This document shows, in pieces, positions 1 through 64,000 of a DNA stretch of 64,000 bases. This DNA is from a virus. The notes beneath the pieces are model-generated. The model was not told the DNA's origin. It searched no databases and saw only the letters and a list, made by a program, of their open reading frames with translations. The number at the start of each line of letters is the position of its first letter. Positions within the stretch are counted from its first letter, which is position 1. The position numbers and the translations under genes are program-made. The stretch is taken from IMG/VR virus record IMGVR_UViG_3300028920_000029, positions 109,363 to 173,362 of that record; one strand, given 5' to 3'.

Positions 1-342
1 AAACTGGTCCGCTGGATATCCTATTTCACCATTGACGTAAAAAGGATGTGGCGGCAGGTCTACTATGACATCCACCTCCTTCCCGTCTGCTAGAGGAACA
101 GCAATCAAGTGAGCCTCGATAGCAGTATGTTTCTTCATCAAGGCGTGAAAGGTTTTACCTAGTAAGTCAGATGGACTAAAGGTAACTGAGATTCCTACCC
201 CAGTGTTGGTTGTGATGCAGGACTCAACGTCTATGTCTAACTTACACGACTTAGGTATCCTTAGGATGTTATCTTTGATGTGCTCCCAGGTTTCCTCAAG
301 TATGTAAATCTCGTTTACGTTAAATCTACGAGCGTGGTTCAT
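1..342 (-). CDS. hypothetical protein (runs off window start)
   Basis: AGGAGGTG RBS then ATG at 342 (MNHARRFNVNEIYIL...); frame appears open to the window edge; not in ORF track. Confidence 0.6.
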   Translation of the reverse strand, partial: MNHARRFNVNEIYILEETWEHIKDNILRIPKSCKLDIDVESCITTNTGVGISVTFSPSDLLGKTFHALMKKHTAIEAHLIAVPLADGKEVDVIVDLPPHPFYVNGEIGYPADQF

Positions 343-1360
343 CAGATGTCACCTCCTCCTTTTTATTTCCTTTAAGTAACTCGTACAGCTCAGTAGAAGT
401 TAGCTCTTTTATCTCTATTTTATCCTGGAAAGCTCCTGCCAGTTTCTGAGTTACCTTAGCTTCCACTGCCTCCTTAATTCGTTCACCGAACACAGAGCGC
501 ACCTCACCCTTAGTGGTGCACTTGGTATAGGATTCGAAGTTAGTATTTGTTTTGTATCTCTTTGTTATTCTTCCTTCGTTAGTCAGGATAAACTCTACCA
601 TACAGTTTATAGTTTCTATCCTAGCTAGTTTCTTTTTTGTCTTGTATCCCTTTAGATGATAAGGAAAAAGATCTTTGATGTCTTCCATCTTAAGATTAAA
701 ACTCAGTCTCGGAAGCTCATACTCTTCAACATGAAAACCCTCCTCAACCAACAAACTCTTTATGGGCTGAAACATAAATGAATCTGAGATGTCATCAGTT
801 ACCTCTACCCTTTCACAGCTATAGCCACCTGTATCTGGCTCACCAAAAGGTTTAACTAACGATACAACACCGCCATTTGGGTACGTAAGGTATGAGTTTC
901 TTACCCTAGCATTAAACTGAAGTATTGAGTTGTCGTTCGTCTTAAGTAACTCTCTCATGCGGCCTATCAAACGGCTTGATATCAAATGTATCCCATCTCC
1001 GAGTGCTTCCTTAAGGTTAGGAGTAAGTTCTTCGATCCTTTCTTTGAACCTTTCGCAAACCTTTTTAGAAATGTAAGTGTCATCATCTTTGACCATTGAG
1101 TATAACTCAGACAGCTGAGTGATACTTGTGATCTTTTGAGTTAGCACTTCGAACATGTCTGACTGGTAAACAACCGAGTACTTTAGCATTGCTGAAACAA
1201 AGTGTGTGGCACCACTAGGTTTTGAGGTTCCAACCTCAGGATTAACTAGGTAGTCATACAGCATCTCTAAGTCTGTATCAGGTCCCAGTAGCAAGACAAA
1301 GTCGACAAGACTTAACGCCTTATCTGTCTCAAAGAACCTGACAATACTAGACGTCTTCAT
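326..1360 (-). CDS. hypothetical protein
   Basis: 344-aa ORF with GGAGGTG RBS. Confidence 0.75.
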   Translation of the reverse strand: MKTSSIVRFFETDKALSLVDFVLLLGPDTDLEMLYDYLVNPEVGTSKPSGATHFVSAMLKYSVVYQSDMFEVLTQKITSITQLSELYSMVKDDDTYISKKVCERFKERIEELTPNLKEALGDGIHLISSRLIGRMRELLKTNDNSILQFNARVRNSYLTYPNGGVVSLVKPFGEPDTGGYSCERVEVTDDISDSFMFQPIKSLLVEEGFHVEEYELPRLSFNLKMEDIKDLFPYHLKGYKTKKKLARIETINCMVEFILTNEGRITKRYKTNTNFESYTKCTTKGEVRSVFGERIKEAVEAKVTQKLAGAFQDKIEIKELTSTELYELLKGNKKEEVTSDEPRS

Positions 1361-1536
1361 CTAACATCACCTCCATGTCAGTATTTTGTATGTGGTTTTT
1401 GAATCCTTGATTGCATCACCTCTAAACTCACCTCGGGTATCGATGATGGCGAACTTGGTAGAGTTAAACAAGCTGCCCTGAATAAATAAACCCTGAGCTT
1501 TCAGCTGCTTAACGTTGTAGCTGTTACCTATGACTA

Positions 1537-1860
1537 TCATACTGCACCTCCTTCCTCAAACTTTACTGCCTCAACAGTTCCGTGCTTGTCGTGGATTACT
1601 GAGTAAAGACTGTCATAGTCGTAGAGATACTCAATGTATACACAATCCTCTTTCTTAAACATGTCAAGGATTTGTTCTGCCACTTTCTTAAGCAGCGTCC
1701 TGGAGTATGCTGTTGGAATGTGTATGGATACTGAGTAGTCTGCAGTGACTGTACAACTTTCAGTGCTGTAGTCAATAGCAATGTCGTCAGTTTTAACCTT
1801 AATGAGTGGAGCGATGGCGTCTTTCAACACCACCTGCTCCGAGTGAGAATGTCTAGTCAT
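1537..1860 (-). CDS. hypothetical protein
   Basis: ORF coupled to upstream VWA gene, GGAGGAG RBS. Confidence 0.65.
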   Translation of the reverse strand: MTRHSHSEQVVLKDAIAPLIKVKTDDIAIDYSTESCTVTADYSVSIHIPTAYSRTLLKKVAEQILDMFKKEDCVYIEYLYDYDSLYSVIHDKHGTVEAVKFEEGGAV

Positions 1861-3112
1861 TGTTACCACTCCTCCCTTCGATGTCGGAAGAGATGTTAAT
1901 GTTGATGTACGGATTGACTGCTCCTTTGTAGTGCACCTCTTCGTTGGTAGTCATGATAACCGTACGGCTTCTAACTGGTCCAACTTCCAATGGAGGTATC
2001 TCACCATCAGTTAAGACTACAAAGTTACATCTCGCTCCGATAGTTTCTTTCTCGTGCTCTGCGAACTTAGCCATTGCTGGGTTCAAATCTGTACCACCCC
2101 AGCCTGGGATAGTCTTTGGTATTGAGTCACCTTTAGACAGCGTATGTGTAATTCCTGTATCGAAGAAGTACACTTTCTCTATCTCAGGCAACGCCAGAAG
2201 ATACCCTGCAAAGTCCTCGATGTAATCAAAGCATGAACCAGATACATCAACAGCGGCCCACACTTTAATCTTCTCGCTTCTTTTCCTTGGGAATATACAA
2301 CCAGGAATATGTATCCTCCTGTGCCCTCGGGAAAAGTCTGGCTTATCTCTGTGGATAATCTTATCCAGTATCTGTTCGAACGGAAAGGACTTCTTAACTA
2401 CTTTCATTAAGTCCTGAACAAACCCTCCAGCCTTAGAACCGTACGCTCCATTCTTAGCAGCTCTTACGATGTCATTGATATGCTCCTTAACATCGTCATC
2501 CAGTTCATCAGCATTAAAGTGAGGGTCATGCTCGTCTATCCTGTCTCCGTCCAAAGCTACAATTAGAGACCCTTTATCTTTCTCTTCCTGTTCCTTAAGA
2601 AGTAATGAGTATACTTCCTCAGAAGTTATCTCGTTTTCCTGCATACCCATCTCGTTGAGGTCAATTAACTTCTCTTCCTCAAGCTTCTGTAAGGACAGTC
2701 CAATCTCGTGTCCGTCTTCAGCTTTAGGCATACTAACATAGCTCCCGTAACTTCTGTTGATAAGAGAATTGAGTACGGAATCTGTAGCAACATTCCATAC
2801 TTTGCGGTCCTCTATTCTCTTACACCTTATCAGATGTCCCAACAGAATGTGAGCTCCCTCATGCATCAGGATATACATCTGTTCCTTGATGGGAAACTCA
2901 TTGAGATACTTAATGTTAACATGAAGTAAGAGCTTCTTGTTCCTGTCAAGACTGACTGCTGCCAGTCCTGCCGTTCCAGATATGTCCCTTACTGGCATCA
3001 GTAAGAACATGTCCAGGAAGAACCTGAGCTCAGGCTGCGTAGCGAACTGCTCGAAAGGCAACTGCGATCTGAGTTTATCAGACCCAGTAACTACGTCTTT
3101 AAATCCTGCCAT
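1853..3112 (-). CDS. metallopeptidase-like (HExxH) + VWA domain protein, DUF2201-like MoxR partner
   Basis: HEGAH motif, WNVATD, VWA MIDAS DVSGS, GGTD and LTDG motifs. Confidence 0.85.
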   Translation of the reverse strand: MAGFKDVVTGSDKLRSQLPFEQFATQPELRFFLDMFLLMPVRDISGTAGLAAVSLDRNKKLLLHVNIKYLNEFPIKEQMYILMHEGAHILLGHLIRCKRIEDRKVWNVATDSVLNSLINRSYGSYVSMPKAEDGHEIGLSLQKLEEEKLIDLNEMGMQENEITSEEVYSLLLKEQEEKDKGSLIVALDGDRIDEHDPHFNADELDDDVKEHINDIVRAAKNGAYGSKAGGFVQDLMKVVKKSFPFEQILDKIIHRDKPDFSRGHRRIHIPGCIFPRKRSEKIKVWAAVDVSGSCFDYIEDFAGYLLALPEIEKVYFFDTGITHTLSKGDSIPKTIPGWGGTDLNPAMAKFAEHEKETIGARCNFVVLTDGEIPPLEVGPVRSRTVIMTTNEEVHYKGAVNPYININISSDIEGRSGNND

Positions 3113-3126
3113 AAAACCTCACCTCC

Positions 3127-3678
3127 TCAGTAGTTTTTTAACTCTGGAAAAATTATGTCAAACCTGGTGTGAATGTATCTGTTCTTCGCGGCGCCTATCT
3201 TTAATGCTAAGTCATCTAAAGGGGCATACTCAAATCCTTTAGATTCATACTCCTCCGTAGTTGCATGCCACTCCCATAACTCTGATGCATTAGATACATC
3301 TCTGCTGCTTCTAGGTCTTGGGCAGTTAAAGTGTACTCCGCATTCCTCACCCATGATAGTTTGTTTACCACTCATGTCAAGCTCAACATTAGTGATTGAA
3401 TTATGCATTGATGCTAACTTACTGCAGTCAATCATGTACTGTCGAGCTTTCTTCATTGTAGCGATAACAAACGTTGTTGTAGCCTCATCAGGAATACTGA
3501 AACATGCAGATACATCTGGACTACGTTCTCCGTGGCAGTGTTCATTCCAGTAAGGTTTTTCAAGCATCACCAATCCTTTAAACTTCTTACTCAAAGCATT
3601 AAGGTACAGCCTTGAGTAGTGGTTGAAGATGCGGGAGTGCCAGTATTCCCTGGCACTCCCCGTTTTTCTGAGAAACAT
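3127..3678 (-). CDS. hypothetical protein
   Basis: 183-aa ORF between AAA and VWA genes. Confidence 0.65.
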   Translation of the reverse strand: MFLRKTGSAREYWHSRIFNHYSRLYLNALSKKFKGLVMLEKPYWNEHCHGERSPDVSACFSIPDEATTTFVIATMKKARQYMIDCSKLASMHNSITNVELDMSGKQTIMGEECGVHFNCPRPRSSRDVSNASELWEWHATTEEYESKGFEYAPLDDLALKIGAAKNRYIHTRFDIIFPELKNY

Positions 3679-3680
3679 GA

Positions 3681-4796
3681 TTATTTATCTTTCTTCGGTG
3701 TCTTCCCAAGCCTCTGCTTGAGCAGGTCATCGAAGTAAGTTCCGATAGGCTTACCTTTAGCAGTCAGTGATTCATACAGGAATGGATCACCATCACCAAC
3801 TAAAGTAAGGAACTTAGTAATAGTATCTGCTTCAGTCTCGGCATCGACCAGCTTGTCGATAAACTTCTGCAGTACCTCTTTCCTTTTCTTCTCAACCTTG
3901 TATTCCTTTTCAGTAAACACTATACCCGCTACTTCTTCAAGAGCAAAGGACCTCTTGAGGGCTTTAGCTTTACCATACTTGGACCACGCGGCTGCAACAC
4001 AGTTCAGCAGTCCTCTGGCGTCTATAATGGAATCCTGTACGAACTCCATTAACTTAACGACAGTGCTGGCAGACAGGATACCTTTGGCAAGGTCAGCGAA
4101 TTCTTTCATGTCGACATCCTTGGTCAGGTCCAGCTTAAGCTGCTTGCATGTGTCATCTAACTGTGACCACGATCTTGGACATGTCCACGGTTCAAACGGG
4201 CTGTCCTTGGACGGTCCAGTAACAAGAGCTTTCATTCCTATAGCCTTAACAAAGGCACCTATCTCTTTGATAGGCTTCTGGAAGTCAAGCCACTTGTCAA
4301 CTCTTGGCGGCTGCATCATGTAGACATAACCTCTTCCGCCAGTAAGCGCTGATGTAATTATCTTGGCGAAAGTACCGTCTTCACCACCCATGTTACCTGA
4401 GATAACAAACTGTGTCTTCTCAGGCAGCTTGATGTTATCCAGGTTTTTACCCAGGACTATATCAAGCACAGCACCCTGAACGTCCTCTGTTGCCAGAGTA
4501 AACTCGTCAAAGTGAACTACGACATTACCTTTGGAGTCTATGACTTTCTTCCAAAAGCTTGGCGCTTTCCACTCAACATAGTCTCCCTCAGGCGAAGGAA
4601 TACCTTTGATGTCATAGGCTTCAAGCCTGCCCAGTGACAACGTAATGTACTCCCTGCCCGCTGCGATAGCTCCGTCGTGGATTGAAACGGTTTTTCCTAC
4701 TCCAGGATCACCTAAGATGATCAGGGTTTTCGGATTAGCCATCTCGCTAAACCTCTTGATAAGACTTACACACTCATTCGCAGCAATTGCACGCAT
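3681..4796 (-). CDS. MoxR-like AAA+ ATPase
   Basis: Walker A GDPGVGKT, Walker B VHFDE, sensor CPRSW; near VWA gene. Confidence 0.85.
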   Translation of the reverse strand: MRAIAANECVSLIKRFSEMANPKTLIILGDPGVGKTVSIHDGAIAAGREYITLSLGRLEAYDIKGIPSPEGDYVEWKAPSFWKKVIDSKGNVVVHFDEFTLATEDVQGAVLDIVLGKNLDNIKLPEKTQFVISGNMGGEDGTFAKIITSALTGGRGYVYMMQPPRVDKWLDFQKPIKEIGAFVKAIGMKALVTGPSKDSPFEPWTCPRSWSQLDDTCKQLKLDLTKDVDMKEFADLAKGILSASTVVKLMEFVQDSIIDARGLLNCVAAAWSKYGKAKALKRSFALEEVAGIVFTEKEYKVEKKRKEVLQKFIDKLVDAETEADTITKFLTLVGDGDPFLYESLTAKGKPIGTYFDDLLKQRLGKTPKKDK

Positions 4797-4819
4797 CAAA
4801 ACCACCTCCTAAAAGTTTT

Positions 4820-4975
4820 TTACTTCTGTTTTGCTAGGGGAACTTTTTTAATTCTGGCGTCAGGATAAGCTCCCCTGCATTCGTTCTTAATCCTAAGCGC
4901 TTCGACGTGCCCGTACTTAATGGCAATCGTCATGTTTTTCGATGGAGAATACACGATGTACATAAAGTTCTCCAT
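4820..4975 (-). CDS. hypothetical protein
   Basis: AGGAGGTG RBS before MENFMY. Confidence 0.55.
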   Translation of the reverse strand: MENFMYIVYSPSKNMTIAIKYGHVEALRIKNECRGAYPDARIKKVPLAKQK

Positions 4976-4986
4976 GGCAACACCTC

Positions 4987-5322
4987 CTAGGCAAACTCTA
5001 TTCGTACTGAAGTAACTCCCCATGTGTCCATGTCGTTCACTAAATCTTCTTCCTTAAGAGGTTCTTCAGACGAACAAAAGTACCGTGACATCACTGACCC
5101 ATCCTTAAGTAATTTAACCTTAAGGCTTTGTTCCTTGTCAGTCTCCTTAACCGACGCAAAGAACTTTCTGAACAGGGTTGTTAGAATGGTTGGTGATGGG
5201 TCACTGTGGAAGTCTACCTCTATCACCCTGTCTCCAGTCCTTTGCAGGTCACAATGCTGAGCACGGTTAAAAACTTTAATCGCTTCGTAATACTTTGAGA
5301 GGTCTGTGTAATCTTCACTCAA
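4987..5322 (-). CDS. hypothetical protein
   Basis: ORF with GGAGGTG RBS. Confidence 0.6.
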   Translation of the reverse strand: MSEDYTDLSKYYEAIKVFNRAQHCDLQRTGDRVIEVDFHSDPSPTILTTLFRKFFASVKETDKEQSLKVKLLKDGSVMSRYFCSSEEPLKEEDLVNDMDTWGVTSVRIEFA

Positions 5323-5582
5323 AATAGCACCTCCATTTTTTGCAGAAAAAGTTTGACAACTTCTTTGGTAGGCTTATCAAAGATATAGGTGTCTCTGTTT
5401 TCATCCATTAACTTATCCGCATACTCTCCCAAACGCCTACCGTTACACGTAACCTCTTCCCACACCAAAATGTCGTGGTTAGCATAACGTAACACCAGTT
5501 CCAGCCACGTATGGAATAACATATGTTTCTGTTTTTCCACTAATTTCCGTCGTAGCCTTTGTTTATACTGGCGGTTATTCAT
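5319..5582 (-). CDS. hypothetical protein
   Basis: coupled ORF. Confidence 0.6.
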   Translation of the reverse strand: MNNRQYKQRLRRKLVEKQKHMLFHTWLELVLRYANHDILVWEEVTCNGRRLGEYADKLMDENRDTYIFDKPTKEVVKLFLQKMEVLF

Positions 5583-6000
5583 CTCCAGGCTCCTCTAACT
5601 TAACATAGATTTCGCCTGCTCTGCCGTGTAAGTAGACGCCTTTCTTTCCAGCCTGTGTAAGCTCTGGAATATCCAGCTCACCTGACTTAGCAACTTTAGG
5701 AATTGAAGCGACTTCACTTTCTATTTCTTTTAGGCGCTTAGCTTTAATTCCAGCTAACGCCTGGTCGAAATCAGAGGAAGGTATAACTCTTACCTTAGAC
5801 TCTGGTACATCTGCTTCTACTTCTTCGGGTGAGGCTTTAGCTAATACAGAGATAGCTGAGTCAATCTGATTAGCCTCCTCAACCAGGACTTTCTGTGCTT
5901 CCTTTTTACTTACCTGAGCAGCGCCAATGATATCGGCTTTGGTCTTACTCAGGGCAGTAATAACAGAAGAGTAACTTGGAACGTCCTTTTTCTTACCCAT
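5575..6000 (-). CDS. hypothetical protein
   Basis: ORF with AAGGAGGTG RBS. Confidence 0.7.
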   Translation of the reverse strand: MGKKKDVPSYSSVITALSKTKADIIGAAQVSKKEAQKVLVEEANQIDSAISVLAKASPEEVEADVPESKVRVIPSSDFDQALAGIKAKRLKEIESEVASIPKVAKSGELDIPELTQAGKKGVYLHGRAGEIYVKLEEPGDE

Positions 6001-6016
6001 GTAACTTCACCTCCTT

Positions 6017-6223
6017 TTATTCACTCCAATAGATTTCAAATCCTAACAGTTCCAAATTAAACCATTTCCTTCCATCGCTTGAATCTGCATGTATTCCAAA
6101 CAGAGCTACTTCAAACAACTCGATACATATCGCAAGGTTGAAGCATCTGTTGAGAATGTTAACATACGCTTCAAATCCTCCACGTATATTAAAGTTCTTC
6201 CAAGTACTACTAATCGTAAACAT
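6017..6223 (-). CDS. hypothetical protein
   Basis: AAGGAGGTG RBS directly after promoter. Confidence 0.6.
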   Translation of the reverse strand: MFTISSTWKNFNIRGGFEAYVNILNRCFNLAICIELFEVALFGIHADSSDGRKWFNLELLGFEIYWSE

Positions 6224-6243
6224 AGTATCACCTCCTTAATAAA

Positions 6244-6271
6244 AGTATACCCTAGATTGTCAAAAAGTCAA
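6244..6271 (-). promoter_or_regulatory. sigma70/SigA-type promoter
   Basis: TTGACT-N16-TATACT. Confidence 0.65.
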
Positions 6272-6274
6272 GGG

Positions 6275-6445
6275 CTAGTTCAATACAAAATGCAGCTGAT
6301 GTTCTTTAATTACTAAGTAGTTATAGTATTTCCTGACGTCCTTTCCTTTCTCTATGGGGATATTGTTGAGCTTATCCACCAGCACCTGAGACCTGTCTAC
6401 ATCGGCAGGCTCAGCGTGTACTACATATATCGTATCGTTATCCAT
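6275..6445 (-). CDS. hypothetical protein
   Basis: GGGGGTG RBS before MDNDT. Confidence 0.5.
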   Translation of the reverse strand: MDNDTIYVVHAEPADVDRSQVLVDKLNNIPIEKGKDVRKYYNYLVIKEHQLHFVLN

Positions 6446-6513
6446 GATTGCACCCCCGAGGGGAAATAGGTGACGCATCCCTTTCGGTTAACATCGCCAC
6501 CTTTTCAAGAGGT

Positions 6514-6723
6514 TTATTTCCTCTTGGTGTACTGCGGTAAAGCGTTGAGTGAAGCCTTTGTAATGTAGTGGTTAGGTATCTTGGCGTAGTTACCTTTCTT
6601 ACCCACTATCATCACGTCCTTACGTGTACGTGATACATACGTAAGTGAGGTACCTTTCGGTATACGTATGTTGGTCGGCCTGGTCGTAAAGTCTTTGTCT
6701 AATACTATCTTGTAATGTCTCAT
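6514..6723 (-). CDS. hypothetical protein
   Basis: small ORF with RBS. Confidence 0.55.
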   Translation of the reverse strand: MRHYKIVLDKDFTTRPTNIRIPKGTSLTYVSRTRKDVMIVGKKGNYAKIPNHYITKASLNALPQYTKRK

Positions 6724-6724
6724 G

Positions 6725-6928
6725 TTACTCACTCTCCTTGTGTTTAGATTTAATGACTAACAACAATATTTCATCTCTTAATGCTTGTTCACTACCAAAC
6801 ACATTATTTCTACATACTTCCTCTATATCCTGTATGATCTTGTTTGCTTTTAATAATTCTGTTCTACCTTTTTTGTTTTCTTCTATTACATTTAACACTT
6901 CTTTTGCACAAACTTTACATATATCCAT
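6725..6928 (-). CDS. hypothetical protein (AT-rich cassette)
   Basis: GGAGGTGAGTGAT before ATG. Confidence 0.55.
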   Translation of the reverse strand: MDICKVCAKEVLNVIEENKKGRTELLKANKIIQDIEEVCRNNVFGSEQALRDEILLLVIKSKHKESE

Positions 6929-7035
6929 ATCACTCACCTCCTTCACTCCCTATAAGATAACCCACTAAATAAGAAACTACAACTGATAATACAAAAACTA
7001 ATGAACCTAATATATCTTCCATATTACTCACCTCC

Positions 7036-7377
7036 TTATTCGTTTGGCGTGACGTAAGGAACTACTCCGCCACCTGTGAAATAATATTCATACCAGAGAT
7101 CCCCATCGGTAAAGGATAGGTTGCCTACTGATACGTGTGGAGCAATGGCGGCGAACAGTCTGTCCTGCCTTGCGTCCCTGCCGCCCAGGAACTCAATGGT
7201 ACCTCTGGTAATGGTGAAACCAAAGAGCCTCAAAGCGTGGTCTAAGTTCCTGGCGCACAGTATGCGCTGCCCCTTATCCCATGCCTTGCCGTACTTGACG
7301 TTACCTTTCAACGCCTCAAACGCAGCTTTCTCGTTCTCAATCTTAAGCTTGGATTTAAAACACCCGTGTCTGCTCAT
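7036..7377 (-). CDS. hypothetical protein
   Basis: 113-aa ORF with RBS. Confidence 0.65.
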   Translation of the reverse strand: MSRHGCFKSKLKIENEKAAFEALKGNVKYGKAWDKGQRILCARNLDHALRLFGFTITRGTIEFLGGRDARQDRLFAAIAPHVSVGNLSFTDGDLWYEYYFTGGGVVPYVTPNE

Positions 7378-7378
7378 A

Positions 7379-7606
7379 CTAATTCACCTCCTTAGAAGAT
7401 TTAAGTTTTCCCACTAAAATTTGTAGTTCTTTTTCTTTTTTTGCATTGAGTTCACGAATTTTGTCGTAATATGCTTCTCTGCATTCTCTACACCAATGTT
7501 TTACGCCCTTTATGTTTTGTTCACAAAGCATAATCCCTTTTGTGCTTCCTTCTTCCGAGAAAAATACATCTTGAGTTTTGCATAAATCACATGTATAGTT
7601 TTTCAC
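7379..7606 (-). CDS. small CxxC...CxxC zinc-finger-like protein
   Basis: CDLC and CREC motifs; AT-rich; bounded by 19-bp direct repeat. Confidence 0.55.
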   Translation of the reverse strand: MKNYTCDLCKTQDVFFSEEGSTKGIMLCEQNIKGVKHWCRECREAYYDKIRELNAKKEKELQILVGKLKSSKEVN

Positions 7607-7806
7607 GTCATACCTCCTTAGAAGATTTAAATCCGTAGTCCTTTACCTCTACCTTTGGTTTCCTGGCTATCGCTACCACCTTAACCGTCAAACCAATTAA
7701 GGCGTTAGCTCCCATACCTGCCAGAAACCAAGCAAACCAGTTAGTCATTACATCACCTCCTTATTTTTTATTCCTATGAGTGCGAGGGGGCCGAAGCCCC
7801 CAAGTA

Positions 7807-8517
7807 TTACTTACCGTCAGTTAACAGCTTAGATTTTTCGCTTACTTCTTTACTTGCCTGGTCAAGAATACCAAGAACTTTCTTACCCTGTTCAGACGCC
7901 ATAAGGGCTTTCTTGGTGAGATTAGTTTTCATCTTCTTGATCTGTGCAGGCAGCTCCTCAATCCTGTTACCGATATCCATAATCTTCTTGGATATCTCAT
8001 TCTGCTGTTTCTTGTATTTGTTGAGCTCTTTGAGCTGTTTCTTGATGAGCGCAGGAGAAACATCAAGGTCAACCTTAAGGTTATTCTCCCTGATGTTATC
8101 ATTCCCGTCGTATCTGGTAATCATTCTGGTTCTTTTGTTCTGTACGTTGAAGTAAACCTGAACCTCACCGACAACGTTTGTAAAGTCTGCGCCGACACCA
8201 TGACGGTCTACCTTACCGAGTGCGCAGTGTGCATCACAAAAGTAATACAAGGGAGTAGCCGCACCACCGAGGATTGCGCTGATGTTGGAGATAATAGGCT
8301 TGCATACTGTGTTAGCCCATTTCGTTACCTCTTCCTTGTGCTTTGCCTTAACAGCTTTAACCACCTCACGTAAGTCTGCGTTTTCCTTCTTGGCGGCCGC
8401 ATACTCAGCGGCAAGCTCTTCTCTGACTTGGTCTTCGTACACCTCAACCAGTTCGTGCTTACTGACTTTCATTTCTACAAGCTCAGTAAGGTCCGTGCCG
8501 AGAACTTTCTCACTCAT
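7807..8517 (-). CDS. coiled-coil hypothetical protein
   Basis: 236-aa helical ORF, GGAGGTG RBS. Confidence 0.7.
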   Translation of the reverse strand: MSEKVLGTDLTELVEMKVSKHELVEVYEDQVREELAAEYAAAKKENADLREVVKAVKAKHKEEVTKWANTVCKPIISNISAILGGAATPLYYFCDAHCALGKVDRHGVGADFTNVVGEVQVYFNVQNKRTRMITRYDGNDNIRENNLKVDLDVSPALIKKQLKELNKYKKQQNEISKKIMDIGNRIEELPAQIKKMKTNLTKKALMASEQGKKVLGILDQASKEVSEKSKLLTDGK

Positions 8518-8713
8518 AACTTCACCTCCATAATAAGATTGGTGTTAGTCTTCTTCCCATTCGTCCTTTGTTTCCTCCTCGCCGTTAACTCCTACCTCCG
8601 TAGCGATGTAGTTCCATAATGCTTTGCCTTCGTACTGGCTTTCGGGGAATGATCCGTATGCCTCGTCATACTCCCTGCATATCTGTTTAACTTTCTCTAT
8701 AGGCACTTCCATC

Positions 8714-8890
8714 TTAATACCTCCAGACGTCTATGATGCCCCGCACTGCTATATAGTAACAGGGCACACAGACCAGCAGTCGTATGAGTATCCCCATACC
8801 TATCTTCTTCATTGATACCCAAAGCCCCATGGTACAAGCGAACAGGGCTATCAGTAAGAACGTTACTACTAATGGATTCATAGTACTCAC
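8714..8890 (-). CDS. small membrane protein (paralog of 8887..9069)
   Basis: two hydrophobic segments; N-terminus STMNPLVVT. Confidence 0.55.
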   Translation of the reverse strand: MSTMNPLVVTFLLIALFACTMGLWVSMKKIGMGILIRLLVCVPCYYIAVRGIIDVWRY

Positions 8891-9069
8891 CCCCAAAGTA
8901 GGATTATGCTCCTGCCTAAGATAAAGAAGGCAAGGTAACATGCAATTCTATACATAGTTCTTTCAAGTACATCATCAACTTTAGTTTCTGTTAACCACAT
9001 CAAGCACACAACCACTGCCAAAGCACAACCCAGTAACACTGTCATAACGATTGGATTCATAGTACTCAC
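8887..9069 (-). CDS. small membrane protein
   Basis: two hydrophobic segments; N-terminus STMNPIVMT. Confidence 0.55.
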   Translation of the reverse strand: MSTMNPIVMTVLLGCALAVVVCLMWLTETKVDDVLERTMYRIACYLAFFILGRSIILLWG

Positions 9070-9264
9070 CTCCTATTAGTTTATAAGTCCGAGGGAGCCT
9101 AAGCTCCCTCATACTACCAAAGGCTAGACATCTTCATAGTAACACCTCCTTAGTATTATTTTATTTATTATTTATTTTATTGTCGAGCACAAGAATATTG
9201 TAGAGTACTACAGTACTAGGGGGTATACCTATGCTCGGTGCCCCCAGGGTGAAAATCACCTTCT

Positions 9265-9600
9265 CTCCCGATACCTAGGCTTCTAGGCTTCTAGGCTTCT
9301 AGGCTTCTAGACTTCTAATACTCCCGATACCTAGGCTTCTAGGCTTCTAGGCTTCTAGACTTCTAATACTCCCGATACCTAGGCTTCTAGGCTTCTAGGC
9401 TTCTAGACTTCTAGACTTCTAATACTCCCGATACCTAGGCTTCTAGTACTCTCGATACCTAGGCTTCTAGGCTTCTAGTACTCTCGATACCTAGGCTTCT
9501 AGGCTTCTAGTACTCTCGATACCTAGGCTTCTAGGCTTCTAGTACTCCCGATACCTAGGCTTCTAGGCTTCTAGTACTCCCGATACCTAGGCTTCTAGAC
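9265..9600. repeat. compound tandem repeat array, 9 units of CTC(C/T)CGATAC-(CTAG(G/A)CTT)1-5-CTA(A/G)TA
   Basis: directly visible; 24 CTAG(G/A)CTT octamers, whole array on 8-bp register. Confidence 0.95.
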
Positions 9601-9796
9601 TACCCGTTGGATACCCAACGCGCGGACTTAAGGTACCCCTCTTTCCCTATGGATATATCTTGGGTCCCCAGAAGGACTAAAAAATTTCCCTGGTATTTTT
9701 TGGGGATTGCTTGACAATATAAGGTATAATTTGGATAAATAAGGCTATCTGGGATGTTACCTCTATTTAGGAGGCGATCGTTGATTCTAGGGGGTG

Positions 9797-10237
9797 TTAC
9801 GGCTTAAATGGGGCTATTCTGAACAGCTTATGGACTATACTAAATATAGTACGTACTAGGTTACTAAGTAAGCGGTGTGATTTAAGTACTATACCATACC
9901 ACCATGGGAATAACAAAAGACCTTTGGCTACGGGGTAAACATAAGAATGATAGGTTTCTACTCTTGGTTTATATCTTTTATAAACCTTAACTAATCTATA
10001 TAACTCACTCTCTGGAATCCTACCATTTTGGAAGTCTGAGCACCCCCAATCTCTTATATTGGAGAATATATACTCAATACATGTAACTGTATACCTCTTG
10101 TATATTATCTTTATAGGAGTGGCCGTGTGATGCCTGTGTATTACGTTATTTTCTTCCAGCCACTTCTTTAGTACTGTCATTATAGTTACGTTGTGGCACT
10201 TCCTTATTTTCTTCCAATCCTTAACTAGGTCCATCAT
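9797..10237 (-). CDS. hypothetical protein, paralog family A (DLVKDW...YKP...PWW/Y)
   Basis: start likely at ATGA overlap with upstream paralog; shared motifs. Confidence 0.65.
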   Translation of the reverse strand: MMDLVKDWKKIRKCHNVTIMTVLKKWLEENNVIHRHHTATPIKIIYKRYTVTCIEYIFSNIRDWGCSDFQNGRIPESELYRLVKVYKRYKPRVETYHSYVYPVAKGLLLFPWWYGIVLKSHRLLSNLVRTIFSIVHKLFRIAPFKP

Positions 10238-10677
10238 TTCTTGTTTTCCTGAAACCATATGAAAGCCGTGCTGGTAAACAATCTTATCAGTCCTACAAGC
10301 GCACGCGCATACCACGGTATAACCGATATCCAAATAACTGTTTCTGTAATAGCTGTGACTTTTGGTTTATACTTTTTATAAGCTGTGGCTACCTGCCACC
10401 AAACATCGTCCTCGACATCTCTCATGCTCATATCTATTCTATTTTGTCTGTTAAACAAATTATAGCGTGCTCGGTCGTAGTCTATGAATATATTGTTGTA
10501 ACTCGTGCGCCTTCGAAAAAGTGTTAGGATTTCACATCTCCAGGGGGTTAATTTGCTGCAATATTCCACCTGATGATACTGCCTAATCCCAATTCTAAGT
10601 ATACTCTTTCGTAATATTGTTATGATCGTTACTATATGGCACTTCCTTATTTTCTTCCAATCCTTAACTAGGTCCAT
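10234..10677 (-). CDS. hypothetical protein, paralog family A
   Basis: MDLVKDWKKIRKCH, YKKYKP, PWY. Confidence 0.7.
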   Translation of the reverse strand: MDLVKDWKKIRKCHIVTIITILRKSILRIGIRQYHQVEYCSKLTPWRCEILTLFRRRTSYNNIFIDYDRARYNLFNRQNRIDMSMRDVEDDVWWQVATAYKKYKPKVTAITETVIWISVIPWYARALVGLIRLFTSTAFIWFQENKK

Positions 10678-10703
10678 AGGTTCCTTCCTTTCTTAGTATC
10701 GGC

Positions 10704-11075
10704 TTAAACTGGGATGCCGTGGAGGACTCTCCAAAAGGTATCGTCTTTATTGCTAGTAGTTACTGAGGTTAGGATAAAGGGCCTTCCATAGTTATTTAAT
10801 AACCACTCTCTTACCTCGTCTCTAGTTGTGCAGGCTATTTCAGCCCTATAGTTATTGCGTATATAATTAAGATGATAATGTAGATATTTTTCGTCTACAA
10901 CAGTAATGTATGTGGTATCATAGTCCACCAGATTGTGCAGCAAGACTTCTAAAGCGGTCACCGATACCCCTTTCTTTGGATATATACAGGCTGTCCAGGT
11001 CCCTAACGGAATCGCCTTAAATAGCCCAAAGTCTTTTTCCTTTATTGGGTTCTTGGTTTTCATGGGCCTACTCAC
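10704..11075 (-). CDS. hypothetical protein, paralog family B (PKKGVSxTA...WLLxN)
   Basis: IYPKKGVSVTAL, EWLLNNYG. Confidence 0.7.
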   Translation of the reverse strand: MSRPMKTKNPIKEKDFGLFKAIPLGTWTACIYPKKGVSVTALEVLLHNLVDYDTTYITVVDEKYLHYHLNYIRNNYRAEIACTTRDEVREWLLNNYGRPFILTSVTTSNKDDTFWRVLHGIPV

Positions 11076-11350
11076 TCTCCCTGTGATTTGATAATATCTT
11101 TTATTTCAATTAATGCTTCCTGTTGAATTATCTCTACTGTTCCAGTATGTTGGTCTATTGTATCACACATAAACTGACACTTTCTTAATGCCTCTTTTAT
11201 ATCCTCAATAACCTTGCCTCGCTGAGATGCTAACTTTATTAAATATCTTAATGACATATCACTTCCACAATCCTCACACTCATATACAGGAATAGTAACC
11301 ACTGCGCCTTCATAATATTTCATTTTACCATTACATTTAGGACACTTCAT
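11072..11350 (-). CDS. zinc-ribbon protein
   Basis: MKCPKC...CEDC. Confidence 0.65.
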   Translation of the reverse strand: MKCPKCNGKMKYYEGAVVTIPVYECEDCGSDMSLRYLIKLASQRGKVIEDIKEALRKCQFMCDTIDQHTGTVEIIQQEALIEIKDIIKSQGE

Positions 11351-11444
11351 TTTACTCCTCCTTTATTTTTTTTAATACGGCCACGACCCCGAACTCGACC
11401 ACGACCACGCCATTGACCTACCATAAATATTTAAATATATCATT

Positions 11445-11744
11445 TCACTCCTCCTTATTCCTGATAGGACACGTGTCATAATTACACTTATGCCCGTCAT
11501 TATCTTTATGCTTACATATTACATTTTCAGGCATTCCACTTGTGTCTATTACATATTTTCTATGTTGACAATTCTTTTGCCAGTTCTCCCACATATCCTT
11601 ACTCCCCTGTTCGTATGCCTTATTCTTTTCTGCTTCCATTTCTTCTTCAATACTTTCTGCCTCATCAAAACTTCCTGCATACTTTAATCGCCTTTTACAA
11701 TTTTCTATTTCTTCTTTTATTTCTTTTTTATCCATATCACTCAC
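11445..11744 (-). CDS. hypothetical protein
   Basis: ORF with RBS. Confidence 0.6.
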   Translation of the reverse strand: MSDMDKKEIKEEIENCKRRLKYAGSFDEAESIEEEMEAEKNKAYEQGSKDMWENWQKNCQHRKYVIDTSGMPENVICKHKDNDGHKCNYDTCPIRNKEE

Positions 11745-11950
11745 TCTCCTTTATTGTTAGGTTTAAATTGTCTGCAATACTTACCGCCCTCTAAAACTCT
11801 CCCCATTTGAGGTATTGGAGCCTTACACCCAAAAGTCTTTCTCGTGCCAGCCGCGATCCTTAATCCTGACGCCTTAAAAGCTTTGGACGCCTCGTTAGTA
11901 ATCGTATACCTCCCTCTATAAAAGTATCTGCACTTTGCGCACCTGCTCAT
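11741..11950 (-). CDS. small Cys-rich protein
   Basis: CAKCRYF...C...CRQF. Confidence 0.55.
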   Translation of the reverse strand: MSRCAKCRYFYRGRYTITNEASKAFKASGLRIAAGTRKTFGCKAPIPQMGRVLEGGKYCRQFKPNNKGE

Positions 11951-12225
11951 TTTTTAACTCCCTCATCTATTAAAGTCGCACCTAGGGCCGCTAAAACAAA
12001 AAACGGTCCGAAACCTATTACTACCATACCTACCAAACTTCCAAATACTTTTGTAATATACCAAAATTGGGCGAAAAAATTGCACGGGTTTTCTGGCTGC
12101 TCTATAGCCATAATCGGCGCTTGGTGGTTACTGTTATAACACTCCATGGCTGTCGCAAAACTTATTACGTATACTATACCCAGTATACAAACTAAAACTC
12201 CTAAAACAATCTTTGTTATATTCAT
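11947..12225 (-). CDS. membrane protein
   Basis: two hydrophobic segments, AAGGAG RBS. Confidence 0.6.
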   Translation of the reverse strand: MNITKIVLGVLVCILGIVYVISFATAMECYNSNHQAPIMAIEQPENPCNFFAQFWYITKVFGSLVGMVVIGFGPFFVLAALGATLIDEGVKK

Positions 12226-12306
12226 ATCTTCTCCTTTAGTTTAAGTGACACGTCTCAACCTACAGCACGTGGAGCAGTCGAACGCGACCATGTTTAACGA
12301 GGTCAA

Positions 12307-13053
12307 TCACTCCCCGCCACGTTTACGGTGGGAAATCCCACACGTGGCACTTTTAGTTTTTTCTTCCCGCAAAGCCTTAGTACAATGATGCTGCAAGTTT
12401 GACGGAGACACGTTGTATATAACACTTAACTCCGCCCACGTTAATTTCTTTCGCAGCATCATTATATTTTTCGTGTCTTCCATCGATATTTTTGGTATAC
12501 GTTTTACTCCGTAATCGCGCAAAGCCTGTCTTACCCGCTGCTCCGACCTAGATAGCTTATCCGCCGTTTCTCTTATAGATAGCCCCGCATTGTGTGCTCT
12601 TAAAATCTCTTTATCTATTTCCTTTCCTTGCTCCACTTTTATGTTCTTTTGTACAGAATAGTGCGTTCTGTGTGTCCACGATACTACGGATTCTGGAAGC
12701 CTTAGCTTTTTGCCTATCTCCTTAAATGATATGTTATTCTTTCTATAGGTGTCTATTACCTCCGCTCTTTTACTAAGCGACGAGGTTTTCTCTATGGAAG
12801 ATTTGTACCATAAAGTAGCTGCGGCTTTGGGACCGTATTTGTTAAGTAATGTTTTGTATTTCGGTTTTTCTTTAGCGATGTATCTTAGCAACTCCTTAAG
12901 GTATTCTTTGTTTTTACTAGGCTTCGCTTTAACGAAGTGTACCTTCATTGTTGACCTACACGTTTTAGTTTTTTCTTCTGCAGCTCTATGGGTACTACCA
13001 TTAGCCAACAACGTCACCCATCTATCTAAAAGTCTTTCCCTGTGTTTAGTCAT
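12307..13053 (-). CDS. multi-HTH DNA-binding protein
   Basis: repeated HTH-like segments (ISFKEIGKKL, LSIRETADKL, LTWAELSVIYNVS). Confidence 0.6.
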   Translation of the reverse strand: MTKHRERLLDRWVTLLANGSTHRAAEEKTKTCRSTMKVHFVKAKPSKNKEYLKELLRYIAKEKPKYKTLLNKYGPKAAATLWYKSSIEKTSSLSKRAEVIDTYRKNNISFKEIGKKLRLPESVVSWTHRTHYSVQKNIKVEQGKEIDKEILRAHNAGLSIRETADKLSRSEQRVRQALRDYGVKRIPKISMEDTKNIMMLRKKLTWAELSVIYNVSPSNLQHHCTKALREEKTKSATCGISHRKRGGE

Positions 13054-13058
13054 AACCC

Positions 13059-13391
13059 CTACCTCTGTTGAGGAGATATAGCAAACGTTGCCACGTCCCC
13101 TTGTATACTATTACTTACCCTTGTTTTTTCTCCGTGAGATATCTTTGCTTTTCTCTCTATACTCTCCACTATCTTTACCCACGTACTAATATGCTTTACG
13201 GAATCTTTCGGTTGTATGAGTATTTTAAACCCTAATGTGTACGCGTCTGCTTGGTACGCTAAAGACGTAATAAACTCTTTTAAAGGTATTAAAGTTATTA
13301 CGTCATGTATTACTCCTATGTTAATAAATACCTTACAATCTCCTTCCTCTAACCTGGATAAGTAATCATATAACCCTTCTTCCGTTAACAT
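13059..13391 (-). CDS. hypothetical protein
   Basis: ORF with AAGGAG RBS. Confidence 0.6.
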   Translation of the reverse strand: MLTEEGLYDYLSRLEEGDCKVFINIGVIHDVITLIPLKEFITSLAYQADAYTLGFKILIQPKDSVKHISTWVKIVESIERKAKISHGEKTRVSNSIQGDVATFAISPQQR

Positions 13392-13685
13392 TTCACTTCT
13401 CCTTTGGTAATATAAATGTTGGAAGGCCTTCCTTTTTTAAACGAATTTCTATTTGCTTCCATTGGTCTTTCACCTTTTGTATATCTTCTGGCCCATCACC
13501 ATCGTATATAGGTAATTTTCATCACACTCAGACCATTCATAAAACTTAAGTTCTCTCATAGTTCACTCTCCCTTGTTTATTAAACATTCTATTAGTGCTA
13601 CTATTAATGCTACTATTAGTAAAGTTGCGAAAACTGCTAGTCCTGCTGCTATATGGCAATCACCTTCCATTGTTATCACTCCTCC

Positions 13686-13898
13686 TTATCTGTACTTGGA
13701 TATAATCTTAAACACTGCTTTGTTAAACTCTTCTGATGTCATACTTAAATTGGGTTCTTGATATAGTTCCTCAATCTCTTTAATAACTTTAGATAGCCTT
13801 GCTTTGTATCTTTTCTTACACTTATCCCAACCCTCTTTATACCCATCTTTATAACTGTCACCTTCTTCAAATATTACTCCTGAAATTTCCTTAGTCAT
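13686..13898 (-). CDS. hypothetical protein
   Basis: AAGGAGGAG RBS. Confidence 0.55.
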   Translation of the reverse strand: MTKEISGVIFEEGDSYKDGYKEGWDKCKKRYKARLSKVIKEIEELYQEPNLSMTSEEFNKAVFKIISKYR

Positions 13899-13926
13899 TA
13901 CTCCTCCTTTTCTACCCCACTGTATC

Positions 13927-14388
13927 CTATGTGTCGTCTTTTGGATCCTTTGGGTTTACTGGTCTCCAAGAAAAGAACCTATCCCATATTCTAATATACA
14001 TATCTATAAAGAAGTTTGTCGGTTGACCTACTAGGTCGAAGGTTTCTATGTACTTGGTAGGTGAATACCTGGTTATTGGTCTTTTCTTCTTATAGGTTTT
14101 TGCAACAGTATACCAAGCTAACTCAGGTATTTCTCCCGCTCTGGACGTAGGATACGACCAAATTTTATTAAATCTGTAATTTACTTGTAGCGCTATTCCT
14201 CGGTTTTTGTTGCTTAACGTTTCTAAAAACAGTATCTGTATAGTGGGTCCGAACTTTAGTGTACACGATATTTTTCTGTAGCCATTTGTGTCCTTAGCAT
14301 GTAGCCATCTCTTTAAAAGCGCCATAACAGTAATAGTGCTCATCTTCCTTATCCTCTTCCAATCTTTAACTAAGTCTATTCCTGCCAT
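13927..14388 (-). CDS. hypothetical protein, paralog family A
   Basis: IDLVKDWKRIRK, YKKKRP. Confidence 0.7.
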   Translation of the reverse strand: MAGIDLVKDWKRIRKMSTITVMALLKRWLHAKDTNGYRKISCTLKFGPTIQILFLETLSNKNRGIALQVNYRFNKIWSYPTSRAGEIPELAWYTVAKTYKKKRPITRYSPTKYIETFDLVGQPTNFFIDMYIRIWDRFFSWRPVNPKDPKDDT

Positions 14389-14723
14389 GGAAACACTTCC
14401 TTTCTCTCACACAGGTCTAAGTATGACTTCAGTAAATCGATATTCCACACACACGCATGTATTTCTTTACCTGGGTTCTTAAGTATGTATGATGCTATGC
14501 TATCCCTAGTATTGTACTCGGTTAGGTTCCCATCCCCGTTTATATTATATAACTGTGCTCCTGAAAAAACTTTTAATATATTAGCCGCTATAGCAGTGGC
14601 TGATAAGCCTTTCTTAGGAATTATTACCATGCGCTCGTCTAATCCAGCCTCCAAATAAAAAAACTTGTGCTCATACTTGCAGCTAGTATGCCTATTAAAT
14701 ATGTCCCTCCAACTATTGTTCAT
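14376..14723 (-). CDS. hypothetical protein, paralog family B
   Basis: IIPKKGLSATAI, YILKNPGKE. Confidence 0.7.
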   Translation of the reverse strand: MNNSWRDIFNRHTSCKYEHKFFYLEAGLDERMVIIPKKGLSATAIAANILKVFSGAQLYNINGDGNLTEYNTRDSIASYILKNPGKEIHACVWNIDLLKSYLDLCERKEVFPWQE

Positions 14724-15231
14724 CGTTATTCCCCTTAGGCTCTCGCGGCCAAAGACCGAGTTTAGTTTTTATCACATACCATACCCGCATTATTGCTATC
14801 CGTATCTTAACGACTATCCCCATAAACATAAGTATTGGATACGTTTTAAATTGGGCTATAGTTAGTGTTATTATCCTGCCGCTGCCATCGTTATGCGTTA
14901 GAATATTATTCTTTTCGATACGCATCGTCGGCTTATACTTTTTATACCTTAAGGCCATAGTATATAAATCTTCCTCCGTCGATTCTTCTGACGGTACCGC
15001 CATGCGTCCTCCGCTAAAGTCATACCACGATGTTGTAACGTATACACTACCGTCATCCCGCAAACTAAAGAATAGGGTAGTTCTTTTTACTTTAAATGGC
15101 TTCTCAAGTTCTGCTACTGTTATTTGGTAATATATAATATTATCGGACTTCTTTACCCACCGAAGCATTAGCTTCATTATAGTTATAACGCTGTATTTTT
15201 TAATTATGTTGTAATCTTTTATTAAGTCCAT
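14713..15231 (-). CDS. hypothetical protein, paralog family A
   Basis: MDLIKDY, YKKYKP. Confidence 0.7.
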   Translation of the reverse strand: MDLIKDYNIIKKYSVITIMKLMLRWVKKSDNIIYYQITVAELEKPFKVKRTTLFFSLRDDGSVYVTTSWYDFSGGRMAVPSEESTEEDLYTMALRYKKYKPTMRIEKNNILTHNDGSGRIITLTIAQFKTYPILMFMGIVVKIRIAIMRVWYVIKTKLGLWPREPKGNNDEQ

Positions 15232-15567
15232 TTATTCCTCACTAACAATTTTTGCGAAGAAAGGCTCCCCTGGATTATCTAGTAGCCACTCCTTAAACTC
15301 ATCTTCGCTAGTAAAATACTCTTCATCTTTCGCCCCTTTGATGGCGGCGCTCTTTATTATAAAAATTTGGTGTGGGTGCGACTTCTTTATATCGGCCACC
15401 GCAGCCGTTATGCTTACGCCTTCCTTTATAGTAAATTTTACTATGGAGGCAAATGTGCCATTACCATACTTAGCCGTCAGTATATTTGCCCTTCCTTCTC
15501 CCAGGTACTCCATAGTGTGATATCTATAGGCTAATATCTTCCTGGCAAACTTAAAGTTTAAGGCCAC
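15232..15567 (-). CDS. hypothetical protein, paralog family B
   Basis: IKEGVSITAA, EWLLDNPGEPF. Confidence 0.7.
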   Translation of the reverse strand: MALNFKFARKILAYRYHTMEYLGEGRANILTAKYGNGTFASIVKFTIKEGVSITAAVADIKKSHPHQIFIIKSAAIKGAKDEEYFTSEDEFKEWLLDNPGEPFFAKIVSEE

Positions 15568-15577
15568 CTTTACCTCC

Positions 15578-15871
15578 TTATTTTATATCCAAATAGTTTT
15601 CACTAAAACGGCTACTAACGGCTATTCTAAATGTTGGGGGCTTTTTGTTTCGATCTTTATAATGTATATACCACCTACAAAATACATCTGGTGTACGGAA
15701 TTGACTGGTATCTTTATAAGGCATCCAAAAATTATATCGCTTATCAAGATACTTAAGTAGCGCAGTTATACTAACCGTTGGCTTTGGGGTTACCTCATAT
15801 ATACTGTTGACTGTTGACGGTCCACCTCCCCTAAAATCAACTGTACAAATAATATTATCTTCTTCTATCAT
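15578..15871 (-). CDS. hypothetical protein, paralog family B
   Basis: VTPKPTVSITAL. Confidence 0.65.
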   Translation of the reverse strand: MIEEDNIICTVDFRGGGPSTVNSIYEVTPKPTVSITALLKYLDKRYNFWMPYKDTSQFRTPDVFCRWYIHYKDRNKKPPTFRIAVSSRFSENYLDIK

Positions 15872-16068
15872 CTTTGAGCCTTATTCTTTGGCCATCGGTT
15901 AGGTTTTTCGTCTTGGTTAATTTCTACTGACGGACCTGGTATACCATCCTCAACTTTTACGTGAACGGGGCACCCAAAATGCCAATACACCTTAACGGGC
16001 CTTGTTGGATCCTGAACCCAATAGCCTCCAGGATACTCTTCTTCTATACTTTTAGGTAGCTTACTCAT
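15868..16068 (-). CDS. hypothetical protein
   Basis: coupled small ORF. Confidence 0.55.
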   Translation of the reverse strand: MSKLPKSIEEEYPGGYWVQDPTRPVKVYWHFGCPVHVKVEDGIPGPSVEINQDEKPNRWPKNKAQR

Positions 16069-16373
16069 TGTTTCCTCCTAGGTATTGCTTGATTAGGTTG
16101 AATAGTAAAGTTTCCTCCAGAAGCACAAAGATCTTTTACGGTAGTGACTCTAAATTCTTTACCAGGGTTATCCAGTAGCCAGCGCTTAAACGTATTTGGG
16201 TTGGGTTTTAACACTAACCTACCCTCAATCGACTCAGCAAACGTCTTGTTTAATTCCGCTAATACTGCGGTTGCCGACGGGGTTCCTAGTGGTGTTATTT
16301 TCCACCTACGCTCACCAAGCCAACTGCCCACACCGTCGTCTGTTATTTCCTCAGTCTTAAATATTTTACTCAC
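16065..16373 (-). CDS. hypothetical protein, paralog family B
   Basis: ITPLGTPSATAV, RWLLDNPGKEF. Confidence 0.65.
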   Translation of the reverse strand: MSKIFKTEEITDDGVGSWLGERRWKITPLGTPSATAVLAELNKTFAESIEGRLVLKPNPNTFKRWLLDNPGKEFRVTTVKDLCASGGNFTIQPNQAIPRRKQ

Positions 16374-16551
16374 TGAACACACCTTCCGACTCTATTGGTT
16401 CTATGATAGATAGCTGACTTATTTTGTTCTCCAGATTTTCTACCCTATCCTCAAGTCGCTTAAACTTATCAGTTGTAACTACCATAAACGCTATCATCAC
16501 TGCCATAAACAGCGTTATCACAACGGACTCAACCTTATCCATATTACTCAC
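16366..16551 (-). CDS. small membrane protein
   Basis: single TM plus coiled coil. Confidence 0.55.
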   Translation of the reverse strand: MSNMDKVESVVITLFMAVMIAFMVVTTDKFKRLEDRVENLENKISQLSIIEPIESEGVFSE

Positions 16552-17074
16552 TCTCCTTTAATATTTTAATACCATATTTTAATATCTTTAACCTCATTTT
16601 ATTTTTTGCATAAGCAGCATCATAAGCAGCATCATAAGCAGCATAAGCAGCATCATAAGCAGCATCATAAGCAGCATCATAAGCAGCAGCATAAGCAGCA
16701 TCATAAGCAACAGTATAAGCAGAATAAGCAGTAGTATAAGCAGTAGTATAAGCAGCATAAGCAGCCTTTTTATTTTTTTGTGTAGGATTTTTTATACATT
16801 TTTTTGCTGCCTCTATTGCTTTTCTCGGTCTATCGTCACTCGGATATTTCTTTTCAAAAATATCTATTACTTGTTCTGCTGCATATACAGCATAAGATAC
16901 ATATTGCTTATATTCCATTACCCTAACAATTAACCAATTAGCCCAGTCTAAATGCTTCTCTTTTATTAACTTCTTTACAACCTTTAATCCGTCTATCTCT
17001 TCCTGTTTGGTAAACCACTCAATACCCTCACTACAAGCATCCTTTTCTTCTAACCATTTAACTGTTATATCCAT
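16544..17074 (-). CDS. phage protein with AAY(D/A) low-complexity repeat
   Basis: ACSEG...DDRPRKAIEAA motif, (AAYD)n tract from 9/12-bp DNA repeats ~16608-16764. Confidence 0.75.
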   Translation of the reverse strand: MDITVKWLEEKDACSEGIEWFTKQEEIDGLKVVKKLIKEKHLDWANWLIVRVMEYKQYVSYAVYAAEQVIDIFEKKYPSDDRPRKAIEAAKKCIKNPTQKNKKAAYAAYTTAYTTAYSAYTVAYDAAYAAAYDAAYDAAYDAAYAAYDAAYDAAYAKNKMRLKILKYGIKILKESE

Positions 17075-17411
17075 ATTACACCTCCTTAATGTGTTATTAT
17101 TACATCATCTTTGCATTTATGAAAAATTTTAAAAAGAATCCACATACCAACAGCTCCTAGACCAAGACCACAATAAAAAATAGAAACTGCAAAAATAATA
17201 ATGTCTACTTCTGTAAAAGTGCTTGGGACCATTATAACCTTATCCTCTAACATATTACTCACTCTCCTTTAATTATTTTAGGGCTGTGGTGTGTCCTAAA
17301 CCCCTACGAGTTTAGTCTGCCCTTTGCAATAGGGCTTTGGCTTTACACATATTTCAGATACCCACACCACATTTAAGCACCCTTACTCACTCTCCCTGTG
17401 ATTTGATAAAA

Positions 17412-17603
17412 CTAATTTTTAAGTTTTATTTCACTGTAATCAAAACTGTGTTTCCTTAATGCGTCAATAATATCGTTTTGAATACTATTTATATTCATTT
17501 CTATTTCATCCTTTGTGAGACCTGTCATTTTTACATCAACTTTCATACTTATTTCATCCGTCCAGTGTCCATTTGTTGCTACTACCTTAAATGTTCTTTT
17601 CAT
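17412..17603 (-). CDS. hypothetical protein
   Basis: GGAGG RBS; bounded by 15-bp direct repeat. Confidence 0.55.
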   Translation of the reverse strand: MKRTFKVVATNGHWTDEISMKVDVKMTGLTKDEIEMNINSIQNDIIDALRKHSFDYSEIKLKN

Positions 17604-17862
17604 TTCTAGTTACCTCCCTGTGATTTGACTTTTTAATTTCTATATTTAATCCCATAATTCCAAAGATAAAAGACCTTTCAACTATTTGAATTTGAACTCG
17701 GAATAAATGAATATCAAAAAAAGATATTCTTAAATACAATAAATCAGTAATACCATAATACATAAACTGAAAACACCTAAAATCTATTTGAATTCCCTCT
17801 TTTATTTGTATATCTATTTTTTTATCATATGTTAACCAGTCTTGCCAAAACTTTATATCCAT
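17587..17862 (-). CDS. hypothetical protein
   Basis: AAGGAGGTG RBS. Confidence 0.55.
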   Translation of the reverse strand: MDIKFWQDWLTYDKKIDIQIKEGIQIDFRCFQFMYYGITDLLYLRISFFDIHLFRVQIQIVERSFIFGIMGLNIEIKKSNHREVTRNEKNI

Positions 17863-17881
17863 ATTACACCTCCTTATTTTT

Positions 17882-18163
17882 TCATCTATCGTGGGCGCTT
17901 ATCTGAATAACTATAGAGTTGTTAGGCTCTCGTATTAGTCTATCTGCTATAGCATCCTGCTCTATTGATTTAAAATCCCAACGATCTTTTACACGTAACT
18001 TTGCCGAGGGAAACCTTTTTCTTATAGCAGAAACTACGGCGGTTATGCTTACTCCTTTTTTAGGTGTAATATCGCACAGATACCATCCAAAACTTCCTGC
18101 GCCATAAAAGGTGCACTTAAACAACTTATCGTAGTTTTCCAAAGTTGATTCCTTATTTCTCAC
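17882..18163 (-). CDS. hypothetical protein, paralog family B
   Basis: ITPKKGVSITAV. Confidence 0.65.
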   Translation of the reverse strand: MRNKESTLENYDKLFKCTFYGAGSFGWYLCDITPKKGVSITAVVSAIRKRFPSAKLRVKDRWDFKSIEQDAIADRLIREPNNSIVIQISAHDR

Positions 18164-18395
18164 AGAATGTTCCTACGGCGTAACTAACGCCCAATAATGC
18201 TACCACAATCATACCGCCATAAAAACTTATTTCGTTTGTTGTGTACCATTTATGGAGTGCCCAGAGTATTACTGCTAGTGCGTCCAGTATTACTACGGTT
18301 ATTCCTATGTGCAGTAATCCTATGCCTATTCTTCGTAGAATAACTTTCCATATAGGTTCTATTACGGGATCTGGATCGGACCATAATTCTGACAT
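18153..18395 (-). CDS. membrane protein
   Basis: two TM segments, AAGGAGG RBS. Confidence 0.6.
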   Translation of the reverse strand: MSELWSDPDPVIEPIWKVILRRIGIGLLHIGITVVILDALAVILWALHKWYTTNEISFYGGMIVVALLGVSYAVGTFCEK

Positions 18396-18434
18396 ACCGT
18401 GCCTCCTTCAATGTAGTATATCGCTTACAGTATA

Positions 18435-18462
18435 AGTATACTGATAGAATTGGATTTGTCAA
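18435..18462 (-). promoter_or_regulatory. sigma70/SigA-type promoter
   Basis: TTGACA-N16-TATACT. Confidence 0.7.
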
Positions 18463-18483
18463 GAAAAAATTTAAGAAATTTTA

Positions 18484-18520
18484 TGGTGCCAGCAGATGGA
18501 CTCGAACCACCGTAGCTATA
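18484..18520 (-). pseudogene. 3' half of an interrupted tRNA gene
   Basis: T-arm GGTGG-TTCGAGT-CCATC, TGCTGGC-A-CCA; pairs with 5' half at 19141-19178. Confidence 0.8.
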
Positions 18521-18604
18521 TGGTGGGCAGGGATGGATTCGAACCATCGTACCCGAGGGAACGGATTTACAGTCCGCCGCCTTTAACCGCTCAGCCACCT
18601 ACCC
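18521..18604 (-). tRNA. tRNA-Tyr(GTA)
   Basis: cloverleaf, long variable arm, CCA. Confidence 0.95.
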
Positions 18605-19081
18605 ACGTTTTTTACTACCATATGTATCTGTTTGAGTATGACAATTTGGACAAAGAATTCTTAGGTTCTCTAATCTATTGTCAGTATGATCACCGTTTAT
18701 ATGGTCTAAGTGCATACTTAGTTTTTTATTATTCCATACGTTACCTTGACTACATTTCTCACATATTTCCTGCTTTAATCCAAACTCATATAATTTTTGT
18801 TTTAATGCATGACTTGTCCACTTAGCACCATCTAAACAAAGAACATTTTTTGTGAAGGACGTTATGGAGTGTTTCCTGCTATTGGCCCCAGTAGATGACC
18901 ACCCACGATTTTTAAAATGGGACGTATCTAGCCCATAATCCTTAATACGTTTAGCCACTAAATTGTGACTTCCTCCACCTACTCGTAAACCTAACTCTCT
19001 AATAATGTCCGCGACATTATAATGTCTTTTGACTAACTCGTTTAACAGTTCCTTACTATATTTTGTAGTATTTGCTTTCAT
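18599..19081 (-). CDS. HNH homing endonuclease
   Basis: HLDHINGDHTDNRLENLRILCPNCH; AGGAGG RBS before MKANTT. Confidence 0.9.
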   Translation of the reverse strand: MKANTTKYSKELLNELVKRHYNVADIIRELGLRVGGGSHNLVAKRIKDYGLDTSHFKNRGWSSTGANSRKHSITSFTKNVLCLDGAKWTSHALKQKLYEFGLKQEICEKCSQGNVWNNKKLSMHLDHINGDHTDNRLENLRILCPNCHTQTDTYGSKKRG

Positions 19082-19108
19082 AGTAAACCTCCTATCTAGA
19101 ATACTACT

Positions 19109-19137
19109 AGTATAGCATATTATAGTGACAAAAGCAA
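19109..19137 (-). promoter_or_regulatory. promoter of HNH gene
   Basis: TTGCTT-N17-TATACT with extended TG. Confidence 0.6.
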
Positions 19138-19140
19138 ATA

Positions 19141-19178
19141 CCAACAGCCAGATGTCATTGCCGCTAGACTATACTGGC
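19141..19178 (-). pseudogene. 5' half of an interrupted tRNA gene (Tyr or Asn)
   Basis: GCCAGTA acceptor strand, D-arm, TCTGG-CTGTT then breaks off. Confidence 0.75.
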
Positions 19179-19186
19179 ACTATATT

Positions 19187-19273
19187 TGGCGGAAAGCTCA
19201 GGACTTGAACCTGAACGGGATTGCTCCCCAGAGTTTAGCAAACTCTTGCCTTACCAATTAGGTCTAGCTTTCC
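19187..19273 (-). tRNA. tRNA-Ser(GCT)
   Basis: cloverleaf, long variable arm, CCA. Confidence 0.93.
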
Positions 19274-19281
19274 TTTATTTC

Positions 19282-19377
19282 TGGAGGAGAGGGAGCGATT
19301 CGAACGCTCGAGCGTCATCTCTGACGCCACCTATTTTCAAGATAGGTAGAATAAACCTGACTCTCTTACACCTCTCC
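19282..19377 (-). tRNA. tRNA-Ser(TGA)
   Basis: CCTAT-CT-TGA-AA-ATAGG, long variable arm. Confidence 0.88.
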
Positions 19378-19383
19378 TCTATA

Positions 19384-19462
19384 TGGTTGCGGAGGTCAGA
19401 TTTGCACTGACGTTGTTTCAGGGTATGAGCCTGCTGCTGGAACTACTCCAGCCCACTCCGCT
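19384..19462 (-). tRNA. tRNA-Met(CAT), initiator-like
   Basis: CT-CAT-AC loop; 1:72 mismatch. Confidence 0.8.
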
Positions 19463-19469
19463 TATTTTT

Positions 19470-19546
19470 TGGTCCCCAAGCCTGGAGTTGAACCAAGAAA
19501 AAGCAGGTTTTGAATCTGCCGCCTATGCCAATTCGGCTACTTGGGG
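19470..19546 (-). tRNA. tRNA-Leu(CAA), short variable loop
   Basis: GCAGA-TT-CAA-AA-CCTGC, CCA. Confidence 0.85.
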
Positions 19547-19547
19547 T

Positions 19548-19633
19548 TGGTGCGCCAGGTAGGACTTGCACCTACACGACCGAAGCCGACGGATCTTAAG
19601 TCCGTTGCGTCTGCTAAATTCCGCCACTAGCGC
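19548..19633 (-). tRNA. tRNA-Leu(TAA)
   Basis: cloverleaf, long variable arm. Confidence 0.93.
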
Positions 19634-19634
19634 T

Positions 19635-19710
19635 TGGTGGGTCCACAGGGAATTGCACCCCAATCTTCCGATTAAAAGTCGGAAGCTCTAACTAATTGAG
19701 CTATAGACCC
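19635..19710 (-). tRNA. tRNA-Lys(TTT)
   Basis: TCCGA-CT-TTT-AA-TCGGA. Confidence 0.93.
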
Positions 19711-19711
19711 T

Positions 19712-19788
19712 TGGTGCCCCTAGAAGGATTTGAACCTTCAGAATTCTGATTCTAAGTCAGATAGCTATACCGATTCGCCTATAGGGGC
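19712..19788 (-). tRNA. tRNA-Leu(TAG), short variable loop
   Basis: TCTGA-CT-TAG-AA-TCAGA. Confidence 0.9.
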
Positions 19789-19790
19789 AT

Positions 19791-19865
19791 TGGTGCGTCG
19801 AGGTGGGAACGATCCACCGACCTTCTCCTTAAGAAGGAGCAGCTCTACCACTGAGCTACCGACGC
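19791..19865 (-). tRNA. tRNA-Lys(CTT)
   Basis: CTCC-TT-CTT-AA-GGAG. Confidence 0.92.
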
Positions 19866-19869
19866 ATTA

Positions 19870-19942
19870 AAGGTTGGGCTGCGTACACGCTGTATCGTTT
19901 CTCCAAGGATTACGCCTCCTAGGCGACCAACTACCCAACCTT
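19870..19942 (-). ncRNA. putative small structured RNA
   Basis: 9-bp closing stem AAGGTTGGG/CCCAACCTT with internal hairpins, between RNase P RNA and tRNA-Lys. Confidence 0.45.
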
Positions 19943-19951
19943 ATTTTTAAA

Positions 19952-20240
19952 AGTAATTCATAACCCAGGTTCTGTTTTTGCAGTCATTAATCTTAGCGTC
20001 CTTACCCGCGTGCTCCGTGAGGTCTCATCATCACACGCCTATTTGGACTTGCTCACAGTAAAGGTTGGTCGTCTCACTTGTTTTTAGTTTATATAATTTT
20101 CAGAATCTGAGTTTTTATAAAACTAAAAACAACTCGTCTCTGTCCCCTATTTGTCGCTCACGCGCCCAGCTTTTAAGACTGGTACTGCGCCTCAATTGAG
20201 CCTGGAGTTTCCTCGGTTTCCCGCGACTGCTTGAATCACT
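19952..20240 (-). ncRNA. rnpB: RNase P RNA (compact)
   Basis: P1 AGTGATTCA/TGAATTACT; CR-I GAGGAAACTCCAGGC; CR-V ACAGAACCTGGGTTA (P4 partner); ACAGAGA and GAGCAAG elements. Confidence 0.88.
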
Positions 20241-20241
20241 C

Positions 20242-20454
20242 TTATTTTTTCAACAATGCAATTAATTCTCTTCTAGCTTTTGCTTCCTCTGGGGTATCGT
20301 GAACACTATGATCTACCCATTTAACATCCACTTCTGAATACTCAACAAATCTACCATCAACTAAAATCCATCCTCGTTTTGTGTTTTTGTTTCCAAATAA
20401 TACTGGTCCAGCAATTTGTACTTTTTCTCCTGTAGCTTTAATTATTGCTTCCAT
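20242..20454 (-). CDS. hypothetical protein
   Basis: GAAGGAGGT RBS before MEAIIK. Confidence 0.6.
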   Translation of the reverse strand: MEAIIKATGEKVQIAGPVLFGNKNTKRGWILVDGRFVEYSEVDVKWVDHSVHDTPEEAKARRELIALLKK

Positions 20455-20479
20455 TTGTTTACCTCCTTCCCGTAAATTT

Positions 20480-20554
20480 TGGCGCCCCACGACAGAGTTG
20501 AACTGTCCTATTCGGCGCGACAAGCCGACGTAATAGCCGATATACGAGTGGGGC
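20480..20554 (-). tRNA. tRNA-Asp(GTC)
   Basis: TCGGC-TT-GTC-GC-GCCGA. Confidence 0.9.
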
Positions 20555-20566
20555 ACTATTTCTTTT

Positions 20567-20595
20567 AGTATACTTAAAATACCAACAAGCGTCAA
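20567..20595 (-). promoter_or_regulatory. sigma70/SigA-type promoter
   Basis: TTGACG-N17-TATACT. Confidence 0.65.
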
Positions 20596-20837
20596 TTAGC
20601 TTTTTTATTTTTTACTATACTTCTTAATTTATTATGCAGCCCAGCAAAAATTGGCAAATAAACATTCTTAAACGTTTCTTTCCATTTTTCACAGTATGGA
20701 CAACCGTCTATGTGATCGTCCTCATTTATGTGTTTCTTACACATATGTACGCCGTCTTCAGCAATATAATAGTGTTCCGTCTCAGTTACCAAAATCGGTT
20801 CCGTTACACCTTTTCGATACAATAATTTTTTACCCAT
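20592..20837 (-). CDS. hypothetical protein
   Basis: AAAGGAGGTG RBS. Confidence 0.65.
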   Translation of the reverse strand: MGKKLLYRKGVTEPILVTETEHYYIAEDGVHMCKKHINEDDHIDGCPYCEKWKETFKNVYLPIFAGLHNKLRSIVKNKKAN

Positions 20838-20857
20838 AGTTCACCTCCTTTCTTTTA

Positions 20858-20886
20858 AGTATACTTAAGGTTTTGACATATGTCAA
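20858..20886 (-). promoter_or_regulatory. sigma70/SigA-type promoter
   Basis: TTGACA-N17-TATACT. Confidence 0.7.
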
Positions 20887-20899
20887 GCCTTTTATTTCC

Positions 20900-20974
20900 T
20901 GGCACCCCCTGTAGGCTTCGCACCCACGCACCGCGGTCCGTAGCCGCGAGCTCTGTCTCCTGAGCTAAGGGGGT
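20900..20974 (-). tRNA. tRNA-Arg(ACG)
   Basis: CGCGG-CT-ACG-GA-CCGCG. Confidence 0.9.
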
Positions 20975-20975
20975 A

Positions 20976-21050
20976 TGGTGTCCCTTGATGGAATCAAACC
21001 ACCGTCTCAGCTTTAGGAAAGCCGTGTTCTATTCACTGTACTAAAGGGAC
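20976..21050 (-). tRNA. tRNA-Arg(CCT)
   Basis: CGGCT-TT-CCT-AA-AGCTG. Confidence 0.9.
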
Positions 21051-21051
21051 A

Positions 21052-21127
21052 TGGTGCCCTGAGAAGGACTCGCACCCTCGACCTACGGAGTAGAAATCCG
21101 CTGCTCTGTCTCCTGAGCTACCAGGGC
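21052..21127 (-). tRNA. tRNA-Arg(TCT)
   Basis: GCGGA-TT-TCT-AC-TCCGT. Confidence 0.92.
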
Positions 21128-21132
21128 CTTAC

Positions 21133-21208
21133 TGGTTGCGGGACCACGGATCGAACGTGGACTATTCTGAGTCAGGGTCAGATGTTTTGCCTATTAAACT
21201 ATCCCGCA
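21133..21208 (-). tRNA. tRNA-Gln(CTG)
   Basis: TCTGA-CC-CTG-AC-TCAGA. Confidence 0.88.
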
Positions 21209-21209
21209 A

Positions 21210-21755
21210 CTATATCTTCCATTTTTTACGTCTTTTAATAACAGCTTGACCACTACAATTTTTAATAGTAGCAATCTCTTCGTTAGTTTTTCCGTCTTTT
21301 ACTAAGGCCTCAAGTTCTCTTTTGTTCCATTCTATTTTTCCAGCTAATTTTCCTGCACACATTAAAGAACAAGTTTTTCTATATGCCATCTTTTCCTTGC
21401 CACATACTGGGCAAAAATCCTTTAATTCGTTTTTAGTAGAATCTGTTATAAGTTTATCATTAAATCTCAATGCTGTTTTTGGAATTATACTTATTAATCC
21501 ATGCACTTCGCTATGACAATTGCTACAAACCATAACACATTTTTCTACTTCTTTTTTAATTTTTATCCACTTCGTAGGATCTCTAAGCATAAAAGCAATT
21601 CCGCTTTCTTTATCTTTACTATTTAAATGATGGAACTCTAAAGCGTCTATATGTTTATTATACCCACAAATGCAACATTTTCCACCAAAACCTTCTACTA
21701 GTTTCTTTTTTGTATTCCGTCTCCAACGTTTTACAGCCTCAGATTTAGCACTCAT
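21210..21755 (-). CDS. HNH endonuclease with C-terminal Zn-finger/HTH
   Basis: GGKCCICGY..ALEFHH..CVMVCSNCH. Confidence 0.88.
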   Translation of the reverse strand: MSAKSEAVKRWRRNTKKKLVEGFGGKCCICGYNKHIDALEFHHLNSKDKESGIAFMLRDPTKWIKIKKEVEKCVMVCSNCHSEVHGLISIIPKTALRFNDKLITDSTKNELKDFCPVCGKEKMAYRKTCSLMCAGKLAGKIEWNKRELEALVKDGKTNEEIATIKNCSGQAVIKRRKKWKI

Positions 21756-21785
21756 AGTAAAACCTCCTTATAGTTTATTACTACA

Positions 21786-21815
21786 AGTATAACATAACAC
21801 GGTGTGTTAATGCAA
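21786..21815 (-). promoter_or_regulatory. promoter of HNH gene
   Basis: TTGCAT-N18-TATACT with extended TG. Confidence 0.5.
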
Positions 21816-21830
21816 CTTGTTACGTTATAT

Positions 21831-21905
21831 TGGCTCCAGCGGGTGGAGTCGAACCACCATTTTACTCCTTAACAGGGAGGCGCATTACCATTATGCTACA
21901 CTGGA
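21831..21905 (-). tRNA. tRNA-Asn(GTT)
   Basis: CTCC-CT-GTT-AA-GGAG, G73. Confidence 0.92.
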
Positions 21906-21907
21906 AC

Positions 21908-21984
21908 TGGTGCCTCCGAAAGGATTTGAACCTTTGGCCAAAGCGTTATCAACACTCTGCTCTACCAAGCTGAGCTACAGAGGC
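21908..21984 (-). tRNA. tRNA-Ile(GAT)
   Basis: GAGTG-TT-GAT-AA-CGCTT. Confidence 0.92.
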
Positions 21985-21985
21985 A

Positions 21986-22061
21986 TGGTGGAGACGATCG
22001 GGAACGATCCGACAACCCCCTGATTGCAAATCAGGCGCTCTCCCAATTGAGCTACGTCCCC
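21986..22061 (-). tRNA. tRNA-Ala(TGC)
   Basis: CCTGA-TT-TGC-AA-TCAGG, G3:U70. Confidence 0.95.
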
Positions 22062-22062
22062 A

Positions 22063-22138
22063 TGGTGGATACTTTTGGAGTCGAACCAAATTCTCTTGTT
22101 CTTCAGACAAGCGTGATGACCGCATTCACCAAATATCC
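22063..22138 (-). tRNA. tRNA-Phe(GAA)
   Basis: CTTGT-CT-GAA-GA-ACAAG. Confidence 0.9.
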
Positions 22139-22139
22139 A

Positions 22140-22216
22140 TGGTGCTCTCCGAAGGACTCGAACCTCCGACCCTCTCATTATGAGTGAGACGCTCTAACCG
22201 ACTGAGCTAGAAGAGC
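22140..22216 (-). tRNA. tRNA-Met/Ile2(CAT)
   Basis: TCTCA-CT-CAT-AA-TGAGA. Confidence 0.9.
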
Positions 22217-22223
22217 AATATTC

Positions 22224-22297
22224 TGGAGAGGCGAGTAAGATTTTAACTTACCTTATCTGGGTTGCAACCAGACGCCTAGACACTTGGCTATCGCCTC
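22224..22297 (-). tRNA. tRNA-Cys(GCA)
   Basis: TCTGG-TT-GCA-AC-CCAGA, U73. Confidence 0.88.
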
Positions 22298-22308
22298 TCT
22301 TAATTCTC

Positions 22309-22383
22309 TGGTAGTCGGAGTGGGTACTGCCCCCACCTGGTCCTCTTTGTAAGAGAGGTGCATGACTAATCTGCCATCCGACT
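22309..22383 (-). tRNA. tRNA-Val(TAC)
   Basis: CCTCT-CT-TAC-AA-AGAGG. Confidence 0.88.
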
Positions 22384-22404
22384 TCTATTAAGATCTATAA
22401 ATCC

Positions 22405-22478
22405 TGGTTGCCTCAGAACGGGTCGAACGTTCGCTACCTGTGTCAAAAACAGGCGTGCTACCACTACACTACAAGGCA
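22405..22478 (-). tRNA. tRNA-Gln(TTG)
   Basis: CCTGT-TT-TTG-AC-ACAGG. Confidence 0.9.
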
Positions 22479-22482
22479 TTTT

Positions 22483-22556
22483 TGGAGAGGGCTAAGGGAC
22501 TCGAACCCTTTTTTTCAGTTTGGAAGACTGGAGTTAAACCTATTAACTAAGCCCTC
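22483..22556 (-). tRNA. tRNA-Gly(TCC)
   Basis: CAGT-CT-TCC-AA-ACTG, U73. Confidence 0.88.
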
Positions 22557-22558
22557 TC

Positions 22559-22629
22559 TGGTACCACGAACTGGAATTGCACCAATCCTCTGGGCGTATG
22601 AAACCCTGAGTCCATCTAATGGTCGTGGC
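22559..22629 (-). tRNA. tRNA-Met(CAT), atypical D-arm
   Basis: GGGT-TT-CAT-AC-GCCC; acceptor stem and CCA intact; reduced D region. Confidence 0.7.
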
Positions 22630-22637
22630 CTATATTT

Positions 22638-22713
22638 TGGAGCCCACGGAGGGACTTGCACCCCCAACCGTCGGTTTACAGGACCGCTGCTCTTCTATTA
22701 AAGCTACGCGGGC
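22638..22713 (-). tRNA. tRNA-Thr(TGT)
   Basis: CGGT-CC-TGT-AA-ACCG. Confidence 0.88.
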
Positions 22714-22723
22714 TCTTAATTTT

Positions 22724-22797
22724 TGGTGTGAGGCGGGGATTTGAACCCCTCTGGGAGAGCCACAATCTCCCGTGCTAACCATTACACTAGCCCCACC
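22724..22797 (-). tRNA. tRNA-His(GTG)
   Basis: GGAGA-TT-GTG-GC-TCTCC, encoded G-1. Confidence 0.9.
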
Positions 22798-22800
22798 ACT

Positions 22801-22875
22801 TGGCACCGCCGTAAGGAATCGAACCCTATCTTTCTGTTCTGGAGACAGATGTGCTAACCATTACACTACTGCGGC
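22801..22875 (-). tRNA. tRNA-Trp(CCA)
   Basis: TCTGT-CT-CCA-GA-ACAGA. Confidence 0.92.
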
Positions 22876-22878
22876 ATT

Positions 22879-22955
22879 TGGTGACGCATGTGGGACTCGA
22901 ACCCACAATCCTCAGACTGAAAATCTGATGGCTTAAACCATTTGCCTAATGCGCC
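22879..22955 (-). tRNA. tRNA-Glu(TTC)
   Basis: TCAGA-TT-TTC-AG-TCTGA. Confidence 0.92.
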
Positions 22956-22987
22956 ACATCTCTTTAACTGTTAAGAACTATAAGTGC

Positions 22988-23064
22988 TGGTCTAGGTGGA
23001 AGGATTTGAACCTTCGACATCTTGCTTCCAAGGCAAGCAGGCTACCAGACTGCCCCACACCTAG
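22988..23064 (-). tRNA. tRNA-Pro(TGG)
   Basis: CTTGC-CT-TGG-AA-GCAAG. Confidence 0.93.
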
Positions 23065-23069
23065 TCGTT

Positions 23070-23108
23070 AAAATAAAAAAGGCCCGACGGATTTCTCCGC
23101 CAGGCCTT
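23070..23108 (-). terminator. intrinsic terminator (attenuator) upstream of tRNA array
   Basis: AAGGCCTGGCGGA-GAAA-TCCGTCGGGCCTT followed by TTTTATTTT. Confidence 0.88.
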
Positions 23109-23130
23109 TGTCTAGTACTACTCTAATTCG

Positions 23131-23283
23131 TCACATAGAGCTGCCTGGCAGACCTGGCGGTTTTTGTGTATCTATACATACCGCCGCCAACAGAATATAG
23201 GCATGCATAAATAACTGGCTATCGCCAAGCCATTCTGCTCTTCGCCTATTCTCTGTGGTCTGTGACAAACTCTTAAGCAACAT
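23131..23283 (-). CDS. putative attenuator leader peptide (50 aa, all 20 amino acids)
   Basis: AGGAG RBS; MLLKSLSQTTENRRRAEWLGDSQLFMHAYILLAAVCIDTQKPPGLPGSSM*; contains segments complementary to terminator 5' arm. Confidence 0.75.
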   Translation of the reverse strand: MLLKSLSQTTENRRRAEWLGDSQLFMHAYILLAAVCIDTQKPPGLPGSSM

Positions 23284-23355
23284 GATTTATTTCTCCTAAT
23301 TTTGGTGCTATGTTGGACTAGCACCTTATGCTAACACAATCTTTATGACAATACA

Positions 23356-23384
23356 AGTATACTCATGGTTTCGGTAAATGTCAA
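23356..23384 (-). promoter_or_regulatory. promoter of tRNA operon leader
   Basis: TTGACA-N17-TATACT. Confidence 0.78.
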
Positions 23385-23397
23385 GTAAATTTGTAAA

Positions 23398-23745
23398 CTA
23401 AGTAATAAAAAATGTACAGTATAAAACGCCCACAAGAAGTATAATTCCCATAGCAGTAACAAACAAAATTTCTGAAATAATACTGCGCTTCTTAAACCTG
23501 GTACACCTCCCATTCTTATTAAGCTGTGCTTGGCCTGCTATCCTAACTTTTTTACATTGTGTACCATATGTTGGATCCCACACATCTTGCGGGTCAAAAC
23601 AATCGTCATGAGTACACACAATAGTATAGCCACTAATAACTATGCTAGAATTGGGTTCATTGGGATCAATAAACCTCTCTTCTACACTGGTGTACCCATT
23701 ATTTAGATATGTACAATCTTCACACTTTACCGTGCCTTTTTTCAT
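23398..23745 (-). CDS. Cys-containing protein with C-terminal TM
   Basis: CEDC motif, hydrophobic C-terminus, AAGGAGGTG RBS. Confidence 0.6.
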   Translation of the reverse strand: MKKGTVKCEDCTYLNNGYTSVEERFIDPNEPNSSIVISGYTIVCTHDDCFDPQDVWDPTYGTQCKKVRIAGQAQLNKNGRCTRFKKRSIISEILFVTAMGIILLVGVLYCTFFIT

Positions 23746-24208
23746 CTTTCCACCTCCTTTGAAATAGTTTCTTAATTTTTCTTATTCCGTATTTGATACC
23801 CCACCTAATACGTCTCAATAGCCCTATAACGCTAATCATTATATGACCATACCAAGGTACCAAACTTATAAAGTCGGCATCTGGTTGTCCAACAAGTACG
23901 TTTTTACGTTTAGGTTTATGAACTCTATACTTACTAACAAGCTCTAATAAATCTTCTTCCTCGATAACGCCGCTATTGTCACCTATAATATATACAACGC
24001 TATGTGTACTCGATGATTTACCAACGCCAGAAAGTGAGGTTGACGTAACTCTAAAAAAGTTGTGTACATTCAAATACGTGCAACTTTTATACTGGCGGGA
24101 GCTGCGAACAAACCAACGCCTAAATAACCCAACCAAAGTTACGGTGCAGTAACCTTTAGAGGCTTTCCAATCTAATACTGGATCCCACGCCAGCTTCTCG
24201 CTACTCAT
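23720..24208 (-). CDS. hypothetical protein, divergent paralog family A
   Basis: DPVLDWK..TVTLVGLFRRW, YRVHKP, PWY. Confidence 0.65.
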   Translation of the reverse strand: MSSEKLAWDPVLDWKASKGYCTVTLVGLFRRWFVRSSRQYKSCTYLNVHNFFRVTSTSLSGVGKSSSTHSVVYIIGDNSGVIEEEDLLELVSKYRVHKPKRKNVLVGQPDADFISLVPWYGHIMISVIGLLRRIRWGIKYGIRKIKKLFQRRWKDEKRHGKV

Positions 24209-24630
24209 TTAGTATCTCCTTTAGTAGGGTAAGTTCTTTTTTCGGTATCTGGTTCTACAGATATATCGCCAACTCCTATATAAGCTTCCAAGTTCCTCTT
24301 GGGTTTAACTTTTGAATTAATGGTATCTATGTACGCATGCACTTTATCAGACATAGTTTTTGTAGTTATATCTTCTGGAAGCTCATCCTCAACAATCTTT
24401 TTGTCGTTTAGAATAACGGTGAATCCTCCAAGCATTCCAGGGGCCTTTGGGTTCGATGTAGGCATTACCGCAACAGGTTTATAAAACTTAAAATCCTTTT
24501 GTAACTGAATACCTAATGATCGAGCCAGTTCCATAGTAGTCGCTGCACGAGATAATACGTCCGATAAATCCTTCTTAGATAACTTCATGAACTCTTTCCA
24601 CTGTCTTGGTTCTATTCTATTCATCTTCAT
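24205..24630 (-). CDS. hypothetical protein
   Basis: 141-aa ORF. Confidence 0.65.
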   Translation of the reverse strand: MKMNRIEPRQWKEFMKLSKKDLSDVLSRAATTMELARSLGIQLQKDFKFYKPVAVMPTSNPKAPGMLGGFTVILNDKKIVEDELPEDITTKTMSDKVHAYIDTINSKVKPKRNLEAYIGVGDISVEPDTEKRTYPTKGDTK

Positions 24631-25054
24631 AGCTATCCTCCATACTAAGTCTTTTAAGTGTTGAATATACGTGTCTGTTATCTAACTGATACTCGTGCGG
24701 GAAATAACACTCATATTTTTCGGCTATGAACCTTGCTACCGCCGCAGACCTGCTAACTCCTCCTTCACAGTGTACCACTATATGCTCAATGTCCTTTGGA
24801 AGCATATCTATAAACTCTAGTATCTTACGTGCGTCATCCTCCGTAAAGTTTATATACTCATTCTCTTCTGCGCCGTCAAAGACCCAGGCACCTCTGACGC
24901 CATCCACGTCATGAAAAGCAAGCCTTAAAACATACTTCCATAACTTGTGTAGTGTTGGGGCGTCTCTTTTGGGGTCCCTAATGGAAATTAAAGCTACATG
25001 TTCATTAGGTACCACCTGTTCTATAACTGCCCTGGATACGAAGTCGACTTTCAT
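24617..25054 (-). CDS. protein-tyrosine/dual-specificity phosphatase family protein
   Basis: CX5R motif VHCEGGVSRS. Confidence 0.85.
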   Translation of the reverse strand: MKVDFVSRAVIEQVVPNEHVALISIRDPKRDAPTLHKLWKYVLRLAFHDVDGVRGAWVFDGAEENEYINFTEDDARKILEFIDMLPKDIEHIVVHCEGGVSRSAAVARFIAEKYECYFPHEYQLDNRHVYSTLKRLSMEDSYEDE

Positions 25055-25070
25055 GTTTCCTCCTAATTAT

Positions 25071-25562
25071 CTATCTTCTCTTACCTAATATTCTGTATTT
25101 CCAAGATTTTAAATTACTAGCATTCACAAACACTTTAAAATCTTCTTCAAAGATCCAACCACCTGTAGTGGTTTCCCATCTAAAATTTGTGACTTGATAT
25201 GCTCTACATTCTTTATTATGTCCTACAATAAGAACTGAGTGAAATCCTGTTTTTGGGTGCCAAACACTTACTTCGCACGGAAGAAGTATTTTATACTTAC
25301 ACAGCATTTTACCATCTTTGTCCTGTGCATCAGGAAGATAATCTCCTTCCCAAATTGACTCAATACCTAACCTCTTGTGAGCCTTCTTAATACTTATCGC
25401 CGCTCCATTCCTGGCACATACAAGATCTACCATTTTTTCATAGCGCTTAGATTCAAGAGGTATAACCTTTCCCGTCAAATAGTAATAAGCATTTACCGCG
25501 CTTATTAACTGACAGTCAGAGTAATTTTGTTTGTTATGATACTTATACCAATCTCTAATCAC
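25071..25562 (-). CDS. possible papain-like (C39-type) cysteine peptidase
   Basis: Q..SDC N-terminal Cys and GFHSVLIVG His strand. Confidence 0.4.
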   Translation of the reverse strand: MIRDWYKYHNKQNYSDCQLISAVNAYYYLTGKVIPLESKRYEKMVDLVCARNGAAISIKKAHKRLGIESIWEGDYLPDAQDKDGKMLCKYKILLPCEVSVWHPKTGFHSVLIVGHNKECRAYQVTNFRWETTTGGWIFEEDFKVFVNASNLKSWKYRILGKRR

Positions 25563-25892
25563 ATGCCCTCCAGATATGCGCGTATATTAGCCAGCTTTTG
25601 TTGTTCGCTAACATCGCTGTTTAGTATGTTCTTTATTACTTCCTTAAGCCTTTCCTTACCTTCCTCTACTCCATTATCAAAACCATTTTGGTACTCAAAA
25701 CTACTATTCATATATTACCTCCTCTTTATAACCTTTATTTCAAATTCCCCAGTAAAATCTTTACCGCAATTATTACACACCTCTTTAATTCTAAATTTAT
25801 TTTTTGTTCTTTTAAAGTCGTCTAAGTACAAATACTGATCTCTCTTACAAAATGGACATTTAACTAGAATTGTACTAGTCATATATTACCTC

Positions 25893-26381
25893 CTACTCTT
25901 TAAGTAGCTCATCCCCAGTCTTATTAAGACTTGGGTCATCTATATTGTACCAAGTCTTACCTCCGTCCTTAGAGAAGAAACTTGGGTCTCTTTTGTTTTG
26001 CCACAGGGTTTTGGCGTTTTTACCACACATATCTGTGATGTCCATCCACTCATCTGGATTAGAAGAAATAGGTGTTAAAGTTTTATACTTAAGCAGTTTG
26101 TTTAGTATATCTATGGTAAGACTTGCCGAGAAACCGCTATGACCTTGCGTAGAAAAAACCTTAACCATGTCTAATATACTTTTACCAAGTGCTCCGTTAT
26201 AATCTGAGCCTTTGTCAAACATGCCAGCTCTCCGAAGTTCTTTTTCCGCATGACTAACTAAGTTGCTTTTTCTAAACCGTTCCTTAAAGTTAAAAAAATT
26301 TACTATCCTTGTCCACCAAGATATATACCAAAACAGTTTAGGTGTTGCTACGGGCTCAAGATCTTTCTCATCACTCGACAT
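25893..26381 (-). CDS. conserved phage hypothetical protein
   Basis: FSTQGHSGFSA..LTPI..WQNKRD motifs typical of a phage family. Confidence 0.65.
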   Translation of the reverse strand: MSSDEKDLEPVATPKLFWYISWWTRIVNFFNFKERFRKSNLVSHAEKELRRAGMFDKGSDYNGALGKSILDMVKVFSTQGHSGFSASLTIDILNKLLKYKTLTPISSNPDEWMDITDMCGKNAKTLWQNKRDPSFFSKDGGKTWYNIDDPSLNKTGDELLKE

Positions 26382-26542
26382 TTTGTCTTCCTTTCCCTAA
26401 CGGATATGGACTCTTGTACATCTCCTGCCGTTTACGAGCCTGATCCTTCTTTTTTTCTTCTCTGTGTTTTGGGCACAGCGCCTTTCTGTATCCTGCATCC
26501 ACCCCACAAACATAACATTTACCCATTAGTATCTCCTTTCTA

Positions 26543-26758
26543 CTACATTTCTCTATAAAACAATATAATGAGTTTTATGTTTTTGTTTGGGAACACCTTT
26601 TTATACTCGGCAATAATAGCGTCCGATACCTTTATTAACTTATCGTACGAGTCTAGTTTGTCCTCCGAATCAAAAACGCTGTTCCCAAACATTTGTCCTT
26701 TTCCTTCAACATCATAAGCGTAACTTACAAAATACTTAGTAGGTTCCATGGTTACCAC
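26543..26758 (-). CDS. hypothetical protein
   Basis: small ORF in gene run. Confidence 0.55.
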   Translation of the reverse strand: MVTMEPTKYFVSYAYDVEGKGQMFGNSVFDSEDKLDSYDKLIKVSDAIIAEYKKVFPNKNIKLIILFYREM

Positions 26759-27112
26759 CTACTTACCCTTTTCTTCTTCACACAGAAGTAGCTGTAACTG
26801 AGCTTCAAGCTTGGCTATCTTTTCTCTGTCAATGTTTCTCTGGTGAATAAGGTAGTTTATGTTTTTAGTATTCTTATCTATTACCGTAAGCAACTCAAGA
26901 TACTTTGTGGTTAACACTTCTCCCATTTCAACAACAGATTCTTTGGATGACATAAATATTTCGCCAACTTCATCCAACGACTCTATAATGGTTCCTTTGT
27001 CTCTTGCGTAAGATATACCACATAACACCGCTGTACTAAAACATACAATTATCGCTATTAGCAACAGTGCCTGTGCTAAATCTAGTGAGTCCTTAACTGA
27101 AAGTTTACTCAT
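26759..27112 (-). CDS. membrane-anchored coiled-coil protein
   Basis: N-terminal TM. Confidence 0.6.
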   Translation of the reverse strand: MSKLSVKDSLDLAQALLLIAIIVCFSTAVLCGISYARDKGTIIESLDEVGEIFMSSKESVVEMGEVLTTKYLELLTVIDKNTKNINYLIHQRNIDREKIAKLEAQLQLLLCEEEKGK

Positions 27113-27114
27113 AG

Positions 27115-27657
27115 TTATACCTCCTTTCCGTCAATAGTATTATCGGTACTCAAAACTCCAATAGGCTCAGATGCGGAAGTAGTCAGAGTACATGTATCAT
27201 CGGTGTACACCATATTGTACGAGTCGTCTTTGCTAGGAAAGTAGTGTGTAAACTCAAAAGATATTGTGCTAATGGTTGGATCTAGCAGCGCCGTCTCTAG
27301 CGACTTACTTAACTGATCCTTCAGCGGAACGTTAGAATGATCTCCGCGTTGAATCGTGATAGATGTTTCCCCTATCAGTATTATTGATCTAAAAGTATTT
27401 ATATCTATGGAGTTAAACATCCCTAAAACTTTTTTACACATTTCTAGCTTTGTTGTTGTACAAAAATCTTTTACTAGGAAAAAAGACATCCTAACATTAA
27501 TACTGTGTTTTTCTGAAATTACTGCTAAACTAGGTACTGCCCCGTTAGATCCACTTTGTACAAATATGTCCTTAAATTGGTTACATAGTTGCCTTTCTAG
27601 CCGTTCCGCGTCAGAACTTTTGTAACTTATTCCGTATACCTCAGTCATAGTTGCCAT
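27115..27657 (-). CDS. hypothetical protein
   Basis: GGAGGTG RBS. Confidence 0.65.
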   Translation of the reverse strand: MATMTEVYGISYKSSDAERLERQLCNQFKDIFVQSGSNGAVPSLAVISEKHSINVRMSFFLVKDFCTTTKLEMCKKVLGMFNSIDINTFRSIILIGETSITIQRGDHSNVPLKDQLSKSLETALLDPTISTISFEFTHYFPSKDDSYNMVYTDDTCTLTTSASEPIGVLSTDNTIDGKEV

Positions 27658-27659
27658 AT

Positions 27660-28307
27660 CTACACCTCCAAAGATGTTAGTTGTTTAATGGTTTTGTATA
27701 GCTCCATCGCGTCTGATTCCTGGTACAAGTATAAATCCCCTACCTTTTTATTGTCCTCAAACTTCAGTGGAAATTCTATACTTGTAATATCTAAGGCTTC
27801 GTGCCTATTCTTTTTCTTTTCTCTACCGATCTTCGCCCTAGAAGTATCCGTGTATAAGTTTACGGCAAAATCCTTTGTCTTGTATGTTACTACCAAATCT
27901 ATACCCTGTTGACTGTCTATTAAAGGATTGTGCCATACTGAATCAAATACGTGAGTTTCCTGCAAAAGCTTGCCAAAATGAAAATCTCTTACTAAAGATG
28001 GGTACGCCCTAAACGCTCTAGCCTTTATTCCCTCTAACTGTTCTTCCGACAGAGCGGACTTATCAAACCACTCAGAGTTATGAAGTAAGTATCCCCTATA
28101 AAATTCTTCTTGTGTAGGAACTACCTGGCTTGATATTAATATAGAATAAAAAGAATCTATGAACGACGGTAGTCTCATTTCCCACTCTACGTCATTACGT
28201 CTTATAGGAGAAAACGTAAGCGCCATAGATTTAAGCCTGTCTTCTACAGCTTTAGATGACAACGCTACCGAAGTTAACGTATTTGGATACTCCTCGAACC
28301 TAGTCAT
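27660..28307 (-). CDS. PD-(D/E)xK endonuclease, TaqI-family-like
   Basis: ARAFRAYPSLVRDFH, DSQQGIDLVV. Confidence 0.55.
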   Translation of the reverse strand: MTRFEEYPNTLTSVALSSKAVEDRLKSMALTFSPIRRNDVEWEMRLPSFIDSFYSILISSQVVPTQEEFYRGYLLHNSEWFDKSALSEEQLEGIKARAFRAYPSLVRDFHFGKLLQETHVFDSVWHNPLIDSQQGIDLVVTYKTKDFAVNLYTDTSRAKIGREKKKNRHEALDITSIEFPLKFEDNKKVGDLYLYQESDAMELYKTIKQLTSLEV

Positions 28308-28318
28308 AACTCTCCTAA

Positions 28319-28540
28319 CTATACCTTTTTAGGGTATATCTTTTCTCTAGTTCGGCTTAGTTTTCTTAGTAGTTGGATATTGTAGTCGTATAGTAATTCC
28401 CAACACTCCTCATCTGTGTGGTCCTTTCTTAGCTCTCTAATAAACGTACGTATACCCTTAACGCGTTGTAGGTCTTCTTTAGGTATTTTTTTAAGCAGCA
28501 ATTGCATCAGTCGTTGCTCAGTTATTTTCTTTCTTCCCAT
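28319..28540 (-). CDS. hypothetical protein
   Basis: AAAGGAG RBS after promoter. Confidence 0.6.
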   Translation of the reverse strand: MGRKKITEQRLMQLLLKKIPKEDLQRVKGIRTFIRELRKDHTDEECWELLYDYNIQLLRKLSRTREKIYPKKV

Positions 28541-28560
28541 GGTTTCTCCTTTCTATACTA

Positions 28561-28588
28561 AGTATACTGATAAATTGCTATTTGTCAA
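28561..28588 (-). promoter_or_regulatory. sigma70/SigA-type promoter
   Basis: TTGACA-N16-TATACT. Confidence 0.65.
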
Positions 28589-29426
28589 GGTCTTTTCTAA
28601 GTTTTTTTCTAATAGGTATTTCGCTTTCTAGGCACCCAACACTTCCAGATCCCATACCATTTTGTAAGGTTTCTACATACTTACCTATTTTTAAACATCC
28701 TGGGGGCTCTATAGAGGACGCCTGGTCTGTGCCGTACATCGATCTATCAAGTGTTATATGATACTCTAACATTTCCGCCCCCAATAAGTACGCCGCCACA
28801 ATAAAGATTATTCCTGCATAATGATTTGAGTAGCCTATTTTATACTTATCTCCATACATATCCTTAAGTGTTGATAAACGTTTTAGATTTACATCTTTCA
28901 CTGGGGTGGGGTAGCTTGAAGTACACGACAGTATATACTCAACAGTATCTCCAAAGATTTCTAAAGCTGCGTTTAGTTCATCAATACTACTCATACCAGT
29001 GGATAGTATAACCTTTTTACCCGTACCCTTTATTTTCTTAAGTAGAACTTTGTCCGTCAACGACGCCGACGCAACCTTTATATATGGTATATCAAATTGG
29101 GATAAAAATTCTACTGAGTTAACATCCCAAGGTGTGGCAAACCAAGCGATACCCTTATACTTACAATACTTATCTATTTCTTTATATTCTCGTAATCCGA
29201 ATTCTCGAGCCCTTTTGTAATCCCCTACCGTAGCACCCCATGGAGACTCCAGATACTTATCAAGCTCCTCTTGTGTATATAAAAAATCTATATCTCTTTT
29301 CTGAAACTTAACTCCGTAACAACCACTAATAGCGGCGATATCTATAAGTTCTTTAGCCATATCCACGTCGCCATTAGCGTTTATACCTATTTCAGCTATA
29401 AGTTTTGTATTAGACACCGTGCTCAC
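28578..29426 (-). CDS. neuB: N-acetylneuraminate (nonulosonate) synthase
   Basis: IAEIGIN.NG, VKFQKR, ILSTGMS, CTSSYP, DQASSIEP. Confidence 0.92.
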   Translation of the reverse strand: MSTVSNTKLIAEIGINANGDVDMAKELIDIAAISGCYGVKFQKRDIDFLYTQEELDKYLESPWGATVGDYKRAREFGLREYKEIDKYCKYKGIAWFATPWDVNSVEFLSQFDIPYIKVASASLTDKVLLKKIKGTGKKVILSTGMSSIDELNAALEIFGDTVEYILSCTSSYPTPVKDVNLKRLSTLKDMYGDKYKIGYSNHYAGIIFIVAAYLLGAEMLEYHITLDRSMYGTDQASSIEPPGCLKIGKYVETLQNGMGSGSVGCLESEIPIRKKLRKDLDK

Positions 29427-30102
29427 CCCAATACTGTTTTAAATTTTCTTCACAGATAATCAAATCTGTAACGTCGTCTATCTCTTGAAGTTGCGGTTTA
29501 TCCATCAGATATACGGAAATCTTTCCTCCCAGCCTGTTACGGTGCTTTTTTATAAAGTCTGGAGTGAATATGTATATGGACCCGTTTTCTACTATCAAAG
29601 TTTTTCTATTGTCGTCTTGGCGCATACCCCTATTCTTGTAATCATACGTTACGCTATTTGGTGTATCGTCCCAAACACACGCAGAGGTTAGCGGTACACC
29701 AGAAAATAGCGTATCTGCCTCCTCCAATACATACTGATCTAAAGCCTTATCGATATCGCCGACATATCGTAAAGGTGACGTAGCCTGAAGAAATACTACC
29801 AAGTCAATATCTTTTATACCTGAGTAATCCAATACGTGAATAATTGCGTCTTCCGATGGAGACGTATCTGTGGCCATACTTTCTGGTCTATCTACTACGC
29901 AAACCTCGGGATATCTTTCTTGTACAAACTCCATTATATCTTTGCTATCGGTAGTAACAAATACTTTACTAACTTTAGTACTATCTAACGCGGATTCTAT
30001 TGTCCAAGATACCAGCGGCTTTCCATTTATTGGTATTAAGTTTTTTCCTATAATACCCTTAGATCCACCACGAACAGGTATTATTGCAACTACGTTATTC
30101 AT
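29410..30102 (-). CDS. neuA: acylneuraminate cytidylyltransferase
   Basis: IPVRGGSKGI..KN, LQATSPLR, ENGSIY, EIDD. Confidence 0.92.
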   Translation of the reverse strand: MNNVVAIIPVRGGSKGIIGKNLIPINGKPLVSWTIESALDSTKVSKVFVTTDSKDIMEFVQERYPEVCVVDRPESMATDTSPSEDAIIHVLDYSGIKDIDLVVFLQATSPLRYVGDIDKALDQYVLEEADTLFSGVPLTSACVWDDTPNSVTYDYKNRGMRQDDNRKTLIVENGSIYIFTPDFIKKHRNRLGGKISVYLMDKPQLQEIDDVTDLIICEENLKQYWGEHGV

Positions 30103-30221
30103 ACTTTTCTAAACCCCCTAAAAGACGCATCCTTATTTTTGTATAGTCTGTCTATAGAAGCCAAAGTTGACGCGCAGTTTTTTGTGTAGTAATCCATTAT
30201 CATATACTATTACTAGTGTTC

Positions 30222-31172
30222 TCATTGTATGCTCGCTTTAAAATATTCTATGGTTCTTTTTAGTCCTTCATCTATTGAAGTTTTAGCTTCGAACCCCAAC
30301 AACTCCCTAGCCAATCTCGTATCGCTTTGTCTAGTTCTATACCCTACCCGTTCAATACTTTTATCAAATACAACATTAGCGTTACTTCCACTAATGTATA
30401 CTATTTTTTCTACTAAATCTTTTATAGTTATTTGGTCATCACATGCTAAATTTATTGGAGTAGCATCCTTAGACTTTTCTGACGCCAAAAGTATTCCTTG
30501 TACTATATCCTTTACATATATAAACGATCTTGTTTGTAAACCATTACCCCACACCACTATTTCGTCTTTAGTTACGGCCTTGTTAACTAACGCAGCCACT
30601 ACGTGCGCCACCTTAGGGTCAAACTTATCTTTAGGGCCGTATGCGTTGGACGGCCTAACTATAGTAACTGGTTTTCCAGAATATTTATACATAGTTTGCC
30701 CAAGCTGTTCCATAGTTCTCTTAGCTAATCCGTAGCCTAAATTTGTTTCTTCTGGAAGGTCTAAAAACCCTGCGGATTCTGGAGTGGGTACCTCAGCGTC
30801 TCTAGCGTATACGCAGGCCGAACTCACTAACGTAACTGCTTGGATATTATTGTCCTGTATGGCTTGAAGTACATTACTTGACATAATAACATTATTATTA
30901 AATATGCTAAAGTTACTATTCATATTGTACTCTATACCTCCAACATCTGCTGCCAAATGCATTACATGATCGAAGTCTTTGATAGCTTCAACACACTGTG
31001 GTAGATTTTTAAGATTTGCAGTTACGACTTTACATCCCATAAACATATCTTGAGGAATTCTAGATAGTATACTAACATCAGCCATCTCTGATTTTAACGC
31101 CTCACATAGATGTGAACCTATGAACCCAGAGCCTCCAGTAACTAAGACTTTTTTGTTTTTCCAAAAACTCAC
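30222..31172 (-). CDS. NAD(P)-dependent GDP-sugar epimerase/reductase (Fcl/ColC/GME-like)
   Basis: GGSGFIG, LAADVGGI, SSACVY, YxxxK. Confidence 0.88.
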   Translation of the reverse strand: MSFWKNKKVLVTGGSGFIGSHLCEALKSEMADVSILSRIPQDMFMGCKVVTANLKNLPQCVEAIKDFDHVMHLAADVGGIEYNMNSNFSIFNNNVIMSSNVLQAIQDNNIQAVTLVSSACVYARDAEVPTPESAGFLDLPEETNLGYGLAKRTMEQLGQTMYKYSGKPVTIVRPSNAYGPKDKFDPKVAHVVAALVNKAVTKDEIVVWGNGLQTRSFIYVKDIVQGILLASEKSKDATPINLACDDQITIKDLVEKIVYISGSNANVVFDKSIERVGYRTRQSDTRLARELLGFEAKTSIDEGLKRTIEYFKASIQ

Positions 31173-32332
31173 TTTAGTATCTCCTCAAATGTTTTTCCTA
31201 TGTAGTCTATATCGCTATCCGTTATATACTGATGACATCCAATGTAAAATGCTTGTGACCCTAGAAATTCCGCATTCTTTAATTTACCCTTATACTCAAA
31301 TTTAAAGTTTGAATATGCTGGCTGTTGTGTAGGTATACACCCAAACAGCGGCCTCGACTCAATTCCTTTAGCTGTTAGTTTACTCATAAGCTCTTCTCTA
31401 TTTAGGTTGGTAATTATTGGATATGCTAAATAGCTTACGTTCTCGTCATACTTAGGGAGTATCAAAGCGTTCGAAATTCCTTTTAGCCTATTGTTTAGTT
31501 TCTTAACATTTTCTGATCTTACTTTAACTATTTCATCCATTTTAGCTATCTGCCCTATCCCTAACGCTGCTTGAAATTCCATAGTCTTAAAATTATATCC
31601 TACATGGGTATGCGTAAACCTTGGGTTGTTTCCTTCTTTTGGACACGTACCTTGAGCCTTCGTGCACACCAAACAATCACATGCCCTACCATTAGCTTTT
31701 AATCTCCTTATTAACTTCGCGACTTCTGCATCATCGGTAACTATAGCTCCCATCTCGCCAACCTGAATGTTGTGCGCTATATAAAAGGAATAGTCCGCAA
31801 GTAACGACATAGTGCCCACATTCTTTCCGTTTATCTTGGTTCCGTGAGCTTGTGCAGCGTCCTCAAATACAGTTAGGTTATACTTTTTGGCTAGATAGTT
31901 TATTGCGTCCATGTCGCATGGATAACCCATTAAATGTACTGGGAGTATCGCGGCGTATCCTTTCGGGTCAACCTGTAGTAACGACTCCACCTCAACAATA
32001 GACATATCAAACGTTATGGGGTTCACGTCAACATATACTGGTTTAAGTCCTGCAAGTATTAAGGCGTTTGATGTTGCTACATAAGTCAGCGGAGTAGTAA
32101 TAACTTTGCTGCCTTTAGGAACCTTATTAAGGTACTTAAGCGCTAGCAAGCCTACAAGCAGTGCAGACGTACCAGAGTTAACCGTTACACAGTATTTTGT
32201 ACCTATCTTCTTGGCAAACTCTTTTTCAAACTCCTTAACATACTTGCCTTCGGATATCTGCCCAGAGTCTAATACGGCGTTAATGGCGTCTCTTTCTTCC
32301 TTACCTATTCTAAAATCTCCTACCCTAATCAT
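31169..32332 (-). CDS. DegT/DnrJ-family PLP enzyme, His-type (ColD/RfbH-like 3-dehydratase)
   Basis: NSGTSA, EDAAQAHG, SFYIAHNI (His at the usual Lys position). Confidence 0.8.
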   Translation of the reverse strand: MIRVGDFRIGKEERDAINAVLDSGQISEGKYVKEFEKEFAKKIGTKYCVTVNSGTSALLVGLLALKYLNKVPKGSKVITTPLTYVATSNALILAGLKPVYVDVNPITFDMSIVEVESLLQVDPKGYAAILPVHLMGYPCDMDAINYLAKKYNLTVFEDAAQAHGTKINGKNVGTMSLLADYSFYIAHNIQVGEMGAIVTDDAEVAKLIRRLKANGRACDCLVCTKAQGTCPKEGNNPRFTHTHVGYNFKTMEFQAALGIGQIAKMDEIVKVRSENVKKLNNRLKGISNALILPKYDENVSYLAYPIITNLNREELMSKLTAKGIESRPLFGCIPTQQPAYSNFKFEYKGKLKNAEFLGSQAFYIGCHQYITDSDIDYIGKTFEEILK

Positions 32333-32333
32333 A

Positions 32334-33299
32334 CTAGCCCTCCTTTAGCAACTTTATATCTTCGTGGACCATCATGTCTATTAATTCTTCAAAACTAACC
32401 TTAGGCTTCCACCCAAGTTCTGCCTCAATTTTTGTAGCGTTACCTACCAAAAGATCAACCTCGGCTGGCCTATACAATTCCTTATCAATCTTTACATAGT
32501 TTTCGTAGTTTAGCCCTACTCCGCCGAACGCCACCTCTAACAACTTTTTAACAGTATGTGTCTTTCCAGTTGCAATCACATAATCTTTCGGCTCGTTGTT
32601 TTGTAGCATCAAATACATAGCCTCAACATAGTCACCAGCAAATCCCCAATCTCTTTTGGAATCTAAATTACCCATACTTAAACTTTTTGACAGTCCCAAC
32701 TTTATCTTTGCAACTTCATGAGTTACCTTTCTAGTAACAAACTCCATTCCCCTACGCGGGCTTTCGTGATTGAAGCACATTCCAGAACACGCAAAAAGAT
32801 CATAACTTTCTCTATAATTTACAGTAGCCCAATGACCGAAAACTTTCGATACTCCATAAGGACTTCTAGGATAGAAAGGTGTTGTTTCAGTTTGTGGAGT
32901 TTCAACTACCTTACCGAACATCTCACTACTAGATGCTTGATAAAATTTCGTTTTAGGACTAATCAATCTTATAGCCTCAAGCACATTTACAACGCCAACA
33001 CCCGTAACGCTAGTCGTTGTAAGCGGTGCTTTCCACGAATGAGGCACAAATGACTGCGCACCAAGATTGTACACTTCATCTGGCTTAACATCTCTCAGTA
33101 TTGAAATTAAAGAAGACAGATCTGTTAAATCTCCAGATACAAATGTGATACTATCGAGCAGGTGGTCGATTCGATGTGTAGTTGTGGTACTTGAGCGTCG
33201 CTTCAACCCAAAAACATTGTATCCTTTATCTAGCAACAACTCTGCCATGTAAGATCCATCTTGCCCAGTAATACCTGTAATAAGTGCCGTTTTACGCAT
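32334..33299 (-). CDS. gmd: GDP-mannose 4,6-dehydratase
   Basis: [38 protein letters not shown]. Confidence 0.95.
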
Positions 33300-33300
33300 G

Positions 33301-34425
33301 CTAATCCTCCAGTGCCTTTTTCGCCAAAATAAACCTGCGAAGTATTTTGTTGTCATCTTTTATTTCTCCAGCCACCTTAAGTGAGAAACCACTGTAGAGT
33401 AAGTACTTAATTTTTTTATCAAAGTTTTTATCTACTGTAGTTACATCTCCACTTTCCAATAAAAAATATCCTCCAGGATTTAGTAACCCTTTAACTTTAT
33501 CACAAAACTCAATAAAAGTATACCTTGTATAAAAATCTACTACTAACGAAAGTATGATATCATATTTAGCCGTAACGTTAAAATCTTCGAAGCTTATATT
33601 ATATAGGGTACAGTTCGGTATATCTAGTATTCTTTTAGCCTCATTACCTACGCTTACAAGATCGGCGTTTATATCGATAGCGTCTACATGTTTTACATAC
33701 CTACTTAACACTAGCGATATAAATCCCGTATTACACCCTATATCCAGTAGTTGCGAGTTAGCATTTATAACTGATTCTATACTGTACTTTTCCAACCTAT
33801 GTAACGTAGAACGTTGACCAGTTAGTTTTAATAGCGGACAGCTTTGATAAAAATCTCCACGACCTAATAATTGCTTTGAGGCTGTGTATGCCTCTTTTAA
33901 ACTAATTATATCGGCCACTTTTTTCTTAGCAAAATCCTCGGATATACGATAGTTAAACTTAATCAGGTCCCACGTTTTGTTAACAAGATTAAGTTCTTTT
34001 GGTGAAAAGTTACGATTTTCAAACCAATCTATACCATATCTCGGATCACCGTCTTCCCGAATAAGTATCTCAAACTTTGATACGTTAGCAAACAAAAGAA
34101 TGCACGCAAGCCTGTGAGCGCCATCGATTACACGTAAATGCTTGTTCACAATTATAGGAGACGCATAGTTATACCCGTTGGCTTGAATAGACCTAATGAG
34201 GAGTTTAAATTTTTTTACGTACATATCCGCATCATGATCGGACATACCCAATCTTTCCTGCTGCATTTTTTTATATAAGGCTATTCCAGGACCTTGCGTT
34301 TTGCTTACTAGTTCTTCTGCTGCAAGGTATCGTACCGCAATATCATATCTGTTAAACGTGTATGCCCCTCCATCTTCAACAAATTGATCCAATAACAGCT
34401 GTCTCGGTGTTGTTAGTGCGTGCAC
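33301..34425 (-). CDS. ParB-like N-domain + class I SAM methyltransferase fusion
   Basis: IDGAHRLA and LDIGCNTG motifs. Confidence 0.7.
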
Positions 34426-35354
34426 TAGTTTTCTCCTTGTTTAAGTATATTGTCATAAATTTTTTCATATTCTGCAACTATGTCTTTTGGGTTCCAATAT
34501 TTTCGCATCCACTCTTTATTTTTCTTTCCCCTATGTATAAGATTTTTTCTTCCTAAACCAACCAAACCATTTAAGTGACCCTCTAAATCATCAAGCCAAA
34601 CGTTATCTACGGGTAACATGTCACTTCCAGAAACTTTCTTAAATATTGATTCTACCTCGTCATCCATGGAGCAAATAGTTACGGCTCCCTGCGCTAAACC
34701 TTCAAGCGTACATCTATGATAGCTTTTTGTTACACACTCATCTATGTGGATTACACATACGGATTTTCGACGCATACACATCTCAAAACTAGTATTACTT
34801 ATAATATCTATTTCAACATTATTAAACTTACGTACCATATTATCAAGAATTTGTTTTGTCTCTGGAACCGCTTTACTTGAGTAGGTTCTATTTCCTCTTG
34901 GTAATAGTGTGGACGGAGAAAACGCTATTCTTATGTTTGTAGATTTATCAACATACTTGTACAATTCGTCATCCAAGTCTATAATATTTCTGACCCACAA
35001 ACAATTCTTATACTCTGGTAGTGTCGCGTGGAATTGTGCTATTACTAATTTTGTGTAGGGAAACTCTAATTGTGTAACCTGCCCAACGCTATGATACTGA
35101 ATGACCTGAGGTTTTGTCGTTTTTAAAAACTTGTTGTGGAAATGTACTATACTATACTTGTTAAAATTAGTATCCTTTAGTATTGGTATGTCTTTTCTTG
35201 GTATAGAATTTGACCTATCGCCGCCATAGAATTCATTTTCGTTTGGGCTAATCAACACTGCGCGGTATCTGTCGCTATACTTATTTATACACTGTACTAA
35301 GGCATCTGGTGCCCACGCTATAGGCGTCTCTTTGTAGTGTGCAACGGTTAACAC
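34425..35354 (-). CDS. GT-B glycosyltransferase-like protein
   Basis: IAFSPS..SSK, IHIDE..LEGLAQG. Confidence 0.65.
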   Translation of the reverse strand: MLTVAHYKETPIAWAPDALVQCINKYSDRYRAVLISPNENEFYGGDRSNSIPRKDIPILKDTNFNKYSIVHFHNKFLKTTKPQVIQYHSVGQVTQLEFPYTKLVIAQFHATLPEYKNCLWVRNIIDLDDELYKYVDKSTNIRIAFSPSTLLPRGNRTYSSKAVPETKQILDNMVRKFNNVEIDIISNTSFEMCMRRKSVCVIHIDECVTKSYHRCTLEGLAQGAVTICSMDDEVESIFKKVSGSDMLPVDNVWLDDLEGHLNGLVGLGRKNLIHRGKKNKEWMRKYWNPKDIVAEYEKIYDNILKQGEN

Positions 35355-35366
35355 TTTGTATCTCCT

Positions 35367-36023
35367 TTAATTTTTTCGTTGCCCATCATTAAGCTCCTCC
35401 TTTAGTCCGTTAATTTGTTCCAGTATTGTATATTTTCTATACCCATCTCGTATATAACTATATCCGTATCTTTGACCAACTAAGGGAGGATTTATTACGT
35501 ATGACTTTCCTCTGGGATGTACATGATCCCCTAAAATTGTATCAATTGCCACATTATAACTACTACACGCATTCATGGCAATATCATAACATGAGTTGTG
35601 AATTAAGTATGCGTGAGTACACAAGGTTCTTGATGTCTTAAATACCTGATTATTATCTGTTTCTTGTAGCGTATTCCACCACGATGTACCTCCTAGATAA
35701 AACATCTCCCATTGGTGAGTACTTATAAAGTTGCGTACAACATCTAAGTGGTTATTGAAGTGATCAAATATTTTTAGGTCGTCTTCAAACACGCAGATAT
35801 ACTCTAAGTTTCGCTCCTTTGCTAAGCTAACTATTTTATGGTGTCCCATTCTACACCCAGCGTCTCTATCCTCTGTGGTTTTACCGCCGTTAATTATTAC
35901 TCCCTGTATTTCCTCAAACTTTATGTCGGGAATTTTTCCTATTTCTTTTTCAAAATCATTCCATCTTTCTTCTTTGAGGGTATCTAGTGTCAGTACAAAC
36001 GTGTTCTCAAATAAATTTTCCAT
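35367..36023 (-). CDS. glycosyltransferase family 25-like
   Basis: ERW, GC..GH, VFEDD, THAY. Confidence 0.75.
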   Translation of the reverse strand: MENLFENTFVLTLDTLKEERWNDFEKEIGKIPDIKFEEIQGVIINGGKTTEDRDAGCRMGHHKIVSLAKERNLEYICVFEDDLKIFDHFNNHLDVVRNFISTHQWEMFYLGGTSWWNTLQETDNNQVFKTSRTLCTHAYLIHNSCYDIAMNACSSYNVAIDTILGDHVHPRGKSYVINPPLVGQRYGYSYIRDGYRKYTILEQINGLKEELNDGQRKN

Positions 36024-36033
36024 ACAATTACTC

Positions 36034-36774
36034 CTATAATGTTCCATATTCAAACGCGTCAAACGTAGGATTCTTACTTATATTAAGTATTTTTAAACCC
36101 TTACGTTTGGCGTGCTCGTTTAATATTTTAAAATTTTCTACTATTATATGTCTGTGAGGAACAAACCCCTTCCATCCAGGAACATTTGGTATTTCCAATA
36201 TATTATTACCAGCATACCCATACGCGTAGTCCAACTCAACGCCAACCACATATATTGGATTGCACAGCATAAGAATTGCAAAAGAAATGCAGTGTTCTAT
36301 AACAGTGTATACCGCGGTATTTCTTTCACTATACCCAGTAAATTTTTGGACCTCCTCTTGTATTGTAAGTCTACCAGGTATTCTTCGGGCGCAACAATCG
36401 TACACCTTACATAAGTCTTTGTGTAAAGGTCTATCTGTGAAATGTCTTTCATCAAATTGAAGATAGTCCACCTTTAGAAGTTTTTCAGCTTCTTCTCTCG
36501 GAGTTTGGTCAACTGATTCAGCGTAAAAAACTGGTACCCCTCTAGAGTTTATTACTTCATGTAGGTTTTTTATGGTATTGACGTTGTTAGATAACATCCA
36601 ATAGTGCATATTTACGTCGGTAAGTTTGTACCACTGGTTACAGGACATCATAATATACTTACTTCTGTACTCCTTTAGCTTATCTAAATGTGGGTTTAAG
36701 CTAGGCCCTAACCCCATAATAAAGCAAGGCTTATTTTTATGCTTACCCAGTATATCTTTAATTTGAAGTTTCAT
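36034..36774 (-). CDS. Maf/MptE-like putative nonulosonate transferase
   Basis: FIMGLGPSL, SCN, IYVVGVELDY. Confidence 0.65.
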   Translation of the reverse strand: MKLQIKDILGKHKNKPCFIMGLGPSLNPHLDKLKEYRSKYIMMSCNQWYKLTDVNMHYWMLSNNVNTIKNLHEVINSRGVPVFYAESVDQTPREEAEKLLKVDYLQFDERHFTDRPLHKDLCKVYDCCARRIPGRLTIQEEVQKFTGYSERNTAVYTVIEHCISFAILMLCNPIYVVGVELDYAYGYAGNNILEIPNVPGWKGFVPHRHIIVENFKILNEHAKRKGLKILNISKNPTFDAFEYGTL

Positions 36775-37673
36775 TTAAGTATATCCTCCAACGTATGTAT
36801 TACGTCGTACTTTTGTAGTAATAAGCGCTTTGCAGCTCGAATATGCTCTATTCTATGTTCCCACTCCTTGTCTTTTATGGCCTTTTCTATGGTACCCATT
36901 ATGTCCTGCGGAGTACTATTTTCTTTTAGGCGAATAAAGGATTTTTCTGGTATAAACTTTTCAAGGTTTGGCGCTCCCCAATATATGGGGAGGCACTCAC
37001 TAATTATGGCATCCCAAAATTTTTCGGAAAACCAATTACCTTCAAAAGTATTTTCTATAACCAGTGTATATTTATACGTATTAAGGACGTCATGCTTATT
37101 TGGTATGTCTTTATCCTTCCATTGCTTGTACGCCGATATATTTTTATGTACACATGAATACCTTTTTCCGCCGTATAGGTCATAATCAAAGTTTGAATCG
37201 TGCATCGCGTCAAGTAACCTTAGTCTTAGAGCATGGCCTGAATAGGTATTCCATAATGAGGTTATAAAACATAGTCGATCCTGTCTTTCCTCTTTATTTG
37301 GAATCGTCGCACAAGGTTTAAAACACTCTCCTTTTACATCATAGTATGGAAATACTATCGGTCTGTTTCTCTCCATATCAAAAAACTTATATATAGTATT
37401 ATCTAGATAAGCTTTATCTGCCCACTTACCCCACATTTTATGTCGTTCTGGGGGCTCGTATTGGTGAAGAATAACTTTTTTTAAATTTAAATCCTTTTCT
37501 TTTACACTTCCCCTATTGCCCACACAGTTTGTAACGACAACAAAATCGGCGTTTTTGTGGAACGGAACCGCAGTAATCTTATTGCTATTATACAGCGAAT
37601 ATATCTTCTCTATATACTTCGTGTAGAAAATATCTGTTGATGTCCAATCTGGTACATGACAAATTTTTATCAC
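36771..37673 (-). CDS. glycosyltransferase family 10 (fucosyltransferase-like)
   Basis: YKYTLVIEN..WFSEKFWDA..PIYWG. Confidence 0.85.
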   Translation of the reverse strand: MIKICHVPDWTSTDIFYTKYIEKIYSLYNSNKITAVPFHKNADFVVVTNCVGNRGSVKEKDLNLKKVILHQYEPPERHKMWGKWADKAYLDNTIYKFFDMERNRPIVFPYYDVKGECFKPCATIPNKEERQDRLCFITSLWNTYSGHALRLRLLDAMHDSNFDYDLYGGKRYSCVHKNISAYKQWKDKDIPNKHDVLNTYKYTLVIENTFEGNWFSEKFWDAIISECLPIYWGAPNLEKFIPEKSFIRLKENSTPQDIMGTIEKAIKDKEWEHRIEHIRAAKRLLLQKYDVIHTLEDILK

Positions 37674-38500
37674 TGCTTATCCTCCAATATAAGGCTGTAG
37701 TCTCTTTCTTCGTGCACCGAAGTTGGTGTGTGGCCATAAAAGTTTTTGGTATCTATTTTGTACCCCTTTAAATACTTATCATTTAATGTAGTTAGAGAAA
37801 ACTCCTCATTAGTTCCGTGAGGTGTATACCCCCGTTGCGTAAGGTTGTTTGGAACTGTCATCAAACACGTATGTAAATCAGAAACCATCATAGGTTTTTC
37901 TGAGGTACGTTTACCATTCATCTGTCCTTCCAACGCATTTGGATGTTCAAAGTTTAATGTATTAACTATTTTAGTAAAATACTCCCTCTTATATATGTGG
38001 GAATCTACAGCGTGTGGATAACCCCACTCACCTCGCGGGTCCGACGATCTCCAGTCCCACTTTAAAAAGTCTTTTTCTTCGCAAAAACTTGGCGTAGTTA
38101 CCTTTATTCCTGCAGAATGACTGTACGTAAGCTGCTTACTCATGCGAAGTGACACACACGTTACGTCATCGGTATAGGCTTGTAACAGCAAACTAATATT
38201 GGGTTGTCGAATTACTACGCAATCGTCAACAAACCCAATAATATATTCCCCAGAAAACGACTTCAACATAGCCAAAACCTGAGGTTTAAACTCGCTTTCT
38301 TTTATCCACGTAACTGTTAGATTTTTATTGCTAGCGTATGTATTTATGAGCTTATCATACCCAAGTTTAAATTGGTCATTAGAATACGTATATATAATAC
38401 TAACTTCGGATATTTCTTTAAAGTTATCCTGTATACTTTGTAATAGTAAACTTAACTGCATGGCTCTATCTTTTGAAAATACAAACGCGTCTATACTCAT
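37670..38500 (-). CDS. GT-A glycosyltransferase-like protein
   Basis: FSKDRAMQL, FVDD (DxD-like), WGYP. Confidence 0.6.
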   Translation of the reverse strand: MSIDAFVFSKDRAMQLSLLLQSIQDNFKEISEVSIIYTYSNDQFKLGYDKLINTYASNKNLTVTWIKESEFKPQVLAMLKSFSGEYIIGFVDDCVVIRQPNISLLLQAYTDDVTCVSLRMSKQLTYSHSAGIKVTTPSFCEEKDFLKWDWRSSDPRGEWGYPHAVDSHIYKREYFTKIVNTLNFEHPNALEGQMNGKRTSEKPMMVSDLHTCLMTVPNNLTQRGYTPHGTNEEFSLTTLNDKYLKGYKIDTKNFYGHTPTSVHEERDYSLILEDKQ

Positions 38501-39321
38501 TTTAGCTCCTTTAACGTTACATCCAATTTATCTATATCTCCACAATCGGTGTGTAATGCAAAATCGAACGCGCGGGTTACCATACTCTCATACTTATCTC
38601 TAGGAAAACTTATAAGATACTCAGATAGTTTGTCGACGCTATCGAATTTTCTATAGTCTATAAACAACTCTGATGGAACATACTCTTCTATATTATAGCA
38701 TCCATAGTAAATGGGTACGACCTTAGCCCGAAAGGCATCAAATATTTTTTCTGTGATATACCCATTTGAGTGTTCGGAATGGTAACAATTTTCAAAGCTT
38801 AGGTTATACATATATTTATCTAGCGTTTGTAACTTTGACACAGAGCCTGGAAATGTCTCCTCTTTAGTCTCTCCAACAACCCCCTTATATAATTGTTCTC
38901 CATAAGGAATTTTTCCGTAGCAATCAGCAACTAATTTCTTACTTAGCTTTTTCATGGTATCAAGTCGAAGGTGCGTTATGTCTCCGTTACTATGAGTTGA
39001 TTTTCTATGCCTACACAGTAATATTACCCCTAAAATTTTTTTGTCATACGGAGTATAATTATCCAATGTGTTGGTATATGGAATTGGAAATCCGTGAATT
39101 TTTACCACATTAAAGTTACGCTTGTACTTAATATACAATACGTTATTCCAAGTTATGATACCCTTATACCGCTGCCAAATACTCGTATCGTAGAGCTGAG
39201 GCGATACTGCCATACACTCAACCAAAAACAAATACTTGTTCTTACTTCTGCATTGTGGGGTATCCCCAAAACAAACGTGAGGATTCTCCTCTATTAACTG
39301 TTTCCATCTATCGACTATCAT
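38497..39321 (-). CDS. glycosyltransferase family 10 (fucosyltransferase-like)
   Basis: LSFEN..GYITEKIFDA..PIYYG. Confidence 0.85.
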   Translation of the reverse strand: MIVDRWKQLIEENPHVCFGDTPQCRSKNKYLFLVECMAVSPQLYDTSIWQRYKGIITWNNVLYIKYKRNFNVVKIHGFPIPYTNTLDNYTPYDKKILGVILLCRHRKSTHSNGDITHLRLDTMKKLSKKLVADCYGKIPYGEQLYKGVVGETKEETFPGSVSKLQTLDKYMYNLSFENCYHSEHSNGYITEKIFDAFRAKVVPIYYGCYNIEEYVPSELFIDYRKFDSVDKLSEYLISFPRDKYESMVTRAFDFALHTDCGDIDKLDVTLKELK

Positions 39322-39971
39322 TAGTTTTCCTTAGTTAACGATACTAATGTACCGTGATTACTATGCTTGGACGTTTTTTGTACGGAGCACTGCACTCCCA
39401 TCCGCTTACATACGTCATGTATTATAGATTCGTATTCGTGGTCTCTGGGATTTTCTAGTACTAATATGTAGCGGTTAGATAATTGTACCATATTCTCTAC
39501 GAAAGTTACAACCTTTTTTGTACTTAGGTGCATCAACACCGCCTGCGTATATACGAAGTCAAATTTCTTTTTAAAATGTTTGTGCGCCCCAACGACAGAC
39601 ATATCTAACACAGTTATATTCTTCAATACACTTTCCGATATACCGAGTTTTGTTCTGCCAAAATCTATTTGGGACTGCAAAAGTTCACACCCGCATAAAT
39701 CCAACTTATTATTTATTGTATATAGATTTTGAAGATGTTGACCAGACCCACACCCACACTCAAGAACACTAGATACTCCAGTTCTTACAACTTGGTAATA
39801 TAGCTCCTTCCAGTTTGCGCACAAGTTATCATAAAACTTAATATCGTTATCTGCTACAGAAAAGTCCTTAAGTAGCAGCTCCCTAACGGGCTTTATTTCT
39901 TCAAGAATTTGTTTTGAGTACTGATTTGTGTACTCTTCCCATTTATAATCGTCACTTAACTTTTCTTTCAT
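39321..39971 (-). CDS. class I SAM-dependent methyltransferase
   Basis: VLECGCGSG, FDFVYTQAVLMH. Confidence 0.85.
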   Translation of the reverse strand: MKEKLSDDYKWEEYTNQYSKQILEEIKPVRELLLKDFSVADNDIKFYDNLCANWKELYYQVVRTGVSSVLECGCGSGQHLQNLYTINNKLDLCGCELLQSQIDFGRTKLGISESVLKNITVLDMSVVGAHKHFKKKFDFVYTQAVLMHLSTKKVVTFVENMVQLSNRYILVLENPRDHEYESIIHDVCKRMGVQCSVQKTSKHSNHGTLVSLTKEN

Positions 39972-39975
39972 TTAC

Positions 39976-40650
39976 TTACCTCCAACTCCACGAGTTTACA
40001 TAACTAACTAAATCATCTTTGGGCAATTTTTGAATTTTTAGTCTCTCTGCCCTATTACTATGATAGTACTTATTGCCGAACATACCTTCATATTTTCTTG
40101 GGTGGTATAAATGAAATAGCTTTCCAGGTAATTTTTCTACCTTACCGCCTAATTTTACGACTCTATCTATGCGCTCTAAATCTTCTTCTCCCCACTGTAC
40201 CATATTTTCATTTTCACCGCCCATACTAAGATATTGTTTTCTATTAACAAAAACGCACCCTCCAACAGAATCATTGTGCAATGATAAACTTTCTAGTTTT
40301 AACTTATCCAGTGATGATAGCGGTTCTCTTTTCTTATCCCTCGGCACATCTAAAAATTCTCCGCCGTACGGAACCACAATAGTTGTGCCCTTTAAACACA
40401 TATCAATTGCCTCGCGCATACTTTCTAACGCAATAAGCGCGTCAGTATCCATTAGGCATGCCACTGGAGTGGTGGCTTTGTTAAGCATACTGTTTAAATA
40501 TCTCGTTCGGTGAAACGGGCGTTCTGTAACCTCATGTACCATAACCTCTTCGTGTAGTTTAGCCAGGTGAGCCTTAACTATTTCTAAATTTTCTTTTCTG
40601 TCCTCGCTATCTTGTTTGTATGGTATACAAAACGTACACGTTTTACTCAC
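39976..40650 (-). CDS. glycosyltransferase family 7/2-like
   Basis: DTD, GGENE..WGEED, FHLYH. Confidence 0.8.
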   Translation of the reverse strand: MSKTCTFCIPYKQDSEDRKENLEIVKAHLAKLHEEVMVHEVTERPFHRTRYLNSMLNKATTPVACLMDTDALIALESMREAIDMCLKGTTIVVPYGGEFLDVPRDKKREPLSSLDKLKLESLSLHNDSVGGCVFVNRKQYLSMGGENENMVQWGEEDLERIDRVVKLGGKVEKLPGKLFHLYHPRKYEGMFGNKYYHSNRAERLKIQKLPKDDLVSYVNSWSWR

Positions 40651-40651
40651 C

Positions 40652-42523
40652 TTACACTCCCAAGTACCAATCTTTGTGCTTATCTTTTATATAAGACTTT
40701 ATGGCATCTAAGTTTTTGTCGGCAACCGTTGTCCTGCTTGAACCCTTAACTCTCCAAAACAAGGAGGATTCTAAACACTTACCAATTCTCTTAGTTCGCT
40801 TAGCTATCCTTAACCAAAACTCGTAGTCTTCCCAGCCTAATGACATACCTTCATCAAAGCCTCCAACCTTTTCCCACAGTGATTTCCTAAACATAGCCGA
40901 ACAGTTAATAAACGGCCCTTTCCGTATCTTCTCCTCTGAGTATTCTGGCCAATCATAAATCTTATCCGACGAATCAAAACATGTGGAGCTAGTATAAGAT
41001 ACGTCCAGGTTATTGCTTGTAATGTTGTTATAGTTAGCTTTTAGATAGTTAGTCGGCAATATGTCATCCCCATCCACGCACACTATAAACTTATATTTAG
41101 CCTCACTAATACCTCGGTTTCTTGCAGCAGATACTCCCATATTCTTATCTTGTTTTAACAGTCTTATATCCATATCTTTTTCTTTGTCTATGTAGTTTTG
41201 TATAACCTCCACAGACTTATCGGTAGACGCGTCGTCAACCACTATAACTTCGAACTCCATTGTTTTAGAGTTAGCTTTTATAGACTGCAAAGTTTCCTCT
41301 ATGTATTTCTCCTGATTAAAACACGGAACAACAACGGATATTTTATCAACTTGGGGCTTGGATATTACCATAGAAGATATACCTTTCTTTAGCTTTTCAT
41401 CTACTATCTTCTTATACCAATTAGCTGTTTGCTTGGCCATTATCCTTTGATCAAACTTTCTCTTTACCAACTCTTTCCCAGCCATACCTATGCGTTTTCG
41501 AAGGGCTTTATCCTGTATAAGTTTTTCCAAAGCCTTAACCCATCTCAGATGGCACTTTCCTTTTGGAGAAACTAACAGTCCATCCTGGCCATCTGTTATT
41601 GTCCTATTATACGCAGGAACGTCTGACGCGATAACTGGTATACCTAATCCAGCCATCTCTATATATTTAAGATTGGATTTGTTAGAGTTAAACTCGGAAT
41701 CCTTTAACGGACACAGCCCTATGTCTATGTTATATAACCTACTGTAGTGTTCGTATAAGTTCTTCGTCCAGTCAAATCTTTGAAACCTGTCTGGCGGTAA
41801 GTCGTTAAACCCTTCAAAGGTTCCAAACCCACCAAATAGAAACTTAACTTTTGGGTACTTATTAAGTATCTCCTTTATTGCAGATATTATTTGTTGTAGG
41901 TCCTCGCCGTGGCTATGCCCTCCAGTCCATCCTATAACTACATCATCTGTCTCGTAGTTTCTTGGTAGATCATTAAGGTTTCCATATATGCTAAGGTCTA
42001 TTCCATTTGGAATAACTCTAACATTTTTATTCTTGTTTTGTAAAGTTGTCTTAAGTACATCCGTACTTACTGTGACATAGTCTGCGGCCTTAGTCATATT
42101 ATTAAGAACACGTTGAGCATCTGCATTCATAAAAGCATCATAAGCGGGGTTGTCTGGAGCCAGATTCGACAAGTCATCGTCCAGTTCAAACGTATATACG
42201 ATATTAGGATTCTGTTCTTGCATCACCTGGTAAATGTGAGGCTCATAAACTCTCTGAGTACCTATTATTTTAAAGTGGGGATTTTGGTATAGCTGTGCTG
42301 AACACCAGTTAGTTATGGTTATGTTAATATCATCGTAGTGTTCGGTATTTATTGCCCAGGCTAACTGAAGTAATCTATACCATCCGCACGCATTTATACT
42401 ACTTAGTATATATAAAACCTGCATAGCTTTTGGATTACTCTTTAGTATTCCTGGTGCTATGGTTGCTGTTCTACTCTTATCAAACAACACTGTCCAATCT
42501 CTTAAGAATTGAAAGTCCATCAT
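40652..42523 (-). CDS. GT4-like + GT2 bifunctional glycosyltransferase
   Basis: GWTGG..H, KSNLK..E; SVVVPCFN, VVDDAS, DGDD, WEDYE. Confidence 0.88.
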   Translation of the reverse strand: MMDFQFLRDWTVLFDKSRTATIAPGILKSNPKAMQVLYILSSINACGWYRLLQLAWAINTEHYDDINITITNWCSAQLYQNPHFKIIGTQRVYEPHIYQVMQEQNPNIVYTFELDDDLSNLAPDNPAYDAFMNADAQRVLNNMTKAADYVTVSTDVLKTTLQNKNKNVRVIPNGIDLSIYGNLNDLPRNYETDDVVIGWTGGHSHGEDLQQIISAIKEILNKYPKVKFLFGGFGTFEGFNDLPPDRFQRFDWTKNLYEHYSRLYNIDIGLCPLKDSEFNSNKSNLKYIEMAGLGIPVIASDVPAYNRTITDGQDGLLVSPKGKCHLRWVKALEKLIQDKALRKRIGMAGKELVKRKFDQRIMAKQTANWYKKIVDEKLKKGISSMVISKPQVDKISVVVPCFNQEKYIEETLQSIKANSKTMEFEVIVVDDASTDKSVEVIQNYIDKEKDMDIRLLKQDKNMGVSAARNRGISEAKYKFIVCVDGDDILPTNYLKANYNNITSNNLDVSYTSSTCFDSSDKIYDWPEYSEEKIRKGPFINCSAMFRKSLWEKVGGFDEGMSLGWEDYEFWLRIAKRTKRIGKCLESSLFWRVKGSSRTTVADKNLDAIKSYIKDKHKDWYLGV

Positions 42524-42837
42524 TTTTTATTCTTAGCCCCTTTTGACTCATAAAACGTGAGTATCCTATACACCGAGTTCATAGTCTTTGTGAGCATATC
42601 TGGAGATACTTCAAAGTTTCTGGCCCAAACTGGCTTTAATGCCTTCGGGTGTACCCCAGCAAAACTTACGTCATACTTAGTTGTTTCTGGTGAGTATGTT
42701 ATGTAGTGCTGTACCTGTAATCCATTATCTACCGAAAATGCTAATAGGCACTTCATAGCATACATATTATAAAACAACGTTTGAGGTTCAGATTTTTCTT
42801 CTACCGCCTCTTCTTTGCCTATTTTTTCTTTTTCCAC
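42520..42837 (-). CDS. hypothetical protein
   Basis: AAGGAGG RBS. Confidence 0.6.
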   Translation of the reverse strand: MEKEKIGKEEAVEEKSEPQTLFYNMYAMKCLLAFSVDNGLQVQHYITYSPETTKYDVSFAGVHPKALKPVWARNFEVSPDMLTKTMNSVYRILTFYESKGAKNKK

Positions 42838-43117
42838 AACACCCTCCTTTTAAGGCTGAAACTAATTTATTAACTTCTTTTTCATCTAAGCAAACCGCAT
42901 CTGTATACGGATGCCCAGTTGTGATTGTGTTCCATATACACCTAAGAACAAACTTAATATCATAACCTCTACTACGCTTATGTCCGTAACCATAAAAACT
43001 CATATAAGCTTCTTTAGTTTCTGGATCCTTTTCAATCGCTATAATGTGACACCCACAAGAGCACCTTATAAATTTTGACTGTAGTTGTTTTACGGAATAC
43101 ATATTGTTTTTACTCAC
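42788..43117 (-). CDS. hypothetical protein
   Basis: CSCGCH motif. Confidence 0.6.
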   Translation of the reverse strand: MSKNNMYSVKQLQSKFIRCSCGCHIIAIEKDPETKEAYMSFYGYGHKRSRGYDIKFVLRCIWNTITTGHPYTDAVCLDEKEVNKLVSALKGGCCGKRKNRQRRGGRRKI

Positions 43118-43439
43118 TTTTCTCTCCCATGATCTTAATATTTTCTATCCCGTACTCCTTCATAACTCGTTTGCAGTCATCACAACAATACCAATGACCA
43201 AATAAATACAAAGTACCTCCTCTTGCCCCATCTCCAGCAGCCTTACAAGCCATTACCTCGGCGTGCCCTTCTTGCTCACATACCGTTTTACATAACTCGT
43301 ATCCCTCACCAGTTTTGCATCCTTGAATATCCCTAGGACAGACCGCAACGTAGTTCTTACAATTATTTCTGCCTACCCAAAACTTACCGTCGTTCTCTAT
43401 TATGGCTAGGGTTTGCTGCTTTTTACAGGTATAGCTCAT
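43110..43439 (-). CDS. dCMP/cytidine deaminase-like protein
   Basis: HAE and CDDC zinc motifs. Confidence 0.75.
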   Translation of the reverse strand: MSYTCKKQQTLAIIENDGKFWVGRNNCKNYVAVCPRDIQGCKTGEGYELCKTVCEQEGHAEVMACKAAGDGARGGTLYLFGHWYCCDDCKRVMKEYGIENIKIMGEKSE

Positions 43440-43741
43440 TTCTTTTTACCTTTTAGTTCGAACCATAGTAGAAATAATATGCAACATCCACAGTGGGCTA
43501 AGTGACTAATGGATGTCTCAGGATCCGTTTTTTCTCCCATCTTCCATGCAGTCAGGTGTCTAAAGAGGGCATTAAAGTACCTCTCTTTTGCGTCAGGTAC
43601 ATATTGCCAATTATCTTTACTATATTTTTTTGCCCCAAAAGTAAGCACTTTTACTATTTCCTGTAAAGGCTCAAACGGTAGTAAGCCCCACATCGGCTTA
43701 CTCTTATCAAGCTTCCTTCCCCGCGATTTTTTCTTTTTCAT
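43436..43741 (-). CDS. dATP/dGTP diphosphohydrolase domain protein (DUF5664)
   Basis: K.D..K, GAKKY..NW, RH, DPET..SHLAH. Confidence 0.85.
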   Translation of the reverse strand: MKKKKSRGRKLDKSKPMWGLLPFEPLQEIVKVLTFGAKKYSKDNWQYVPDAKERYFNALFRHLTAWKMGEKTDPETSISHLAHCGCCILFLLWFELKGKKK

Positions 43742-43745
43742 AACG

Positions 43746-44000
43746 TTAGCCCTCCTTCACTTTTATTAAGCCAGCCTGGTCAAACTCATATATTACATTT
43801 CTTGGTGCGGGCGGATCTTTTCGCATCACAAGTCCCATGTAAGTAATCCCAGGATTCTCGTCAATAAACTTCTTTATTTTTGGATACCACTCCATAAAAC
43901 ATTCTTTGCATATTCTCTTCTCTTTAGTTACTTTACCACAAATGGTACAGTTTCTCATATCAATTTGTAAGTCTTTTGAATCTATCTTACTATCGTCCAC
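43746..44000 (-). CDS. zinc-finger hypothetical protein
   Basis: CTIC..CKEC. Confidence 0.6.
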   Translation of the reverse strand: MDDSKIDSKDLQIDMRNCTICGKVTKEKRICKECFMEWYPKIKKFIDENPGITYMGLVMRKDPPAPRNVIYEFDQAGLIKVKEG

Positions 44001-44271
44001 GTTTCTTACCCCACAATATAAAAGCGGTAACTAATAGCATACACGCAAATATGTTAACTATAAGATTAAAAATTATAGGTTTCTTGGGAGCTGCTGTAGC
44101 CACGTATACTAGCATAAGAAACTCCCCTAACCACCACCATAATACAAACACCAGAGATAACCCGTCAACATTCTTAACTTTATATGTATGAATAACTTGT
44201 GGGAGGCCACACGTAGCCAACAAAACTCCCCCAATCCATCCTATAAGTTCAACGAGATCCATTAGTTCCAC
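43990..44271 (-). CDS. PQ-loop/SemiSWEET-like membrane protein
   Basis: LPQV..K..GLS, three TM helices. Confidence 0.8.
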   Translation of the reverse strand: MELMDLVELIGWIGGVLLATCGLPQVIHTYKVKNVDGLSLVFVLWWWLGEFLMLVYVATAAPKKPIIFNLIVNIFACMLLVTAFILWGKKRGR

Positions 44272-44864
44272 CAGGAATCCATATATTTAGCTATGATATT
44301 GAATGCTTTTTTGTAATACTTTTGTCTGTTATACCAATATCTTCGACTTATCCTAATGGCAACTTTAGCGGCGTGACGTTCTTCTTCCTCCGTTTTACAC
44401 TTACTTCTGGTAAACTTACAAGTAACTTCTTTTCCATCTTCAGACGGTATAGTTTTCATATCCAATTCACCGTACTTTTCTTGGTGTAGTTTATAAAGTG
44501 GGGTATCCAGTTCGTCTTCTTCGTGAACCTTTTTGAGGTATGTGGCAGCTAAACGCATAAGTCTTGCGTAAGACTTATTATGAATATGATAACCGTACTT
44601 CGCGTGATGCTTGGCTAACTCTTCCAGACGTTTTTGTATCATTGGAATAAAATATACTGAGGTATCCCAGTCCTCGTTGTTATACATAAAACGAAACCAC
44701 CGAAATGCTCTGGAAAACTTTTCTGGAAATCTGGTAATCTCACACCAAACATCTTTAAAAAATCTTACGACGGCCCACCAACCTCCACCAAAACACCTTT
44801 CTACGCTTTTGGCGAACGTATCTGTTAGAACGACTTTGTATTGCTTATCTTTCTCTTTATGCAA
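44262..44864 (-). CDS. conserved phage hypothetical protein
   Basis: DWD motif and C-terminal WWN. Confidence 0.65.
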   Translation of the reverse strand: MHKEKDKQYKVVLTDTFAKSVERCFGGGWWAVVRFFKDVWCEITRFPEKFSRAFRWFRFMYNNEDWDTSVYFIPMIQKRLEELAKHHAKYGYHIHNKSYARLMRLAATYLKKVHEEDELDTPLYKLHQEKYGELDMKTIPSEDGKEVTCKFTRSKCKTEEEERHAAKVAIRISRRYWYNRQKYYKKAFNIIAKYMDSWWN

Positions 44865-44865
44865 T

Positions 44866-45066
44866 TTACTCCTCCATCAATACATCACAATTAGATTTGG
44901 GTATAGGACAAAACTTAAGTGCCTCTTTACCGTATAAAGTTACTAGATGTTCAAAATACTCCCACTTCGTCAGGTCTTCGTACATCGCACAAATATCGAA
45001 GTTTAAACTTCCTCCATATACCATGTCATCTATTATCCATCTACTACCATCTACCATATTGACCAC
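44866..45066 (-). CDS. hypothetical protein
   Basis: GGAGGTG RBS after promoter. Confidence 0.55.
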   Translation of the reverse strand: MVNMVDGSRWIIDDMVYGGSLNFDICAMYEDLTKWEYFEHLVTLYGKEALKFCPIPKSNCDVLMEE

Positions 45067-45079
45067 CTCCAGTTTATTA

Positions 45080-45108
45080 AGTATACACTAAAACTCCTCT
45101 GATTTCAA
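45080..45108 (-). promoter_or_regulatory. sigma70/SigA-type promoter
   Basis: TTGAAA-N17-TATACT. Confidence 0.55.
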
Positions 45109-45217
45109 GTTATTTTTTAACATTTTTCGTACGCGTTTTCGGCCCTTTTTCTTAAAATATCGCTTTGACTTTGTGTGCGCTTCCTCTGGGTGGGACGGTC
45201 GTTTAGCTGTATATAAT

Positions 45218-46039
45218 TTATTTATGCTTTTTGCCACCAGTTTTTCTCCTTTTAGTATACCTATCACACGAACTTCTAAAATAGCAGGTTGCACAAGACG
45301 CCTCTTTTTTGTGGTAAACCTTTGTTGTTTCAATGGCGTGTATAACATCAATAAGCTTGTTAAACTTATCTACCCTACTTTCCTTTGCTGAAGCTAACTC
45401 TTTCTTATTTATTTTCTTATTTAAAAACATATACATAAAACTCATGTCTCGGTCAAAGATTAAAGTATACAACATTACCTGAAAATTGTTTGTCCAACTC
45501 TTTTTGAACGACGTAATATTTTGAGTTTTAAAATCTATTACCAATCCTGGAGCTATGTATAGGTCTATCTTTCCGTTTACCAATATATGACTATATCTCT
45601 CCCACTCTTTGTGTAGTCTATTTTTTGGGAGGGTTGTGGCCAAGTCTCCTATACTAATAGAAAATTGTTTCTCTGGCTCTATCTTTGCGGAGTATAGTTT
45701 GTTATCTACTACCCAAGATACATACGGTCTAACGTAGTTGTTCACTATCATATAGTATGGCATAAGTCCTTTTGTATTTTTAGAGTACTGACCGTGTCTT
45801 TGTATGGCAATACTCTGTCCCTTAGTTAATATTTTCTTAAATAGGTCATCCGTATTATCTGCGAAGTTTTGGGTTAACAACCACCTATTAAGATCCTCTA
45901 AGACCTTATGTACTAATCCGCCAAATACCATACCCTTACTCGGAGCACTTTGCTGACGCTTTAAGTACTTTAAACTGTATCCGTATGGGCAGTTTAACCA
46001 TTGCTCTATCTTAGTTGCAGATATCTTAGTTATAGCCAT
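45218..46039 (-). CDS. PD-(D/E)xK RecB/Cas4-like exonuclease
   Basis: CP, G..VH, GKID, IDFKT, Q..LY, CxxCxxxxxC. Confidence 0.85.
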   Translation of the reverse strand: MAITKISATKIEQWLNCPYGYSLKYLKRQQSAPSKGMVFGGLVHKVLEDLNRWLLTQNFADNTDDLFKKILTKGQSIAIQRHGQYSKNTKGLMPYYMIVNNYVRPYVSWVVDNKLYSAKIEPEKQFSISIGDLATTLPKNRLHKEWERYSHILVNGKIDLYIAPGLVIDFKTQNITSFKKSWTNNFQVMLYTLIFDRDMSFMYMFLNKKINKKELASAKESRVDKFNKLIDVIHAIETTKVYHKKEASCATCYFRSSCDRYTKRRKTGGKKHK

Positions 46040-46141
46040 ATAGTCTCCTATAAGTTATTCGCGGCGGCCTGGAGGCACCGTATTTGGGTGAAAATACGAG
46101 TGGGTAGTAGGAGGGGAGACCTAATACTGGTGGCCGCCGCG

Positions 46142-48166
46142 TTATTTATTAAGTACTTTTGATATTCCATCTCTCTTCTCCACAATAATTAAATTTTCAA
46201 ACATATCTTCAAGATCGGGAAAGTGCGTAACAACAAAAATCTGAAATTTGTTTGCCAATAATTTTATCATATCTCCTATAATCTCCCTAGCTTTATCATC
46301 GAGGTCAGTGAACCCTTCATCTATAATCATAAATCTAAACCCGTATTTTGTAGCCATAATAGTTGAGAATGCCAACCTAATAGCAAAGTTAACTGTTGAC
46401 CTTTCTCCACCAGACAAAAGTTCCAACCCGTATATTCTATCCTCGGAAATCTTTTTTACCATAATATCAAACGTGGGCTTGAACCCTTCCCCAGATTTCT
46501 TCTGCCGCTCCATTTGAAATATAACAGAGTAGTTCATAACCCGTAATAGAGAATTAGCTAACGTAGCTATCTCTCCTAACGCAGTAGTAAAAAGCCACCG
46601 CTGTATACCATTAGGAGACAGTATCTCTCCCACACTTCTAAGTATCTTTTCAGCTCTTGCGTGACCTTGTATATCGTTTTCTAATACACCGATTTCACTG
46701 GCGTATGAATCTACGCGCCGTGTATCGTTTAGGTGGTCAGACAGCCTACCAGTAAGCCTGGTTAACTTTGACTTAAACTCATCTAACTCGCCACGTATAT
46801 CATTTATTTTTCTTTCCGCAGCTACATTCTCTGCACTTTCTACGGCCTTCCATTGCTCCTTTAAGCTTGCTAAAGACTTCTCAAACGCCTGTACCTGTGT
46901 CTCTAATGTACGTACCTGCCCAGATAGCATGGCTATCTTACTCTCAACATCTTCTTTACTTCTGATATGTTCTGCGTATACCACAGCTTGTTGTGTTATA
47001 GTTGCTAACTCCTCACTATCTTTTACCCTCTTAGCTTTAGCAGCGTCGGTTTTTTTAGTCAGCTCGGTTAGTTCGTTTGATTGTTTTTGTATTTCTATGT
47101 TTACGTGGTCCGCTATAGCTGTTTGTTCCTCACCTGTTAAAGCTCTATCACACATCGGACACCTATTAGCGCTTAGCATATCCTGCATGGAGGCCCTATA
47201 TTTCTGCAGTACATCAGTCTTTATTTTTACCTCATGCTCAAGAGACGCTATATACTTCTCCATATTTAAAGAGCTGGCTACAAGCGCCTGCCTGTAGTTG
47301 TCGTCTATGGCAGTTATCTTTTTAGACTTTAGGTTATCTAATATAGTCTTCTGCTGCGTTAAGGCTGTAGTCGATTGATCTAGGGAATTCTTAGCTAACT
47401 TATAGTTTCCCTCCGCAGTATCAAGTTGAGATTTTAGCTCAACCTTTCTATTCATATTGTTTATAGTTGCTGCGTGCGCCGTAAGGACTTCTTCTTTTTG
47501 TTTTATCGCATCATTAGTACTTGCTATGTCGCTCTTTAGTTTCTCCGTATCAACTCCAGCAACAATTTCCTTTAGCTCGTCCATACTCTTAGTAAGCATC
47601 TCCATCTTTACTTTAAACTTACTTGTCGACTTAGATAGTTGAGTACTTAAACTTTTTGCGACGTCGTAATACTTTCTCCACCTATCTATGTCAAGAAGCT
47701 CCATTATGAATTCTGACTTCATTTTAGGAGATAGCAACCCAAAGAACTGGTTAAACCCCTGGGCCTGGAATATCGTTTGGTCGAATAGCCTTTTACTTAT
47801 CTTAAGAGTTTGGCGTATAAACTTTTCTACCTCGACCTTAGATTGCGACGTTTTCACTCCATCCTTATATAAATCTATGGAGTAACTATCCGTAGTCATT
47901 ATCTTTTGTATTTTAAACGTTGTGGAGTCGACTATAAACTCTAGCTCTACCGAACCAGTGGACTTACCGTGCTGTAAATATTGTGAGGTTTTACCATATA
48001 GGGCGTATTCGATACCATCAAATATAGATGATTTACCCGCACCATTCGACCCGCTCCTATCAATGTTTATACCTTTTATTAGCACTGGCGAAGCCATAGT
48101 TGAAAAGTTTATATACGTATCTCTGTGTGATTTAAAGTTTTTAAGTCTTAGGCTTTTCAGTATCAT
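46142..48166 (-). CDS. sbcC: SbcC/Rad50-like ATPase
   Basis: GSNGAGKS, CPMC zinc hook, LSGGE, IIDEG. Confidence 0.9.
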   Translation of the reverse strand: MILKSLRLKNFKSHRDTYINFSTMASPVLIKGINIDRSGSNGAGKSSIFDGIEYALYGKTSQYLQHGKSTGSVELEFIVDSTTFKIQKIMTTDSYSIDLYKDGVKTSQSKVEVEKFIRQTLKISKRLFDQTIFQAQGFNQFFGLLSPKMKSEFIMELLDIDRWRKYYDVAKSLSTQLSKSTSKFKVKMEMLTKSMDELKEIVAGVDTEKLKSDIASTNDAIKQKEEVLTAHAATINNMNRKVELKSQLDTAEGNYKLAKNSLDQSTTALTQQKTILDNLKSKKITAIDDNYRQALVASSLNMEKYIASLEHEVKIKTDVLQKYRASMQDMLSANRCPMCDRALTGEEQTAIADHVNIEIQKQSNELTELTKKTDAAKAKRVKDSEELATITQQAVVYAEHIRSKEDVESKIAMLSGQVRTLETQVQAFEKSLASLKEQWKAVESAENVAAERKINDIRGELDEFKSKLTRLTGRLSDHLNDTRRVDSYASEIGVLENDIQGHARAEKILRSVGEILSPNGIQRWLFTTALGEIATLANSLLRVMNYSVIFQMERQKKSGEGFKPTFDIMVKKISEDRIYGLELLSGGERSTVNFAIRLAFSTIMATKYGFRFMIIDEGFTDLDDKAREIIGDMIKLLANKFQIFVVTHFPDLEDMFENLIIVEKRDGISKVLNK

Positions 48167-49244
48167 CTATTCCTAATTCCTCCAAGTCAAACGGTGAATC
48201 ATTTTTTGTCAGAGTCTCGTTTTGGATTTTATCACATATACCTAATATGATATCCTTCTCTGCAACTAAATCATTTTTCTTTATCCAGTCATCCATAAAC
48301 GCCCGCGAGTTTGTTAAGGTTGTGTCTGTTGCCGTTTCAAATGTAACATCCTGTAGATTTAAGTCTATGTACGCAAAGTTATTTGTTTTACTTAATTGAG
48401 AATATAGTTTATCAACCTTAGGTAACGCTTCCACAGTTACCCCCTTGGCTACTATTTTTACTATAGCTGAGTCCAATGCGTAAACCTCCTGCGGAACGTT
48501 TCGTATATCTACCTCATAGATGGGCATAGCTGGGGTAACTATTGTTTCCACGTTACCTTCATCCCACATATATATGGATTTATTAGGTTCTTTCTCCCCT
48601 AAATTCCACCTAAATGGAGAACCACCGTAAGCCCAATTACCGTATACAAACCCCGCTTTGTGTATATGTCCTAAAGCGCCGTACTTAACCTTTGTCATAT
48701 CCTGTAATAACTCAACAGGAACTACATATTCGTTAGATGGCGGGGTAATACCAGGAACACTTCCAGTAACCCAAAAATGTCCTATAGCAAATAGGTTATC
48801 CCCAGTATACTCATCATGCAATTCTTGTATCTTAGCTAGCTCATCCTCCTGATTTAAGTATACGTATGGCATCGCCAAAACATCTATGTCTCCAACCGTA
48901 TATATACCAGTTTCGGATAATACGTGTAAGTTTGGTAGAGCTAGTGATTCTATTGGACTTAAAGTATGGTGCGATCCTTCCTTAGCTGGGATGTCGTGAT
49001 TACCAGGAACGATAACTAAATGAGTATTTAAATCTAATATTCTACGTATAAAAGCGTTGGCTAGAGAACGCTCACCAGATGTTGGAAGTTTTGTATTAAA
49101 TAAATCTCCAGCTATGAATACATAGTTGGGTTTTCTTTCTTCTATAGTATCCAAAATAAACCGTATAGAAGTAATTAAATCTTTTCTATACCGCTTATCC
49201 CGTTTTAGTTCTATGTGAATATCTGATAAATGTAGTATTTCCAT
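48141..49244 (-). CDS. sbcD: SbcD/Mre11-like nuclease
   Basis: SDIH, AGDLF, GNHD, LGHIH. Confidence 0.9.
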   Translation of the reverse strand: MEILHLSDIHIELKRDKRYRKDLITSIRFILDTIEERKPNYVFIAGDLFNTKLPTSGERSLANAFIRRILDLNTHLVIVPGNHDIPAKEGSHHTLSPIESLALPNLHVLSETGIYTVGDIDVLAMPYVYLNQEDELAKIQELHDEYTGDNLFAIGHFWVTGSVPGITPPSNEYVVPVELLQDMTKVKYGALGHIHKAGFVYGNWAYGGSPFRWNLGEKEPNKSIYMWDEGNVETIVTPAMPIYEVDIRNVPQEVYALDSAIVKIVAKGVTVEALPKVDKLYSQLSKTNNFAYIDLNLQDVTFETATDTTLTNSRAFMDDWIKKNDLVAEKDIILGICDKIQNETLTKNDSPFDLEELGIDDTEKPKT

Positions 49245-49614
49245 ACTCGATCACCCTAAAAAGCCTATCGTTAAGTCTTCTACTATTACTGTACCACCTA
49301 CGCATACGCCTAATTCTAGTAACTATAGAGTTAATTCTTTTAGTTACCGAGCGCTCCGCCTTAGCCGTAAGCATTGTAGAAGTCGAAGGCTTATCAATAT
49401 TTTCCTTCGGTATGGGATCTCCTAACAGTTTCATTAACCTATTCAGGTCTCCCCCAGTTTTACAGCCGAAACAATAAAAACTGTTTGTTGCTGGGTAAAT
49501 TGTAAAGGACGCTACTTTCTCGTTGTGCCACGGAAATGGACAAGGTATTCGTAGTGTGTCACCCACACCCTTAGGGACGTATCCTTTTGATCTTAAGTAA
49601 TCCTCAATCTCCAC
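49195..49614 (-). CDS. primase-type CHC2 zinc-finger protein
   Basis: CPFPWHNE...FYCFGC..GGD. Confidence 0.85.
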   Translation of the reverse strand: MEIEDYLRSKGYVPKGVGDTLRIPCPFPWHNEKVASFTIYPATNSFYCFGCKTGGDLNRLMKLLGDPIPKENIDKPSTSTMLTAKAERSVTKRINSIVTRIRRMRRWYSNSRRLNDRLFRVIEYGNTTFIRYSHRTKTG

Positions 49615-50059
49615 GCTTTTTACGTCCTTTCTTTTTTGGGACTTTCTTAGCTATTCTTTTTCTTATATCTTCCCTAGACGTTTTAACTCGATTAACTGTG
49701 TAAAGTTTCTTTAGTGCCTTATCCAGCTTACATGACGGAATAACCATACGTTTTAGCGCGGACATCGATATATCCAATAGCTGCTCGTGTACTTCTACTA
49801 CTCCATCAATAGATTGAAGATACACTAAATGGTCTGACTCGTCAACCTTAAATGCTACCATATCTAAGTCGTAATAATCGCAAACGTCTCGTAACCACGA
49901 CATAATATGCGTACACTTAAATGTGCCTAAAAATGTTATCCACAATACTTTTGTGCCATTCTTGGTAAAAATCTTATAGTCATCGCACCGTACGTTAGGA
50001 TTGTGTTCCTCTATGTTGGCTCTAATGTTATAGTATAGTAGGTCTTCATCTTTTGGCAT
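49604..50059 (-). CDS. hypothetical protein
   Basis: 151-aa ORF. Confidence 0.6.
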   Translation of the reverse strand: MPKDEDLLYYNIRANIEEHNPNVRCDDYKIFTKNGTKVLWITFLGTFKCTHIMSWLRDVCDYYDLDMVAFKVDESDHLVYLQSIDGVVEVHEQLLDISMSALKRMVIPSCKLDKALKKLYTVNRVKTSREDIRKRIAKKVPKKKGRKKRGD

Positions 50060-50210
50060 TCGCTTTCTTCTTCGGCGGAGGCTCTATCGCGACGTTTCGG
50101 ACGCAGTCTTTTTCACGAATAGATAGTAATTTACCGCCCGTATAGATGTTTGTATACAGCGTAACCCTACCGCCGTCAAAGAATTTTATACTCATATCAT
50201 CTTTCATTAT

Positions 50211-51365
50211 TTACACCTTTTTTAAGAAATCTATAACGTCTACCTCGTTGTCGCTCTTGTAGGAATATCCCTTACCGTTAATTCCGTAGTTATACCCTTC
50301 CTGCAAAAGTTTTGTCTTTGTAAAGTCTAAAGCGTCGCAAGGTCTATCTTTAGGATAAAGAGCAAGTACATCCCATCCCGCAGTCTTAACCTTATCCTTT
50401 ATTATCTCTTCAGCAACCTGCTCCTGCGCGTTCATAGATGCTGGAACGGTCTGAAGTATGGCATCTCTGTATGCTTCATAACTCTTAGTATTGTCTGGAG
50501 CCACAATTCCCGTACCTATATCAACATACTCATCTGGATAACAGAAAACAACTATTACCTTCTTAACCTGTTTGTTAGGAAAGGCTGTGTTGTATTTGTT
50601 AAGAGCTATAAATGGATTATTCGCCCCAGCTCCTCCATCTACATGCCAATGAGTATGCTTCTTACCGTCTTTGTCTATATCGACACCCTTTACTGACGGA
50701 AAGATAGCGGGTATAGCAGATGTTCTTTTAAGCGCATCAGCTACCTTCATGCCTTTGTTCGGACCAAAGCTACAATAGAATTCTTCCCTTTGCGCATTTA
50801 AATCCAGCGAAGAAACTATCATGTGTATTCCAATGAGGCTGTGTAAATCCTCAAGCGTTGAATCCTTAAACAACTTATCCAACTTAGCGTACAAAGGTTT
50901 TGGATCCAGTATAGACCGCTTACCAAATATAAACCCAAAACCAGCCGCGACCTTATCAAACAAGCTATTTATGGCTCCGTTATACACATCCTTGTTGTCC
51001 TTAATACTTTCCCACACCGCCGTAGCGTTCATAAATGTTGGTGGTGGTTCCTCAGAAGGAATGTCATCCTCGTTAATATCTGGCTCACTACCTGGAGGTG
51101 GAGGAGGCATCTCCTCTATTGGAGAAGAAGGTACTTCTCCTTCAGGAAAATCAACAGCACCATAAGCCGTGAATAGCCCAGTATTTAATCCACCAACCGA
51201 CGTACCAGCCATAACGCTAGTTTGTTCCAGCACGCCTTTCTGTGCAAGAGCCGCAAGTACTCCTGCCTGCCACCTACCAGCGGCTCCTCCACCACACAAA
51301 ACTACAGCAAAATCGTCAAGTTCTGGTAAAATCTTTGGAGGTTCTATCTTTAATTCTAATCCCAT
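50211..51365 (-). CDS. patatin-like phospholipase
   Basis: GGGAAG, GTSVG, SAIP..F, VDGG. Confidence 0.88.
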   Translation of the reverse strand: MGLELKIEPPKILPELDDFAVVLCGGGAAGRWQAGVLAALAQKGVLEQTSVMAGTSVGGLNTGLFTAYGAVDFPEGEVPSSPIEEMPPPPPGSEPDINEDDIPSEEPPPTFMNATAVWESIKDNKDVYNGAINSLFDKVAAGFGFIFGKRSILDPKPLYAKLDKLFKDSTLEDLHSLIGIHMIVSSLDLNAQREEFYCSFGPNKGMKVADALKRTSAIPAIFPSVKGVDIDKDGKKHTHWHVDGGAGANNPFIALNKYNTAFPNKQVKKVIVVFCYPDEYVDIGTGIVAPDNTKSYEAYRDAILQTVPASMNAQEQVAEEIIKDKVKTAGWDVLALYPKDRPCDALDFTKTKLLQEGYNYGINGKGYSYKSDNEVDVIDFLKKV

Positions 51366-51377
51366 ACTACACCTCAA

Positions 51378-53313
<1,936 letters not shown>

Positions 53314-53322
53314 GACGCCTCC

Positions 53323-54048
53323 TTATTTCTTAATAAAGTTTTGTACCCAATCTATCCAAGATAAGTTACTTTCTATCCTTTTTCCGCGTAATGCATATGT
53401 ACTATCTTTCTTTTCCATAGAATTATGTAACTGTGAAGCTTTGACCATATTTTTTGCTGCTAAAGAAATTTCCTTTTCATACTTTCTAAGTTCGTTTTTA
53501 GTTTCCTCTATCAGATCTTTCTTTTCTTTGTACTTTTTTTCTTTGTTCAAATCAGCTATAGCATCCATTCTTTCCTGGTAGTTCGTTAAAGTCTTTATCT
53601 CCTTAATATATACATATCCTAAATTCTGAAACTGCCACGCAAGAATTCCTTCTACCTCCGTTTTCTTTGCTGACTCACCAAATGCAACCAACTTCTTAGC
53701 CGCATCAATTTTCTTTATTTGAGCCTTAACTCTTTTCTTAAGGTTTGACCCTGCTTTGTCTGCAAGTTTATCTACCAGGGCATCAGCACTTTCGTAGCCA
53801 TTCCAAACATCAGTTTTTGCGCTAAGCCACTCTTTAGACCCCTCTACCAAATCCTTGTAAGGCTTTGCTAGTTCTTTTACCTCTGAATCAAATGCGCTGA
53901 GTTCTTCCTCTACGGCTTCCTTAGCTCCCTCAACGGCCGCATCTTTCACTTTATTTGCTACATCTTCAGACTTCTTAAAAAAACTACCCGCAAATGCGGT
54001 AGACGCCAAAAATATAAGCGCCAATACTGCAACTAAAAATTTTCTCAT
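53323..54048 (-). CDS. exported helical protein
   Basis: signal peptide MRKFLVAVLALIFLASTAFA. Confidence 0.7.
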   Translation of the reverse strand: MRKFLVAVLALIFLASTAFAGSFFKKSEDVANKVKDAAVEGAKEAVEEELSAFDSEVKELAKPYKDLVEGSKEWLSAKTDVWNGYESADALVDKLADKAGSNLKKRVKAQIKKIDAAKKLVAFGESAKKTEVEGILAWQFQNLGYVYIKEIKTLTNYQERMDAIADLNKEKKYKEKKDLIEETKNELRKYEKEISLAAKNMVKASQLHNSMEKKDSTYALRGKRIESNLSWIDWVQNFIKK

Positions 54049-54293
54049 TTCTTTCCTCCTTTACGTTTTTCTTTAATTTTTTCTATAGCCTTCGCCACAA
54101 ACAAATCCATAGCCTCAATAGCTCGCGTATCTGACGTAAGCACGTCTATGTTTATGTTAGCATTATTAACCGTTTTAAAGTAGTACTTTTTCCAATTAAC
54201 CCCCTCTCTGCGAATTTCTTCCTTAATTAAAAGTTCTACCTGAACAACGCTTATTTCGTTTATACTTATAGGAACAAGTGATTCTTCGTCCAT
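54045..54293 (-). CDS. hypothetical protein
   Basis: AAGGAGGAG RBS. Confidence 0.6.
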   Translation of the reverse strand: MDEESLVPISINEISVVQVELLIKEEIRREGVNWKKYYFKTVNNANINIDVLTSDTRAIEAMDLFVAKAIEKIKEKRKGGKK

Positions 54294-54310
54294 GACTCCT
54301 CCTTTTATAA

Positions 54311-54565
54311 GACAGGAATAAAAGATTCATAAGCTCGTTGACAAATAACAACAAAATAGGTAGTTCACTTCCAGTTGCGCCTACCTCACTTACAAGTAAC
54401 ATTTAACCACCTACGACAACCTCTACCGCTCGAGAACAACAAACAAGGGTGCGGTACCATTAGTTGATAGTGGATTCTGTATTTACAGTATATGTAATGT
54501 TGTGTTCAGCACTTACCCCAATCCAAGGGTAAACACCTAGCCTATCCTTCTCTTCTATTCCTGTC
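54311..54565 (-). ncRNA. putative large structured ncRNA
   Basis: 15-bp closing helix GACAGGAATAGAAGA/TCTTTTATTCCTGTC enclosing several hairpins; no ORF in track. Confidence 0.6.
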
Positions 54566-54601
54566 AAAGAACTGTGGGTGCAAGTCCCGTCTGCCACAGT
54601 G

Positions 54602-54922
54602 TTATTTCTTTTCTATGTCAAAATCTTCCAGTTCTCCAAGATCAAAGTCTTCCTGACTTTTGCTCTCGTATCCAGAAACCACTGCCGTAGCATTGGTCTT
54701 TTTGATAGCAGAGCTAAGAATTCTAAGGTCCTTCGATAACCTCTGTATAAGTTTGTCAACCTTCTTTACGTCATACATAGGTTCTTTAACTTCTACTACG
54801 TCTTTACCGCTTTTCCACGACTCACGTACAGTATTCTCCTTTCGTAGTTCGTTCAAATCAGAAATCCTTTCCTTGAGTAGTGCTACCATTTCCAAACCTT
54901 CGTTCAGTGTTAGTCCTTCCAT
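54602..54922 (-). CDS. DIP1984-like helical-hairpin protein
   Basis: LTLNEGL..V..LKERI..L ... LSSAIKKTN.T pattern recalled for this family. Confidence 0.5.
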   Translation of the reverse strand: MEGLTLNEGLEMVALLKERISDLNELRKENTVRESWKSGKDVVEVKEPMYDVKKVDKLIQRLSKDLRILSSAIKKTNATAVVSGYESKSQEDFDLGELEDFDIEKK

Positions 54923-54936
54923 CTTACGTCTCCTTT

Positions 54937-55353
54937 CTACGCCGAAGCAACTTCGTCTAAGGCGTACTCAGTTTTTATTTTATGGTCCCATATATCCATT
55001 AGTTGTTTTTCAAAATTCAACGATACCAACCAATCGTTAGACGCTGGTCCACCCTCAAAATCTTCGGCGGACATGTCCAATTTAAATAATAGGTTACCCA
55101 ATACTAACGTTTCGCCACCGACATACTGTATATAATCCTTATGAACCTCAACAGTATAACGCCCAGCCAACCCTATATAAAACGACCCCGCTAACGGAAC
55201 TCTCATCAATCCTAGTATGGGCTTAACCTCTTTACCAGTATACTCTTTTAGTGTTTCTTCTTTTAAGACCGAAAGTATCTTATGTCTCTTTACCTTGAAT
55301 ATTACATCAAAAGTCTTATTACTGTCAACCACTTTCAGATGTGTCTTTTTCAC
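54937..55353 (-). CDS. hypothetical protein
   Basis: 138-aa ORF. Confidence 0.6.
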   Translation of the reverse strand: MKKTHLKVVDSNKTFDVIFKVKRHKILSVLKEETLKEYTGKEVKPILGLMRVPLAGSFYIGLAGRYTVEVHKDYIQYVGGETLVLGNLLFKLDMSAEDFEGGPASNDWLVSLNFEKQLMDIWDHKIKTEYALDEVASA

Positions 55354-55901
55354 CTTACACCTCTCTTTACCACCTTTCCGCCACTCTTGGGCTGTTGTTT
55401 AGGTAATCCTATTCTATCGATTACTCCCCAGCACAAAGCTTTGGAGCTATCAAAGTAAAAATCCTTGGTTTCGCGCTTATCGGCTTGCTCTGCCCACCAC
55501 TTAGCTGACTTATTAGTTTTCTTAGCAAAACTTTTTAAAAATTTCTTCGCAGATTTCTCGGTAAGTTCGAGTTCTTCCTTCATCTGCTTTGTCTTTCCAG
55601 TAACCTCGCTGCTTATATCGTGAAACATATATTCAGCCCTAGTTGTTCCGTACCTAGTATGGCCTATTACGAGTAAGTCTAAGCCACAGCTCATAGCGTC
55701 CCCAATAGCGCAGGTATGAAATTTAATTTTACTATTCTCAATCAAGGACGCAATACTATTAAATGTATGCACTTCTCCGCCAGTACTATCTATATATATT
55801 ATTACCTCTTTGTCACAAGAATCGTTTAGGGAGTTATAAAACTTCATAAAACTCTTTAGCATCCTGTCATCAAATTCTCCTATACACAACCACTGCTTCA
55901 T
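55350..55901 (-). CDS. ClpP-like serine protease
   Basis: YIDSTGG, AMSCG, YMFHD, WGVID. Confidence 0.85.
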   Translation of the reverse strand: MKQWLCIGEFDDRMLKSFMKFYNSLNDSCDKEVIIYIDSTGGEVHTFNSIASLIENSKIKFHTCAIGDAMSCGLDLLVIGHTRYGTTRAEYMFHDISSEVTGKTKQMKEELELTEKSAKKFLKSFAKKTNKSAKWWAEQADKRETKDFYFDSSKALCWGVIDRIGLPKQQPKSGGKVVKRGVR

Positions 55902-55942
55902 GTATAACCTCCTACTAATATTATACCGAAAAACATGTATAA

Positions 55943-56635
55943 TTATACATTTTTTATTACTACATTGTCAACATATTCTTCCGCAACACCCCTAAACTCT
56001 TGTAGTTTGTGTTCATCATATGGCTGTATATCTAAAAATGCTTCCGATAATGTGCTAACGTTCCTATATTGTTGCAATATCCAGGCCTTTGCACCTTTTA
56101 AGTACCGCCCCATCTTCCGTATATCTTCTTTGTTTTGTATGCACGTCGGTACTATAGTAGTTACAAACTCGTAGTCTATACCCGAGGTCATTATAAGGTC
56201 TATAGACTTTTCAATATTTTGCTTCTTAACATTGGTACTCGTAGCAACCTTATACCTATCTAACGGAGCTTTAACGTCCATACTAATATAGTCAACCAAC
56301 TTTTTATCTATTATGTTACTTAATGAATCATATATGTATCCGTTAGTATTCAGCTTAATAGGTAGTCCTATATCCTTAAGCTTCACCAAAAACTCCTCTA
56401 AGTCTGGGTGTATTGTGGGCTCTCCACCAGTTACTACGATACCGTCTATAAAAGATTTTCTATAATCCAAATCCTTAAGTGTGTCTTCTACAGAAACCAA
56501 ACTTTCATTTGACTTAACTATATCTGAGTTATGACAATAACCACATCTGAAGTTGCACCCACTCAAAAATAGTACAGTGCATATCTTATCATTAAAGTCT
56601 ATTATGGATGTTGGTGAAACTCCAAATATCTTCAT
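55943..56635 (-). CDS. nrdG: anaerobic RNR activating radical SAM protein
   Basis: GCNFRCGYCHN, TGGEPT. Confidence 0.92.
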   Translation of the reverse strand: MKIFGVSPTSIIDFNDKICTVLFLSGCNFRCGYCHNSDIVKSNESLVSVEDTLKDLDYRKSFIDGIVVTGGEPTIHPDLEEFLVKLKDIGLPIKLNTNGYIYDSLSNIIDKKLVDYISMDVKAPLDRYKVATSTNVKKQNIEKSIDLIMTSGIDYEFVTTIVPTCIQNKEDIRKMGRYLKGAKAWILQQYRNVSTLSEAFLDIQPYDEHKLQEFRGVAEEYVDNVVIKNV

Positions 56636-58650
56636 CCTATCTCCTCAGTTAGTTTCTTAACTTTCTTTTCCAACCGTTCCTTATCCTTCAAGCACTTAGG
56701 GCAAACCTTGTGTTCACCAGAAATATACCCGTGCTCTGGACAAATACTAAATGTCGGAGTTAAACTTACATATGGTATCTTATAGTTGTGCATAACTTTT
56801 TTAACCAGGGCCTTTGCCTGATCGCCCGAAAGCTGTTGACCAGTGTACACGTGTAAGACCGTACCCCCTGTGTATAACGCTTGGATTTCATTCTGATGTT
56901 CCAAAACCTTAAACACATCGTCACTATAGGTTACTGGCAACATGGTGGAGTTAGTAAAGTATGGCTCCTCCGTTCCAGACGTCAATATCTTATTGTGCAT
57001 ATCCTTAGCCTTTCTTGCTAGTTTGTACGACGCACCCTCAGCTGGTGTAGCTTCTAGGTTATAGAAGTTACCCGTATCTTTTTGGAACTTAAGAAGCATC
57101 TCATTAAGATACTTAAGGGTCCTCTCTGCCAACTCTTTTCCCTCATCCGAGTCGTAGGGTATACCTAACATTTCTGAGGCTTCACTCATACCTATAACTC
57201 CTATCGTTGAAAAGTGATTGGCCCAGTAAGATCCATCTCTCTTTTTTATGTTAGCTAAGTAATGTTTTGAGTAGGGGTACAGTCCTTTCTCGGTTAGATT
57301 TTCTAATAGTTTACGTTTAGCTTCTAGAGTAACCTTACCCAACTCGGCATACTTTTTTATTAAAGTAAAGAATTGGTCTACTGTTCCGCTAGCCTCGTAA
57401 GCCATCATAGGTAAATTTAATGTGACTACACCAACACTGCCCGTAAGAGAACTGGAACCAAACAATCCCCCACCTCTCTTATGAAGCTCCTTAAGGTCTA
57501 ATCTAAGCCTACAACACATGCTTCTAGAATCTTCTGGACTCATATCTCCTGTACAGTAGTTGGCAAAATAACATAAACCATATTTAGCTGTACCTTCCCA
57601 CAAAATCTCAAGGTTTTTGTTATCCCAATCAAAATCACTCGTGATGTTTACTGTAGGTATTGGAAAAGTAAATATTCTGTTTTGCGCGTCTCCTTCTATC
57701 ATAACCTCAAACAACGCCTTATTAAACAGATTTACTTCCTTTTGGAACTCACCATACGTTTCTTTCTGATACTCACCACCTATTATAACTGGCTGACCCT
57801 TTAGGTGATTAGGTATAGTTAAATCTAAAGTTATATTTGAAAAAGGTGTTTGGAAGCCGACGCGTGTTGGTACATTCATATTAAACACAAAAGTCTGTAA
57901 CGCCTGCTTTAGTTGTTTGTAAGTCAAGCCATCATAAAATATAAATGGGGCTAGGTAGGTATCAAAATTACTAAATGCTACTGCACCACTTGATTCGCCT
58001 TGTAAGCTGTATAAAAAGTTTACTGCCTGTCCTAACGCCACATCAAAATGTTTTGCGGGAGAGGAGTGGAGCTTTCCTTCCACCCCTCCAAATCCTCGTA
58101 ACAGTAAGTCTTGTATGTCCCACCCGTTACAATAAACTCCCAGTAATCCTAAATCGTGAATGTGTATATACCCAGAACTATAAGCATCCGCGGCCTCTTT
58201 AGGGACTACCGCGTCAAGCCAAAACTGCTGTGTGAGTTCATTGACTATCGCATTATTCATACCCTGTAGAGAGTATCCCATGTTAGCATTTTCGTTAATC
58301 TTCCAATCCAGTTGATCGATGTATTTATTAAATAAGTTGTTTCGTTTCTTCTTAGATAGTGATAGATCTTTTTGTAGGATATGCTGGTACCTGTAGCGCA
58401 TAAAAGCCCTGGCGACCTTGTAATACCTCTTTGCCATAAGCGCATCTTCTATACAATCCAACGCGTCTACTTTTTCCACAACACCATTTAGGTCGGCGTG
58501 AACAATCAAATCCATCTTAACTTTCTCTATTAAGTCATTAAGTATCGCATCGTTAACTTCCATATCAGACGCACTAAATGCTCTCTTTATATCTGTTTTC
58601 ATCTTATCGTCATTAAACTCCGAAATTCCAGAATTAGTTTTTATCTTCAT
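56632..58650 (-). CDS. nrdD: class III ribonucleoside-triphosphate reductase (no C-terminal glycyl-radical motif)
   Basis: ATP-cone-like N-terminus, IHIHDL, RSMCCRL, EATPAEG, CPEH..CPKC. Confidence 0.92.
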   Translation of the reverse strand: MKIKTNSGISEFNDDKMKTDIKRAFSASDMEVNDAILNDLIEKVKMDLIVHADLNGVVEKVDALDCIEDALMAKRYYKVARAFMRYRYQHILQKDLSLSKKKRNNLFNKYIDQLDWKINENANMGYSLQGMNNAIVNELTQQFWLDAVVPKEAADAYSSGYIHIHDLGLLGVYCNGWDIQDLLLRGFGGVEGKLHSSPAKHFDVALGQAVNFLYSLQGESSGAVAFSNFDTYLAPFIFYDGLTYKQLKQALQTFVFNMNVPTRVGFQTPFSNITLDLTIPNHLKGQPVIIGGEYQKETYGEFQKEVNLFNKALFEVMIEGDAQNRIFTFPIPTVNITSDFDWDNKNLEILWEGTAKYGLCYFANYCTGDMSPEDSRSMCCRLRLDLKELHKRGGGLFGSSSLTGSVGVVTLNLPMMAYEASGTVDQFFTLIKKYAELGKVTLEAKRKLLENLTEKGLYPYSKHYLANIKKRDGSYWANHFSTIGVIGMSEASEMLGIPYDSDEGKELAERTLKYLNEMLLKFQKDTGNFYNLEATPAEGASYKLARKAKDMHNKILTSGTEEPYFTNSTMLPVTYSDDVFKVLEHQNEIQALYTGGTVLHVYTGQQLSGDQAKALVKKVMHNYKIPYVSLTPTFSICPEHGYISGEHKVCPKCLKDKERLEKKVKKLTEEIG

Positions 58651-61048
58651 CAGCGTCTCCTCTCGGCGAATTTGGGTTCCAGAATGATGTTACGCCATTC
58701 TTAAACTTATTGTCGTCTAGTGAATATATGGATGTTATAGAAAAATCTTTTATCAACTCAACTGTTGCGGACATAGCGTGACGGTTGATAACCCTAAATT
58801 TTATTGTTGACAAATCGGATACGCCATCATCTTCTTCGTCCTTTATAATCGATAATAGAATATCTAACGTTTGAAACCAGGTATCGGACCTAGCAAGGTC
58901 ATCACCAGGGTTCATATCGTTTTTCTTCTTAGCCTTGTTACTGTGTATTCCACTACGCTTTAACTGGACCGCAGTTAACATAACCTTACCCATTTCTCTA
59001 CCTATTCCTCGTAGGTCTTCGGCTATACTTCCTTGGTCTATCCAATCGGAACCAGCAAATTGATTTGGTCGCATCATAGTAGCGTGGTCTATAGCTATAA
59101 CATCGTATGTTATTCCAGTCTGTGCCTCTATCTCCTGTATCTTATGTTTTATATAGTCTGGATTAACGCTGCTTAATGTGTCCACTATAGTTAGCTTACC
59201 CATATCTTCTTTTAAGCGCTTTTGAAACTTATTTACTGCTAGCATCTCTATATCATTTAGCGTTCTGTCCTCAAACTTATAGTATTGGATACCAGTCATA
59301 CAGCTAAAAAATAAATTTACGTACTGATCCTTCGGCATTTCCAACGTAAAGGCAAGCACGTTAACCTTATCCTTAACCATATTTGAGACTAAGTTAACCA
59401 TAGAACGAGTATTGTGCACTACTGTAAAGTCTGCAAGTAGGAACAAGCTATTTTTATCTACAGCAAACCCATAATATTCTCCAGTTCCTACCTCCTCAAT
59501 TTTAAATCCAGTCTTTAGTGCGTCACGACAACGTACAGATTTGGCCTCCGCCTTTTTTCGGGATATTATAGTAGGTATCCTACTGACTTCCCCACCTATA
59601 CGTATTCTCCAATACTTGCCACTAAACCCGATAGATTTTATAGTTTTAGTTACTTTTTTAGCAGTAACACCAAATCCCAAAGACCTTCCAAGAAATACTA
59701 TATCATCCTTTAACGCGCGATACTTTGTAACAATCTCGTAAGTTTTACTGTCATAGTATCCGTCAGAGTCGAGTAACCCAGCCAAAACTTCAAGCCTAAC
59801 TTTTTCGTCATTAATTTTGTACGTATGCGGTATATGTTTATTATGTAATAAGTTAAATTTTCTTAACTCATCTAGTATATAGTTGTTCCCCCTGGAATAT
59901 GTATCATGAAAAGCTAAGTAATAGCACGGACATTTTCCACTCTTCGACTTTTGCTCGGTAAGTTTTCCATTAAATTTACTCATTAGTTTCGTTAAGTACG
60001 TGACTATCTCAGAATCCTTAGTAGTTATTTCCGCAGCCTTACTAGACCCATCTCCCAACCATAACCCCAGTAAATACGGAGGTAAGTACTTAGGCACCCT
60101 AGAAGATTTAAACTGCACACCAGATCTATATAGTTTGTACTTACGTAAATTTTCCTTTTTGGCGCGGTGTAGATACTCCCTTACAGATATGTTTAGAATT
60201 TTAGGAAGACCCCTATCTAACCTTTGACCGCTTTTCTTAAGAGACAATATGTGAGATTCATTCACAACAAACGGTTCTCCTTTATTCGGTATTATCTTGT
60301 ACATTTTCTCCTTACCACTTGTTGTTCCTTCCACACGTCTTGGAGTACTGTCGTCTCCCATAACTAGTTCCCCGTTTTTTATATCTTCAACTTTCTTTAC
60401 TAAACCATCATACATCAAAACCTCAGTTCCTTTCGCAAAGCATTTTCCTGTTTTGGGCCTAGCAGCTACCACAACCAAATATCCTGGTTTGAACCCGTGA
60501 ATAACAGTGTCAAACTCTTTATACCCAGTACGTATCTTCCTCTCGTTTTTAGGTTGATTTAATGTAGATGTTATGTCCGATGCGTCGTCATTAAGATTAA
60601 CTACCAATCCTCTGTTATCCCCAAGTTGCGATACCTGCTTGTTAACTTTATTTAACTCTTTCTCCGCTGCAGCTATGTTTCCATCGTTTAAGGTCATCAC
60701 TATATTCTGAACCGACTTGCTCATAACAAATTTCTTTTTATGACTAGTTAATGTACTTATTACCCATTCACAGGAAATGTCAACTATCTCATCTGATGTC
60801 ATACTGATATAGTCTTCATATATATCCTTATTAAGTCCAATATCCTCTAAAGACTTTCTCAATTCTATAGGACTTATTGCCTGTCTATAGCTCTTATAGT
60901 GATTAAGTATTTCTCTGACTATACTTTTACTAATTGAATTATTAAAATACGAACTATCAATACCTTCGGTTATAAACTCCAGCGTAGCCTCAGGATTGAG
61001 TAGTAGGTAATTTATTGCTAGTTTTTCTATGTCTACCATTTGCGTCAC
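58634..61048 (-). CDS. dnaB: DnaB-like replicative helicase with intein
   Basis: ARPKTGK|T Walker A split by intein; FTLEM, IAIDH, TAVQ. Confidence 0.88.
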   Translation of the reverse strand: MTQMVDIEKLAINYLLLNPEATLEFITEGIDSSYFNNSISKSIVREILNHYKSYRQAISPIELRKSLEDIGLNKDIYEDYISMTSDEIVDISCEWVISTLTSHKKKFVMSKSVQNIVMTLNDGNIAAAEKELNKVNKQVSQLGDNRGLVVNLNDDASDITSTLNQPKNERKIRTGYKEFDTVIHGFKPGYLVVVAARPKTGKCFAKGTEVLMYDGLVKKVEDIKNGELVMGDDSTPRRVEGTTSGKEKMYKIIPNKGEPFVVNESHILSLKKSGQRLDRGLPKILNISVREYLHRAKKENLRKYKLYRSGVQFKSSRVPKYLPPYLLGLWLGDGSSKAAEITTKDSEIVTYLTKLMSKFNGKLTEQKSKSGKCPCYYLAFHDTYSRGNNYILDELRKFNLLHNKHIPHTYKINDEKVRLEVLAGLLDSDGYYDSKTYEIVTKYRALKDDIVFLGRSLGFGVTAKKVTKTIKSIGFSGKYWRIRIGGEVSRIPTIISRKKAEAKSVRCRDALKTGFKIEEVGTGEYYGFAVDKNSLFLLADFTVVHNTRSMVNLVSNMVKDKVNVLAFTLEMPKDQYVNLFFSCMTGIQYYKFEDRTLNDIEMLAVNKFQKRLKEDMGKLTIVDTLSSVNPDYIKHKIQEIEAQTGITYDVIAIDHATMMRPNQFAGSDWIDQGSIAEDLRGIGREMGKVMLTAVQLKRSGIHSNKAKKKNDMNPGDDLARSDTWFQTLDILLSIIKDEEDDGVSDLSTIKFRVINRHAMSATVELIKDFSITSIYSLDDNKFKNGVTSFWNPNSPRGDADEDKN
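59411..60442 (-). mobile_element. intein with LAGLIDADG homing endonuclease (344 aa)
   Basis: CFAKGT...VVHN|T; LGLWLGDG and LAGLLDSDG. Confidence 0.93.
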
Positions 61049-61713
61049 CTTAACCTATAGTTTAAACCTCTTACTTCCGTAATTGAATCTGTTCCAAATA
61101 AATCCCTACAAACTGGTAGCCTATTAGCTACCACGTCATACTCATCTGAAAATATTAAGATACTAGGTTTTTGATTGCTATACCTGTTTTTTATTATTCG
61201 TTCCAGCGTTTCGTTAGGATACTTTGAATCCGTTCTCATCGAGTCCTTCCCGATATCATCGATAACTAGTAAATCTACCTTACGTAGTGCGTCAATGATA
61301 TTTGGCTCTTCTGGTGATGGATTTAGCCGCTTATCTAAAAGTGTTGTCCACATAATGTATTTGCACGATTTACCTTTTCGTAGCATTTCTTTTAATATTA
61401 GTATTGCGCCCAATGACTTTCCTGTCCCGCTATCTCCATAAATGGCCCATAATGAACTGGAGTTAATAACTAAGTCGATATTTTCTACGGCTCGACTAAC
61501 GCGCTCAACAAACTGTTTATGTTTAACAGATACTTGGGGATATAAATGTTCTAACTCTTTTTCGAAGTATTCTTTTGGAACTCCTACGGAGGCTAGGGTC
61601 TTTTCCCACATAGACTTTTTTAGGTTAACGCCTTTATCGCAGTCACAGAACCCAGCCCACTCTCGTCCATCTGTTAATATATATCCTCGGTCAGAGCATT
61701 TATCACACGACAT
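61045..61713 (-). CDS. DnaC/IstB-like helicase loader
   Basis: CDKC..CDC, GDSGTGKS, LLVIDDIG. Confidence 0.85.
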   Translation of the reverse strand: MSCDKCSDRGYILTDGREWAGFCDCDKGVNLKKSMWEKTLASVGVPKEYFEKELEHLYPQVSVKHKQFVERVSRAVENIDLVINSSSLWAIYGDSGTGKSLGAILILKEMLRKGKSCKYIMWTTLLDKRLNPSPEEPNIIDALRKVDLLVIDDIGKDSMRTDSKYPNETLERIIKNRYSNQKPSILIFSDEYDVVANRLPVCRDLFGTDSITEVRGLNYRLR

Positions 61714-62278
61714 TATTCTCTCCTATAAGTTTTGCTTGTTTACGCTTAAGCGGTATTATACGTAACAGGGCATCCTTAATAGATATATCAGTCTTAATTT
61801 TTCTTGCCTTATTAAATAATACCGAAAGGTCTGAAGGGTTAAACTTTGATGCGCATGCTATAATTAATGCCTTACCGTCTGCTTTTAGATTCGCATACGG
61901 CCTAGCCTTTATATCTAAAGGACTTTTCCATAATAAATATCTTTGTATGAGCGATAATTGTGGGTAAGATAACCCGTTTGAGTATACTCCATTACCAGGA
62001 TGTAACGACACTATTATTACAATATGCCCAGAATGCTCCAACAATTTGAATTCATAAGTTCTGGTAGGAAGTATAACAATACTAACATCGTTTTCTAGCG
62101 GTTTAATATCTTCTATGGATAGGTATCTAAAATTTTTACATGTAAGTGTGTACCGTTTACTATCCTCGCTAAGGTCACTAAGAAAGGTAGCAAGCATTTT
62201 CTTTACCCAGTACCGAGTATAAACCCTGTCATCTTGGTTAACAATATATACTCCTATGGATGGGTTTATTGAATGCAT
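61703..62278 (-). CDS. hypothetical protein
   Basis: 191-aa ORF. Confidence 0.6.
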   Translation of the reverse strand: MHSINPSIGVYIVNQDDRVYTRYWVKKMLATFLSDLSEDSKRYTLTCKNFRYLSIEDIKPLENDVSIVILPTRTYEFKLLEHSGHIVIIVSLHPGNGVYSNGLSYPQLSLIQRYLLWKSPLDIKARPYANLKADGKALIIACASKFNPSDLSVLFNKARKIKTDISIKDALLRIIPLKRKQAKLIGENNVV

Positions 62279-62871
62279 ATCTTCACCTTATTATCCTCCA
62301 CCTCTATCGTCTTAAAATACTCTCGAAGGAGATCTTTTAGTGCTTCTGCGTACGCCGTAATAATAGTAATTTCTATTCTCCCAAGGTTTATTAAGTCGCA
62401 CTTTTCTGTAAAAAACGATGAATGCTTATCGTATATTATTCCGAAAAGTTCCCACATAGTTGAGTAGTTCTTATTAAGGTCTAGTACGTTTCTGTTTCCC
62501 TTACGAGTTGTTTGAATATAAAACCCATCATAAAACTTATATGTATAGTTAAACTTCTCAAACGCTTTAAGGAACCCATTTGGGTAATACTCCTTCTCTA
62601 CTCCTTTTTGTATTGTGGCTCGACGATAAAGAAGTTTGTTCTCCTTACACCCAATATTTATGTTACCAGTATAGGCAAGCTTCTTTGCAATGTCAAGTTT
62701 TAATTTCCTACTTTTTTCGTATCCTATAATGTGGTTATATATGCGTAAGTCTAGAAAGAAGGCGGACCTATCAAACTCAGACAGTTTAGGTACAAACTGC
62801 TCCACAATACCTTTTATTAGTAAGGGCTTTTTACTGCCCACAAATGCCGCTAAAATCTCTGAGTAATTCAC
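62266..62871 (-). CDS. hypothetical protein
   Basis: 201-aa ORF. Confidence 0.6.
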   Translation of the reverse strand: MNYSEILAAFVGSKKPLLIKGIVEQFVPKLSEFDRSAFFLDLRIYNHIIGYEKSRKLKLDIAKKLAYTGNINIGCKENKLLYRRATIQKGVEKEYYPNGFLKAFEKFNYTYKFYDGFYIQTTRKGNRNVLDLNKNYSTMWELFGIIYDKHSSFFTEKCDLINLGRIEITIITAYAEALKDLLREYFKTIEVEDNKVKICIQ

Positions 62872-63995
62872 TATACCACCTTAATTGTTTTTCCTAACTT
62901 AGCAAGGCTGACGTTATACTTTGGTAAGACCTTACCCTGCTCCTTTTCTTTTCTTTCAATCTTCTTAATAATCTTTTCCTCGATAGTTCCTAGTGTCACA
63001 ATATTATATACAAAGTATTCTGAAGCTGGGTTCTTTTTACCTCTATCAATCCTACCTATGCGCTGCTTCATATCGGAGGCGTTCCACGGAAGATCAAAGT
63101 TGATTACGGTGTCAGAACTCCACAAATCGTGAGCTCTAGATAAACTGTCGGTACCTAATAGAATCTCTACGTCTCCTTCAGTAAACTCAAACACATGCTT
63201 CTTAACACTACCACACCGCTTATAATCTTTACAGGTATAACAATCCTGTATATCGGCGTACTTACATGTCTTTTTAGTTTCTCCAGTAACCACCTTAACA
63301 TTATACTCTTTTCCAAGCTCAGCTTCAAGTAATTTGACCACCTGCTTAAAATAACTAAAGACCACTACTTTCTTTCCGCCCTCCTTTACAAACTTATGTA
63401 GTAGTTCTTTTAATTTACCTACCTTAAATGTTGTTTGTGCCAGTTCGTAATCATCGTATTCTTCTAACACTTTAACGGTGTTACATATCTGCCGCAGTAT
63501 TGTTTGGCACTCGAACGGACTTTTATCGCCGTTCTTTATTGCCAACATAATCTCGTCCAGCTTTTCTTTTTGTGCCGCAGTTAATGGTACGGGATACGTA
63601 GAGATGTGTATAGGCTTAGCCATATCGTATTCTTCTTTAATTAACTGCACCATCCACGGGTACACTTTCTTATTCATAGTTTCTTCCATACCCTTCTTTA
63701 ATCCTTTAGGCTTATCAAAGAAATCTAACTCAAGAAAGTGTTCAGTAAAGTTTTTCTTAGTACTAAACACGTGCGGATTTATTATTTTAAATACCCCATA
63801 CAAGTCGTAGTAAGTATTTGTTATCGGGGTGGCGCTTAAACCTATAGTATAATCCGATGATAGTTGTTGTATTGCATCTGACGCCTTAGATGAAACGTTC
63901 TTTATCTTTGTTATCTCATCCATAATAATAACGTCCCATGTTTTTGGTAGGTTTTCTATTTCTATCCTAACAGTATCGTACGACATTATCCACAA
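62871..63995 (-). CDS. SNF2-family helicase (5' part beyond window)
   Basis: IIMDE..KIKN, LSATP, VVFS, QRIGRIDR. Confidence 0.88.
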   Translation of the reverse strand: MWIMSYDTVRIEIENLPKTWDVIIMDEITKIKNVSSKASDAIQQLSSDYTIGLSATPITNTYYDLYGVFKIINPHVFSTKKNFTEHFLELDFFDKPKGLKKGMEETMNKKVYPWMVQLIKEEYDMAKPIHISTYPVPLTAAQKEKLDEIMLAIKNGDKSPFECQTILRQICNTVKVLEEYDDYELAQTTFKVGKLKELLHKFVKEGGKKVVVFSYFKQVVKLLEAELGKEYNVKVVTGETKKTCKYADIQDCYTCKDYKRCGSVKKHVFEFTEGDVEILLGTDSLSRAHDLWSSDTVINFDLPWNASDMKQRIGRIDRGKKNPASEYFVYNIVTLGTIEEKIIKKIERKEKEQGKVLPKYNVSLAKLGKTIKVV

Positions 63996-64000
63996 CCAAT

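Follow-up and report, generated by a model that had tools for sequence, protein, structure and literature searches.

A candidate translation-coupled attenuator between a strong early promoter and the tRNA array of a marine-sediment phage

What controls the expression of the tRNAs that a phage carries in a large array? The usual explanations for such arrays are codon usage and the replacement of host tRNAs that shut-off or anticodon nucleases have removed, and to our knowledge the regulation of the arrays is almost unstudied. The question is raised by IMGVR_UViG_3300028920_000029, a complete 173-kb virus of the IMG/VR collection from a marine-sediment metagenome. In the window analyzed here, the final 64 kb of that record, a unit packed into 315 nt of the minus strand lies immediately 5′ of a tRNA array. 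In the direction of transcription it consists of a promoter, a 66-nt 5′ UTR, AGGAG-N9-ATG, a 50-codon ORF, a 21-nt spacer and a terminator, followed by tRNA-Pro (Table 1). The original prediction described this unit as a trp/his-type attenuator whose leader peptide is designed to contain every amino acid, and it had placed the promoter, AGGAG, ORF, terminator and tRNA-Pro correctly on the minus strand. The array has a Tad3 homologue, an Imm5-like protein and a DSP-type phosphatase among its neighbors, and the genes flanking it look like an early, counter-defence region.

Table 1. Features of the leader unit and of the genes 3′ of it, by position in the 64-kb window
Feature	Position	Strand	Description
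Early promoter, sigma-70 type	23356..23384	minus	TTGACA-N17-TATACT, 12/12 match
Two small hairpins in the 5′ UTR	23304..23339	minus	in the MFE fold of the 66-nt 5′ UTR
Shine-Dalgarno sequence (SD)	23293..23297	minus	AGGAG, 9 nt 5′ of the ATG (23283)
Leader ORF	23131..23283	minus	50 codons, 37 distinct sense codons, 20/20 amino acids; inside the four-helix RNA fold
Segment 1	23180..23190	minus	UUGGCGGCGGU; pairs with the 5′ part of AT1 to give helix C
Antiterminator AT1	23149..23161	minus	ACCGCCAGGUCUG, 13 nt, codons 41-45; pairs with the terminator 5′ arm
Antiterminator AT2	23143..23151	minus	CUGCCAGGC, codons 45-47, 10-18 nt before the stop codon
Intrinsic terminator	23070..23109	minus	14-bp GC-rich stem, 4-nt loop; hairpin 23109-23078, then UUUUUUAUUUU
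Cargo	18521..23064	minus	29 tRNA genes, two HNH genes, two small genes, RNase P RNA

The promoter belongs to a genome-wide family of 18 sites that match at 11 or more of 12 positions, compared with 4-8 such sites in shuffled genomes. It is one of seven perfect members, and a strong SD and a small gene are found 3′ of most sites in the family. The phage's host uses sigma-70-type promoters and SD sequences. Transcription of the leader is predicted to start at ~23349. In the phage's other promoters of this type the SD typically lies ~10-35 nt away, while the leader has a 5′ UTR of 66 nt that is itself somewhat structured (z -2.3). The leader SD, with a duplex energy of -7.3 kcal/mol, is close to the mean of real genes (-7.5 kcal/mol). 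An SD that is equal or better occurs in only 5.9% of chance ORFs of 40-70 codons, and small ATG ORFs with a comparable SD are mostly real-looking small genes. Judged from these sequence signals, the leader ORF is probably translated, and the transcribed leader carries a short ORF with a translation start signal, as the sequences of leader-peptide attenuators do. The combination of promoter, SD and small ORF is also the phage's ordinary small-gene module, which counts against reading the unit as an attenuator.

The terminator is strong, with a folding energy of about -24 to -25.2 kcal/mol (z -6.8). Its stem begins 21 nt after the stop codon of the ORF, and its T-tract ends 6 nt 5′ of tRNA-Pro (23064), the first gene of the array; there is no room for a promoter between the two. 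The terminator therefore stands between the leader ORF and the genes that it would regulate with no promoter intervening, which is the arrangement of an attenuator. The minus strand from 18000 to 24500 (6.5 kb) holds no second strong terminator, and none lies inside the cargo. Internal promoters are present within the cargo at 20886 and 20595. The first 15 tRNAs are promoterless, and the internal promoters could supply the distal ones, as had been pointed out at the outset. The count of 29 tRNAs also proved right: ARAGORN at default settings reports 26, a Thr(TGT) tRNA and an atypical Met-like tRNA are found in gaps by Rfam and relaxed ARAGORN, and the gap 22297-22405 contains a Val(TAC)-like tRNA. 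Together the array spans all 20 amino acids.

We then asked whether the leader RNA has the alternative structures that an attenuator needs. Compared with shuffled sequences, the whole leader transcript folds with a z of -7.6, the ORF alone with -4.2 and the ORF plus its 3′ flank with -5.5, while coding windows of the same size have a z of 0.09 ± 0.92 and a minimum of -1.9. In the minimum free energy (MFE) fold, four helices meet in a junction, and the terminator comes after it. Codons 2-8 pair with the nucleotides directly 3′ of the stop codon as helix A, which closes both helix C, containing AT1, and helix D, containing AT2. The 5′ arm of the terminator, GGCCUGGCGG, has AT1 and AT2, both within codons 41-47, as two further partners. 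The duplex between AT1 and the arm has a 10-bp core of -19.8 kcal/mol, or -23.6 kcal/mol when extended; when the upstream RNA is shuffled with its dinucleotides preserved, 0.05% of the shuffles give a duplex of this quality (P=0.0005). AT2 forms nine pairs with the arm (-15.0 kcal/mol) and takes it in folds of the nascent RNA when helix C holds AT1. The three segments singled out in the original prediction, CCGCCAGGTC, CTGCCAGGC and TTGGCGGCGGT, lie where it had put them and pair as it had said. Its proposal that the upstream segment sequesters the first antiterminator stands as far as the pairing exists, but the pairing is weak, -12.4 kcal/mol for segment 1 with AT1 against -19.8 kcal/mol for AT1 with the arm. 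Given the rarity of the AT1 duplex in shuffles and these segment pairings, we consider the chain of 1:2, 2:3 and 3:4 pairings typical of attenuators to be real, beyond what chance would produce. A search of positions 23066-23400 against Rfam at E≤1 with permissive filters returned no family, and no T-box match.

Which structure wins depends on when the RNA is folded. In the complete transcript at equilibrium, the terminator forms at every ribosome position scanned, so any control must be kinetic. In nascent RNA that still lacks the 3′ arm, the 5′ arm is held by AT1 or AT2 when the RNA is untranslated or when a ribosome sits at codons 1-40. A domain-split model, in which base pairs spanning the ribosome are forbidden, gives a similar picture: with the ribosome at codons 1-41 an antiterminator occupies the arm with a probability of 0.6-1.0, and with the ribosome anywhere from codon 42 to the stop both AT1 and AT2 are hidden and the terminator can form. 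In these models the competing antiterminator is placed so that the location of the ribosome would select the structure, as in known attenuators. Refolding barriers from findpath were 14-27 kcal/mol in all states and did not discriminate between them. We found no support for the idea that helix A acts as a kinetic lock keeping untranslated RNA in the terminating form.

We read the unit as a probable translation-coupled transcription attenuator of the leader-peptide type, which would decide whether transcription from the strong early promoter passes into the tRNA array, and we assign this reading slightly better than even chances. RNA polymerase starting at ~23349 would have to cross the strong terminator adjoining tRNA-Pro. 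A smoothly moving ribosome would occupy the stretch from codon 42 to the stop as the terminator is synthesized and would mask both AT1 and AT2, so that the hairpin forms and transcription ends. A ribosome delayed within codons 1-41, by a shortage of any of 19 charged tRNAs, would leave AT1 or AT2 to capture the arm, and the polymerase would then enter the tRNA genes and probably transcribe the array to its end, RNase P RNA included. Read-through of the entire array is probable because no further terminator is present. In a published study, termination was ~90% at a distance of 28 bp and <10% at 5 bp (PMC4824070); by comparison, the 21 nt from stop codon to stem should let a terminating ribosome leave the hairpin free. 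The Pro-Pro-Gly near the end of the ORF could, speculatively, be a built-in pause over the antiterminators. The untranslated leader is predicted to read through, unlike that of trp.

In this mechanism a broad sensing range follows from geometry, since a stall at every codon 5′ of the antiterminator counts, and a designed set of codons is unnecessary. The earlier claim that a stall at almost any codon frees an antiterminator accordingly fits the model for codons 1-41 and fails for the proline codons. Proline is confined to codons 42, 43 and 46, where a stall would favor termination, which limits the number of amino acids that the leader could sense to 19 at most.

Does the leader also bear the marks of design for this purpose? 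The predicted peptide, with its 37 different codons and all 20 amino acids, is indeed encoded by the ORF at 23283-23131. Relative to all stop-free 50-codon windows of the genome, which are mostly real genes with codon bias, its codon diversity and amino-acid diversity are rare (0.4% and 0.9%). Relative to stop-free shuffles of the ORF's own base composition, at least 37 distinct codons have P=0.16, all 20 amino acids P=0.08, and the two jointly P=0.027. The diversity is thus rare against the windows of this genome but unremarkable against composition-matched shuffles. The codon-usage log-likelihood ratio (LLR) of the leader is -0.035, a value that 96% of real-gene windows exceed, and its GC profile over the three codon positions is flat; the leader is thus unlike the phage's genes in codon usage, and high codon diversity is what an unbiased frame would give. 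A second 50-codon frame is open across the leader region, as expected for RNA of balanced composition, and the leader peptide has a hydrophobic core.

The match between leader and array is no closer than expected. The codons had been said to mirror the isoacceptors of the array with only Gly-TCC unmatched, but exactly cognate codons number 24 of 49 where 23.3 are expected (P=0.48), and the leader lacks 10 of 27 cognate codons rather than Gly GGA alone. The first, promoterless block serves 14 amino acids, and the leader has 28 residues of these kinds, against 29.4 expected (P=0.72). Coverage is complete for the first block (14/14) and for the whole array (20/20), with P about 0.08, and 19 amino-acid types fall within codons 1-40 (P=0.11). 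The 20/20 coverage is the sole statistic that favors the design claim. Because the array itself covers all 20 amino acids, only coverage, and not enrichment, can be scored here. All 20 amino acids and 37 codons arise about 3-8% of the time in unbiased frames of this composition, and the feature was picked post hoc; design of the leader for full amino-acid coverage and isoacceptor mirroring is not established. The original proposal of trp/his-type logic therefore survives in its anatomy, from promoter through SD-ORF, antiterminator and terminator to tRNA, and not in its pan-codon design or isoacceptor mirroring. It is possible, though rather doubtful, that the leader was shaped for the purpose of gauging overall decoding capacity, with 19 amino acids sampled by its first 40 codons. 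Depletion or cleavage of nearly any host tRNA would then delay the ribosome and free an antiterminator; the triggers could be anticodon-nuclease defences, starvation or phage-induced host shut-off, and the 29 phage tRNAs would be turned on together with the phage RNase P RNA as a counter-measure.

Our next question was whether the unit has relatives. A blastn search with the leader and its upstream genes against 50,697 phage records gave no match. Two neighboring proteins searched against IMG/VR, and one against metagenome contigs, returned no confirmed relative; the upstream 115-aa protein had one 36% match, on a contig of 583 nt. The exact tRNA-Pro word was matched once in IMG/VR, at an unrelated tRNA-Trp locus, and not at all in the metagenomes. 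The leader peptide matched only itself among 5.8 billion proteins, and the 173-kb genome contains no leader paralogue. A gapped antiterminator/terminator pattern matched 42 IMG/VR sequences, which we attribute to chance, as all were in contigs of 57-73% GC with no tRNA nearby. Across the phage, IMG/VR, metagenome and protein collections there was no relative at a useful divergence, only a near-identical strain. The locus was absent from RNA runs; it was present in two DNA runs as contigs, one of them perhaps the source sample and the other containing fragments of the near-identical strain.

We therefore turned to the architecture rather than the sequence and surveyed 13 unrelated annotated public phages, picked on no other grounds than tRNA similarity and genus diversity. 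Strong terminators lying no more than 13 nt from a tRNA were rare, at 5 of roughly 125 block starts, so terminator gating is no trivial by-product of tRNA arrays. Three of these cases are in Cellulophaga phage phi17:2 (KT962247.1), in which each of three terminator-gated tRNA blocks has a Bacteroidota-type promoter and a short ORF on its 5′ side. The leader MKIQRLHLQELEQPIISGGTGV precedes tRNAs for Pro, Glu, Gln, His, Leu, Leu and Arg (own-block P 0.0045). A second leader, in which 22 of 26 residues match the block, precedes tRNAs for Ala, Lys, Ile, Gly, Met, Asp, Thr, Val, Arg and Met (P 0.0004), and the third, beginning MKTNYCTYNNSNWSFSY, precedes tRNAs for Tyr, Ser, Asn, Trp and Phe (own-block P 0.0049). 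Every amino-acid type of its own block is covered in each leader, and residues matching either of the two remaining blocks are depleted (P 0.67 to above 0.99). The phi17:2 leaders are structured (z -2.6 to -5.7), and segments near the end of the ORF that pair with the terminator arm are significant in two of three.

The spacing in phi17:2 is like that of our phage: its stop-to-stem distances are 25, 24 and 18 nt (21 nt here), and its terminators lie 6-9 nt from the tRNA (6 nt here). The phi17:2 leaders differ in being shorter, 22-32 codons rather than 50, and in lacking the SD, in keeping with a Bacteroidota-type host. Each is also enriched for a small tRNA block, whereas here one 50-codon leader faces an array for all 20 amino acids. 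Phage phi17:2 shows that an architecture of leader, terminator and tRNAs is a real and functional-looking kind, and its leaders raised the attenuator reading, in our estimation, from improbable to somewhat above even. The other cases were less informative. In Stenotrophomonas phage Ps15 an ORF scores P=0.12 against a Trp/Cys block and has a weak SD, and in Bacillus phage BCP12 no ORF precedes the terminator. A 50-aa 'ORF' with all 20 amino acids in Ruegeria phage RpAliso is actually the C-terminus of an annotated methyltransferase.

How does the unit compare with known attenuators? Like trpL, hisL, pheL, leuL, thrL and ilvL, it has a promoter, a short ORF with an SD, 1:2, 2:3 and 3:4 pairings, an intrinsic terminator and genes to be regulated. 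The antiterminator is weaker than the terminator, as in the enterobacterial leaders, and control in both is therefore kinetic. The multivalent leaders thrL and ilvL, which sense several amino acids, offer a likeness to the broad sensing proposed here. There are also clear differences. The cargo consists of tRNA genes rather than genes for amino-acid biosynthesis; the leader has 50 codons, compared with 14-32, and no run of regulatory codons; the ORF spans the equivalents of both segment 1 and segment 2; and the untranslated state, which is terminated in enterobacterial leaders, is predicted to be antiterminated. The pyrBI leader of E. coli has 44 codons and senses the coupling of ribosome and polymerase. 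Its ORF extends into the terminator, and termination is prevented when the ribosome follows closely. Our unit resembles it in having a long leader ORF and an output set by the closeness of ribosome and polymerase instead of by one amino acid. It differs in the position of its stop codon, 21 nt upstream of the terminator, and in the predicted effect of a closely following ribosome, which is to promote termination. T-box riboswitches control aminoacyl-tRNA synthetase and amino-acid genes by binding one specific uncharged tRNA directly, without translation; the likeness to them is that of a terminator/antiterminator leader that reports tRNA charging.

The alternative that survives best is that the ORF is an ordinary small early gene. 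The terminator would then also end the upstream early operon, the first tRNA block would be expressed by leaky constitutive read-through, and the arm complementarity would be incidental. Small protein genes at 20886, at 18462 and elsewhere have the same type of promoter with a strong SD, the SD of the leader is gene-like, and its peptide has a hydrophobic core. Small CDSs also occur between the tRNA genes of T5-like phages: Vibrio phage Thalassa, which is of this type, has small SD-ORFs that are co-transcribed with tRNAs in an early region, as here. Unlike here, the Thalassa ORFs stop 0-9 nt before a tRNA with no intervening terminator, and their composition shows no excess of diversity. An ordinary gene is also hard to reconcile with the codon usage and flat GC of the leader, with a structured 5′ UTR that sets it apart from the phage's other promoter modules, and with the lack of any homologue among the 5.8 billion proteins searched. 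Its RNA structure is far beyond the coding range, the arm complementarity has P=0.0005, and a terminator of -24 kcal/mol adjoining 15 promoterless tRNAs would waste most of the transcription. The z of -4.2 to -5.5 over the ORF region, together with the non-gene codon usage, fits a leader rather than a protein gene, and we regard the small-gene explanation as unlikely.

Slightly less probable still is a structured non-coding leader or sRNA acting as a factor-dependent attenuator, in which a protein, small molecule or tRNA stabilizes the junction and sequesters AT1 and AT2, and the ORF is incidental. The junction alone has a z of -5.5, its MFE fold holds AT1 in helix C and AT2 in helix D under helix A, and the second open frame and a codon diversity typical of non-coding sequence would be unsurprising in such an RNA. 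Yet it matches no Rfam family at E≤1, an SD of gene quality with a well-spaced ATG occurs in only about 6% of chance ORFs, and the distance from ORF to terminator matches that of the Cellulophaga phage leaders. The near-identical strain, from a second sediment sample, has two changes in the SD spacer, with the SD staying purine-rich, and a single difference in the ORF, TTG to TTA, which is synonymous but also converts a G-U pair of helix A to A-U; this divergence is too shallow to be decisive on ORF versus fold. Very improbable, finally, is a chance co-occurrence of a promoter, an open frame and the terminator of an upstream operon with no regulatory coupling: the features were chosen post hoc from 64 kb and each diversity statistic is unremarkable under a proper null, but a perfect promoter, a good SD, the arm complementarity (P=0.0005) and a z of -7.6 are jointly improbable within 315 nt. 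The attenuator reading remains the best-supported explanation, with a probability that we put a little above one half.

Leader-peptide attenuation applied to a tRNA array would be new relative to published knowledge. The literature that we searched contains no account of attenuators before phage tRNA genes, with the proviso that subscription journals were mostly outside its coverage and absence is unproven. With a consensus sigma-70 promoter and a standard SD, the unit should be testable by reporter fusions in laboratory bacteria, and the cultured Cellulophaga phage provides a second system, testable by infection. If the unit is an attenuator, the phage would gauge decoding performance directly and make its tRNAs, and perhaps its RNase P RNA, only when they are needed, and the logic of trp and his would be extended from amino-acid supply to tRNA supply. 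If, beyond this, the leader does gauge overall decoding capacity, leader-peptide attenuators that supply phages with tRNAs on demand would form an undescribed family, with this leader as the pan-amino-acid member.

The array of 29 tRNA genes that follows the leader also carries a bacterial class-A RNase P RNA gene, which lies within the array with tRNA-Asp on one side and tRNA-Lys on the other. The match to the Rfam model covers the whole of that model, scoring 112 bits against a gathering score of 100 (E = 1.7e-34). A quick literature search returned no account of a phage-encoded RNase P RNA. Because the array contains no terminator, this RNA may be co-transcribed with the tRNAs around it.

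Three of these tRNAs, reading as Thr(TGT), Met(CAT)-like and Val(TAC)-like, bring the array up to all 20 amino acids. At its far end, the 3' half of a tRNA is followed by a further perfect early promoter (18462), from which a gene for a small membrane protein is transcribed. The run of tRNAs is broken by two HNH homing-endonuclease genes, and in several of the surveyed phages the tRNA arrays are likewise interrupted by HNH or Seg-like genes. Counter-defence-like neighbours of the array are listed with these features.

Features of the tRNA array, its neighbours and the phi17:2 units (window coordinates unless a phage is named)
Feature	Position	Strand	Remarks
RNase P RNA, class A, compact, 297 nt	19946-20242	-	Rfam RF00010
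tRNA Thr(TGT)	22638-22713	-	missed by ARAGORN default settings
tRNA Met(CAT)-like, atypical, 68 nt	22559-22626	-	missed by ARAGORN default settings
tRNA Val(TAC)-like, D-arm region odd	about 22309-22382	-	missed by ARAGORN default settings
Truncated tRNA 3' half	18480-18511	-	T-arm and acceptor, CCA end; immediately past tRNA-Tyr
HNH homing-endonuclease gene	21210-21755	-	inserted in tRNA array
HNH homing-endonuclease gene	18599-19144	-	inserted in tRNA array
Tad3 (Thoeris inhibitor) homologue	25893-26381	-	Pfam PF25185, E 6.6e-38
Imm5-like protein	16544-17074	-	counter-defence-like neighbour
DSP-type phosphatase	24617-25054	-	HCxxGxxRS motif
Promoter/short ORF/terminator/tRNA-block units, n = 3	Cellulophaga phage phi17:2 (KT962247.1) 4572-4742, 5514-5716, 7090-7285

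The early promoters form a family, cTTGACA-N16/17-(G)TATACTt, with 7 perfect and 11 near-perfect sites in the whole genome, including those at window positions 28588, 23384, 20886, 18462 and 62696. Most of these sites are followed 10-35 nt downstream by GGAGG and then a small gene. The promoter family and this arrangement point to a host that has promoters of the sigma-70 type and makes strong use of SD sequences, and so not to one of the Bacteroidota.

Within the leader ORF, the antiterminator segments (23137-23160, minus strand), which are able to pair with the terminator 5' arm, code for Pro-Pro-Gly-Leu-Pro-Gly. Pro-Pro-Gly is a classic EF-P-dependent pause motif, and a ribosome pausing there would stay over both AT1 and AT2, the two antiterminators. 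The motif could just as well have arisen as a side effect of the CCGCCAGG pairing sequence. In a second marine-sediment run, a strain almost identical to this one is present as fragments that cover 23181-23331 and 22889-23128; they differ from the window by 4 changes in 151 nt over the 5' part of the leader and by 1 change in 240 nt over the terminator, tRNA-Pro and tRNA-Glu.

Small ORFs and tRNAs are combined differently in the T5-like Vibrio phage Thalassa (MG649967.1), where at least ten small annotated CDSs between 7767 and 16274 stop 0-9 nt short of a tRNA; unlike in the window, no terminator separates CDS from tRNA at these junctions. In phi17:2, each of the three ORFs fits its own tRNA block (P = 0.0004-0.005) and is depleted for the other blocks, and the first two units have a 40-nt promoter repeat in common. 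As phi17:2 is a cultured system, it could be used to test the gating of tRNA blocks by leader ORFs.
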